This document shows positions 1 through 64,000 of a DNA stretch of 64,000 bases, in pieces. Where the stretch lies: positions 744,001-808,000 of the forward strand of contig JALMLS010000064.1 in assembly GCA_038496445.1 (NCBI GenBank). Reading direction: 5' to 3'. Below the pieces are notes generated by a model. The model did no database searches. It saw only the letters and a list, made by a program, of their open reading frames with translations, and had not been told where the DNA came from. Every line of letters starts with the position of its first letter. The stretch's first letter is position 1. A program made the translations under genes and the position numbers. The stretch is from Trichosphaerium sp. ATCC 40318. Taxonomy: Eukaryota > Protista > Tubulinea.

Positions 1-3000
1 TGTCACCGTCTTGAGTTTGTACAAACAGTTTTTTCCAAAATTCAGCCATATTATCGGGTGTAGGCATTCTTTCACCACCTATTACTCTATTGGCCCAATT
101 GATCATTGTTGTAAAGTCATTAGGTAGAGGACTTTCATAGGTTTCCATTTCCCACCTGGAAGTCAAGAAAATCAGAAAAACTATTTTGGAAGATTCTCCT
201 TTAAGAAAGAGTTGGGTTACTTTTTTAGTCATACGTATCCATACTGTATCCACTAAAGTAGTGGAAGGTATAGAAATGTATCTTAACAAATTTTGTATTT
301 ATGCAAGGGCGAAACCCTCCAAAGAAAAAAGAATACGTACAAGAGAACACCGAAAGAGTATACGTCTGCTGCTCCAGTAAATGGTTTACCTTCAAGTACC
401 TCAGGTGCCATCCTAAGAAAATCGTGTTAGGAAAAAAGGAGAAAATAATTCTTTGTGTACCATGGTATTGCGCCGTGAGTACCGCTTGAGGTTGTGTCAT
501 CTGAAAAAGAATTAGAAAAAATTCCAGAAAACAGCTTGTTTCAACTTACTCTGAACCTTGCTTAGACCAAAGTCGGACACTTTTGCCCTCATGTGAGAGT
601 CAATGAGTACATTATCACTCTTTAGATCTCTGTGAAGTACTTTACATCCATGCAAGTAATTCATACCACTTGCAACATCACTAGCAATTGTAAAGTACTC
701 TTCAGTTGATAACTTCTCCTTGTGGAAACGAGACTTTAATGAACCAGAAAGAAGCTATACGAGCCTGTGTCAGAAGAAGAGTAGGATGAATGCATAGTAA
801 GTACCTCAAGTAATATATAATGTTTTGATCCTTCTGTACATGCCGCCATGAACAGAACAATACGTGGATGTCTCAACTGGCATAAAATCTTTAATTCCTC
901 AAAAAATAATTGCTCCTGAGACTTTTCTCGCCACTAGCGACCAAAAGGTAAATAATCACGTGATAAATTCTAGAGAGGTTTTTTCATACCTGTGATTGTT
1001 CTATTTCCTTACAAGCTACTTTAGTCCCACGCCAATCAGCTATATAAACTTGACCGAAGAATCCCTTTACAAACATCAGATGGAGACAAAAAAATCAATA
1101 AAAAGTTGTCGCTCGTTGGTACCTTTCCGATGCTTTTAGAAAGCGTAATTTCATCTTTTTGTGTTACAAAATAAGAAGGAATAGGTAATTCACTATAATC
1201 TCCACTATTTCTTACGCTTGAAGTGGTTGAACTCTCTTCATTTATATTGTCATATGGCACTTTTTTCTTTTGTTTAGGAGGTTTAAATGAGTTAACTATA
1301 TCTGATATACTTGGTCTTTGAGCTTGATCTTCTCTCCAACAACGCTCCATAAGAACACGGAATTTTTGTGGTGCACTATCAGGGATACGAGGACGTCGTC
1401 TTGAATGTACAATCATATCAATAAGCTCGTCCTTCTTCTTTTTCAGGTATTCAAAAGGATGAGAGCCATCGCTATGTTGTATATTAGAATATGTTGTTCA
1501 ATTATATACCAATGTACCATACTACGAGTTCCCACAAGAAAGTACCAAACGCAAAGATGTCCAAGCTTAAAAAAAATAAGCGTTTGTAAAATGGCAAACT
1601 GATTTGTACTTTGTGTCGAATCCTTGTGAATCTACAAGAGCTTCTGGTGCGCAGTGTGATACTGGTATATTTGTCTTTTTAAGTGGTACTCCATAGAAGC
1701 TTTGAATATCAGCCAATCCACCAACTTTTACTACAACCTTGCCATTATCACTTGATTTAATCTTAAAAGATTGTTAATTAAAAACAATCGAAGTACGTCT
1801 GGCCGTACATATACACAGTGTGACGTAAGGTTAGAATGTATGAAGCACAATGAATGTTCATGCAATGCGCGCAAACCTTTTGCTACTTGATACGCAATGC
1901 TTTCACGTACTTCCCACGTGAGAAGCTCAGACATAGATTTTGACTAAAAAAAAAACGTTAGGTAGGAATCAAAAAGAGGGCTAGTACTCTAAGCATAATG
2001 TACAATGAGTCCGAGTATTCACTAACGAGGGATTTAGGATACAAGGTTATACCTAAATATAAGTTTTAAAGACTGATTAGTGCCAGGTGTTGTACCTTTG
2101 TATTCAAGTAAAGAAGGCGACTTCACCGTAAGTTTTCTAAGTATTTTTTTAGTAATTGTTGTTTGTTGATTTGAACGTACTGTAAAACCTCGTAAGGAGG
2201 AGAAGAAATAGATGCATTATTTCTTATTTCTTGGATAACTTTGGAATTTTTGAACTTTGCAACACATACAGAGCAGTTTGAAGTGGGGCTTTTAAGTACT
2301 TTTGCAACATCAGTTAGAGTAACAATAGCAGAGGACATCTCACTAACGTAATTCTTTTTAGTATATTTAATTCAATGTGATTTTCTCTTCAATACGTACG
2401 TTATATCAGGAGCTATAGTTTTCAAAGGTACTTCCAATTTGAACTTATCCACAATACTTTCTAAATAAGCAACAAGTCAATTTTTTTTTTTTGGAGTATA
2501 ATTTGTAATTTATCTACCTTTCTTGGTGCTTGCTTGCCAAAGAGCGTTCCATTCGATTTCTTTAATTTCATGTCGCTGGTGATAAACCTAAAGGTAGGTA
2601 AGCGTTAGCACTATGTACTGTAACAAAGAGAGAAACTTGAAAGATTCACGAACCACAAAACGCTCAACAGTATTTCCATCACAATAATCTTCTGTTGAAT
2701 TAAACACATTATCAATGAGCGGTATTATAGTTAAGAACAGTTTAGTGATAAGTGAAATATCGCCAATAAGAATTAATTCATAATAACCTTCTGGAGAAAA
2801 TGCCATTGCACCAGAGATGTGTTCGTTGTCATTAAACAATATCCCAGTCTGCCACAGTTCGACAACTTTTAAGGAAGTTACAGTCAAAAGTCGTGATTGT
2901 AAACGTGTTGTTAGCATTGGCCACGTGTACTTTACTTTCCATCTTCGTATGATTACTTTCTTTCCTTCTACACCTTCTGCAGTGCGATATAGGTCAATAT

Positions 3001-4932
3001 ACTTGTAAGGCGTATCTTTCTTTAGCAGCATTGGCAAGAAAAATGAGTGAACAGCTTTTTTATGTTTTTTCTTTCGACTTGTAGAAGGTGATGCTCGTCT
3101 TACTGCAGAGCTCTTTCTATGTCTAGACACTGCTTGTGGTGTTTTAAAATAATATATAACTTCTCTTGCTCTGGCAATATCCAAAAAAGTGTTGATGAGA
3201 TACTTCTTGTGTTCAGCCAACTAAGAATATTGATTAGATAAGAAAATTATTTTGTATCTCGTTTACGCACTGAATTTTGCATTAATAGCGATTTAAGAGT
3301 ACTTGCACGAACAATAGGTTCCTTGACTTGACTGCATATTATATTATACAACGAAATGAAGGCTTGGGTTGGATGAAGGACGATAAGATCATGTTTTCGT
3401 GAATAAGTCAGCAATCCCATTTGTGTAAGAAAATCAAGAGAAGGTGTAACCTTGTTAGGTGTAAGACCTAAGGACTGATTAAGCTGGTGTAATGACATGG
3501 GTATAATATGTCAACATTTAAAAAAATGAACACTGTACCAAGGTCAGAGTAGCACATCTTATAGAGCGTTGATGATTTCATTGAAGCGTCTCCAATTTTA
3601 TTTGTAAAGTTTACTATCTTGTGGTTTGAATTCGATAGGTTCTCAGGCTCTGATAGCCATATTGTACTCGATTGGCGTATTATAACATCTTTTATTGCCT
3701 TGTAACCTGACTTGACACTCAACCCTTGCATGTACAAAAGTGATACTGCTTCAGGTGGAAACTTGTCAAGTAATTCGGGTGTTATAGGCTGAAACGTATG
3801 TTCAGTGCCTTCTTGTACTTCTATAACTATAGTAGGTGCACATTCTGCTTGGAACCTACTTTTTAAAAGTCATGAAAGAGATATTCAATGAAAATAAAGA
3901 AGTGAACATGTGGTTAACCTTATTGATCTTAGTGTTTCTTCAATCCAAGATATAGGTGTTGATGTTGTTCGTATTATAATGTGTATTGACTTTTTTGATA
4001 GGATCATTTGGTGGAAAGAGTTATAGCCACATTTGGTGATTTCAAGCAAATACTAACAAGAATTAATTAAATCTAACGTAAAATAGCTAGAACACGCTTT
4101 TGTTCAACGGCTATATCATGCCCACTCGTTCATGTGGTTTATTAAAATATAGCTGATAGACTGAAGAGTTTTGGGAAGGGTTAAAAGTGTCAGTTTCGAA
4201 AACTATCAATTTTTTTTGAAATTGAACGGACAAACTCGAAAAACATATGCGTACATCTTCTGTTTTTACTTGTATTCTGCCATCAATCATAGTAACCATT
4301 TCGCCATCCTGACTCGCTAATCTATCGTACTGGAACTTTTCGAGGGTATCCTGCGAACATTATTACAAATCCGGCGAGAGCCATCCCCAGGTCATTTTTG
4401 TGTTGATTCGCACCTTGTTGTCGCTGATAAACACGCAGCCAATGCGTAAGATACTGGCTGTTAGTGTCGCTCGCTTACTCCTTAGGAATACTATCCAGTT
4501 GTTTAAGCGTATGATCCAATCGTCAAGGGTAATAGCTAACGGTTTATCGCATTGACATAACTTGGTAATAATAAATACTTACTTCAAAACAAGCCTAGAG
4601 TACCTCATACATGCGACCACGCGCGTGAATGTTAAATTGTGTCTCATTTTTGCGCTCTACGGATTGTACCTGCCAACAAATTAGGGCAGCTGTATTCAAC
4701 TAAAACACGATATTTCGTACCGTGGTTAGGTCGATAAAGCCTTTGTACTCTGTTTCGTCTTTATAATACTCCAATTTGTGCCCAGTTTGTGAGAAGTAAC
4801 GTACACGCCATGTGCGCCCAGTACGACCCTAAAGACTTGTGAGCAGCGTACCCAACAGTTATTATTTATACATACAGCTCCTTTCTTTTTAAACCACCCT
4901 TTGAGTAACGGTGGCTGTGAGGAAGCGGCCAT
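1..4932 (-). CDS. Multi-exon Roco-like protein: PH-PH-degenerate Roc-COR-pseudokinase-TKL kinase (3' end runs off the window)
   Basis: N-terminal PH motif ([10 protein letters not shown]). Roc-like [17 protein letters not shown] near 4000. COR-like [10 protein letters not shown]...ELWQTGILF (2588-3220). First kinase degenerate ([16 protein letters not shown]). Second kinase has [27 protein letters not shown] and MAPEVL. Confidence 0.75.
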
Positions 4933-4991
4933 TGAAGTCTAATAAAAACAGTTAAGTGTCACAAAAAGTATTTAACTGCAATACACCGTAA

Positions 4992-5020
4992 GGGCAACCC
5001 AAGCGGACTTGGGTTTGCCC
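4992..5020. repeat. GC-rich hairpin GGGCAACCCAAG-CGGA-CTTGGGTTTGCCC in a 96-bp divergent intergenic spacer
   Basis: 12-bp stem with a one-base bulge, read directly from the sequence. Confidence 0.6.
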
Positions 5021-5028
5021 AACAAGGC

Positions 5029-6766
5029 ATGAGAACTATTACGAAGCGCTACAGAGCCCCAAAGAGTTTGCAGCTAACCAAGAAGCAAATTACTTCAATA
5101 CGCGAGAGTGATGGCTATATACATCACCACAGACGATCAATTGATAGAGTGGGGCGAGAATTACGTATTTTACACTTGGATGATTGGTACAAAGTTGACA
5201 CGAGACAAATTGTCAGACGGGGCGTGCGGGGAGTCCTGTATGTTATCAGAGTGTCTAATATGATTAATTATTGACGATGTTAGTGAATTTTACAACATGT
5301 CCATGTTAAACTGTTTGTCACACGTCTATCCTTCGTACACTTGGATTCCATGGCGTTTCAAGTACGCTAACGGCTTTCACAGCTATTACAATCTTCTAAC
5401 ACGCGCAAGGCACGTACCACCGAACTTTTGGAAGTACGACGACAATCGTCGAGAAAAACTAGAAGATATGGCACAAGAACATAATCTCAAGCACCTTGAT
5501 GATTGGTATGATGTATCTAATAGAGACGCAATAGCGTGGGGCGCTGGTGGAATCATGTGCGTTTCACAGAGCCGAGCTAGAAATTAAAACTAATTTTTAT
5601 TTTTATGTTTAGGGCGTACTTCAACATGTCCATTGCTGATGCTTTGGCACGTGTTTATCCCAGTCACAATTGGATACCGTGGCAGTTTGAGTACGCTTTT
5701 GGTATTAGTGTAGTTATGTTTACGCTCACGTTTAAATCAGTACATCAACAATAGATTGTTGGAGAGATTATGACCAACAACGGCTGAGATTTGATTTAAT
5801 TGCAAAGAGTCTCGGCTTGAAGCAGCTTGAAGATTGGTATCTTGTTGGACAACAGGATATTATAAGACATGATGAGTATGTCTTTATGTACGTGACAAGT
5901 TTTATCACGTGTTGATTAATCAGGACAATAGGAAGTATCATAATGGTTCTATAAGTTCGTGTTTGGCAGTTATTTATCCTAGCTACGATTGGAAACCTTG
6001 GAAGTTCACGTACACAAAACATGTTCCTTTGATTGTGTTAACATCTTATCGTTTACTAGTTGTTCTCCAAGAAGATTTTGGGATGATCTCAGTAACCAAC
6101 GGGATCTATTACATGCTATAGAAGAGGAGAACAATATAAAGACTGCTGATGAATGGCGTGGAATGCCATTACGTAAAGTTGAGCCTATAAAGGGCATGCT
6201 TCAATCAACGTATGCTCTTGGTTATTGCTTACTCGTAGTGAAACTAATTCTTTTATACATAGTTATGGTGGTTCGCTTCAGAAAGCACTAATCAATATTT
6301 ATGGCAATATGCCTTGGATGACTAAAGATTTCTACAAGAGTTTTTGGCAAATCGAAGATAACCAACGTGCTTTCTTGCTTAAAATAAAGAAAAACTTAGA
6401 AATAACATCGCCTAACATGTGGTACGTTAGAAGAGAATTAAAACCTTCGGTTACAATAACAATTCAATAACCTTCCGTGGAGTGGCGTTACCTAACTTCA
6501 TTATTACATAGGTATCGTGTATCACACAGAGAAATGATTAGAAATGGCGCAAGTGGGTTGTTCAGATATTGGCCACACGTGTTATCTCTTATTGAACCAA
6601 GAGTAGATTGGCAATGGGCTATTTTCTCATGGCAACGTAAAGGAGCGAAGCAGAGGTAAATTTTATTTGCAATGAACTACCAAGCGACTGTGTCCTCTTT
6701 TTTTAATTTTTTTTGTTTAGGGTCCTTATGCAACACCTCCATTATATGTTTCCCATAGTACTCTGA
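5029..6766 (+). CDS. ~70-aa 'DWY' tandem-repeat protein, paralog 1 (5 repeats, no nuclease domain)
   Basis: Hand-spliced exons give repeats centred on LDDWY, LDDWY, LEDWY, ADEWR and PNMWY, the first three followed by YP...W.PW.F. Ends KQR|VLMQHLHYMFPIVL* (TGA 6764-6766). Confidence 0.8.
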
Positions 6767-7060
6767 TACTCTGTCATACTAAAGGAGTTGGGGGGGCAAA
6801 ATTGCCTGTGGCATTGTATTATAAAGCTCTTGTTGAGCACCTAACCTTTTAGCTTTCAGAAGGTATTTATTTTTGTCCTTCGTCATTGATCTCAACCAAA
6901 ACGGCAGTTATTTCTATAAATCTAGTGGTTATAATATTCACAAAGCGGTATGTTGCAAGCAAAAATTTTTAACAAGGCTTTCGTAACAATCCTATTCCAA
7001 TAAAAGCAGTCGCATTCCTTAAACGGAGCGACTTACCAAATACACACCCAACTAGCTCTA

Positions 7061-7363
7061 ATGCGCAGCGCAACCATTACTTATGTTCTTCTAGCCCTAA
7101 TACTAGTCGCTGCTGTCATGGCACGCCAAAGAACACGCAAACGCTCTCTTCGCCTTAAAAAACAAAGCGGAGACATAACTGAACAAGCGAATGACCAAAC
7201 AGAGCTAAAAAGCAAACGCCGATGGTATAATTTTTGGAACAACCCCGAGATGTGCTGCAAATCTGAGCAATGGGAGCATTTCTCCAGAGTGATATTTGTG
7301 CGTTACAGACTATCACGAAGATGTCCAAGAACCCAACAAGTGTCAATGTCGTACTGTTATTAA
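7061..7363 (+). CDS. Small secreted prepropeptide (signal peptide, propiece, KRR site, 46-aa 4-Cys cationic mature peptide)
   Basis: Intronless 100-aa ORF with a hydrophobic N-terminus (YVLLALILVAAVMA), a KRR site before WYNFWNNPEMCCK..., and AATAAA about 20 nt after the stop. Confidence 0.65.
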   Translation: MRSATITYVLLALILVAAVMARQRTRKRSLRLKKQSGDITEQANDQTELKSKRRWYNFWNNPEMCCKSEQWEHFSRVIFVRYRLSRRCPRTQQVSMSYCY

Positions 7364-7510
7364 ACCAAAAAGTGATCAAACAATAAAACACGCTCACATC
7401 ACTTTGTTGTTGGTTTTGAATATTTTTTTGTTGACAAGGTAAGAGGGTTTCAGAACTTGTGGTCTGGGTTAAAATTACAAATAAGTATTTATTAGTTGTT
7501 TATATTTATA

Positions 7511-8681
7511 TCAGTTCTTTTCAATACCCAAAAAACGTGCAACACCAAGCATAGATCTAAATTTTTTTCCTGAAGGTGAATAATAATAGTTATCTGTTGT
7601 GTTTGCTGTTCTTCCTAAAGTTTTGTTAGATGCAAAAACAAATTGCACATACCTGATTTTCGAATAACTGTTTGTACTGTCCAATTTGGAGGAAGTTGTA
7701 TTTTTTGTGTCCATCCTTGTGGTTTTATAAATGAACATGGTAAAACTATTAAAAAGTTAACAAAAATGTTTGCATAAAACCAAGTTATTGTACTTTGTTT
7801 ATCTATGATGTTTGGAGGTTTTGGTTTTGGTTTGGGTAGTAATTTGTTAGAATATATATACGGTTTCTTGCATTTCTGTTTAGATGATTTTGTAAGATGT
7901 GAAACATTTACTAAAAAGTTTTGTATTGTTGAAATCTTTTGCTTTTTCTTTGGTGGTTCTGTATCATTTGTGCAATTTTCTTCTTGAAACATATAACATG
8001 CAAAGCTATCATAATGTATCCTTTTTCTATTACGTTTTGGATACTACAACAACAGTTAGAAATAAAATAAAGACAGAAAAAAGGCTGGCTGTTTTTTAGT
8101 AAAATCTAACCTTTTTTTATCCTTTGTGTTGTGTTGAACAAAATTAAATCTTTTGGTGATTTGTCTATTTTCAAAATATTCTGTTTGTGTATTTTATTTT
8201 TGTAATTGAAGTTGTGAGACACTGTGTTTTACTTCCAAAAAAAAGTTTGATAAAATTTTTTTCTTCACATACTCTAAACACTTCACCTTTACAAGGTGGG
8301 CATTGCCATGGCTGATCACTTAGCTCATCATTTATACCAACACAACCAGCGTGGAACCATTTGAAACAGCTACACAAAAAAAATTCATGAGCACACAGCT
8401 TTACGTGTTGCAATAAACAGGTAGCGTCCAGTGTCCAAACAAGATTTTTTTGCTGATTTGCTCTAGTGGTCACTTTGCTGTTGTCATACGCACTTGACAC
8501 ATTGTAATACCCACGCTTTTTTATCCCACACCTCCTCGCAAATACAAAATGGACCAGCAGGCGGTTGATCGAAAGTTTCCATCAATGTATCTATATCCAG
8601 CTCTTCATCAGTTGTAGACGATTCTTGCGATGCGGACAACGACTCGGAATGTGAAACGGCTTCTCTGTAGTGCCTTACCAA
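7511..8681 (-). CDS. PHD finger + methyl-CpG-binding (MBD) domain chromatin protein (start and middle exons uncertain)
   Basis: PHD: CIC...LQCVK|CFKWFHAGCVG...WQCPPC. MBD: LPPNWTVQTVIRKS|GRTANTTDNYYYSPSGKKFRSMLGVARFL. The linker exons were not fully resolved. Confidence 0.7.
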
Positions 8682-8953
8682 AAAATGGTTGTTGTCGTTA
8701 GAAAGCTACGGAAAACGTTAAATAACGCGTCAGTGGTGTAAGCGTACTGTTTTAAAGTTCATTTTTAATTCTTTTTTCTGTTTTTGTTTGCTTCGTTCGG
8801 AAAATCGTGTAGTGTGGACTATAAAAGAGCTCACATGCGTTTACATCTAATGGCGGGTTTTATATTGTGAATAAGCAGTTGATTTTAAGGCAGACGAACA
8901 AAAAGACAATTTCCGTGTTATCTGATGTAAAAGCGGCCCTTAGTTGCGTGGCT

Positions 8954-11323
8954 ATGCGCAAACGCCTTAATACTACGCGAAAAAGACTAACTAGTGCGTT
9001 TTACATTTCTATTTGGTGTAACAATTAAAATTTTAGATGGACAACGTATAATCAACCTTAGGGTAAAGGCTCAGCGGAAGAAAGCTCAATACGCGGTACA
9101 CGATATGAAGCTGCCAATCAATTACTTTTTAGTGTCTAATATTGCCTAAGGGAGCTCGCAAAGTATTTATTAAAGCGTTTACAGACGCTAAAAATCCTAA
9201 ACGGCTCGATGATAAGAAATTAGAGCGTATTGCCTGTAGTGCGAACACACACGTACCACGAGGATTCTGGGATCCGATTCAAAACCAAAAACAGATGTTT
9301 AACCTCGTTGGACAGAATTTGGGAATAAAAACACTCTGCGATTGGTATAAAGTGTCTTATAATGTTCTCATCACAACAGGGGCATCGGGTATAATTGCTA
9401 AGTGCGTATCAGCAACATACATGGGATTAATTCACAAACAAACCAAAAAAGTTTTTTGACACATTGCCTTTGACACTTATGCAGATATAATGGTTCGATA
9501 TCTTCTGTACTTGGTGCTTTATATCCTGAGTATGATTGGGAAGTATGGCGGTTCACGTACGCCTCAGAAAACGGAAAGCTTTCGATCGCTAATAAAACTA
9601 TAAGAGCGGCGCCTAGGCGTCATTGGGACTCTATTGATAATCGGAGGCACCGGTTTGATCTTGTTTGCGCTGAGCAAGGTATAAAGACACTTGATGATTG
9701 CTATAAGATAGGTTTTAAGGAGCTTTCTAAATGTGACATGCTGACGTTACTAAAAATGTATGTAGAAACTTTTGAGAAACTTTGGTTTTTTTTTATTATT
9801 TGTTCTTGAACACCTGTCATATTTAACAACCATTTTAGGTATGATAATTGCGTTGCAAAGGTTTTAGGAGAGCTTTTTCCTCAAAAAGAGTGGGATAATT
9901 CAAAATTCATGTGCGCGAGGACTTATCTTTGTTTTGTGATTCTCTTTTGGAAAACTAACTTTTCTTTTTGATTGATAGGGTTGTACCTCATGGGCACTGG
10001 AATAGTGAAGCTAATAGACTACGATGTTTAGATGATATGGCAAAAGAATTACGGCTACTAACTTGTGATGACTGGTATCGTGTTACGTATACCGACTTTG
10101 CAAAACTAGGACAACTATCGATTGTTGCAAGGTACAACAAAATGCCCATAACAAGCTTGTCTTTCTGTCTCTTTTTTTATTGACAATATCTTAACTTTTT
10201 AATAGATACAGCTCCACGTTTGAAGTAGTGCGCAGTATATTTCCTCACTATGATTGGAACCCAAAATTCTTCAAGCACGTGAAAATCACATGTTTTTCTG
10301 TGAAGATTAACACTTTTAATTTAACAGTGTACCGCCGCCTTCACATCTTATCAAAGGATATAGAGTATTAACAAATAAGATTGCTTCTAAAATACGTGTC
10401 TTCATGTTAGACGATTGGTATGATGTAAATCCTAAAGACATTTCTTTAAAGGGAGGTCGGCCAATCATCACAAGGTACTTTCTTTTTTTTTGGTTTTTGT
10501 TTTGTTGGCTCGTAGGCTTGCATTGCGCACTTTGGTTTTGTATAATTGTTAATCGTGCTATTGCTATAGGTTTAATTCATTGTATCAAGCAATGAGTGCA
10601 CTTTACACAGAACATAAATGGAAACCTTGGCGTTTTAAGTATGGACAAAAAGCTAAAGTTGATTCTTTAGTTGGATACAGGGAGACTCTTAATAATCTTG
10701 GTACAAAGTTTGGTGTTACTAAACGCGAAGATTGGTATTGGGTGTCTGCTAGAACACTAAGTAATACTGCAAAAGGCTTGACAGTACTGAATAAGTGAGT
10801 ACTTTTTTCAGGTTTTTTTAGCCTTCTTTTTTCTTTTCTAAGTTTTTCAAAAAGGTTTGGTGGGTCTATACGTCAAGCTTTGAATACAATATTTTCTGAA
10901 TATGAGTGGTCAAATGATAAGTTCGTGTAAGTGATAAATTTTATTTGTTGCGAGGAAAAGTAACGTAGAAAATTAGTCGTGATAGTTCAGGATATTGGCA
11001 AAATAATATGAACTGTATTAGTTTTATAAGAGAAATGGAAAATGCTTTTGGTATAGATAGTCCTCTTGCCTGGTACGTTAAAATATTTGAGTGTCATTAC
11101 ATTAGCTAAATAACGGTTTTTATTTTCAAGGCAACGTATTTCTTTCACCCAAATAGCAAGTGTTGGTGGTAGAGGTCTGATATCACATTGGCCTCAAGTT
11201 TTGTATAAGAATTACCCTGATATGGATTGGAAACCTTTTAAAAGTGCTGCAGCTGATAGGCCTCGTAAGCGCTCTGTACAACGTGTTCTTTTATTACATA
11301 CTAAACAGTGCTTTAATCTGTAA
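8954..11323 (+). CDS. 'DWY' tandem-repeat protein, paralog 2 (6 repeats, no nuclease domain)
   Basis: Repeats centred on LCDWY, LDDCY, CDDWY, LDDWY, REDWY and PLAWQ. Basic N-terminus MRKRLNTTRKRL. Ends KRSVQRVLLLHTKQCFNL* (TAA 11321-11323). Confidence 0.8.
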
Positions 11324-12016
11324 TCCACTTGCCATTTTTTTTTCAAGTTCACTCAAAACCATCTACTTCCTCAAAAGGTGATTGATTACCTGATTCATGC
11401 TTTCTTTTGGTTTTGTATTTATTAAGGAATGTTAAGCTTAGTTGTTTGCAATCTGTTTGGTAGTATGATTGACAAAATTTTTTCAAAGAAAATGGAAAAA
11501 ACAAATATCCGCAACTCAATGGTTACAACTTTTCTGTAAATACGCCAGTGGCTACCACTACCAGATATAAATAGCAAAGACATAATGTTAGGAGAAAGCT
11601 AAAACATTGTGCAGAAGTAGTTGAGTGTTTGTGAACACGTGCAATGAAATGTGTTGAACACAAACAAAATCAATCTCTCAATGTGATTGATTCTTTTTTT
11701 CACTCTACAAACTTAGTAAAACTTGCTCAAAACAACAGATTGTTGCATCTCAACTACGTTAAACGTATTTTACCCGATTAAGATACCCTACTAGTGCAAT
11801 AAAAAACGTTTTGTGCAATTCGTAAAAAAACCGATTAAAGTGTTGCATTGCATTCTACATCAAAAAATAATGCGTAGGGTGGCATCAGGACCTATTAGAT
11901 GTTTTTCCCCATTTTTCAGTGCCATGGGAATTTGTTTGACCCGATTTACATCGTTTCAAAGCTCACCAGTAGATACTACTTTAAAACAATCCTCAAACGT
12001 CAAACAAAAAGATAGA

Positions 12017-13137
12017 ATGTCTAAAACAATCGACAGCAGTACGTTAAATCACGTGTTTATTGAATAAACAATTTACGAAAACCGTTTAGAAACTGCCAAT
12101 GGAAAATCTTCTGCTGCTCCTGTCTGTACGTGTTTGCTTTGCTTTCTTTCGAAAATTTCGCTAACGAGTTTGTTAGTTGCAAGTACCAATACTGTTGAGC
12201 GACAAATACCGGGTCTAGGTACCCAAGTGCGTAACCAAGCACCCGCGGACAATTTACACGAAAAGAAATTACAGTACGGTTTTCGTGTATAACTTTTTTA
12301 ACCTGTCAAACTTGTTTGCTCGAAATTTTTTTAAACTTTTGCTTTAGATCTCTCCCACAAACAATAACTCCCGAGGGGAATCAATTGATAGACGGTATGG
12401 CATACATAGGCATCTTAAACATATCTGTGTTCTTCCTCGCGCTGCGGCAGCTTTGTGATGTATTCTTTCAGCTTGTCTATTCCGCGTCCAAAAAGGGAGT
12501 TTTCTGGGATGGGAACATCTTTGCCGGCCGAGATTTCACGTTTTGGGCGAAATTTTTAGTCAATGATAACTGGGCTAAGTTCGTTACGTTCTTTCAGCTG
12601 GGGGCGGATGAACAAGAAACTATGATGTATATTTTAGACCATTTAACTGTCTATCGAAACGTTGTAGCACATGATGATATGCAGCCCCTACCCTCGTCGA
12701 AGAAGAAGATAGACGACTATGACTTTGAAAACTCCATTCCACACTCGGTTGAGCTTGTGAATAGAGCTTTAGAAATACTCGGGTTTCAGTCGAACCAAAC
12801 CATAGAGTACCGCCGCAAAGGTACGTCTTCCGTTTCTTATTTTTTTCCATATTGGTGCCTTGTTTGTTGCTAACTGTTTGTAGCATGTTTGAATTTTATT
12901 GAGCAAGAATATGGCACAGTTAATAAAGCGGCAGCTTACTTTATGACTCAGGCTCAGTTGAGCCGACACGTTGAGGAGAAGACGCAAAGCCAAGCTAATA
13001 GAATTGCAGAACTAGAATGTAAACTTGAAAAAGCAGAAAAGACGATTAAATCATTGAAACGCAAAAGAGGAAAAGGCACAGATAGTGATGAATTGGACCG
13101 TCCAAAAAAAAAAGAGAAACAAGCACCAAAGAAGTGA
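12017..13137 (+). CDS. HEPN-domain (Swt1/Abi-like, RxxxxH) putative ribonuclease with C-terminal coiled coil and basic NLS
   Basis: Five exons join in frame from ATG 12017. Contains DFTFWAKFLVNDNWAKFVTFF...LDHLTVYRNVVAH, then RIAELECKLEKAEKTIKSLKRKR and PKKKEK. Confidence 0.65.
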
Positions 13138-13630
13138 ACACAACGATTGGTATTCAAACTTTGTAGATAGATAATAAATATAGCTTTATCCTCTCCTGTC
13201 AATAGCGTAGCCAAGGTTATACGACCTGGCAGCGACCACATTTCTAATTCCCAATGTGCAGTTTAAATTGTTCATACTTGTAAGGTCTTGAACGCCTATT
13301 GGAGTTGCCGAAAGGTATCTTTACTTATGCAATGACTAATAAATACAGTCTTATCGCGTTTGGTGTTTTAGCGGCTCATGATACAATAACAAAAATAATG
13401 AAACTCTTCATAATTTGATTGTTCAATCAACCACTGTGGATCACCGTATGTTTCAATTTAGCCGGTGATATTTTCATGAGTTAATGTTGTGAAGGGCACC
13501 GTCAATGTTTTGAGGACTTGTCTAAAAACAATCCATTATTTTCCGTTTCAGTCAAGTTAGTCCACCCGTTTTTCACCCTGTCACGCGTCAGTATTTTCGG
13601 TAATACCTTTAAAAAATTCCTCAAGCGTAT

Positions 13631-14000
13631 TACAATAGGGTATGTACTTAACAGCGTCATTATCTTAATGGGTACCTTGAAGGAGAGTACAAAGGTTGGT
13701 ACACTAATGACCAAATGAAAGAGAAGTGTTATTATGCAAAGGATAAAAAAACCGGAGAGTACAATCTCTATTACCCTGCAGGTCAACTATGGCAGCAGAC
13801 TTATTATGTTAAAGGTTTGCGTCAAGGAGAATACAAGTGTTGGTACCTTGAGACAGCATACTCTGTATTTCAAAGATAAAAGAGTGAAAAAGCAATGTTT
13901 TTATTTAAATGAGAAACGAGAAGGAGATTATCATTGTTGGTATTACACTGGCCAACTCAAGAGGCATCGTTATTATGTAGGTGGTGAAGAAAAGATTAAT
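13631..14000 (+). pseudogene. Decayed intronless MORN2/YwqK-type repeat gene (giant-virus- or bacteria-like)
   Basis: HYLNGYLEGEYKGWYTNDQMKEKCYYAKDKKTGEYNLYYPAGQLWQQTYYVKGLRQGEYKCWY, then a frame change to KQCFYLNEKREGDYHCWYYTGQLKRHRYY. In-frame TAA at 13649-13651. Confidence 0.65.
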
Positions 14001-14488
14001 GCTACTGAGCACTTTATGGGCCAGCATCATTTGTCACACTGGCAACGAATAATCACATGTTGTATAAAAATTACAACCTGCCACGTGACAGCTGACATCC
14101 ATCAATAAGGTTCGTGTTAAAGGGGATTGTTGCAGTGTTCTAATATCTTTGCACGTTCTTGTTATTTCCTTAAGTAAACGAGTAGTAAGCACCACTTGAT
14201 ACCCTAGATTTGACTAGCCTCATCATGCTGGAAAGCGGCTGTACACAGCAACGGAATAATCGATAGATAAATAAAAAAAAGAAAAATCAGCTCATGCATG
14301 CAACTATTTTTGCGGACAACTGCACTTTTGTCGTATCTATAAAGCACTACGCCAAAAGTGTATTAACACACTTGCTACCAAATTGAGATGCAACCTTACA
14401 CGATACATTTTAAGGAAGAATTTCAAAGACAGTCAAGATTGCTCTCTTTTCTTTTTGCAATCATGATGACGTTATTTATTTACTGTTT

Positions 14489-17400
14489 TCATCGATAACA
14501 ACGTACTATTGAATTAGCTTGGCTCCCTGTCGGTGTCATGATACCTCGCGATGGATTTTCTGTGTTTATGGTTAGTCACAATGACGCAGCATGAAATCCT
14601 TTTTTTCTGGTTTTTTTGTCACATACCTGAGTTTGGAAGAAGAGGATGACTTTTTGGAATCCTCAAAGGTGGTTTCCGCTTATCATACGTCATTTTAATA
14701 TCTGGTCGGAACTGGTTTATAGTAGATCCAATACTGTCAGCATCACCTTCCCAAGAATATGGTATAGGAACCAAGCAAAGTCCTGCAAAACAAATAAGGT
14801 TATTCTCTGAATATTTTTTATGTAGTTAGGCTTTGGGCGTACCATACTCGTCACATTTTTGTTGCTTTTCTGCATCTCGTACACTGAATATCATAGATGG
14901 CGCCACGTGAGCCATAACATCATGGTAGTGTTGCTCTCCTGTAGAAGAATGTAAAAACTAGAAAAAAGTCTAAAAGGAATACCTTGGTATTCAATTGCTA
15001 GATTGTGCTTTGGAATAAATATATCTACAGTCAATAAGGCTCCGCCACCTGAATCTCTAGATCCTATGGTATGTTCCTCTAAATGGGGTGTATCATTAGC
15101 AACAGTGGTTTATGGATTCTGTTTACCTTCCACAGGAACATCTGGTAAAAGTGTTTGAATGCAACGAAGAAGCTCCCTGTTTTAGTTTAGTAAATACACT
15201 ATAGTGTTTTTGTTTGGTTGTACCTCTGCCTGGCTTTCTTATTGAAGTATTTAAAGTTTGCCCATATCCATTTAGAATGGGGATAAAGAGATTTCAATGC
15301 GAAAGGAAAATATTTTAAAACACCTCCACCTCCGGCTTCTAACAGTTTTGATGAAGAAACGGCATACCTATATTTTCAAGGAGTAAATATTTTATAATAA
15401 TACTAGAAACTTTGTTTACCAGTCTTCAGGGTCTTGTACGTTCAAAGCAGTTTCAGTGCTCTTTAGGAAATTTGCAACATTGTACTTATCCTTCCAGTAT
15501 CCTGACACGTGAGCAGTCTCTTGTCTCCTTTATGAAGAAAATTAGAACTTTGAGAAGGAGGCGACATAAATCAGGAAAGATAAAAGTAGTTCACTTGCTT
15601 GTAAAGGAAGAGGTGATTGATCCATCTGTATTCATCGTATATCGCTTTTAGTGCACGAGATAACGAGTTATCATATCTTAGAGGTGGTCAATTAGATTCA
15701 GTCACATGATGATAGTTACCTTCCCATAATACCATAGCCAGCAGGAACTTTAATAACATGTTTTACTGACATGACATACCAATCAGATAGAACTTTGATA
15801 TTCAACTGTCTACTAATTTCGTCCATACCATCTCTTTGATGGCGTTTATGATGCCAATGGCCTTGCGGCATATTTCTAGTACATTTGTAATTAAAGAAGG
15901 CACAAAAGAGATGAACATTGAGGAGTAAAAGAACATACTTAAAGCTAGTGACACTCCAAGTTTTCTCTGGGTATATCGTTGATAGAGCTCGAAAAAGAGA
16001 GTTTGAGTACCTTTGCAACCGAGTTAGTTTGTCATTACAAATAATATATATGACGTACTTGTGAATAATTGCAGTGCCACCATATGCGATAATATCTCGA
16101 ACATTGGTTTTATACCAATCGTCAAAAACTTTAACAAGTAATGCTTTTCCAATCTCCTCAAATCGAGCTCTCTGATGATCCAAGTCAGCCCAATACCATC
16201 TTGGTGCTCTACCACAATTTTAAGAACATGTCATTAAAGCAGACAACTATTGTGCTAGCTAAGAATCGTACTTGAAGTGATTTGTATTCCATTTAAACGA
16301 AGGATACAGTTTACGTAAAATTTGAGGCATTGTTTTGTATCTAAGAGAGGGATTGTTAGTTTGATTGTGTTGGTTTTTTTTATGGTTTCACATGCTTCTG
16401 TACTATCATGTTAGCTCCCATTCCTATGATATCACTTGGTGTTACATCATACCAACCATCAAGTGTCTTTAAACCGAACTCATACGCGATGTCGTTCAAT
16501 TTTTCTCTTTGTACAGTTTTTGTTCCCCAATGCCTTGCAGGTATATATTTGAACTTCCACATAGCCCAATCATACTCGAATGTATCATTCAAAGCGTAAT
16601 ATATATTCTTGTACCTATACAATACTAATATAAATCACGTGATTCTAAGATACTCAACGTGAATGAAGAAAAACGCTGACGTACTTTGCATCTGGATTTA
16701 CGATTGCATCTAGTGGCGGTACTTCCTTAACTGAGTACCATCCATCCAGTGTCTTTAAATTTAATCTACGTGCATGCATGTTGAACCATTGTGATCTGCT
16801 TTCTCGTTGTATTTCTTCATCAAGAGCAATCCAGTTGTACATAGGATAAATCTTCTTCAAAGCACCTTTAAAAGATCCGTTGTACCTTTTGCGTATGAGC
16901 TTAATAACGGTTGTATGATGACGTACTTAACAAGTACACTTGCTATTTTCTTTATACCACTAGTAGCAACGTCATACCACATGTCGAATGTCTTAATGTT
17001 CTCAGTTTTACCAACACTATCAAAAAGTTCTCTTTGATTCACTACTTCAAACCAGTGATGTTGAGCAACGCGTCTATAATAGGTATAAGAATAATTTTTA
17101 TTTTCTTATCACGTGCTTAAACTTATGAAGACTAAGGTTGTATTCTGGGTACAGTGCTTGAACAGCCCTCGACAAAGAATGATTGTAACTGCATGACAAA
17201 GATTAAGAACAAACTGAGAATAGAGTTCCGTACTGACTAAGAACTCCTGCTCCACCAAGTTCCACTACATCTGTCCAAGATGCATTGTACCATCCATATA
17301 TGGTATCAATCTCTAGAGCTTTACCTATTCTATCAAAACACTCCCGCTGGTGAGCCTTGCTGTGAAAGTGACCGACAGGTATTTTGCTAAAATATTTTGA

Positions 17401-17895
17401 GTACAAAACTCTTTAGTTGGTTGTTTGTACTTGAACTTTGCAGGAAGCCATTGAAAGTCAGGGAATGTAGACTTTAACGTGCGAGACAAAGAGTTACCAT
17501 ACCTAGGAGGTACAAACATGCATTAGAGTTGCGTAATTTAACAGCTATTTCATACTTGGTAAATATGCTCCCACCGCCAATAAATATCAGTAATTTGAGC
17601 GAAACTGTGTACCTTAGGGTATATTACGTAACAATACAGTCAGTTGAATGTGTACCATCCATCTAACGTTTTGATATTTAGGTATTGCCCGTATTTGTTG
17701 AAGTGAGCCTGCTGAGACGCTATTTCTTGAAGTTGCCATGTGTCTTGTACTGATGTGAAAACCTTTGCGCGTTCTGTAGCTCATATAAATATTCTTGTAC
17801 GTTACGGTGTACATACGTTCTGTTGGAGTGTATTGTGAGCGTCGGTGGCGTCTTGTACACTTCCGGTTAATTGCAAGTACATTTGCCACTTTCAT
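14489..17895 (-). CDS. 'DWY' tandem-repeat protein, paralog 3 (8 repeats) with C-terminal PD-(D/E)XK (RAP/DUF559/Vsr-like) nuclease domain
   Basis: Repeats centred on LDGWY, IYGWY, FDMWY, LDGWY, LDGWY, FDDWY, LSDWY and PEDWY. Spliced C-terminus: QR|ELLRCIQTLLPDVPVE|EEHT...LTVDIFIPKHNLAIEYQG|EQHYH...RDAEKQQKCDEYG|LCLVPIPYSW. Confidence 0.85.
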
Positions 17896-18146
17896 GAGTC
17901 CGCGGCTATTACACCAGTCTAGTTATGATATTTGTTGACAACTTGACACCTGCTTGGTATTGAGCGGCTGTTAAAACTTGATTAATGTACCTTCCAGCAC
18001 GCGAATGATACATAGCATGCCCAAGCTGCGTTCTGTTGGTTTAAACAAGTCTCTGTATTTCAAAATTTCTAAATCAATTATATTCTGACGCTAAAAGCAT
18101 GGGTTATTAATCGCCAAGCGTATGAGTGGTATGTTAACGCCTTTAT

Positions 18147-21100
18147 TTGGAAAAAAATAACCCGCCGTTAGTGGGAGCGTACGACTATGAGCCATGGTCA
18201 AGTCCTGGCGTTTTACGACGATATTCTTCAAGTAAATCGAAAGAAAAGCATATTTCCGTTCATTACTGTGGTACAGATGAATTCCACCAAATGTATACCA
18301 AAAACAAGTTCTCATGGGTGCCAAGACCCTTCAACGAGGTAGAAATGAAGTTATGCCATTTTGACACTAAAATTTTCTGCAAAAGTGTGATGGATACCCA
18401 ACTAGCGTAACAAGCGGTACAGGGCACTGGAGTTTTACTACAGGCACGTCACGTCTAGATCAGCGATTTTTAAACAGAATTTTTCAGAAAACGGCGAAAT
18501 CTACACTTGGGGCCTCAATGAGTATGGCCAGCTTGGTCTTGGTGATAATAAAATCCGCAAGATACCAACTCGTGTCACTTCCTTAATTACCCACTACGTG
18601 TGCCAGGTATCATGCGGCGCAATGCATTCGCTATGTGTAACACGTGCGTTATTCCCGAAAAGTTGGGAGAGTTTACTTTTTATAACGTTCTTTAGGTGGT
18701 GGGCGTGTTTGGTCTTGGGGATTGAATGATAACCTACAGTAAGCCTAATGTGTATGTATGATAACTACTAACATTTTCAGGCTTGGTGTAGGCGCAGGAA
18801 CGAGTACTGTTAGTCACAGAGAAAGCAAACCAAGACTTGTCAATTTCTTTGTACAACAAAATAAATCTGTGTGCGCAGTTATGGCAGGATACAAACACTC
18901 AGCAGCACTAACGAGTAAGCGAAAATAGCAGTTAAATATACTAATTAAAGATTAGCTGATGGCCAAGCATATACTTGGGGAGGTGAGAAGGTTGTGGTGA
19001 TCAAACATACTTACTAAATTTGTTTTTTACAGGTAATTTGTACGGTCAATGTGGCGTCGAAGATCCCGAAAAGGTGCTCTAAACTACTATGCCGTACCTC
19101 TTATTATCTATCAAAGACCTCAAAGATACCAGAACCGTCTCTAGTACTACCTAATAGCGATAAACCATTAACAGCACTGAGTATTGCTTGTGGATGGTAT
19201 CACACATTGTTTATTTTCTCCAATGGAACTATGACGTTTGTTTATGCGGTTGGCAAAGGTACTAATATAAGGCTCGCTTTCTATCTACTTATAATTGCAC
19301 AAGGTGTTGATGGCCAACTTGGCCTAGGTAGCTCTGGAAATGAGCACACACCTGTTATTATAGATGCATTGATGAGCTACCAAGTTGTTTCTGTATAACT
19401 CGTCCCTCTGTTTTTCCAATTTCTCATTTGTTTTTAGATAGCAGCTGGGGCTTGTCACTCATCCGCTGTGAGTACAAATGGAACTCTGTTAACATGGTAC
19501 AATTGCTTTGGACATTATTGTTGGTCGCTGATTTACATAGGGGCGATAATAAGTATGGTCAGCTTGGTGTTGAGGGTGATCGTCAGTCTAGGCCATGTAG
19601 GGTTTCCATTCCTAAAGTTGAGCAAGTAAGCTGTGGTGGATATCATACAGCTGTAGTTAACGGTACGACGATAATTGTAGAAAGGAACCGTGGTCTTAGT
19701 GCTTTGTAATTAGAGTATGGCGTATGGATGTTTGGCAGAGGGGAGCACGGTCAGTTAGGTTTGGATATGGGTGTAAAATCAACACAAACACCCAAGCGTA
19801 TGGGTACGAGACACTACATAAACTACTAGATTCATAATTTACGTTAAGATGTTGTACACTATGACGAAGTTAGCAAGCTATATCTGGGATTTAGCAATAC
19901 TGTGATAGTAACATTTAGTATGAACCATGAACGAGAGCGTATTATTAGACAAGTGATCAATGTGTGTACTCGACTTTTTTTTTGTATTGATTGTTTTTTT
20001 TTCCTTTCTTTTTGTGTCTTGGTGCTGATGTTTATATTAGATTGAGAGAATGTATCGCGTTACTCTAGATCTTATTGTAAATGAGTTTTTAACGCCTTTA
20101 CGTGTGGCTCGCTTGTCAATAACAAAGGGAACTAATATTGATCCGGAGACTATTTTTTTCATCTTTTGTAATGTTGAAGCATTACTCACGACCTCTACAA
20201 AGTACGTAGTCCACCCATTCTAAGCCGACTAGTTAATGCCATTTTAGATTCTTCCAAGAGCTATGGTTTACACGATACAAGTCTACACTACAGTGTGTTC
20301 CGTTTAACATTGGCGAACTTTTTCTAAATATGGTACCTTGATGTCTTTTTTCTTTTCAATGCTAACTTAGTGCCATCAATAGAATTATGACACGCTCATG
20401 GATTATGTGGATAACAGGACTAATTCTATAGCGACAATGGCTCTTGAAGAGTTCAATGATAATTCTGTTTTTGCAGCTTTTTTAGAGGTAAGTTGTTGTA
20501 CTGTAGCACGTGCTCTAACTAATTGTGATATTTAGAGGTGTTCAGATAATCTTCGTAAGAAATATGAAGATCAAGGCATAAACACAGACTTGTCTGCACT
20601 TCTTGAACTTCCTTTTAATCTGATAACACGATACGCTGAAGCTTTTGAGGTAGCTTGTAATATCTTGTTGAACTCATATCATTAATTTTTTATTAGCATT
20701 TGCTTGAGCACACTGATAAAAAGCACCCTGATCGTACTAGTATAAGAAAAGTTTTGGTGATGTTTGACACAATGCAAAATTGTATACAAGACAAGTAAGA
20801 GATGTATTATGTTTAATTGTGACGCTAATATTTGATTCAAAGAAAACGTGAAGCTATTTACACTGCAAAATTTTGGAAAGCACATCCGTCTTTTAGGTCT
20901 ATATGTAGTCCCAACAGGTTGTTGTTATTTAATACCTAGTGCTCATAATTTACATAGGCGGCTATTATGTAATTTTGGGGATAGGTGTTATGCTCAAGCC
21001 AAGTCTTCTTGGAGAGTAAAAAAATCTTGTGTTTTATTTAATGACATTTTGGCTTTGGCAGACCTTAACAACACCAACGCAAACGATACTGTTACTCTAG

Positions 21101-24033
21101 GTAACCTACCTTATTTCAGTGTATTGGTACTGTACTAACACCTAATTTACATAGATCTTACGTCATGTTGGTTCCTGCGTCATGAGAATGCCTCCGATTT
21201 ATCTTTCTATGTATATACCCCAGAATTGAGCCATGCAATCACTTGCAAAAGCAAGAATGATAAAGCTTCCGTAGCGAATATTTTGAGTCGTACTATAGGT
21301 GCTGCTTTACGTAGTACTTATGAGGAACATGGCCCAAAGAAAGGAGAAGAACCATTCGAAACAAAGGGAGACAATAGGTGCATAAAGTTGTTCATGTTGA
21401 AATTACCATTTTGGCTGTTGATATCCGCACCACTAGTGTGGGTTAAATTAACGGTAATTGATTTTAATGTAGTTACCGTTGGGCAATATATGAATTCTCA
21501 TCGGATCATCGAAAGTATCCTAATTGTACATACCGTGGAGAATGGCTTAATGGCAAAGTACAAACAAGCAAACTAACTCTTTTTGTTTATTGTTATTCAC
21601 AAATTTCTTTCTTTAGATGACTGGTAAGGGCACAATATCATATCCTAATGGCTCTCGGTATGAAGGAATGTGGAAGAATGGAGAGCAAACAGGAAAGGGA
21701 ACATTCACTGGTTCCAAGAACGGTAAGCTGCAGAATGAAAGTCTAACCATATTTCTTTGCAATTTTGCTAACATGTATTTTTTCCTTGTTAAGAGTACAT
21801 CTATGAGGGATATTGGAAGCACGGGAAACAAGATGGTCGCGGTGTACTACATAAAAAGACTAAAGGAGAGACTTTCCGTGGAGATTTTTCAGCTGGTAAG
21901 CGTCATGGATTTGGTACTTTGGAGGTATCCAACAGTATCTATACTGGGCAGTGGCAAGACGACAAGGTAATACAAAGATAGTTTATCGCAATTGTATAAC
22001 GTTTTGTAGCGGAGCGGATACGGAGCTTTCTTGTACGCGAATGGCGATAGATACATCGGCACGTGGAAGTCTGATATGGTGAGTCGAAGGAAATATACAT
22101 ATTTTTTTAACTCTATCTAGCGACATGGTGTTGGTATTTATATTTTTAATTACGGAGACTACTATGAAGGTCAATGGTATGAATTTCCAAACAATTATAC
22201 TATTTGCTTAGATTCTGGAAGAATGAAATTACATTGTTTGACGTTATGACAATCGTTGTTTTTCCACAAATTTACTTCGAGGAGAAGCGAATAGCGCACG
22301 TGGTTTAAGTATACTTATTTTTATTAAAGGGTCCATGATAATAAAGAAGGTAATGGCGTGATGGTTTATGCGCTTGATGAGAAACACTCTGCCTTTTACA
22401 GAGGTGGTATGTACATGAACGAAATTCTCATTTGTTTGTTCACCTTTTGTGAGTTTATTCTCATTTGTAACTTACTGTTCTATCCAGAATTTCCAGCTGG
22501 GAATGGCCAAGGATCTGGGGAGTTATCCTTTTCTGAAGCATTCAAAGTATCAGGATACTTTTCTGGTCAAATGGCAAGTGATAATTTTATGGCTACAGGA
22601 AACGTTGTAAGAAAACGTGTTCATGCTGGGTACTTAATCCATTTTTTCCCTTTATTTATTTCATGTGCTGTTGTATTTCAACTAATAAAAACTCTTAGGT
22701 CTCTCGGGTCTGTAAAAACCAAAGAGACGCTTGGAGCACCTTTGTACTTAGCTGAGCCATGGACGACTTTTTTCAGGAATCGGGTAATTTATACTGTTAT
22801 TTTTGTGTTGCATCTTTGAACTCACTTTGGCCCCTTAGTCGTATAGGAGTGACCAATATAATAGAGAAAAACAAATAGCTACTATAGAAAAACTTGGTCA
22901 CATACTATCTAGTCCTACAACTACGCTTGGTGCTCTTATTTTTGAGTTTGTTGAGATTTTAAAACTTGGGTTTGCTCATGAATCTAAAATCTCAAACGTG
23001 CTTCTTTCCAAGTGTGTATATGACGTAAAGCATTTCCACGGTACTAAATATTTATTCTCCCTCATATATGAAGATACTTCTTATTTACTAATTACATAAA
23101 AAAGAATCAATGCTTGATGTCACGTTGGACTACTTCAATACAAAGCATAAATCTAATATTACAGAAGAACAAGAAAATCATGTTCATGTTTTCATTGAAC
23201 AAGCCTTGTTTAATGGTGTTTATGGTATTGTTCATCCCCTTTATAAACATAAAGTACGTTAAAATAAGTTTTGTCAACGCTATTGTATGCTGACAAATTG
23301 TAATACAAAAGTTCGCAACGGTGAGCAAGGAATACAAGACTAGATTAAAGTTGCTTAATTCTGTTCCTTGGGTTCAATTACTTGAGCTCCTGGAGGTCGA
23401 TAAACGGTATGTTATCATGTGATAATGATTCCCTTTGGTTTTTATTCCATCACTGAATACATTTTACACGTGATGCGTTCTAATTGTTATGGTTAAGATT
23501 TTATGACGCTGAAGCGGATGAGACTCCTTTTTCAAAGGCTATCGGTATTCTTCAAGAAATGACAGAACAGAGATCTCCTACTAGCAAGCTAATGGTATTT
23601 GGAAGAATGCTTAAGGCAATGAATAAAGAGATTGGTACGCACGTAGGATCTTCAGTGGTGTTAGAGTACGTTATTATCAATCCAAAATGTGATTCTATGA
23701 ACAGCCGTGTCAACATTGTTTTTTTAATTGCTTTATTGTAGTTGGGATACTATGTTTACAACATTTTTATTTGTACTCCTTCGAGCGAAGCTGCCTGATT
23801 TGCATGTTGAAAGTGCATTCCTTTGTGATTTTATGTATCAACAGAGCAAGAAAGAGCAGCATGGAGCTTGGGTTTCTGTACGTTTTTTTTCTCTTTCAAT
23901 GTTTTCTACATACACTATCTCTGCTTACTCCTTGAAGCTTATGGAAGCAGCGTTAATGCATATTCTTATATATGATTGGCTACAGCATTTCAAAGTAGAG
24001 TACACACTAATTGTAAAAAAAAAAACAACTTGA
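18147..24033 (+). CDS. ALS2: Alsin (ALS2)-like GEF: RCC1 repeats-DH-PH-MORN repeats-VPS9 (start approximate)
   Basis: RCC1 (YTWGLNEYGQLGLGD, VSCGGYHT), DH (IERMYRVTLDLIVNEFLTPL), MORN (GKGTISYPNGSRYEGMWKNGEQTGKG) and VPS9 (EQRSPTSKL...DTMFTTFLFVLLRA), in alsin order. Confidence 0.8.
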
Positions 24034-24321
24034 GAACAAAACAAGCACAGGTCTTTTCAAAAAAAAAAATCAACATTCCAGTACTGGTTTCAGATTATTT
24101 CGTTTTATTTTTAACGGTTCTGGATGTCGGTATTAATTTAAAGTGACTGCCGTTTACACAGCAGTACTTCTACGAGCACAGGAGATTCGTGTAGGCAATT
24201 GTAAAATTACAGAATTTTCACCTCCGCTTAACGTCACTCATTATAATGTTAAACATCTTATAATGACCGCAATCTACATCTGTGTGGTAATGATTGAATG
24301 AATGGAACCTTTTTATTTGAT

Positions 24322-26460
24322 TCAAACTTTAACATTCGTTATTTTTAGAACAAACACATGCTCAGATGTTGTCAATGATTGAAGTGCCAGTGGTACTACT
24401 ACTTCCATACCACTTCCAGAAAGAGCTGTGTACTGTAAGAAACCGGCACCGGCACCCAGCATTTGAACCTAGAATGTTTATATATTATCAAGTCTGATAA
24501 AAAAAAGGGTTGTACCGTTGTATCCGATGTTGGAGTGACAGCATTTAAACGAACATAGGTTTCAGGCCACTCTTGTAATAATGTGTATACAGTTGTACCT
24601 TTTCTAGTGTAGCGTATTTTATCGCCTTTTAACGCATTATGAGCAAGGATGTAACCATTAATTTTGGTGGCTTACCTTCGCCAAATACTTGCCTAAAAGC
24701 ACTTAATACTTAGTTCTTTTTTTTGGTTAATGTACCAAGGTGTTGATTCGTAGATTGCTTCTCCATTGATTGAAAGCCATTTACCTATAGAACGTAGTCT
24801 CTCTTCCATAATTGGATCAATCATACCATCAGCTCTAGGTCTAAACAGAACAGGTCAACCAAAATCCGTATTCAACGTAAGTGAGTTCTTGAAGATATCG
24901 GAGAAACTAACCCAACGTTCAAGTCCAAATTTCCTCCTTTTGAAACCAAATCACATAAAAGTCGGATAAAGAATGCAGCATCGTTATAATCCTCACTAGT
25001 CTCATTCCGATTGTATCTAAACAAAAGAACTTTCAAAAAAATATATCACGTGAATTGCACGTGATCAGACTTTTCTGCAAAGTGTTGTACCCAAAAGAGT
25101 ATCCCATACCAAGAGTATCTTCCCAAGGGTGGTCAACAATATCCTCAACAGGACAAAACTCTGACAGCCCTCCAAATTCACATACATAGTATCCACCGTC
25201 TTTACCTCTTGTTTCACTTCCTATGCAATGTCATTAATGTCTTAGCAGGATATTCTAATTGAGGGCACCCCATCGATCGTTAACAGCGATTGTATCTTTT
25301 ACAGAAGATTCATTAAACAACCATGCCAAGAAGTCCTTAGATTTCCACTAAACAAAATTAAAGAGAAGTTAGCGTTATATCTCAAGTACGAAGTCACTGT
25401 CATGTTCCCATTCTCCATCCACATAAAGATTATCGGGTCGGTATCTTGATATCAAGTCCTTGAGTTGAGGAAGCATAATTTCATCGACATAGCGCTAAAA
25501 AACAAAGAAAGTTAATGCTTATTCCGCCATCCGTGATAAACTACCTGCGGTGTAGGACCAACGTATAGCGTGTTATACCATTCATAAAGAGAATAGTACG
25601 CTCCTACCTTGATGTCTTCTTTTCGCAGAGCAGTAGCAAGTTCACCAAATAAATCTGAAACAAAGTCAACCAAATCCTATAGCTAGCTGTTTCTAACCTC
25701 TTTTTGGACCACTGTCAACACTATTCCTATACACGTACTAAGGACACTTGATTATTATTTAAATACACTTACCATTCTCCTGACTCTTTATTGGGCCACA
25801 GGCAGTACCCGTCTTTCAATAAAAAAAATGAGAAAAAATTTCTTTGAACACAAAATAAGGCACCATGATGCTTTGATGTCATTGTAACATATCTTGCTCC
25901 ACTATCTTTAAATAATTTTGCCCAAGCGTCAGGATCCCTTCAAACGCTCAACCAAACCTCACTACTCTGGGACAAGACCGTACCATAAATCAGCTCGAAA
26001 CTGATCAGAACGAGCAAATTCCTCATACTTATGATCAGGTCCATACGTTTTAGCATCATAAGCCGCATAAGGACCATCAGGGAATTCTCTAGTAAAGTAC
26101 CAATACCATTCAGCATACCTAGTACGATATTTACGCTTAAACGAGACTCAATACTGTACCCTCCATCCAAATCCTGATGAAAAAAAGAAAAATTAACGGT
26201 TGACATTCGAAAAGTCGTTGAAAGCTTACTGGTGTAGGACGCCACCCTGGAAACCCAATAGAAGGTACACTGTATATCCCCCAATGAATAAACACGCCAA
26301 ACTTAGCGTCCTTAAACCTAACACATGCGTATCACGTTTATGAACCGTTGTAAATAATAAAATACCAACTAGGTGTCGGTCTTTGGTTTAGAGAAGGCCA
26401 AGTAGGTGTATACTGAGCTGTAGCAAGCCCTATAACCAATAATAAAAGAAGCAAGTGCAT
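24322..26460 (-). CDS. FUCA: Alpha-L-fucosidase (GH29), secreted/lysosomal
   Basis: Signal peptide, then [58 protein letters not shown] and LLLNVG. Confidence 0.9.
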
Positions 26461-26605
26461 CTTAGGATAGTGTCACTTGTGTTCACAGCGAAAAGTCGCC
26501 TCAATTCAACTAGCCTTAAAAAGTGGACTACAAAAAAAAAGCGCTGAAACAAGAGCAACCTGAATACCACTACTAGAAGTAGTGAAGAGGATCGCTTTTT
26601 ATTCC

Positions 26606-28723
26606 TTAACAAGCCAATGAACCCATTGGATCCCAAGGCTTGAGTACAATTGGTTCTTGACTGAGTATTTCAACAGTTTCCTTTGGTAAATACTTTTTGT
26701 CAATTACAAGTTCATACAAATACTCATCAAACCAGTTATCCGCCATAACAAGGTATCCCTTATCACCACCTTCAGATCCCCAACTATTTTCAATACGCCA
26801 TTGAGTTGGCTTACCGTCAACTAGATTAACAGCAGTCAAAACCATCTACGACGAGAACGTGTCAGAACACAAACATAACGAAACGAAAAGCAAAAAAAAA
26901 AAACAACAAAATGAAACATACAGCGTGGGTCATTTCAGATTGTCTGTAATCAAGACGTTGAGCTTTGGTCATTGTAGGCTCTACATCGAAGCCCTAAACG
27001 AAGGATATGAGAGATACATAATTAATCATTAAACATACCAATTTGTAGTCAAGCAAGTCCATGTTCATAGTACCAAGTTTACGGTTAAAGTGCTTGCCTA
27101 AAAGAAATGTAAACTTCCAAACGAGCACAACAACGACTAAAACATACCAACATCACATCCAAACCAAATTGGGTTACCATCACTGAGTTGAGCAATGGCA
27201 TACTTTTTAAGCTCTTCAACAGTCACTATAATATAAAGAATTAAATACACATGTGACAACAATAGCTTGCATGTACATACCATTGATATACCTAATCTTA
27301 TGACCTTCAACAATGTTACCAAGGAACTGAACAGTAAACAACCTAATCACATTGTATAAGCGCTCACATGTCTTTGAAAAGGAAAGAAATGTATCTAAAA
27401 CGTACTTATTGTAAGGCTTATCGGCTGTAGGTGCATTGATCAAACAAACTTGATCGTCCAGTTTGTAAGGAACATGAGTCTTGAAAAACCTGTTTGGAGT
27501 GAGTATGTAATTCTACGTGTTTTCTTTCATGCACTTACTCTTGAGGTGTGATGTCTCGCATAGCAACATACTTCTTATCTTTGGTGTAGTAACACCAGTC
27601 GAATTTTTGAGGAGGTGGTCCCAAGAAGATGCATAGAATACGGTAAACCTCAGTCATTTGCTCAGCCTTCTTCTTCTCGAGCTAGCAATTGTTACACACC
27701 AGCGTACATAAAATAGTGCAACATACCTCTTCTACGCTTCCTTTCATAGAACGCAACTAGGTAGTCATGTAAGTAACCAAAAAGGGAGACAAACAAAGAA
27801 AATGAAAAGAAGATACGAGAAAAAACGGAGAAAACACTGCCTGTGGCTTGATCTTACCTCACAAGCGTAATCACGAAGTTTGCCTTTTAAGAACCTATTC
27901 AAAGTCCTGGACGCGCTAAAAACAATCAGGTAAATCACATTCAGCATGAAAGTCGGCAAGAACGAAAGAAAAAAAGAAAGCGAAAAAAAAGAACACAATT
28001 TGATAAAAGAACTCTACTTACACAGATTGAGCAGTCTCAGGGTAAGCAGCCTTTGGTACCACACCATACTTTTCAACAAGATTGACAAGCATATCCCATT
28101 GTCCACCATCAGAAATAAGCTCCTAAAGAAGATTTAAAAAGCCTTGATCTTTTTTTATTAGTTATATCGGCATCGTTTACCTTCAGAAGCCAGTCTACAA
28201 CACGACAGTCTGTTGGCTCTTCTCTCGTCTTAATTATAGCGTCCAAGAAGTAGTTACTCTTTTCGAGTTTGTCGTAGAAAAACAAGTAGTTTTGGCTAAA
28301 CTCAAAACTATCGATGTTGTGCTTCTCCTGGTAGTGGTGTAAGTAGAAACGGCGTAAGAACAACATTTTTGGCTAACCATGAAAGGAATACGCATAGTAT
28401 TAAGCGCAGCGAACAACCAGCAGCGTCCTGAGCTCTTTTGGTTCGTCGTTGGTTTACCTAGAACCGTTTAACACAAGTTCGCGTGCAGTGAATAACCGAC
28501 CTTCATTTGAGACCTTGTGGGAGAACACATGGCTTAGGGAAGCTGCAACATCTCTATTTAGCAAGACATCTGCAACAGCAGTTCTATAAATTGTTAGTTT
28601 CGCTACCAGTACTCTAGTGGCGTCAACGTACTTATTTATAGCATTTGTCATGAGTTTGTACTTATCAGACTTGTCATAGTCTTGTTTAAACTGTTCGAGT
28701 AACTGCGGAGTAAGAGATGCCAT
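26606..28723 (-). CDS. BLMH: Bleomycin hydrolase / cysteine aminopeptidase (peptidase C1B)
   Basis: TNQKSSGRCWLFA (catalytic Cys), FEFSQNYLFFYDKLEKSNYFL, IWFGCDVG, MTHA, WRIENSWG and PWDPMGSLA. Confidence 0.95.
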
Positions 28724-28791
28724 CGTTAACGGGGGTGATGAAGAAACGGTGACAAAATTTTTCTCGCCTTGGTCAAACAACCTTTAATGAA

Positions 28792-30824
28792 ATGCCTGAG
28801 CTACCAGCTGTAGAAAAAACGCGTAGATTGATCGAGGACTGTGCCGAGGGCAAGACGATAAAGGATGTGTACACAGTACGTACTGTTGACGTTTTGGGCG
28901 TTGAGTTTAACGTTTGACATTTAAGACCGAAGATACTATAGTGTATCGTGGTGTATCCCATGACGCGTTTGCAGAGAGCGTACGTGGGAAAAAGGTCATT
29001 TCTGTAAACAGGAAAGGTACATTATTGTACAGTTCCTCGATAGCCTAACCACACGCCAGGGAAGTACTTGTACATAAAATTAAGCTCTGCACCATTTCCT
29101 GTGCTTCATCTTGGAATGTCAGGCAAAGTTGTGTATAAAACCGCCGAAGACATCGAAGAAATGCGTAAGGTACGTTTTAAAAAGGCGTAACAATTAATTT
29201 ACAAAAACCTCACAAAACTCTCCCGTATAGGCTTTAGACGCGGAAAAAGAGTCGGAAGATGACAGTGATGAAGTTATGAGCGAAGACAGGTATACATATG
29301 AATACACCAAAACCACTACAAATACCCTCACTATTCTCTCTACATGTTTTCTTAACGCACTAGCGCAAAAACTCCCTCCTGAGCATTTGTGTTTCGTGAC
29401 ATTTTTGGCGCGATTTTTTATCATTTTTTTGGAAATTCTTATTTTGGTTGTAGTGACTTTGTAGATAAAACTCCAACAAAATCAAAAAAGAGAAGGTCTT
29501 CAACCACTAAAGCAAAAGATCTTGAAAGCAGAAAACATTCAAAATCAAACACAGAAAACGACTCATGGCCTTCTAAATATGCTAAATTTGTATTCACATT
29601 CGAAGACGAATCTCAACTTGCTTACATCAATATTCGTCGGTAAGTTACCCTATATATCCCTCAACCTAGTTTCAACGCTTTCACGAGTACTTCGCCATTT
29701 TGTTTACCTACACAACCTCTTGGCGCTTTCTTTTTGGTCTTCTTCTTTTTTTTTTGATTAACACGTGATTTTTGTAGACTTGGAAGAATTTGGTTACTTG
29801 AAGATCCTACAATTGAAGAACCTATTTCAAAGCTTGGACCAGATCCACTCTTAGATATGCCATCACTAAAACAGTTTACAGAAATGCTCAGGTGAGTAGC
29901 ACATCAAAACAAAAAATTTCAAGAAGAAGAAAAAGACGTAACTTTTCTAGACCACGGAAGGCCTTCATTAAGCCTTTACTTATGGATCAATCTTTTATGG
30001 CTGGTATAGGTAATTGGATAGCTGACGAGGTAGCACTTTTAAGAATAAAGAACGTCAAAAAAATTAATGGACACTAGGTTCTTTATCAATCGAAAATTCA
30101 TCCACAAAAAAAAACTGACGCGTTACTCCCGGAACATATCAAGTCTTTGCATAAAAATATACGCCATATAATTACAACAGCTGTTAAAGCAAATGAAAGT
30201 CGTAATAGATTCCCAAGTGATTGGTTGTTTCATGTACGTTGGAGTAAAAGCAAAAAGGAAAAAATGAAAACAGCAAAAAATGAAGAAATTGAGTTTGTAA
30301 CTGTTGGTGGGAGAACTTCAGCGTTTGTACCTGATATACAGAAATTAACTGAAGAAGAACAAGAAGCCATTGTCCAAAACCAGAAAAAACGTAAGCGTAA
30401 GGATACAGATGACTCCAAAACCAAGAAAAAACCAGCAAAGAAACGAAGAAAAACTTCATCAACAAAAAAATCGGGTGATGAACCAAAATCTCAAAAAATA
30501 TCAAAAAAGAAACCGACTAAGGCTAAGACACAAAAGAAAACAGTGAAAGGAGAGTCAAAGAAGCGTAAAAGAGAAGTTAATGAAGAAAGTGACTTTGAAG
30601 AAACACCAAAAAAACGTACGAGAAAATCATCAAAAAAGTCAACAACAAAGACAAAAAAAGTTGTGGTGAAGAAAAAGAAGAAAAGTGGTTCAAGTGCAAG
30701 TACTAGTACAAGAAAAAAACAAATATTAAAGAAAAGTAACTCAATGACAGACTTTGAAGTATCACCAAAGAAACGTAAAAGGCGTACAACGGAGAAACAG
30801 AAAGGAAAAACTTCGAAATCATAA
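28792..30824 (+). CDS. FPG: Fpg/MutM DNA glycosylase, plant/fungal zincless-finger type, with a long Lys-rich tail
   Basis: MPELPAVE, RKGK, LHLGMSG, LGPDPL, LLMDQSFMAGIGNWIADE and VTVGGRTSAFVP. Confidence 0.9.
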
Positions 30825-31318
30825 AAAAAAAGCAACAAAATTGTATTAATAACATTTCGCTCTACAAGAGTTCTAAATTACACAAAAACAGTGTAGAGTC
30901 ATTTTTCATGAGATGTCCTATAACCTCTCATAGGCCAGAACGCCCAATACAGTCGTTTCAACCACAAAATTGTTTAGTTTTGGCGGGTTTTTTGGTTTTA
31001 TGTGCACATGGTGCTTGTCCGATACCAAAATAGAGCAACAGTCTGTGCCTACGTTGCAAAGAAAGTAGGAGGTGGGATGAAACAACCTCCCGCCTCCAAA
31101 CATGCTGTTACAAATGGACGTAATACAACTCAATATCCAATAGTTTTATCTCTACTCAATTCAACACTTCTTAGTAAATCTAAGATTGCTTTTGTCATCA
31201 ATCGGTATAAGACTATGTGAAAACAGACTTAAAAAAATCAGTAGCGAAATCACGTGATATAATAAAAATGTTTTTGAATCACGTGATCGCCAACTTTCGA
31301 ACAAATTTGTTCAAAAAT

Positions 31319-31384
31319 ATTTGCACCATGCAATAGGTGTGCACCCTTTTTTTTGCACTTATGTAAACTTTGCATGGTGCAAAT
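31319..31384. repeat. 15-bp perfect inverted repeat (ATTTGCACCATGCAA ... TTGCATGGTGCAAAT) with a 36-nt spacer
   Basis: Arms at 31319-31333 and 31370-31384 are exact reverse complements. Confidence 0.8.
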
Positions 31385-32033
31385 TTTGTTGCTTGTACCT
31401 AAGAGGCACAGTAAATGGCTCTGAGGATGGCGTTGTACTTTCAGTTTTTAACCTGTAACCAAGTTTCCGAGGTCTTCTTGCTTTCTAAGTATGCCGCTTT
31501 AATGTCGGCGATATACAAGGCCTTTCGGGGCTGTATTTCGGGTTATAACAGCCGACGAAAACAAATTCTTATTTTCATGACATGGAAAGCCAGTTCACAT
31601 ATTGTAGACGCAAGTACGCAAGTAGGTTTAAACAAAAAGAAACAAAAAGGACACGAAGTTTGATTTACAAACAAAGTGGGTGGCTATCACGAAAGACCAA
31701 AACAAAACGTGACTGTTCCTAAATAAAGCGTAACATCATTGCTACTAGCGGGGCAAACAAATACCACGACGTACGCTACTTCTTCAAAGCCATATAAAGG
31801 CCTCTAGAAGCTAGTTTAACCAAACGTTCACCTCAAACCCAACTAAGCAAACCATGTTATCTTTTGCCAAAACTAGTTCACTTCTCCACAACGAAGCAGG
31901 CTGTCGCATCCATTCTTGGTACCCAAATACGGTAGGATTAAAATGTGTACACTGATCCATGTCATACAAATCTCATAAAACATATCCCATCACCACCAAA
32001 GCAACACCTCATCAAAAGAGCCGGACTCTAAAA

Positions 32034-33181
32034 ATGAAAGCTGCAGTATCTGTATTTCTTCTTTGCATAGTCTTTTCTTTATTCACAGTTGTTTCAAGTC
32101 ATGGCAGACTGACTTCTCCTCGAACACGTGATCAACAAGCTGACAGGCCTATTTACCAACAAGACGCACCAGTACAACTCCAAAACGGTCAATACACCTC
32201 AGCTCACAGATGTCGAAACCTTCCTTTTGTAGCCACAACAGAAACCTACAACGCCGGACAAACTTACACAGTCACGTGGGCTTTCGCAGCCGCACATCCA
32301 GGAGACTGCTTCTTCTATCTTTCTTTCGATAATGAAGCGACATGGGCAAAGATAGATCAAATCCGCGATTGTAATCTTATCGGAAGCTGGGACTTAACTA
32401 TTCCTTCATGGGTACCTAGTGGTCAAGCTGTACTTCGATGGGAATGGTATTCACTTCAACAAGTTGTTAACGTTGAGTACTATCTTCAATGTGCCGATAT
32501 AGTCATTGCAAACGGTAATAGTGGCCCTGTATCTTGGACACCTGTTGTTACAATACCTGGACATCTTCCTCTTGATGCTGGTCAATACAGAAAAGTATAC
32601 GAACCAAACGCTCCTTTCTTCTACACAGGACCTGCTATAGCAACATTCACTGGATCTGTACCTCCTCCACCACCGACACAACCTTCTTCCACTCCTGCGC
32701 CTCCTCCACCTCCACCACCTCCACCAACAAATGCTCCACAAGCTCAATCAGCGTTTTGCCCTACTGTATCTGATGTATCGATAGCCAGTAAGTCCTTTTT
32801 TTTTCTTTGAGTTGTGCACTATCTAACAGAACGGCACTTAGATTATGGGTCAAGCATGAACGTAAATGTTAAGCTTACTGCACCTTCTTCTGGCGCTCCT
32901 GTTACTTCAGTTCGCTTACGCCAATTATCACCTGCAGGCGCTGCTGCTACCAGTTGTTGGTCATCTACTGGGGCAGTAGTTGATGGAAGTACTACAGAAT
33001 CTGGCACTAAAATTGTAAACGATTTCTAATTGTTACACTTGTGACTTATGTTCACCTTTAGATTACATTTTACCAACCTTGGGCTGCTGGCACAGAAAGA
33101 GCTGTTATAGGATGCAGTTGGGATAATGGAGATGATAATCTTGCTGTATCTGTAATTGAAGCAAACGGCAATGCATGTTAA
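32034..33181 (+). CDS. Secreted lytic polysaccharide monooxygenase (LPMO) with Pro-rich linker and C-terminal CBM2-like module
   Basis: 22-aa signal peptide followed immediately by His1 (HGRLTSPRTR, codon at 32100). Second His in AAHPGDC, then LRWEWYS...EYYLQCADI. Ends IEANGNAC*. Confidence 0.85.
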
Positions 33182-33360
33182 TAAAATAAATAAATAGTAC
33201 TACACCAAACAGTAATGTGATTGGAATAAATTAGTGAAACAAAGTTGCTAACATCACTCCCATTGTTATGAATTTCTTTTATTTTTTTTAAGACTTCTTT
33301 TACATTAAAGTTCTTGTCTGTTCTTTTACGTTCAAGTACATGTTAAATTGGCACAAATGA

Positions 33361-36300
33361 TTAGATGAGAGAATCTTCGCCATCATTCTAACATAAAAAA
33401 TAAGCAAGGCAAAAAACAAACTTTGGGGTTCGTTTTGTCTTGTATACGTACGTCATCATCTAATGAAATATCTGCTGTATCGTCAGCAGGTGGTTTATCG
33501 TTTGTGATGATAACATTACCTTCATCATCGTCAAGCAAGCCAGTGGCAGCTAAAATGAAAGAAAATTAACAACAAAAATAATTACTCCAAAAAAAACTTG
33601 ATTAAAAAACTTACCTTCTTGTTCAACTGGTTGGTAAGTGTGGTCGCTATCTGAGAGCTTGAATAATCCATGTATCCATGTCTTAAATCTGAAGACAAAA
33701 ACAAATCAGCATACACGAAAAGACCGGCAATGTTTTTCGTAGAAAAAAAAAACATAACGTACCCATCGTTTCTCATGTAAAAGAATACAAAGACACCAAT
33801 ACCAATTACAACAGCGAGAATGAATAGAACAAATAACCAAACTCCCCAATGGGTATTTTTAATTACGTCAGGAATAAGGCTACCAGGCTAATAGTAATTG
33901 TAAGACAACATTGACAAAAAAGCTCAGAAAAAAACCAGTTCCTTGACAAACGTACAGAATCTGGGCGTGTAGAGCATGGAATGCGTCCTTTTGGCATTGC
34001 TTCAGCGCCAGACATTGTATCAGAGCACCTGTTACCTTCTTCAAGACGATAACCAACTAAAGGAAGGTGAGACAAAAGCTTCTAGAAGTAAAACCTTCCG
34101 GAATAAAAAGACGCAAAACAAAAAGACAACTTACCATCAGCGTAGTAGAAATCAGTCTTAGTAGGACAAGCATGTGCATCAGAAGGCTCAGGTAACTTTT
34201 CAAGTTGTGTCGATTCCTCAAGACATACAAAAGTACATTCCTTCTTTGCACCTTGTCTCTCATAACAAGTATCACTAGAAAACATATCAGAAAAAGTTGT
34301 TCACAACTAACACAATTTCTTCTTGCGTACCATTCATAATCGTAGTCCTTGCAAGGACATACACCTCCTACAGTGGTAATAGCAGGCTTCTTGATACCAT
34401 CATAACACTCAACACCAGGCTTACGACGAGTGTACGTCAAGTGCTAAAGAAAGTTAGTTTTCACATTCAAAAAACCTTATAGTTCTTTCTTGCTTTAAGT
34501 TCTTCTAAACTAGATAACGTACCATTCCATTGGTACAATCTTGTCCACCAAATTCAGGTGTCCATTCTTCATAATCAGTTTGTTTACAAGGTGTTGACAA
34601 AGCTTCGGTGAAATCTAATTTAACGATGACTGATTTTCCTTGACGGATGCCATAGAGAATGAACTTTCGTGAATTGAAAAACTTAGCAACACGGATATTA
34701 GCAACATCAATAGGTAGTGCTGTAAATTGACATTGTTTAAAAGTATGACCGTGATCAAGCGTAAACCTAAAGTAAGGAAAAGTCAGTTTTTTGTTGTTCT
34801 TACAAAAAATCGGTTTTTAAAACTTTGGCTCTCGTACAAAATCTCGTTTGTATCTTGCTCCTTTGTAGCAAGTACAATTATACTACCATGATCACCAATT
34901 TCAGGCATCCAAAGACCCTTCTTTAGTTCAGTCCAGGAGTTACCACCTAAGGGTGAGTTGAGTCAAAAATATCAAAAGAAAAACGAGAAAAAAACCTTCA
35001 AATAAAAGACATACCATCATTAGTAAAGTAAGTATTGGCATCTGTACGTGCAGTTGATAATCTTGCTCCGTGGTTACCAGTAGCAATCATCATACCAGGT
35101 GCACTCTCAACAGTGTATGTGTAACCAAACTCGAGCGATGCATAGTCAGTACCAAGCCATCTGTTTCCGTGTAGGTTCAATGAACAATGTGGTCTATTGC
35201 AGTTCAAGGTAATACCATTTGCATCTTTTTCAGGTGCAGGAAGGTTAAACCAACGAGAACCTATGAGAAAAAGAGAAAATTAGAGTCACATAAGACTACA
35301 ACTGTTAAAAAAACATACCATCATTGAATGTATGGTATGTGCGGACAATATCAGTTGCAGCAGGATATTTTGTGTTGTAATCAACCTCAAACCTGTTGGC
35401 TAGGTACACATTTTCTAGACCTTCCCAACGGTTAAAGTGGTAATCTCTTTATAATAAAGTCAGTTGAGCAAAACGACAATATCTTGATGTATACGTACTC
35501 CAAGTGGTCAAAAATCTCTGTGAATTGTTGATCCTCATCATTACTTTTAAATAAATCGCTGTACGATTGGGATCCATCTTGAGGAGGGTTCTTATGGAGC
35601 AATTGAACAATAACACCCTAGTTTATAAAATTTAACAAATTGCTTTGTAAAACAATTTCTATCGTATCGTACATCTTCAAAGGTACGCTGTGGTTGTACA
35701 ATACCATAACGTAAACCAGGATCACTAAGATCTTCTTCTGAAGGGAACCAAGCTGTAGTCCAAGAAATACCACCATCTAAGCTAAACTTCAAGTCTGTGG
35801 CAGACTCTGTCTCTGAACGAAGCTAAAAAAATTACATCAACAAATAGACCCACAAAAATAAGTGTATTAAAATGTTTTACCTGCTCAATGACAAAGTGGT
35901 CTCTGTGCTTATCGTTGCCTTGAAGATAGAAAGTAAGCACACAAAGCAGCTAAAGTCGTTACCTTTCAAAATTCTCCAAGCTACGACATGCTCAGCTATG
36001 ACGTTTATTGTCTTGAAGTAATCCGTTGTACGGATTAATTGATTATTCCATTTGTTTACAGTAGCTCCTGGGGTCACGTACTGTGCGTACATAATAGGCT
36101 AATACGAATAGTCTAGTAAGCAAACAAAGAACTATAATTATAACTAGGATCAGCCGTACAGTGGTAGCAGTTTCATCATTTGACCAAGAAAGAACTTTGA
36201 AAGAAAGTGAGTTTTGAAATGATGTAGCGTTGACCAAAGGCTTCCAAGTGGCCATAGCATCGTCAGTATAAAAGAACTCTTCGATAAGACCTGATTTACG

Positions 36301-37261
36301 CTTGAGTGAATAAGCGACCCTAAAAAGAACGAGTTAAACCAAAAAGGCACGTATAACAGCAAACAAACTAAAGAGGACAACTCTGATGGATCCAAACGAA
36401 AGTAAAAAAAAATGGTGTACACTTACTCGGCATGGGAAGGGCACAAGGAAGTACCAGAACCGTAGGCTGGGACCTTTACAGTATCTGGGCGAATAGCTTG
36501 GAATGTTTTAAGACCATCATTTGTGTAGTAAACGAGGTTAAGGCTTGAAGTCGTCTTTGCTTTAAACCAAAGCTAGAAAAAAAAATTTAGATTGAAAGAA
36601 AGATTAATTATTTCTTTGTGGCTTAAAAATAAATGTATTCGCCGTTTTGTTCTTACGTGACCGTCTGAGTTAGGGTTTTGTTTAATCTCCTGAATTCTGT
36701 GGTCTTCAAAATTTTCTTTTGTCACGTTTTGCCATGTGTTACCCTAATTACGCGTCGCGTAGTTTAAGTACGTATTTCTTACGTTTGAAAGGGGAAAAAT
36801 GTGTGTTTACCTCATCAGGACTACGGTAAACCATACCATCAGTTGTCATGATAAATACAATCTAGTACGCATTGTTAGTGTTTTGACGCATATACGGGTA
36901 AATTAAAAGAAGTTTAAAGATTGATAGAAGGGAATAGTTTTAAAACAATTCTGGGGTTATGGGTACACGAAGAGAACTGTTAGTACATACTTGGTTGTCG
37001 ATTGGGTTACCATTTTCCCTGTCTTGAACAAAGAAAACTTGCCAGTGGTTTATTTTTGAGTCCTCATGCAAGTCAAACTACAACGTATGTTAGCGACAAA
37101 CTTTTTTCAAATCAAAAATCAAACTGATCAATAAAACAACGTACCTCTGATATTTTTACTTTATGATCCTCGCCACAGTTCGTTATTTGAGCAAACGACG
37201 CTACGAAGCAACAAAATAACGCTAGTAACGCTAAATCCCGCGTATATTGGGAAGACACCAT
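33361..37261 (-). CDS. VPS10: VPS10/sortilin-family sorting receptor
   Basis: Signal peptide. BNR/Asp-box motifs (FSLDGGISW, TFNDGSRWF, FTNDG..SW). CSLNLHG, SAPGMMIATGN, 10CC region (YTRRKPGVEC, CPCKDYDYE), a TM helix and an acidic tail. Confidence 0.9.
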
Positions 37262-37501
37262 TCTACGTGGTACAGCTCACTCTTACTATGGTTTCGCAGT
37301 TATTTGGGTTAAGTACAACGCGCTTAAAGTACACAATTTATTACTCCGCTCTAACGGCACTACATTGACACTTTCTCACAAAATTTATAAATTTTTAAAC
37401 TCTCAACATCAAATATTTGATTGTATCAAGATTAATACAAAGCTTATAGAAAGGTACATCACGTGCTAGTATGAAAAAAAAAAAACTGTAACATTGTTAT
37501 T

Positions 37502-39202
37502 TTACAAGTGTTGTTCAATATTTTTTGGAGCTAAAAGCACATGCTTGTCTCCTTTATAAAACATTACTACACCCTTATATGCTGTTCTTGGTATACCAGC
37601 CTTTTCATCATTCATTAACCCAAGCTTGGTAAGCTGATTCTTTAGTTCGCGGAACTTGTTGTAATGCCATATAAGGGTTTGTTCTTTTCTTGATTCAACC
37701 TCTCCCATACTAGTTATAGGCGTGGCACTGCGTACAAGTTTAGCAAACGTTTTATCATAGTTTTCCTAGATACATCCTTAGTAAAGCCACAAAGGATGAG
37801 TAGTAAAGTACTTTTTCCAAGTATGTAAGATCCTTTGTTGTCCATGAAACATATTTATCATTTAATTTGATTTTAGATAGATACTTATTAAAGAACTGCC
37901 CTGCGCTTGCTCCCTTTACACCAAATGTTTTTGTTCTTGATATCTCAGGTCTAATACAATCTCTACCCTAAACAAAACGTCAACAACAACGAAGACAACC
38001 AAGATACAAATAGAAGAAAGTCAAATTGCAACGTACTTGGCGTTGTTTTGGTTCTCTTATCCAATCATCCCAATAACCACCAGGCCATTTATCCCTCCAT
38101 TCATTCCATATGTCATCAGTAATCATCCAACCCAAACCAGGGAAAAAATTGCTTCTCTCAAGTACTTCTAAACGCAAAGAAAAAAAAAGGTAAATAATTG
38201 ACACTCTGACTACTCATTGAGAATACCAGCGTCTTTGACCATTCCATTTTGTCCGTTATCATTCCAAGCGGATGCACAAAATAAAGTTGGATCCTTTCGC
38301 AATAGAGGCGCCATTGCTTCAAAATACTCAAAAAAATCAGGTGCTATTTCTAAATCCTCTACATCGCTTGAGTTAGCGTTAATCGTATTTTAAATGTACC
38401 TTCTACTATAACAATACTCTCATACTTCATAGTATCAAAGACGTTACGAAAAATATACCCGTAGTGTTGTGCAATATAATAATAAACTTTCTTCTCTCTC
38501 ATAGGCTTCTCAAGCTTTGGAGCATCTCTTAAAGCATGCTATTATAACTGCGTTAGTGGTATTAATAAGCAGCGCAACGCAAACCTGTATATGAGTGAAT
38601 TTGTATTGCTTTTGTAACTGACGGATTTTATGAGCGACCTCTGGCTCATCAGAGTCTTGTGATACAAAAACAGCGAAGCGTGGAGTAACATGCCTAACAA
38701 ACAAACGTGAGAGACACTCGTTAAAATTATCCCTACTTTGAAATACTGTCTAAGCATCTCTTGAGGTATTCCACGCGATTGTAGGTCACTATAACGAGTG
38801 GAATTACCCTATCTCGAAGCTGAGGTGAAGCGGCTTGATTTGAAACTCCTGATACGCTATGTTATTACTTTGACGCATCAACGCAGTTTCTTAGGCGTAT
38901 TTGATAACTCGCCACGTTGTATAAAATAAAAGTGTCATAATCGTGCCTGCTTTGCGTAGTTGGTTTCCTAGCTCGAGTTTACAAGCGCCACGTTCATGTT
39001 GGCATTTGCTCAAATCAGCTTGAATTTGCTTACGAAGCTTAAATTCTGTGTGCAGCTCATCCATTAGCCCTCTAATGTCTCCAGACGCGTTACGCTCCGC
39101 CAATGAAGTAAGATTCGTTTGTGTCCAAATAAACCCAATAAAAACCAACGCAACGAGTATTATGAATACTACCCTCCACGTTTTTGGTGTAGAGCGAAAC
39201 AT
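37502..39202 (-). CDS. MGAT1: Alpha-1,3-mannosyl-glycoprotein 2-beta-N-acetylglucosaminyltransferase (GnT-I, GT13)
   Basis: Type II TM anchor, [60 protein letters not shown] and [10 protein letters not shown]. Confidence 0.93.
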
Positions 39203-39331
39203 GGCGTCAAGATTAACTACACTACATCAGGTGCAAAGCTAACGCTCCCAGAACTCTTTTTAGAGTATTTGCCCCTCAAAACTAAGCACTGGCTGAAACT
39301 CTTGGCTTGTTCTGTACAAAATGTCAGAAGC

Positions 39332-40027
39332 ATGGCGAGATATACTGTGAGTGTCGTAGCAGTGCCCAAAGTAGTTTTTATCTCAGTTCTGGACTTTCCA
39401 AAAGGGGATATCTGATGCAATAAAACAGAATTTTGAATACAACACCAACTCCGCAATGTACGTCGCTGTTAACTATTACCCTTACTTACGTTGTGTAGGT
39501 GCGACCTCAACTGCTTCTTTGCTAATCTATCAAAACAAGAGGACCCTTTAAAAGGTCACGACTACCGCGAAATAAAAGAAATACTGGAAGATAGAACAGT
39601 CTATGCTAACTTTGAAGCATTTTTAAAGACATCAATGTCCGAGGCTAATCTCCACTTCTATCAAGACACCTGCAACTACACCACCCTCGCAGACGCAGAA
39701 GACACGCCAAAGGAGAAGCTAGTAGAAATTGGTCTTCACATTTGTAACAAGTACGCCTGAAACATACTTTGCACTATGGTATACGCTACTTTAAGTGTCT
39801 TGTACCATTTTCGAATTCTGTGAGCGTTATTTAGCTAACCCGCTGTTAATAGGCACTTGGGACTTGGAGATAATGACGAAACTATGTATATTAGTATTGA
39901 GGAACTTGAATGCGTTAACAAGGCGTACAAAGCCAAGAACTTCACACGACTTACTTTTGAGAATGCAAGACTAGAGATCGAAGCAATTCTAAAGACAAAA
40001 CTATTAGAGTTTGCAAAATCGCTCTAA
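39332..40027 (+). CDS. Small RGS-domain protein
   Basis: ILEDRTVYANFEAFLKTSMSEANLHFYQD...ICNK|HL...FENARLEIEAILK; four exons join in frame. Confidence 0.8.
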
Positions 40028-40509
40028 ATGTAATTTATTTGCGCTGCAATAACATCTGTTGACAGACATAATCACTGGGCTTCCAAAACTACAAGCTGTA
40101 TTTTCTTGTGGCCTACTTGATTCAAAAAAAGAATAAAAATCCTAAAACATGTACAATGTGTACTAGTAGCTCTACATCGCTTTTTTTACGCGTATTTTTC
40201 GCCCTCTAAGTCTGTTTGAGATACTTTCCGGGCTTTGACAAATAGCGAATTGTTTTTTTTGATTACGTGGACATGAAACGCTCTAAGAACCTCTCGCATT
40301 TAAAAACACGAAGTCCAAAGTCCTGAAATATTACTTTGTATTCGAACAATACTTGAGTACTGATGATAAAAGTCTAAATTTATTTTACGTAGATCTATTT
40401 ACAGAGCATTAAAGGCGCGTTGGTAGTTTACAAATACGACAGCTTGGTTTGTCACCCTTCATGATAGTGTACAAAAGTGCATCTAAGTATGCACTTGACT
40501 CTAGAACGC

Positions 40510-40734
40510 TCAAGAGAGCAGTCCGAAGAGTTTCATTGTTTCCACTGGCAACGTAACAGGCGCAAAGAGTGTACCAACAAGGATGGCCAAAAAATACAAG
40601 CAAAGCGTAGTTACTAGAGTCTCGGTAGGTGGGCGATCGGTTATAGCTGAAAAGTTTGCTAGGGCTGTGTATAGGCCACCTATTGTCATCGTTCCTACTA
40701 CATAGCAACCAGCAGCTAGAAGTATAAATGACAT
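40510..40734 (-). CDS. Small intronless two-TM hypothetical protein
   Basis: 74-aa ORF with two hydrophobic stretches, divergent from the gene starting at 40867; no recognised family. Confidence 0.35.
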   Translation of the reverse strand: MSFILLAAGCYVVGTMTIGGLYTALANFSAITDRPPTETLVTTLCLYFLAILVGTLFAPVTLPVETMKLFGLLS

Positions 40735-40866
40735 CGTGTGTTGGCGTTGTATCTTGGTTTCTTATTAAGTCTAAGTACATTTTGTTCTTAAGTTACATCT
40801 CAACCGATCTACAATCGAAGCTGCAAGTTGGTGTTATTTCCTTCATTAAGTTTCCGAGCGTCTTGA

Positions 40867-43800
40867 ATGTTTGCGAAAATAGGGTTTTGGGCTGTTCTTT
40901 CATTTCTAGTTGTATTATTCGTTCCACAAGCTGTACTTTGTCAAAGTGCATGTAGTCTGTACGACTTTGGCGGTTCAATAGATAAAATAGCTGCCATTGC
41001 TTTCGAAAGTGATGGCACTTATTGTGTGTACTCAAAAGTAGATTTTATTTTAGGTCCATCGCTGAGTGCCGGGTACGTACAACTACAATATTCCGAAACT
41101 TCTTTTGTAGATGTTGATTTTATTACTAGCAACATAGCACAGAATGGCAGTTGTGCTTTCGCGGAAATTTTACACAATGCATACGAACCATATTCTATTG
41201 CATCTTGTGGTAAATTCTCTGCCATTCTCATGGACAACTTAACAATTGCAATCTACAAACGAGTCAATACTAGTCTTAATTTCCATACGAAATTAACAAT
41301 TCAAGATGTACGCAAAAACTGTCAGTGTCATCTCTTTGATATCACTATTTCCCTTGCTTAATATTGCACTAGACGAAAGCTATGGGATTCTTTAATGGTA
41401 TAATGAATGGTAAAAGTGGCATTCTAGTAGCTACAACAACACTAGGAATAATCCGTTACTCAATAACAGAAACAAAGTTTCTTGCTACTTTTTATGATTT
41501 CATGCCGGAATGGATATTAAATCCACCAGGGAAACCTACCTCAGTTTTTTTTGATGGGCAATATTGTATTGTACAACCTTGACTTTTTTTTTTGATTTTA
41601 ATCCTTTCCTCTAACATTACTGTAAAAGGTTACTTATAGTACCTCAGTTATAATACAAGGAAACAACGACATAGACCTTATAACAGCCAGTAATTTGGTT
41701 GGTGCTACTGTACTACCATCGTTTTCTAATGAGATATGGTTTATTATCGAGAGTGAAGGCTTACATATTGGGACTGATGATTGGGTTAATAGGAACCAAA
41801 CTGTGGCTATTCTTCAATCAAATAGCTTATATAAACATAAATACAACCCTCGACAATCTTACACGGTTGGTAATTGTGGTATATCCACTCATGATGATTG
41901 CTTGTTTTTGATTGCTAATGATACTGAAGAATCGGACTCATCTAGGTCAGTATACAGAGTGATGCCTTATCATAACTCTGTAGCTATTACACAACTTTCA
42001 CCTACAGTATTTGCGCCAAAAGATCAATTTGTGATGGTTTTTGCTGTGCCTAATGATACGCTATTATTATATGACGAAAAACTTAATATTATCACGTGGG
42101 ATTTAAACTTACCTAAGGGATTCATGTATAGAGATGGAGGTAAAATAGTACCTTGTCCAAAAGGGACGTATAAAAGCAATGATGGTCCTGGTATTTGCTT
42201 GCTTTGTAATCCTGGTACTTGGCAACCAAAAGAAGGATCAACATCATGCTTACCTTGTAAAAAAGAGCAAGCTTGCAGAGGCGGAACATTTGTCTATGAA
42301 ATTCCACAAGTGTATCCGCTAAGTACCTCATTATTCTATCCCTTTCCAAAAACTTATGTTGAGTCTTTACAAGAACAGTTTCTCTCTGCTATAACAACAC
42401 CAAAGTCACCTGGGCTATTCACTTTCTTCATCATACTTTGTGTATTGGTAGTTTCTGTTGGCGTAACAGCTTCAATTCTTAAGTGTTGTGGCTGCGGCAG
42501 CAACATGTTAGTTGTTGTTGTTCGTGCTCTTGACACAAATCAACAAAGTAAATGGAGACCAGATGGACCACCTACATGGCATGGCGATATCTTGGGAGGC
42601 TTGATAACAATAGCCATGATAGGGCTATGCATTTTAGTTTTGTATGCTGAGTCGCAAGTCTATTGTAGTTATCAACCATTACCTTTTAAATACGGTATTC
42701 AGCACCCATCCAAGCTAGCAAAGCGTACAAGATCTATAAGAAACGCTCAAGCTATATTCGATTCTGATGATGTTAATATCTTTTATCAGTATCTGAAAGA
42801 GTACGAGATACAATTATCATGATGCTAAGTTAAGCTAAAATTAATATATTCATTTTTTTTAAGGTCTGTTCATTTAGATGTAACTGTCACGTGGTATTCT
42901 CTTCTGATATTTTACTAATTGCTATTGTTAATATGTATTCAGGCACAACTTATTTAGCTTTGACCCTGGATGTATTCCTAGAATCGTTAGGACAACTGCT
43001 ACTCAGGAAATCATATCACAGAATTTAAATGTCACAACTGGAGCGTAAGATTGTTGGAGCCCTTTCCTTCACTTACCTATGGATAGATTCACTTACCGCA
43101 CGTCTGTGGAATCATCCCAAAGTAGAATACAACTGCTAAATTGCGATGTGTTCTATACCCATATTGACGTGCAATTTTACGCAATCCAAAAGCATGGTAC
43201 ACTACAACTATTTCAACTTCTTGACATTAGCAATGTTACACAACTACTTGTTAACTCATTTCCAAAACCCAATGTGTTGTAGAACAGATTCAAGCAAGCA
43301 GCTTCGTTGAATCTTTTAGCATGAGCTACATGACAACTTACCCTGACTAACTTGTTTAATAGCAACTGTAGCTACAATTCATTTTGTAGAAAATAGCGGA
43401 TCATATATGCCAAAGTTAGATCATAAAATTGTAGCTACAGCTACAGGTGTTGTACGAACAACAACAACTACATATGGTAGTAAACAAACAGATGGTATGT
43501 TTGTCGCTGTATTTTCAAAAAAAACATACTTTTAACATTTCGTTGCTAAGGTTACATTGGTCTAACTGCAGAGGTATCTCCCAACAACAATCAACCTTTG
43601 AGTTCAAATGTTGCAACAATACTGAATTATATGGTTCTAGCCAACACTCAAGGTAAGTACAGTCAGTGCTGCACATAAGTGATATTGCATTTTCCAAGAA
43701 AACCTGTTAAGTTCTTTTGAAAAACCAACTCATTTGCGTACCCCAGTATTTGATTAGATGTGTGGTTGACTAACATGTGGGTTTTTTTTGTAGTTTATTC

Positions 43801-44134
43801 ATTGATATGCATGTTGATGCAAATCTTTTTCGTGAGATTGAAGAACCATACTTTACGCTGTATGCATTGTTTGGTGCTATTTTATTTTTGTTTACTATAA
43901 TCTACAATGTCGGTACTGTTACAAATCTATTAAGTAAGAGGTTTAAGAGCCTTATTAAGAAGTGTACTTGTTGTAACAAACATTTCAAAAAAACAGAGGT
44001 ATGAAACGAAAGGGAGAAAAAAGAAAGAATGCAGAATGCTTCAGAGAAACAGTTTTTTTACTTATAATCATTCACGTGCTAGCTACCTTAAAACAACTTA
44101 CTTTTATTTTGTGTAGTATGATGTGATACAATAG
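40867..44134 (+). CDS. Multi-pass membrane protein: signal peptide, beta-rich ectodomain, Cys-rich ephrin-receptor-like repeats, 3 TM helices (3' end approximate)
   Basis: CPKGTYKSNDGPGICLLCNPGTWQPKEGSTSCLPC. TM1 FTFFIILCVLVVSVGVTA, TM2 GGLITIAMIGLCILVLY, TM3 LYALFGAILFLFTIIY. Confidence 0.7.
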
Positions 44135-44554
44135 ACATGTACAGCATAAAACGGGTGATATACAAATGAATGCAAATGGTTGTAACTAGTGTAATAAATT
44201 GTTTTTGAAACTCTAGCATCAACTCTTCAATTGGAGAAAGTCCAACTGTGTACATAGTGCATCTTTAAATTTTCGATACGAGAAGGATTTGAAGTACTGA
44301 ACTTCATGATGACAAGATATGGGCAAGATCACTCAGCGGCAAACCCGTGACTTATGTGCAAGCTGTTTAACGGCCTCTGGAGAATAGTACATACAAGACT
44401 TAACTTGAGATGTACTATATCCCAGTTTGTCAAGAAGGTTCTTTACCAACAGCGTGTGAGCTTGTTATTGTTTGTAAAGTTATAGGTCGTTTGCTCTTCA
44501 TGATTGCTGTGCTGTGATGTTTAATATTATTACAGGAGTATTATAACTTGAAAG

Positions 44555-47500
44555 CTACAAAGTAAAGCAGTATAGATAATCATCCCGGCATCCAACAAGC
44601 AATTTTCTCTTTGGTGATACTATCGGTGATGAAAAAACATCACCATCAAGCTTTATCTTGCATATGTCATTCCATTCTCTTGTACCAACAACAGACAAGT
44701 ACCCTTTAATATTCACAACAGCCAATGCAGTATCATTATGAGATAACTTAACTACAAAGAGACAGTAAGTAAACAACAAGGACAACAAATGTTGCTGTTT
44801 CAAAGAACAAAGATTGAAAAAAAAGCTTACAAATACAAGGTGATGAGAAGAAGGCTGTGTTTCCATGTTTATATGTACTCGATATTATACCAGTAGCTCT
44901 ATTTAGTATATATACTGTCTTATCATGACAGCCAAAGGCTATAAGAGGTATCTTATCACGTGAAATAAAGTGAGAGATGGATGAAAATATAGGTGCGTTC
45001 ATGTCATTGTTTTTCCATAAGGTTTCGCCCTTTGACGATAAACATACAACTGATGGTTCTGTTCAATTCTTTAGACCTTCTCGAATAGAAATATACTACT
45101 TACCTACTGTTGCTACATATATACAGTGGGTTTTAGGATCACATGTTGGACTTGAGAAGATTGGTTTCTTAAGCTAAATATTTCCGTTAAAATCAACTGC
45201 TGGTACCAAATGACGTACGTGTACACACCAACGTTCTAATAACTCACTGTTGTCAATAGAATATGTCAATGCGCTGAATTTACCACCTTCATTTCCAACA
45301 TACAAAACACTAAGAAGATGTTAAACAAGAAAAGTGAAGGAAGTGAAATAAAACCACATACCCAGTTTCAATGTCTTGAATTGGTGACGAAAAAATTGGT
45401 GATGACCCAATTGACAAGGAGCATATTAGACACTGATTATTTGGGTCTAATACATACACAAATCCATCGTGGCTTGCAACAAAAACAAAGTCATTACTCC
45501 CTTTCGATAGGAGAGGAAGAGGTGATGACTTGATTTGATGATTTGTTTGAAATCTCCACTTAATTCCTCCAGTTCTTGGACAAAAGAAGTAACAATGTCC
45601 ATCATAGCACCCTAGTTTTTATTTAAAACCACGTGATATTTTTAAAAAAAGTCACGTGTTCAAAAAATTGGAGAAATGTGCACGTGCCAACAGCAATGAA
45701 CGAAGAATTGTTTGTTAGTATAGCTGATGACTCAATGCGGTCATCAACGCTTGTCTCCCATAGTTTTGAACCTGTATCAACGTTTATGCAAACAACAGAT
45801 TTGTTATGAGATCCGATAACAACATGCTATTTAAAAGAAGTGTTAAGGAAGCACTTAACTAAGTAGGTGTTCTAGCGTACTTCTTGAATATTACCTTGTA
45901 CGTTAATACCATAAATAAGTGGTGTAGCATCAATACATTTACCAAGTTTTACTTTCCAATCCAATGACAAGGTAATGTTGCTGTTATCCTGTAGTTTGGT
46001 GTTTTAACAAGAAATAGAAAGAATAGAAAAAAACACCAAAACCAGTCACTGTAAGAAGCTACATGTTGATTGTTATCATACCTCGAATTGTACAACATTA
46101 CGTTGTCTGTGACTTCTTTCAACAACATACAAGACGTTGTGATTATAGCTACTGCTGGGGATATCGACCTTTGGTTCTGATATTGTTGGGTTGATTGATG
46201 AGTTAGAATCCGTATGCAAACCAATATAAATTGACTCAACAACTTCACATAAAGGTTTTGTGACTAGGTCAACGACTAGACTACACCCATATTAATATAA
46301 AGCTACCAAGAAATAATAAAAATATGTGGTGTACCCAGACTGAGATGATGATGAAAAACCAACACCTAGACAGCACAATATAAACTTCATGAGGCAGGAG
46401 ATTGTAAACAAAAAAAATGTGTGAAAAAAAATACTTACCTGTTGACTTTATCACGTGATCTATCACACGCACAGCATTAATTGAAGTACCACCAATAGAA
46501 ACAAAGTATTTTTTTGATAAATCAAAACAGTCACCTTGATGTAATCCCGGCAAGACAATTGACAATGCTTTGATAAGAAAATCTTGTACATCTTTTCTTG
46601 AATATTCACAAGAATTCAAGTCATTCTTCTTAACCACAAGTCGACTCAAAAGCAAATTATCATCGATTTTCCCATTAACAGTGACTGGAAATTTATCAAC
46701 AAAGTGAAGTTTCCTTGGAATTTCATGATCCTTCAAGTTCTTGGTAGCAAACTCGTAAATCTCTTTTTCCGACTCTTCAACTCCTTTTTTTTTTCCAAGT
46801 TAAATTTAAACTAGTAATAGTTGTGACAATGAGTACCTTTCAGTGTTTGCTTCAATACTACAAACGCGATACAAGCATTCGTTCTTCTTGAACGTTCGAT
46901 TAATACCCTTCAGATACATAAATTAGGTATGTCCGGTTCGTTGTTTGTGCATGTACTTTCGTACAAGCAATTCATACCTGATGTTTTCCACACATTCGCA
47001 CTTTTTAAGTTCTTCTGCTACACCTTCTAGTATAACTTGCTTTCCATTTATCTTCACCATGGTATCCACACGTGATATAAAGTATAATTTACCACCTTTA
47101 AGCGTTACTATATCTCCAGTGTCATGGAATCTTACAAGCCAAAAAGTTAGTGAAAATACACAACATTTCCTAGCCGTACATTGTTGGCCGCTTATCAACA
47201 CCGACATAAGTCAACCTACTATCGCCACCAATTATTAGGTGACCACTAATAGAGTCATGACCCTCTGCTACAAGTTGGTCACCATTATCAGTGGACTCAA
47301 CATGAAGGCACTGTAAACCATTGTCATTCTTTATCATTAGTGCTGTGGAACCAAGCGGATTTCCTAGTGCTACAGCAAGTGAATTCAAATCAACTCTTTC
47401 AATTGTAGCCCACTAAATTATATGAGATAATTGGTATCCTTGGAGGCGGAAATACTATACTTACAATAGAGCACTCAGTTGTCCCATAAATGTTAAAAAT

Positions 47501-48858
47501 TTGAAGAGAAGAAGGACACTCTAGAGATTTAAATAGCTTCAACGGAAATTTCTCTCCTCCTATTACAATAATACGTAAATATTTAACGATTTCTCTTATA
47601 GAATCTGAAGAGTGCAGCCAAAGAAACGAAGGAGTACCTAAACAATAAATCAAAAAGGAAAAAAAAGAGTGACAACAAAAAACAGCCCAACATCACTTAG
47701 ACGTACATTGCAAGAAAGTAGGTTTGTACGGCATAATTTGATGTACAAATTGGTTAGACAGTTTTAGGATATCACTTGCAATAACAAGTTTAGCACCAGC
47801 ATGAAGAGCAAGGAAGATATCAACAATACTGACATCAAAAGTTAATGAAGAAACAAGCACTATTGTGTCATCATGTGTAAGAGAGAATTTCATTGATAGA
47901 GATATCTTTTAGGAGTCATTAAAGAAATAAGTCTTCATCCAAAAAGAAAATCACAAAAGAATCCTTATCACGTGATGTTCAATCCGAGAAAATAAACTAT
48001 CCAAAAAAACAAAAAAAAAAAGTATACGAGGTTGGAGACACAAGAAGTGTGTGGAACAAAGACAGGTTTAGGTCTACCTGTAGTTCCAGATGTAAACATA
48101 ACGTATGCTATAGGTGAAGGGAAAATGGTTGGTGATAATTGGCTAACACCGTTATTAACCCCAGAAACCTTGTACGAATTATCTATCATCAAAATTGTTT
48201 TTTTGGGAAATTATTCTACACAACATTCCAAATAAGCACTTGTCGGTACAGAGTAGTGTATTTAGTACCTGAAGTTTGGAAACATTATCAGGGGTACACA
48301 GAATAATATTAATTGATGAGACATCCAGCACGTGAGCGACATGTCGTACAGGCCAAGAGATAGACAAAGGAACAAATGTGCATCTACAGGAATTGGCTTT
48401 TTATGAGGACTGACTTTAACGCACTCTGAGAATAACACTCTGTCGTTGTAAGTAAGACATAATATGATATCTGGCGTAACATATACGTACGCTAGTATTG
48501 CTACAATAGCAGTGCCTGACGGAGGTAAGTAAAGTCCAATAAAGTCTGCCTTTTGTATCTTTTTTTTTTTGTCTTAGCTTGATAGAACAGTGTTTATACA
48601 TGCGCAATACCTACCTTTGCGTGTTGTAATAACTGTTTTGACAGCTGAAGCGCAAACTGTCGTAATTGTTTGTAAGATAGCGTAGAATTGCCGTTTGGAG
48701 TTGTTGTTACGTAAGAAATAGCGTCTCCTACCACGTTGTAGGTTATTAACAATATAGTTATCCGTACTGTCTCTTGCCAACTCTATTCCTCCAATAAACT
48801 CAATTAAAGAAGTGTCACATCTAAACTTTTGCTTTAAACAGTTTGAACTGTTGTACAT
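44555..48858 (-). CDS. AASDH: AASDH/ACSF4-like NRPS-type enzyme (adenylation-thiolation-PQQ-like beta-propeller)
   Basis: AYVMFTSGTTGRPK, LTFDVS, GGEKFP, NIYGTTEC, FHDTGD, RVDTMVKING, FPVTVNGKID, carrier motif FVSIGGTS, and propeller motifs VFSSP and VGCRDDYLYC. Confidence 0.88.
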
Positions 48859-49026
48859 TACTTACATTCCAACGCGGCGGCGTTTAACGTCGTTTGTAGA
48901 CTTGAGTGATGTCATTTGACATCTATTTGTGTACGTAGGATCACGTTAGAGAATGATCAAGCTGCTTTCGTTGACTGTCGTCAAAAAACTCCACAAAAAA
49001 CATAAATACCCTAATCAGCGAAACCA

Positions 49027-50085
49027 ATGGCCAGATCTCTAGCTTGTTTCGCACTTGTACTCGTTCTTGCTGCTTGTGTAGCGTTTGGTAATTCACCCGG
49101 TGTTTTACACCTTCGTTTTAGTTAACGCTAACCCACTTTTGTTAAGGCTCTGCTACTGTAGAAGATGCCTTTACCAGCGAGATGAAAAACTCTCCTCTCT
49201 GGGCTTACATCAAGGACATTGAGCTTACTGCGCAACCTAAGACCGGCACAGTACTTGTAGTAACTTTACAGTACGTTAAACAAATAACCCCGCAAATTGC
49301 GGCTCCATACCACCAACGTTTGTGATGTTATTTTACCCAACGGTGTGGTTATTTTTGGAGTCTAATTTCACTGTAGTGTGGAACCTCCTTCAAATGTCGA
49401 TAAAGAAATGCCAACGCAGTTCTCAGGATTCGTCATCGTATACCACATTGCTCAAGTAGATATCTCTGAAATAGAACAAGGACACCCAGAAAAACCATCA
49501 AAAGAACACCATCATAAACATCATCATAACCATCATCACCACCATCACCACCATTCTTTAAAACCACACATATACCATCCTCATAGCCACCACCATCATC
49601 ACCAACACCGCGTACGTGAAAATATTCGGTTAAAACATAAAAAAAAAAACCGCATGAAATGGAATTTAAACTAACGATTTGTACAGCCGCTTCAAGTAGA
49701 AATCCAAAACCGCTTGGCTCTCCTCTTTGGTACGTGCATTTTTAATTCAGGAGATTTCTTTTACCACTTTTTGCAGTTTTTGTTTTTCTGTTCTTACAAC
49801 CGCCCTGACTTACTACTAGTTGCTGCTTTGATTGCTTGCTGTTGTTCTTGCTGTTGTCGTATGTGTTGTTCCAAGAGAAAAGCTTGCAAACGACCAGTTG
49901 AAGGTAATGACGAAGTACCTTTGGATACGGAAGAGGAATATTCCGAAGAAGAAGATGAACTTTCACCTGCCGCTCAATCATACGCTCCAGGACAATATGT
50001 ACCAGTATACCCAGGCATGTACGCACCAATGCAACAAATGCCACGTGGAGCAATGTTGTACCCTATGCAACCTGTAGAAGAGTAA
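49027..50085 (+). CDS. Type I membrane protein with His-rich luminal segment, Cys-rich juxtamembrane region and Pro/Tyr-rich tail
   Basis: Signal peptide MARSLACFALVLVLAAC, then HHHKHHHNHHHHHHH, LLLVAALIACCCSCCCRMCC and PGQYVPVYPGMY. Confidence 0.65.
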
Positions 50086-50521
50086 ACTAAAACATCAGTT
50101 TACCTTATTGTTACAATAAAAAACTTTGTTTTTTGCGCAACTCCTTGTGCAAAACAATCAAAAAAAAGCGTCTCTCAGTAATTAACTCCTTTTACTTCTA
50201 ATGTATATTCAATATTGCACGTGAAGTTATCAAGTTAGATGAAAATTCTTGAGGACAGAAATGTCAACAATAAACTTTTTTTTTTTTGATTGGATGTATT
50301 AATACACTATCTCTGTTGCATGTTGAACTCCTACAGTATTGGTTTTATTTATTTTATAATTATTGCATGCCTTTAGTAGTAGTGGAGTCGTTGTTATGTA
50401 CATAAAATGGGAGTTTCTACTGGGAGTGGGGAAAGAGATGATGAAAAAAAAAATACCCATAAGATCGCCAAATTCAATTCTAAGTTCCTCTTCCTTTCCT
50501 TCTTTTTCTTTGCTTGCAAAA

Positions 50522-52550
50522 TTATTTTCTAGCATTATTGGCACCACCAATATATCTATGTAGCATAAATGCACCAACAACAGCAACAGCAGCTCCACTA
50601 AGAAGTCCTAAAGCAGCCAAAGGTGAAAGTTGATCTTCTTCTGCTTCTTCTTCAATAGCGATAGCCTAAACGAAGATAAGAATATTGATTAAGGTTTTGA
50701 ATAACAAAACTCCTTTTTACCAGCGGATTCTCATAAAAACATGAAAAAAAAAAAAAGAGAAAAAAGAAGATTTTTCTTTTTGAGTTTCTGGTTTTTTGCC
50801 GCCGTTAAATTTGACGTCGCATAGATGCCTTGCGTGAGAGAGAGGTACTCTCCTTTTTTCTATTTTGTTCATCTATAAATTCAAGCTCATTTATCCTTTC
50901 CTCAAGTATGATAGCCTGAAACAAATTAAACATATATAACATCGGTAATAACAATAAAAGTCAGCAAGCAACCTACCTCTGGTTCTGTAGCTGGAGTTCT
51001 CTTTAGTGATCTTAGATACTCACGTGCTTGTTTTAAATCTTTTGGGACAACTTTGCCTTCAATAAACATGCGACATAACTGGTTACATATTAATCAAACC
51101 AAAGAACACTCTTCAAAAAAAAGAAAGAAAATAACTTGTACGTACACGTAAGCAAGCTTCAGAACAATTTAGGTCTTTCGCCTTTATCCATAATTTCTGT
51201 GCAGTAGGATACTCACCACGCTTAAAAGCAACAAGTCCAAGATGATAGAATGCAATTGGTACACCTGAAGTCGATTAGCAAACAACAAAAACTCAAGTAC
51301 AGAAGCACAACTTTTTTACCAAAAAGAAAAAAGCGAACACGTGCTAAACATCATCTCCTACGCACCTTGCTTTGCAGCTTTACTGTACCACTCTTCTGAA
51401 ATAAACAAGTCCTGTTCAATTCCTGCAGTACCATTAAAGTACACATGACCAATCATCAACTGAGCCTCTGGATCATTCCATTGTTTATTAGCCATTCTAG
51501 GTGTTTTATTAAAAACAAGAACAGAAAAAAACGAAACGTCAAAAAACCCACAATCTTTTCTTTTAACGTTGACATAAGGAATGACTCTGGCGAGAGGTGG
51601 AATGACGTACTTCAAAAAATCAAGTGCTTTCGTTGCGTCTGTTTTTAATATATCTAAAAACTTTTTATCCAAGCCCAGGTATACCCTGGCTGCACCTTTT
51701 TGAGCCTAAACATGTTAACAAATGATAAAATAAAAGTGATTATTTTTTTCTTTATCTTCTCAAAGAATTGATAAAATCCTGTTTCTGACGGCAACAAAAA
51801 CAAGCCATATATAACTACAGTCATAATATAACTTGTCAAAAGAGCGTAGAACACCAGGTAGAAGAAATAAAACGACAACAAGATAGAAAAAAAGTGGTGA
51901 GAAAGCAAAAACAACACGTACCAGCAATAACCCTTTCTTTGCTGCAGCAAGCATATTACGAAATCCTTCGCGTAGATCAACCTCAAAATGGCGCCCATGT
52001 ATTTTAGCTTGAGCAAACTCATATTGAGATTGACCATCAATGTCTTCTCCTTTCAATACTGGACCCTTTAAATAAGATGATTTTGTCAGTATTGAGAGAC
52101 TGGATGATGAATACGTTTTTTTGTAAACCGATAGACTGATTTTGGCTGAAAAGGCAACTTTTATCCGTTTTGTTGTCATTTACCTTTACTAGCATTGGCC
52201 ATGGCGTTTTACGCTTCTTTTCAAGATCAATAGATACTTTACCATCAGAAAGAAACCATAAGCTATGCATTACTGGCTCAAATAGCGTTCCCTATACCCA
52301 ATCAGTACATTATTTTATAAAACGCCATGTTTCCGCGGCTTTTTTTTTCTGTACGAGTTCCTAATGCGTTACGCGTAGAAATAATACATACTTGTACAAT
52401 TGGGGTTTGTCCTTTAATCCCAGCACAAATTTGATCATTCTTTATTATAATAGCAATGTCTTTCTTGCTTTTATTCGGTGGTATATAGAACGAAACGCAT
52501 GCTTCATCATGGTGATCACTCCATTCATAAAAAGTACCAAAACGCGACAT
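50522..52550 (-). CDS. CS (NudC/p23-like) domain + Sel1-like repeats + C-terminal TM anchor
   Basis: YEWSD...VSFYIP...KKDIAI...GIKGQTPIVQ|GTLFEPV..SLW..IDLEKK..PWPMLV. Sel1 motif EAQLMIGHVYFNGTAGIEQD...WYSKAAKQG. Hydrophobic C-terminal helix. Confidence 0.75.
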
Positions 52551-52972
52551 TCGCTCGTGTGACGTTTAATGCGCGTAAATCAAAACGAAATAGTGAATTT
52601 AGGCTCTTTGTAAGCCAAGTCAACCCATTTCATTTTCCAAAAACTTTCGTGCAGCCAAAACGAGCATGTTCCGTTGTGAGATGGCTATTGCTAGTAACAA
52701 CTGATGAATTATACTTTTGAGGCTTAACGACTGTTTTGGTACTGAACTCAACTTTATAAATCAACAAAGAAAAACGTTTCACTGAGTTAACAAAAAAGAA
52801 AAGTTTTTATTTTACCAACAAATACAAAAGCGAAATATAACATCGCTGTTAACCCAATGTAATGACTTTACTTTTGTTTGTCAGCTTCTACAAGAAGAAA
52901 ATAAGGTAAGAGAAGGAAGAAAACATTGCAAACTCAAAACTTCAAAAAAAAATTGAACTCATTTGAACAAAG

Positions 52973-54682
52973 TCAAGTGACAGCTGTTAACGTACTTGGA
53001 TCATAGTCTTCATCCAAGAATCTAGTCAAAGACTCGGCGGTGGCTACTTTAGCATCACCTTTGAGCACTTTACCGATTGGCAAGAAACGCCATTGACCAT
53101 CATTTTCAGGATCTCTGAATACCTTGCAGAAGCACAATCCACGGACTTTACCGAGCTTCTCATTGATGACGTAACGACATTTTTCATCTTGAGTCAAGTC
53201 ATCGCACAAACGGACGTAAGCTTGTGGAACATCTTTGAAAGATTTGCTGCCTTTTAAAAAAATATGAGTATAAACAAAAGGAAAAAAACTGTTGATCAGA
53301 GTGGTGCAAGAAACATCGAACTTGTCTTTCTAATAAGAGTATCGTACCTGTGTAGACATGGATAACGAACACGAGGTTCTTGACGGATGCTTTAAGGCTG
53401 TTCAAGTTGACAGTGATACGTTCTTGGTCACCTTCCTTGTTTGAGCTTCTTGCATTGGTAATATCGCCACTGTGTTCGATATCAAATTTCTTGCTCTTTA
53501 GTTGCTTGAAGGAAATTGTTTCGATCAATTTATCCTTCTTATCAAAGAGAACAAGTGATGCATCCAAGTCAAAGTCGGTACTCCAACCAAGGCCCTAATA
53601 ATGATAAACAACAACTCGAACAAGTACGGAAAAAAAAAGCGAAATGTTGAACGAAAGCTACTGGGCACTGAATGACACGTACAACGAATACTTTGGCCAT
53701 GTGACGTTCAACCCAGTTGAATACTTCACCACGAGCAAGCATTTGGGAGGATTCTCTTTTCAAAGTCTACAAGGAGCGTCAGCAAAAAAAATTATACGAA
53801 AGACTTTTGTTGACATTTGAAGTTAGTCGTTGAAGAAAAACTTACTGGCTTCTTCTTTGTTGTGCGAGCCTTCTTCTTTGGTGTAGTCTTGGTAGGACTG
53901 GCCTTGCGCTTCTTAGGGCTAGCTCTCTTGGTGGCCTTTTTAGGAGTGGTTTTTTTAGTGGCAGCCTTGCGTCCTCTTTTCTTAGGAGCAGGCTTACTAC
54001 CAGTAGTTTTCTTGGCTCTAGTGGTCTTCTTTGTTGTCTTCTTGGTAGTCTTCTTAGTGGTCTTTTTCGTAGTGCGCCTGTGAACGTATAAGACAAAGCA
54101 CAAAGGCGACAAAAAGGCGAAACGTATTTTTGAAGATTTGCCACTTACTTTTTGGTTGTCTTTTTAACGCTAGATACACGAATACGGTACGAAGCACGTT
54201 TCTGGATGAGCAAGTTCTTCTCTACACCGCTAGAAATAGGTTAGTTCGCAGAAAAAATGCAATGTACGAACCCGGCAAGAGCATTTCTTACATAGCGTCT
54301 GTAGGTGCTAGGATTGACATCAAAGTTCTGTTCTACGTACTTTGCAATCGCAATGTAACTGATAAACTACGAAAATAGTATTAGATTTGTTACTTCTGAG
54401 CAAACACAAAACAGCTCATAGCCAGTAAAAAACCGTTACATGTACTTGTAGAAAATAGGAAAAGAAAGTCGATGAAAGAGAAAAAAAGTGTTCTACGAAC
54501 GATCTCTTCTGATTTTTCGCAAAATAAGTCCATTGATCATGCACTGTTGTTGTACTAACCTTACGAACGTTACCAGCAGCAATATCTTCGATGGCGAGGG
54601 CAACCATCACGGAATAAGGCTTCTTAGTGGCTGTAGCCACTTTTTTTTTCTTTGTACTCTTTGTTGATTTTCTGGCAGGCAT
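52973..54682 (-). CDS. Linker histone H1 (H15 globular domain + Lys-rich tail) fused to a TerD/CABP1-like domain
   Basis: KPYSVMVALAI...K|FISYIAIAKYVEQNF...RYVRNALAG|GVEKNLLIQKRASYRI, then a tail with SPKK/TPKK motifs. In-frame intron 53767-53845 leads to TerD motifs GLGW..DFDLDAS, HSGD, GDQERITVNL and WRFLPIG. Confidence 0.8.
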
Positions 54683-55214
54683 CTTTGAGTTCTTTTGAGT
54701 ACGCGATGCGGTTGAGGTGGTAGGTTTATTTAAAAATTAAGGTCACATGTTACCGTTAAGCCAAAAGTAACCGTTGGTTTGGCGGCATTTACTTAATACA
54801 AGAGTGTTTATAACTTGTTCATTCAATAATTATTTAATTTTGTTTGGTTGTGTTTTTGATATTTTTTTTTTTGATAATTTTCTTGTGTTGTGGTGTATCT
54901 CCTTGTCTATTTACCTTCTCGTTTAAATATACGAACGTGTCAGGTTATATTCTCGGGTTTGTTAGGCGGATTAGATACTTATACTACCGTTAATGGCGTA
55001 AATCACATAACAGCAAAAAGCGACTTTTTTTTGTTCATAAGAACAAACCCCTGACCGCTGCTTATACATCCATTTGATAACCCTCGGTATCTCGCGTTAT
55101 ATCGCATACTAGTACAGTGTACTATCCTACGATAACACGCTTAAAATGGTCGCATTTGTGATGAATTTCCGAAGCCATAATATCTTTAGAGCGTTCTGAC
55201 TTTGTTACGGGAGC

Positions 55215-56901
55215 TCATGTTGGAAATAATGCAAATGTGCATCGCGAGAGCCACCTACGCATTATTGTTAGCATCTCAGGTATTATAACGATGCATGCCA
55301 TTGCTCTGAACGCTTCATTCTCTCCTCTATATGACTTGGTCGTTCGTAAAACACTTTTTTATGTTTTTCTGCGTTACGAAGAGAATCCAGGACATCATTC
55401 CACGAAGACTGCAACATAACGCAACCAAGACGTCGTAGCTGATCAGACGATACTCGTTTACACTCATCAATAGTATTGAGATCCATCTTGTCTTTGACAT
55501 ACTCAACGAACTCTCGAATATTCTGTTGTGATTTCCAAAAGTTACGAGAAATACAGGCTATTATTAAACAAAAGATTGAGCAAAATGATATCAAGAGTAG
55601 GTCACGTACTGAATTTCCAAGGTATCCAATTGTATTGAGGGTATAACGAAACAAGTAAATCCTTATAGGAGTTCATACCACAGCTTCTAAATTCAAAGTA
55701 AATTAAAACGAGACGACACTTTTTTTTTTGATAAAACTCTACCGGACTACAGCTCCTGCACGATCAATTGATCCAAAATCAGATGCTGTTACATTATACC
55801 AATCATTAATTTGCCGTATATTCAGTTTTTGTTCAGCCTAGGGATCACCAAGTGAGCAAGATAGGTCGAGATGTAAAAAAGATATTCGTACATATCGAAT
55901 AAATGAGCGTAAATTCTCCTGTTCACTCCAAAAATATCGTCTAGTAGCAGCTTTGATAAAGTAAATAAAAACTCCCTTAAACGTAAATCATACTGAATTT
56001 CCAAGGTATCCATACATAGTCACAGTATATGACCTCAAGTAATCGGCCCAAAGAACCACCGTAGTAGTGACTATCATGAAAAAAACCCGTTAGCTTCAAA
56101 GAAATAAAGATCGGCAGGTCAACTCTACCAAGAAACGTACTTTATAAGACGAGAAGCACCCATATCATATAATTCACGCACGTGAACTTTATACCAATCA
56201 CTAACTTTTTTTATATTAAGTTCAGCTTCGACCTATTTTTGGCGTGAGTTTTACAAAAGAAAAAGGTTAAAAAGAGAAAAGATAGAATTGTCCTCCATTT
56301 TTATGCGATTGAGTTGTTTAGTAAGTACCTCTCTTATGTATATTGTCTGGTTGCTTAAACTTTGCCAAAAATGTGTCGGTACACCCACTACAAAAGAGAA
56401 TTTTTTGTTAATTCCAAAAAAGCCAATTTTGACACTTTTTTTCCCAAAGTGTCAAAAAAAAAGTCGTACGGAATTTCCATGGTAGCCATTTGTACATTGG
56501 GTAGTGATGTTTAATAACATTTTGAAGGGAAGTGTCATAATTTCTAATATTTTCAAAAAGTTAGGCTTTTGTCGTTTATTTCGTACTCATAGCTCATTAT
56601 TCGTACCGAATTATCTTGTAACCGAGGTGACCACCTTTTCTGAAGGTTTTTTGACTGATTTGATACCAACCGTCAAGTGTTTTTAATCCTAGACGTTTTT
56701 CTGTCTTTTAAGAGTAAGTTGACGCATTTTTATGGTTAATGTACGTCGTAAATGAAGTCTCGTTCGTCTTGTTGTGCTATTTTGTATTTAAAGTCCTCAG
56801 CCGCTCTTCGCATCTTATTATGTAAGTATTGTGCGGTTTAGCGATTGTTTACTAACCTTTTGAGTATGAGCTCGTTCTACGCGTTTTATTACGTTTGCCA
56901 T
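55215..56901 (-). CDS. 'DWY' tandem-repeat protein, paralog 4 (4 repeats, no nuclease domain)
   Basis: Repeats centred on LDGWY, VSDWY, INDWY and IDECK, the first three with W.PWKF. A GC-AG intron at 55255-55298 gives the ending KRSEQW|WLSRCTFALFPT*; if unspliced, the ORF ends at 55283. Confidence 0.75.
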
Positions 56902-57135
56902 TAGTTAGATGCGTTTTACGACTAGCGGAGCACGAAACAGCGTATTGGATAACAAATAACTCAGCAATGCTAGTTATCACTTTGATTCGTTACAATCGTA
57001 AAGGTAAGGCGAACAGTAGATAAATTATTGCACAATAACGTTCAATACACGACTTAACCAAAAAGTCAAAGTGTCACATTTTGTAAAACAGAAATTAAAT
57101 TTCTACCTGTCTCATCATCATCATCTGTTGATGCT

Positions 57136-60100
57136 ATGGCGGTACGCACGTTAAAATCTATTTACAAGATAAAATGACATCTAACGTTGCTAAAAAACAC
57201 CTAGGATGTCTTGAATTTGTATGATACAACAACTATATTAGTTACACTAAGGGGGAGGGTTCAATTCGGTACAAGAAAGAGATTAGCTCGGACCTACAAG
57301 AATGTCTTTCTAGGTAACCCCAAATAAGCCCTATTCGCGTTTTTATGACAGATTTGCGCGCTTACAACGTCATAAGATGATGTTTTATGATGGTACCATT
57401 CTATTAACACGTGTTAGCATCCGACGCGATTAAAACTATAACACAAGCTTTCTCTATTGATAATAGTCAGGCTTGTATTCTTCTTGATAGACTTCGGAAA
57501 GAAAGTAAGTGATATATTTTAGATACATTGTGTATTAATTTATTGGGTCTTTTATAGATCGTATCGTATGTGCACATGAGAGCAAACGTCATTTTAGAAA
57601 GGGAAGCGGAAGTACACTTTGGAGAATTGCAGGTGAGGTAAGCACATACGCATGTGGATGCCTTAAAAGGCGTTATTTGGTGTGGGTAGTTCGAAAATAA
57701 TTTATTTTATTTTCTACATTTCACGTGATTTTACACGTGGTCTACAAAAGATAAATCAACCTTAAAAGAAGAATTCAAAAACGCCCCATAAAAGGCTTTT
57801 GTTGATGCTTTTCTGAACTGCTCTGTAGGGTACCAGAGTTAGAGCTGTAACAGTTTCTGATCAGATGGATTGGACTCATCATAAGCCACCAGCGCCCGCA
57901 ACTGAAAAACTACGGTCGTCTACACCAAACAAAAAACTAAGCAGGAATAATGGAAATTCGGATGTGACATCAGGATCACAATCTCCAAAGCAAAGAACAG
58001 AACGTCCAAAAACTAGCCGAAGAAGAAGAAGTGGCTCAGTTTCGAAAACAAGAAAAGTAACAACTCCTAAAGGAAGGCGGAGAGCACAGACTATCCTACC
58101 AAAACGAGTTGACGCTGGTTTGTCCAAAGGTAGCACATCGCAGTTTATGATAACAAAGTACTTAACTTCTTTTTTGCTCACAACTATTCACAGGTGATGC
58201 GCGCTACGCAATACGGTTCATACTACCGTTTCAGACAACCGCTGTTCTTTGCCAACCAACTGATACACTTCGACAAGTAATTGAGCGTACTATAGCAGGC
58301 AGGGACCAGACAAATCTTAGTGTAGATGACTACCATGTAACAACCCCAAATGGAAGAAAATTATCAATAGAGAAGCAAGTATCAAGCCTCAGCCTCTCAA
58401 AATCATGTACAATACGATGTTGCGAGCCAAAAGGTGTAGAAAAATTACAAGGCACTGTAAAATTCTCGAGGGCTAACAGTGCGCCTTTTGCGCGGCGAAA
58501 TACGATGGACTCACCAAGACTATCTCCTAAGCTCCCTGTTAATGTACGTTATTGAATTGAAAGTTTTTCTTTCTGCACGTTTTTTTTACAATGTTATAAC
58601 TTGTGTACTAGCTTCCAGCTGGAAGTGGCGTTCAATCAATGATGACACCTAAGAAGCAAGGGAGCCTGCCATCTCTACAATCAATACACCAGCAAGTCAA
58701 TATTTTTTTTCTATTATTGATGCATTAATAACGTTATAACAGCCGAATGCAAACACAAGCTTCACCGATAGATAAACCACGTGATACAAGACAATCAGTA
58801 TTTTATGAAATAATAGAAACAGAAGAATCGTTCTTAAATGATCTTGACATTTGTATAACAGTAAGCCTTTCTTTCAAAGAACATCTTGTTTTGTTAACAT
58901 TATTTGATGACTTGTTTACTAGGCTTTCTATAAAGGATGCCTCTATCGTCCTGGTATTCCAGAATCTTCAATACGAGGTATATTCCTAAACATTGAAGAC
59001 TCTTTACTACTGAACTCTCGAAACCTTGTCCGAGAATTGAGAAAGTTGAACGCTACAGATCCATTTAAACAGAACATGTCAAAAGTCTTCTTGGAATCAA
59101 AGAAGATGCTTGATGACCTTCAGAAGTACTGTGCTAACTATCCATCTGCTAAAAAAGCAGCTGAAGAACTTGTAAAATCAAATAACACTTTCGGAAGATT
59201 TGTTGAAGAACAAACTGCAAATAATGGTGGTTTGACTCTAGATGACTTTCTCATTAAGCCAATGCAACGGTATGTTTATAAAACAATACTATTGGGTTTT
59301 GTACATTTGATGAATTTCGTTAACACGTGAATAGTATTTGTCGGTATCCGCTTTTATTACGTGAACTCCAGAAAAACACAATAGAAGGCTCTCCAGATTT
59401 TGAAGTACGCAACCTACTTCTGGTGTTGGTGATACCGTTCCAACTAATTATAGGGTATACCTAAAGCTCTTGAGATGGTAAAATCAGTGATCACAGGTGC
59501 AAATGAAGTGAAGAGGATTACGGACAGTTTGGCTAGGATTAATGAACTTAACTTTTCGTGGGAGAAACCTCAAGTACGCATATTGTAGAAATTGTCACGT
59601 GTTTGTGTTTTGTTGTTGTTGTTGGATCCGCTCGTACTGTTTTTTAAAACAGTACTGGTGGCTGCAGCTTTGAGTCTCAACGCAAAGACAAAACAAGTTC
59701 AACAATGTTTGTGTTTATGCTGATTATTTGATAGTACAAGGAAACGTTTGAGTCTATTAGAAAAGTACACTCATTGGTTATAATTAAGGAAGGCTGGGTT
59801 AAAGATGATAAAAAGAGAAAGTTCTATTTATTTTTACTTAATCATGTCATCTTGGTAACAAAGCCAAAGAGTACGTTGTAAACAAATTATTACAATTTTT
59901 TTTCGGGGTTAATTAAATCACGTGAGTGTTAACATACAATGTATTTTTAGGTAAGAATCATGAAGTTTATAAAATACTACCAATGTCAACAATTGTTGTA
60001 TGTAATATGCCTACAATGCCTTCAAGTAAAAGCGAAGACAATGGCATTAGATTGGTATGACTTTTTCTTTGTTTTCGCCTTTTTTTCAGCGTTCAAATTC

Positions 60101-60234
60101 TACAGTGTAACTCTTGTTTCTTGGTTTTTATTCCTGTTTAGATGCTTACAGACACAAATCTTAAACTTAATCTGAAATTTGATTCTACATTTGAATACAA
60201 AGACTGGCTTTCTATCCTACAAGCTTGTACATAA
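57136..60234 (+). CDS. DEP-DH-PH Rho guanine nucleotide exchange factor
   Basis: DEP-like RKRLARTYKNVFL|ASDAI. DH: RQSVFYEIIETEESFLNDL, YCANYPSA, LDDFLIKPMQR|ICRYPLLLRELQKNT. PH: RKFYLFLLNHVILVTKP. Confidence 0.85.
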
Positions 60235-60350
60235 ATAACTTATTTATCTCACTTTTTTCTTTGTTTTTTAATTCAGGGAAAGTTTGAGCAATTTGCCCAA
60301 AACAATGTTTGGATGCATGTACAAACGTCTATTGTATTGACAATACTATA

Positions 60351-61399
60351 TCACTCCCTGTTGATATTATTTTCACGCCATTTATAAATCATAGCTGAAA
60401 GCAGAACGAAGGCTCCTTGGACTAAATACAAGTCATACAAACTAACCATTACTTATGCATGCCATTAGTTGCTTCTTTGGCTGATGTCTCAAAGTATTCT
60501 ATGTCATTTGCTTTGGCATACGCCTATACTGTGTTATCAGAGTAGACTGTCATTGTGTACCGCAGCAATATCAGAATCAACGACACACTCATCAAGGAGG
60601 TCACATTTGTTTCCAACAAGTAATATTGGGACATCTTCCTTTGCGTATATTGCCATTATTTGTAGCCACTTACCCACATTTTCAAAAGTCTCCTGCTTTG
60701 TACTATCGTATACAATCATAACACCATCTGCGGCTTTGTAAACTTTGTTAGTATCTATTCCACGAAATCTGTCTTAACTAACACAGTCAGTACAATCACG
60801 ACAAAAACTAACCACATTCGAATGTCAGAACATTCTCTACTTCAAAAAACATGAAAAAAGCGTTCCCTTTAGTGCGCAGAGTTGTTCCCTTTCTTTTACT
60901 TTTGCATACCTATTTTCATGTCCCAGACTTGTAACTTAATTGCTCTATCATAAATTGATATATTTTTAATACGCTACTTTTCAAATAATATGTGAGTAAA
61001 AACCACGTGACAATGATAACGAATTGTTTTGTACGGATAAGAGTTATGTTATATACGTAACCAACATACAAAGTCGAGCCAATTATATTGTGTAGATGTA
61101 TCTTCAGCGAAGCTTAGAACCATACTACTCTTTCCAACTCTGTCATCTCCAGTAACATAAATTTTAAAGAAACACTCACTACAGAGCAAGTCAACCGCGC
61201 AAAGGAATAAAGAATTTGTACTAGTCTCTGTTGGCTTCTTTAGTGATCTCTGGAAGGTGTAAACGATAAAAAAAGTATAGGCTACAAAACAGATTCTAGT
61301 GGATCAAAACAACACTTTTTTGAATAAAAAACTGCTGTTGGGAACGTTTTTAGGTTGTTTACCTTTGTCTTTTCCCCTTTTGCTGCTCGTATCACCCAT
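60351..61399 (-). CDS. Divergent Rab-like small GTPase
   Basis: G1 GDDRVGKSS, IKLQVWD, G4 LVGNKCD and G5 ETSAK are present. G2/G3 are degenerate and there is no C-terminal Cys. Confidence 0.8.
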
Positions 61400-61625
61400 G
61401 TTGATAAGGTACAACTGAGTTAAGTGCTACGTACCACCATTCAAGGAAATTAAAACGACTTTTCTTAAACTCAAAAAGAGTACGTGCAATGACATTTGTT
61501 ATTATCAAAATCAAGGAAAATCTAGGTGACAGCACACGGAAATTTAACAAACACAATTTTTTGTGAATAAGTCAAGCCATTTATTATTTGAACAGTATTG
61601 CTTCTATGGTTCTTTTTCAAGTTAC

Positions 61626-64000
61626 TTAGCAAGACTTGCCGTTTACTTTAACAATATCACCAGAAAAGTGCATAGGAGCTCCGTGATCATGTCTCCAGAT
61701 ACACTTGAATACGATTTGGCGACCTGCCTTAACTGTTTGCAATTTGAACTAAAAAAAAGAAGAGTGAGAAACAATTAGTTAACTAAGACTTCAAAATTAC
61801 CTGAGTGTCAGTTGATGAAATGCGACGAGCTCTAGAATTTGAACCCCAGCATATGTCTAAATTACCAGGACCATTCTGTTGGAGTGTAATTGAGCGTACA
61901 TCTACCATAGTATCTATGGTAACAATAGCGATAGTACCAGTTCCCCAACCTACATAGTGATAAGTTGACTGAAAAAAAAAAGTGATGTTACCTCGTTCCT
62001 CGGAAATACTTGAGATAACGGCACAATTGCCTCCATTTGAAGGCTTTGTTGGTTTAGGTTGTGTTGGTTTAGGCTTTGTTGGTTTTGGTAGCGTTGGTTT
62101 AGGTAATGTTGGCTTTGGTAATGTTGGTTTTGGTAGTGTTGGTCTTGGTGGAGGTGGAGTGTTACCGTTACCGTTGATAATTTCTATTTGATCAATAAAC
62201 ACCTCAGTAGATCCCATAGGTTGGTTATTTTGGATCATAAGACCGTTGATTTCGCGACCAGTAATACCCATCTGAGCAAAAGAAATCTCTACCTAAGCAA
62301 CAAGTTAATATATGTAGTCCATCGAGATTAGTCATGTGTACCTTTTGGAATCCACCAGCTGTGGCTTCGCCCCAAACATGACCGCTTCCAATAATATTCT
62401 TACTCTGGTCTACGTAGGCGCCAACCTTTAGAGGGAAGGCAGTACTTGCAGAGATGTAAAAGCTAACTTTTGTTCCTTTCATGCAGTTAAAACCAGTAGG
62501 ACATGTGATCTTCAATCCTGCCCATTCACCTGTTGGTGTCCACTAATATCATGGAATAAGAAACACATTTAAGAGTCATAAGAGAGAGAACGTACTGAAA
62601 CTGAGTTTTTACCACAGTATGGCGTTCCTAATCTTGTATCGATGACGGAACCCCAACTTTGATCAGAAACAATACCAGAACGGAAAGAGTCATCGTAAAC
62701 AACTTGACCTGTTGTACAAGTCAGAAAACAAGTTTCTATGCTTTGTGCAGCTGATAAATACCCCTAGGTGCGCAAGGTGGCAATGGCTGTGGTGGAGGAG
62801 GTGGTGGTGGTAGAGCCTTTGTAGGTTTAACAGTAGGTCGTGAAGAACTTCCGTCACATTTCATGTAGGGGTCTAGCCAGTCAATTTGTGGATTTCTTCT
62901 GCCAGGCTGAATACTGTACATGTAGTCACCCCATCTTTCTCCAGCAGCCCACCATGTCCAGCCAATGAATATATCAGAGTTTGATTCAATAAAGCTACAA
63001 GCAAACTGTAAATACAAGAAACACAAAGCAATGTTGTAGAATATTGGATATGTTAACGTACTTAAGAGCATGCTCAAGGCAAAGTTTACATTTTGCGTTT
63101 GGTCCAACTGCAAACTCGCCCAAAAAGGCGCGATGGCCGTTAGTTCTGGCCCAATTCGTAAAGGCTCGTAGTTGATCACCGCAGTTTGTGACTTCACATT
63201 CTGGGCTTGTGCCGGAGTGACCGCCACCAGGAGCGGATTTAGGATCGAAGTAGTTGTGAACTTCAATTGCATAGTTGTTTCCTGGGTCCCTGAAGTTTTC
63301 GAAAGCTGCAGCATTTCTACGAATTGATAGTTGAGTAAAGAGAAATTAATCAGACTGTTTCTCAATTATTTCTTACCCTGTATAGCTTTCTGTCCAAGAA
63401 TGAGCACCAGACCACCAATTACCCGGTACAAGTACAAGATTCCTTGCACCTGTACTTCTGATACCGGCTGTGACACGCTCAGCCATGTTTTTCCAGTAGA
63501 TAGTGTCACCCACGCTCTTAAGGTCGTGTGGTTCATTCATTAAACCCTAGTAATAGATGAGTACGAGTCAAAAGAAGAGAGTAGATGGTTACACCAAAGA
63601 AAGGACGTACGAAGATGACTTTATCATTGTTCTTGTAGAGGTTAGCTAGAAGCTTCCACAAGTCAATAAAATCTTGTTCTGAAGCCTCTGCGCCAGGTTT
63701 GCCGATAATATCTTTGTATGTACCTTTTTTGTTTTGATCGCTTGAATAGCGCAAGCTAGAGGACAAAAAGGTTAGCTTGAAAGCTTGGTTTTTAGACAGG
63801 TTTTTGAAAATACAAAAGGTTCATCTGGTTGTAATTCACGCACTAATTGTGTGGGTCTAGAATTACTTTGGCACCCTTAGAGGTCATCATAGAGACAGTA
63901 GCTTTCAAGTTATTGAAGTACTGTTGCTCAAATTCATTGACCGTTTTACCGAATCCACGGGGTTGTTGCAATCTTTCCCATAAGAATGGAAGGCGAAAAA
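61626..64000 (-). CDS. GH5 (subfamily 5-like) endoglucanase with Pro-rich linkers, a central jelly-roll CBM and a C-terminal CBM2-like module (5' end beyond the window)
   Basis: FRLPFLWERLQ, ILDPHN, NEPHD (acid/base), WSGAHSW, EVHNYFD, FLGEFA (nucleophile) and GWTWWAAG. Ends VKVNGKSC*. Confidence 0.9.
62040..62160 (-). repeat. Coding 15-bp tandem repeat (PTLPK/PTKPK linker)
   Basis: PTLPKPTLPKPTLPKPTLPKPTKPKPTQPKPTKP within the GH5 gene. Confidence 0.8.

What the first reader, a model, noticed from the sequence alone, without database searches (positions are those of the whole stretch)
14489..17895. Tandem ~70-aa repeat array fused to a PD-(D/E)XK/RAP-like nuclease: candidate new modular nucleic-acid-targeting system
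Seen: hand-splicing gives eight copies of a Trp/Tyr-anchored repeat (P..HW....QR..FD.IG..L.IKTLDGWY.V....I...GG.GI...Y..SL...L...YP...W....F). They are followed, across four short exons the ORF track misses (about 14720-15177), by LTVDIFIPKHNLAIEYQGEQHY...RDAEKQQKCDEYGLCLVPIPYSW. Established: D-x(9)-E-x-[QD]-G-x-x-H followed by RD..K...C...G..L..IPY is the signature of Vsr/DUF559/RAP-type restriction-endonuclease-like folds. Repeat-plus-nuclease layouts (OPR-RAP, FASTK-RAP, PPR-SMR, engineered TALE-FokI) read sequence module by module. The repeat here is not PPR (35 aa), OPR (38 aa), TALE (34 aa), PUF or mTERF, and I cannot assign it to a named family. Inference: each repeat may be a DNA/RNA-reading unit, with the variable residues after DWY.V and around GG.G...Y..S setting specificity and the intact D/E/H residues cutting the target.
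Basis: partly seen in the sequence, partly recalled or inferred. Interest (0 to 1): 0.92.

Follow-up and report, generated by a model that had tools for sequence, protein, structure and literature searches.

The report
Amoeba repeat-array protein with Vsr-type nuclease
This is a real, expressed protist gene whose protein strings eight copies of an unstudied 73-residue five-helix module onto an apparently active DNA-repair/homing-type nuclease; it belongs to a very large uncharacterised family that may aim a nuclease at nucleic acid, but no recognition code is shown.

Summary
On the minus strand, 17895-14489, I built a 21-exon gene (785 aa). It has a basic N-terminus, eight diverged 73-aa repeats and a C-terminal nuclease domain. 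Spliced cDNA contigs confirm 12 introns by joints and the last one through loose ends. These include every junction joining repeats 5-8 to the nuclease exons, and two GC-AG introns.

The nuclease models confidently as a PD-(D/E)XK core. Its nearest solved folds are a Toxoplasma mitoribosomal protein C-terminal domain, NGO0050, I-Bth0305I and Vsr (Z 9-9.7), then the FASTKD4 RAP module (Z 7.9). The family's near-invariant D, E, Q, G, H, D, K residues are all present here.

The repeat models at pLDDT 96 as five helices per unit. It has no relative among solved or viral structures. It resembles predicted models of Pfam DUF4046, which it matches only below threshold. The family is huge (1541 clusters at 50% identity; Amoebozoa and Heterolobosea), and I found no literature on it.

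Targeting by the repeats therefore remains an inference.

This scan had already noted the same family many times on other DNA of this genome.

The parts
14489..17895 (-). Whole gene: 21 exons, 20 introns of 41-77 nt, CDS 2358 nt, 785 aa
   Evidence: Hand-spliced model. 12 introns confirmed by cDNA joints and the last one by loose ends.
17748..17895 (-). N-terminal 35 aa before repeat 1 (exon 1, intron 1 and the start of exon 2). Basic and acid-poor (9 K/R, 1 D/E, pI 11.7). Possible organelle presequence or nuclear localisation signal.
   Evidence: No targeting predictor was run and there is no transcript cover here.
17433..17747 (-). Repeat 1 (aa 36-108), with introns at repeat positions 30/31, about 49 and 73
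   Evidence: HMM E 8e-20
17073..17382 (-). Repeat 2 (aa 111-182)
   Evidence: HMM E 6e-23
16822..17069 (-). Repeat 3 (aa 184-252)
   Evidence: HMM E 1e-18
16551..16812 (-). Repeat 4 (aa 256-319), the most degenerate; it lacks the GG motif
   Evidence: HMM E 2e-8; alignment
16274..16544 (-). Repeat 5 (aa 322-393); contains GC-AG intron 16395-16341
   Evidence: HMM E 2e-21; joint with CT..GC ends in cDNA contigs
15941..16207 (-). Repeat 6 (aa 395-467)
   Evidence: HMM E 6e-25; both of its introns confirmed
15601..15871 (-). Repeat 7 (aa 470-545); followed by GC-AG intron 15598-15528
   Evidence: HMM E 2e-23; the 71-nt skip is seen in three runs
15253..15508 (-). Repeat 8 (aa 553-620), a divergent junction repeat next to the nuclease. 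Its best match in relative P0004 is that protein's last repeat.
   Evidence: HMM E 6e-19; identity matrix
14679..15228 (-). Vsr/DUF2726/RAP-like PD-(D/E)XK nuclease domain (aa 629-745) spread over four exons. Conserved residues: D665, E676, Q678, G679, H682, D700, K703, P718, W721.
   Evidence: Family alignment and column counts. Model of the closest relative's domain. Fold matches. All four introns here are confirmed.
14489..14678 (-). Non-conserved C-terminal tail (aa 746-785) including the last exon 14559-14489 and the stop codon
   Evidence: The last intron is supported by loose ends of cDNA contigs.

Best explanation
This is a nuclear, intron-rich, expressed gene of an amoeboid protist. 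It encodes a nucleic-acid-directed nuclease in three parts.

1. A short basic N-terminus, which probably sends the protein to an organelle (most likely the mitochondrion) or to the nucleus.
2. Eight diverged copies of a 73-aa five-helix module. The module is DUF4046-like, and conserved Trp/Tyr/Phe residues probably make up its hydrophobic core. In a close relative these modules pack into a rigid, net-basic array.
3. A Vsr/homing-endonuclease-type PD-(D/E)XK domain carrying the full Asp/His/Asp catalytic set, which hydrolyses a phosphodiester bond.

Proposed mechanism: the array binds a long stretch of nucleic acid, more likely DNA than RNA. Each module would contact several nucleotides, in the manner of a helix-turn-helix or Myb-type unit rather than one base per repeat. 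A specialised last repeat holds the nuclease at a fixed position so that it nicks or cuts nearby.

Shown: the gene structure and splicing of its 3' two-thirds, the repeat array, the nuclease fold, conservation of the catalytic residues, and the size of the family.
Inferred: binding of nucleic acid by the repeats, the substrate, the cell compartment and catalytic activity.
For: Transcript: the repeats and nuclease are joined in one spliced cDNA.

Architecture: the repeat-plus-nuclease layout recurs in 54 of the 150 best family representatives. The family has 1541 clusters at E<=1e-3.

Nuclease:
- The AF2 model has pLDDT 86 and alpha-beta-beta-beta-alpha-beta-alpha topology.
- VIA Z scores are 9.7 (NGO0050, 3hrl), 9.5 (I-Bth0305I), 9.3 and 9.0 (Vsr), 9.7 (T. 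gondii mitoribosomal protein) and 7.9 (FASTKD4 RAP).
- D, E, G, H, D and K are 92-100% conserved across 48 relatives, and all are present in the window protein.
- By motif order they correspond to Vsr D51/H64/H69/D97 as described in PMC3239194.

Repeats:
- A three-repeat model has pLDDT 96 and pTM 0.81, so the inter-repeat packing is confident.
- The array has pI 9.4 and net charge +20; the family median pI is 8.6.
- Two basic positions are conserved in every repeat: R/K13 at 79% and K/R72 at 78%.
- Nine of the variable positions (33, 35, 36, 40, 42, 45, 46, 49, 50) have only 3-11% acidic residues and are largely basic or polar.

Lean towards DNA:
- The nearest predicted structures are viral and phage homing-type nucleases and DUF2726 (TM 0.57-0.66).
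- Family member P0026 adds a Lig E-type DNA ligase module.

Targeting: many family members have basic, acid-poor N-termini.
Against: No binding or cleavage data exist for any member of the family.

The repeat fold has no solved relative that binds nucleic acid. The best hits are TetR helix-turn-helix domains at Z 3-4, which is within noise.

The variable positions show broad alphabets and no code. Exposed helix faces are variable in any repeat protein.

Thirty of the 150 family arrays are acidic, with pI below 6.5.

Three nuclease-less paralogues in this same window show that the array can function without the nuclease.

RAP-type relatives of this nuclease fold serve as RNA-binding or ribosomal proteins, so an intact fold alone does not prove cutting.

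The ligase module of P0026 lacks the KxDG lysine.

The N-terminus could be a nuclear localisation signal. The 5' third of the gene model has no transcript support.
Confidence: 0.45

Rival explanations
1. It is an organellar RNA-processing or RNA-stabilising factor, the amoebozoan/heterolobosean counterpart of OPR-RAP, HPR-RAP and FASTK proteins. The helical array would bind a specific mitochondrial transcript or rRNA fragment, and the RAP-like domain would cleave RNA or simply anchor it.
For: - The layout matches: a helical array followed by a C-terminal Vsr/RAP-fold domain.
- The joint-top structural match is the C-terminal domain of a Toxoplasma mitoribosomal protein (Z 9.7), and the FASTKD4 RAP module scores Z 7.9.
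- The family shows the large, fast-diverging paralogue expansion typical of organellar RNA binders.
- N-termini resemble presequences.
- A divergent member (P0050) hits Pfam RAP at E 9e-4.
Against: - Pfam RAP matches only 1 of 51 domains, against 34 of 51 for DUF2726.
- The nearest predicted structures are DNA homing-type nucleases.
- Relatives are fused to a DNA ligase module.
- The five-helix 73-aa module is unlike the helical-hairpin solenoids of known RNA readers.
Confidence: 0.28
2. It is a self/non-self or conflict gene: a fast-evolving family of DNA nucleases derived from viral or phage homing-type enzymes and used against foreign DNA such as giant viruses or mobile elements. The variable arrays would act as diversified recognition modules, and the nuclease-less paralogues as decoys or regulators.
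For: - The nearest predicted structures to the nuclease come from Nucleocytoviricota and phages.
- Paralogues are only about 30% identical, with 3-25 repeats.
- Nuclease-less paralogues are clustered in the same window.
- The hosts are amoebae, which giant viruses commonly infect (established knowledge).
Against: - Many members have N-termini that look like mitochondrial presequences.
- The repeat model has no viral relatives and no phage or plasmid sequence matches.
- There is no evidence of induction or of diversifying selection.
Confidence: 0.12
3. The array is a protein-protein or structural scaffold, and the nuclease acts without sequence guidance or is non-catalytic. The resemblance to guided nucleases would then be only architectural.
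For: - No nucleic-acid-binding fold could be assigned to the repeat.
- Weak Pfam echoes are of SAM-like and CH domains, which often mediate protein contacts.
- One fifth of family arrays are acidic.
- Nuclease-less paralogues exist.
Against: - The catalytic residues are almost perfectly conserved.
- The array is basic, with conserved Arg/Lys in each repeat and acid-depleted variable positions.
- The array is consistently fused to nucleic-acid enzymes.
Confidence: 0.15

Closest known systems
Vsr / DUF559 / DUF2726 clade of PD-(D/E)XK nucleases, including the EDxHD homing endonuclease I-Bth0305I (PDB 1vsr, 1cw0, 3hrl, 3r3p)
   Same: - Same core fold (Z 9.0-9.7).
- Same order of conserved Asp ... 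Glu-x-(Gln/His)-Gly-x-x-His ... Arg-Asp-x-x-Lys residues, corresponding to Vsr D51/H64/H69/D97 (PMC3239194).
- 34 of 51 family domains give weak DUF2726 hits, and one member (P0167) passes the Pfam cut-off.
- Like I-Bth0305I, the nuclease sits C-terminal to a separate helical targeting region.
   Different: - It is eukaryotic, nuclear-encoded and intron-rich.
- The window branch stays below every Pfam cut-off.
- Gln usually replaces the His/Asn/Asp at the second polar position.
- It has no Vsr zinc site or intercalating Trp pair that I could identify.
- The partner domain is a 73-aa repeat array, not NUMOD/HTH motifs.
Helical-repeat plus RAP proteins of organelles (FASTK/FASTKD4, Chlamydomonas OPR-RAP, apicomplexan HPR/RAP mitoribosomal proteins)
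   Same: - The layout is a helical array followed by a C-terminal Vsr-like/RAP fold.
- Fold matches are Z 9.7 (T. gondii mitoribosomal protein) and Z 7.9 (FASTKD4 RAP).
- The families are large.
- N-termini resemble presequences.
   Different: - The repeat is a five-helix 73-aa unit, not a 34-40-aa helical hairpin.
- Pfam RAP is essentially unmatched (1 of 51 domains at E 0.03).
- The catalytic set here is fully conserved.
- Relatives are fused to a DNA ligase module.
Pfam DUF4046 (PF13255), an uncharacterised family
   Same: - The three-repeat model superposes on ESM-Atlas clusters named DUF4046 (TM 0.74/0.65 over 219 of 222 residues, and 0.69/0.49).
- Several family members give weak PF13255 hits (E 0.011-0.025).
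- Two hits (P0157, P0158) carry a precomputed PF13255 label.
   Different: - All sequence matches are below the gathering score (15.6-16.7 bits against 22.8).
- DUF4046 proper is reported mainly from bacteria (Bacillota) as proteins of about 260-330 aa without the nuclease.
- No paper mentions it, so the name adds no function.
TALE, PPR and PUF modular readers
   Same: Tandem, diverged helical repeats with conserved scaffold positions and variable exposed positions. In engineered TALE-FokI, and in some natural PPR proteins, such arrays are fused to a nuclease.
   Different: - The module is twice as long, with five helices.
- No restricted-alphabet code positions are seen.
- There is no sequence or fold similarity.
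- One repeat per base is geometrically implausible.

Membership tests
PD-(D/E)XK superfamily, Vsr/DUF559/DUF2726 clade | Alpha-beta-beta-beta-alpha-beta core fold similar to Vsr, NGO0050 and I-Bth0305I | tested here: met
   AF2 model of the closest relative's domain (P0004:534-690, whose alignment includes the window exons): pLDDT 86, topology H-E-E-E-H-E-H. VIA Z 9.7 for 3hrl, 9.5 for 3r3p, 9.3 and 9.0 for Vsr. Foldseek E 1.7e-3 for 1vsr.
PD-(D/E)XK superfamily, Vsr/DUF559/DUF2726 clade | Catalytic Asp (Vsr D51), His (H69) and second Asp (D97) retained | tested here: met
   D42 is conserved in 47/48 relatives, H59 in 48/48 and D78 in 48/48. The window protein has D665, H682 and D700. The equivalence to Vsr residues is by motif order and PMC3239194, not by a residue-level superposition.
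PD-(D/E)XK superfamily, Vsr/DUF559/DUF2726 clade | Passes a curated Pfam model (Vsr, DUF559 or DUF2726) | tested here: inconclusive
   34 of 51 domains hit DUF2726, but the best E-value is 2e-4 and they are below the cut-off. Member P0167 passes (27.9 bits against 24.7). The window's single exons are too short to score.
RAP domain (PF08373) | Match to the Pfam RAP model | tested here: not met
   1 of 51 domains at E 0.031. The divergent member P0050 scores E 9e-4, below the cut-off.
RAP domain (PF08373) | Fold like a solved RAP module | tested here: met
   FASTKD4 FAST1-FAST2-RAP (9gek): Z 7.9 over 108 residues. C-terminal domain of T. gondii mitoribosomal proteins: Z 8.6-9.7.
Pfam DUF4046 (PF13255) | Sequence score above the gathering cut-off (22.8 bits) | tested here: not met
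   P0004 repeats score 15.6 bits (E 0.025). P0157 scores 16.7 bits (E 0.011). Only 3 of 120 three-repeat segments match at E<=1.
Pfam DUF4046 (PF13255) | Same fold as DUF4046 proteins | tested here: met
   Atlas clusters with PF13255 in 55% and 100% of members: TM 0.74/0.65 and 0.69/0.49 over 219 aligned residues. Both sides are predicted models.
PPR / OPR / TPR / TALE / PUF / mTERF | Repeat of about 34-40 aa built from a helical hairpin (or the family's own Pfam model) | tested here: not met
   The period is 66-80 aa with five helices per unit. None of these Pfam families appears in the scan of 10 full-length relatives or among the 25 most frequent families listed for 120 segments.
Annexin repeat (about 70 aa, five helices) | Structural superposition on annexins | tested here: not met
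   The best Foldseek hit, alpha-14 giardin, has E 0.046 but TM 0.25 and rmsd 14 A. On re-alignment no annexin reaches the listed rows, and only six chains reach Z 2.
Homing-endonuclease-associated repeat (PF18780 HNH_repeat) | Fold or sequence similarity to the repeat | tested here: inconclusive
   Atlas cluster with PF18780 in 100% of members: TM 0.40/0.22 over 147 residues at rmsd 5.3 A. The family is not among the 25 most frequent Pfam hits listed. No profile-profile comparison was possible.

The most novel reading that the evidence does not exclude
The 73-aa five-helix module is a new, natural, modular nucleic-acid-recognition scaffold. Arrays of different repeat order would specify different long DNA (or RNA) targets in amoebozoan and heterolobosean organelles or nuclei, and would position an active Vsr-type nickase. 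In some paralogues a Lig E module is also present, giving a protein-only cut (and reseal) system with a decipherable recognition rule.
Probability: 0.2. Interest if true: 0.9.

Novelty: new variant of a known kind. Interest (0 to 1): 0.6.

Why it matters
Helical-repeat arrays joined to a Vsr/RAP-fold domain are known ways of aiming activity at organellar nucleic acids. Every known reader (PPR, OPR, HPR, TALE, PUF) uses short helical hairpins.

This family is different in three respects. It uses a 73-aa five-helix unit with no solved relative. It keeps a fully conserved catalytic set. It is very large (more than 1500 clusters at 50% identity) and spans two distant protist supergroups.

If the arrays bind defined sequences, the family would be a new protein scaffold for sequence recognition. 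It might also explain some of the unusual mitochondrial genome or RNA biology of amoebae. If they do not, it is still a large, unannotated family for which Pfam lacks a fitting model.

Tried and rejected
- Pfam on single exons: nothing, the exons are too short.
- An exon-level alignment of the repeats as a profile: misaligned, so I searched with one 72-aa exon instead.
- Sequence profiles against the PDB: no relatives for the repeat or the nuclease.
- Repeat model against solved structures by Foldseek, by VIA on all representatives and by VIA re-alignment. The best were annexin/giardin (TM 0.25) and TetR helix-turn-helix domains (Z 3-4). I rejected these as noise.
- Repeat model against viral predicted structures: nothing.
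- tblastn of three repeats against phage and plasmid records: no match.
- Region-restricted homologue search with the nuclease domain: only one extra protein.
- Myb_Rap1: relative P0001 exceeds the whole-sequence cut-off (44 bits) only by summing 11 weak about-20-residue matches to the YP.H.W..W motif, with no significant single domain. I rejected it as a local motif echo.
- SAM-like and CH domain hits: weak, and present in a minority of members.
- NCBIfam: no model for the repeat.
- Mutual information between repeat positions: the top pairs (69-71, 28-66, 16-58) look like packing contacts, and no coupled code positions emerged.
- Literature searches (DUF4046; DUF2726; EDxHD; helical repeat + Amoebozoa + RAP; Lig E + Amoebozoa; helical repeat + Acanthamoeba/Physarum): no description of this family.
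- One literature call failed on syntax.
Full report
1. WHAT IS IN THE SEQUENCE

The window has about 37% G+C. Its open reading frames are broken into short pieces, as in an intron-rich eukaryote.

I anchored on the repeat-like peptides in the three minus-strand frames. I then listed the GT/GC..AG introns that keep the frame open. This gave a 21-exon gene from 17895 to 14489. After one correction from transcript data it has a 2358-nt CDS and encodes 785 aa with a single terminal stop. Introns are 41-77 nt long.

2. TRANSCRIPT EVIDENCE

Three public runs hold parts of the stretch. Contigs of two small runs, which come from one sample and one study, lie on 16832-14489. They skip exactly the predicted introns at 12 joints: 16684-16615, 16395-16341, 16271-16209, 16058-16011, 15938-15876, 15719-15677, 15598-15528, 15419-15368, 15223-15177, 15126-15079, 14982-14939 and 14842-14783.

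Loose ends at 14627 and 14567 read into the neighbouring exon, which supports the last intron, 14626-14560. One loose end carries what I recognise, from my own knowledge, as a SMART cDNA adapter, so these runs are cDNA.

Two introns are GC-AG. One of them (15598-15528, 71 nt) replaced the 77-nt GT-AG intron I had first chosen.

The seven introns and the start codon in 16883-17895 have no transcript cover.

3. THE REPEATS

Eight WY-anchored units occur with periods of 66-80 aa. An HMM rebuilt from 883 repeats of family members scores them at E 6e-25 to 2e-8. The repeats are 17-41% identical to one another, so they are old and not homogenised.

All 15 introns inside the array are phase 2, and their positions recur:
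- at repeat position about 49/50 in repeats 1-7;
- at the repeat end in repeats 1, 2, 5, 6 and 7;
- between W31 and Y32 in repeats 1 and 8.

From this I infer that the array grew by duplication of a two-exon unit.

Elsewhere in the window the HMM finds three further arrays: plus strand 5122-6431, plus strand 9256-10924, and minus strand 55611-56704. None has the nuclease domain, which occurs only in this gene.

4. THE FAMILY

A phmmer search with one 72-aa exon against 1.84 billion representative proteins found 1541 clusters at E<=1e-3 and 411 at E<=1e-10. The best 150 carry 3-25 repeats. Of these, 54 end in the same nuclease domain, and at least one more (P0050) has a divergent version of it.

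Named sources include:
- an MMETSP transcriptome (P0004, the closest relative, 32% identical over 669 aa);
- Heterolobosea sp. BB2;
- Cavostelium apophysatum;
- Copromyxa protea;
- Physarum polycephalum.

Atlas clusters of this family are labelled Evosea, Tubulinea and Discosea. No close orthologue of the window protein was found.

Earlier notes of this scan report the same family many times on other pieces of this genome and call the organism a marine amoeba. I did not test the organism's identity.

5. THE NUCLEASE DOMAIN

An alignment of 48 relatives plus the three window exons shows the following conservation:
- D42 in 47/48;
- P46 in 45/48;
- E53 in 46/48;
- Y54 in 47/48;
- position 55 is Gln in 39, His in 8 and Asn in 1;
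- G56 in 48/48;
- H59 in 48/48;
- D78 in 48/48;
- K81 in 44/48;
- C85 in 43/48.

The window protein has D665, E676, Q678, G679, H682, D700 and K703.

AlphaFold2 on this alignment, with the P0004 domain as target, gives pLDDT 86, pTM 0.80 and alpha-beta-beta-beta-alpha-beta-alpha topology. The best structural matches are:

| Match | Z |
|---|---|
| Toxoplasma mitoribosomal protein, C-terminal domain | 9.7 |
| NGO0050 (3hrl) | 9.7 |
| I-Bth0305I (3r3p) | 9.5 |
| Vsr (1cw0 / 1vsr) | 9.3 / 9.0 |
| FASTKD4 RAP module (9gek) | 7.9 |

Generic PD-(D/E)XK enzymes follow at Z 5-7.

At the sequence level, 34 of 51 domains weakly match Pfam DUF2726 and one matches RAP. One family member, P0167, passes the DUF2726 cut-off. 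The published classification places Vsr, DUF559 and DUF2726 in one clade and RAP in a neighbouring one (PMC3424549).

The I-Bth0305I paper equates its D196, N208, H213 and D222 with Vsr D51, H64, H69 and D97 (PMC3239194). By motif order these correspond to the family's D42, Q55, H59 and D78. This mapping is my inference.

Among predicted structures, the nearest neighbours are proteins of giant viruses and phages. They include clusters called homing nuclease, DUF723/CapR/NUMOD1 and DUF2726 (TM 0.57-0.66).

6. THE REPEAT FOLD

A three-repeat segment of P0004, modelled with 120 aligned family segments, gives pLDDT 96.1 and pTM 0.81. Each unit has five helices.

I found no relative in any of these searches:
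- solved structures by Foldseek (best alpha-14 giardin, E 0.046, TM 0.25);
- exhaustive VIA alignment (best Z 4.0, TetR helix-turn-helix, 58 residues);
- VIA re-alignment of the Foldseek hits (best Z 3.1);
- viral models;
- PDB sequences.

In the ESM Atlas the model superposes on clusters automatically named DUF4046 (TM 0.74/0.65 and 0.69/0.49). It superposes only weakly on a PF18780 homing-endonuclease-associated-repeat cluster (TM 0.40/0.22).

Pfam DUF4046 itself is matched only below its cut-off, and no paper mentions it. So the repeat is best described as a distant, expanded eukaryotic relative of an uncharacterised family.

7. DOES IT LOOK LIKE A NUCLEIC-ACID READER?

For:
- The array is basic (pI 9.4, net +20), and the family median pI is 8.6.
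- Every repeat conserves a basic residue at position 13 (79%) and at position 72 (78%).
- The most variable positions are 36, 40, 56, 45, 49 and 37. They fall on the i, i+1, i+4, i+5 faces of helices 3-5.
- Positions 33, 35, 36, 40, 42, 45, 46, 49 and 50 are depleted in acidic residues (3-11%) and are largely basic or polar.
- The family is fused to nucleic-acid enzymes. Besides the nuclease, member P0026 carries a Lig E-type DNA ligase module (PDB 4d05, E 2e-12; NCBIfam PRK09125, E 2e-28). Its KxDG lysine is replaced, however.

Against:
- The alphabets at the variable positions are broad.
- The mutual-information peaks look like packing contacts, so no code is visible.
- Thirty of the 150 arrays are acidic.
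- Nuclease-less paralogues exist.
- A 73-aa unit cannot read one base per repeat. If it reads at all, each unit must cover several nucleotides.

Compartment: in 56 full-length relatives the stretch before the first repeat has a median of 5 K/R and 1.5 D/E, and many look like mitochondrial presequences. The window protein's first 35 residues have 9 K/R and 1 D/E. No predictor was run, and a nuclear signal is equally possible for this protein.

8. VERDICT

The assignment of the nuclease fold is confirmed. The claim that the repeat has no named family is nearly right, since the only link is to DUF4046, which is uncharacterised. The mechanistic inference remains a reasonable hypothesis without direct support.

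I rank the readings as follows:
- a nucleic-acid-directed nuclease, leaning to DNA: 0.45;
- an organellar RNA factor of the RAP type: 0.28;
- a scaffold or unguided enzyme: 0.15;
- a conflict or defence nuclease: 0.12.

In kind, it is a new variant of the helical-array-plus-PD-(D/E)XK design. The same family was already reported repeatedly by this scan on other DNA of this genome, so this locus adds another intact, transcript-supported member rather than a new discovery.

Noticed in passing
window 5122-6431 (+), 9256-10924 (+), 55611-56704 (-): Three further arrays of the same repeat (about 5, 5 and 3 units), with none of the nuclease domain detectable anywhere else in the window. They are nuclease-less paralogues clustered with the full-length gene.
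   Followed up: partly
window 16395-16341 and 15598-15528 (-): Two GC-AG introns in one gene, both confirmed by cDNA joints. Gene finders that allow only GT-AG would mis-splice here, as my first model did at the second one.
   Followed up: yes
window 17655-15368 (-), introns 2-15: All introns inside the repeat array are phase 2 and sit at three recurring repeat positions (about 30/31, 49/50 and 72/73). This implies growth of the array by duplication of an exon pair, followed by loss of two introns (the fused exons 16885-16685 and 16614-16396).
   Followed up: yes
window 13715-14108 (+): Neighbouring plus-strand ORFs with YY/GxY motifs give a weak MORN_2 match (E 0.003, below the cut-off). This is probably part of a MORN-repeat gene that converges on the 3' end of this gene.
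   Followed up: partly
P0026 (family member, 854 aa), residues 568-854: The repeat-nuclease protein continues into a Lig E-type DNA ligase module. The motif-I lysine (KxDG) is not present: the segment reads ..RVSGIR.. there, so the ligase is probably inactive.
   Followed up: partly
P0001 (family member, 975 aa): It exceeds the Pfam Myb_Rap1 whole-sequence cut-off (44 bits against 27.1) purely by summing weak 20-residue matches in 11 repeats. Automatic annotation could mislabel such proteins as Rap1 Myb proteins.
   Followed up: partly
window 15324-15622, run X1: A third run holds short contigs over this stretch, including one unspliced contig with 7 substitutions and 5 indels. It may come from a related strain or species, or from a paralogue.
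   Followed up: no
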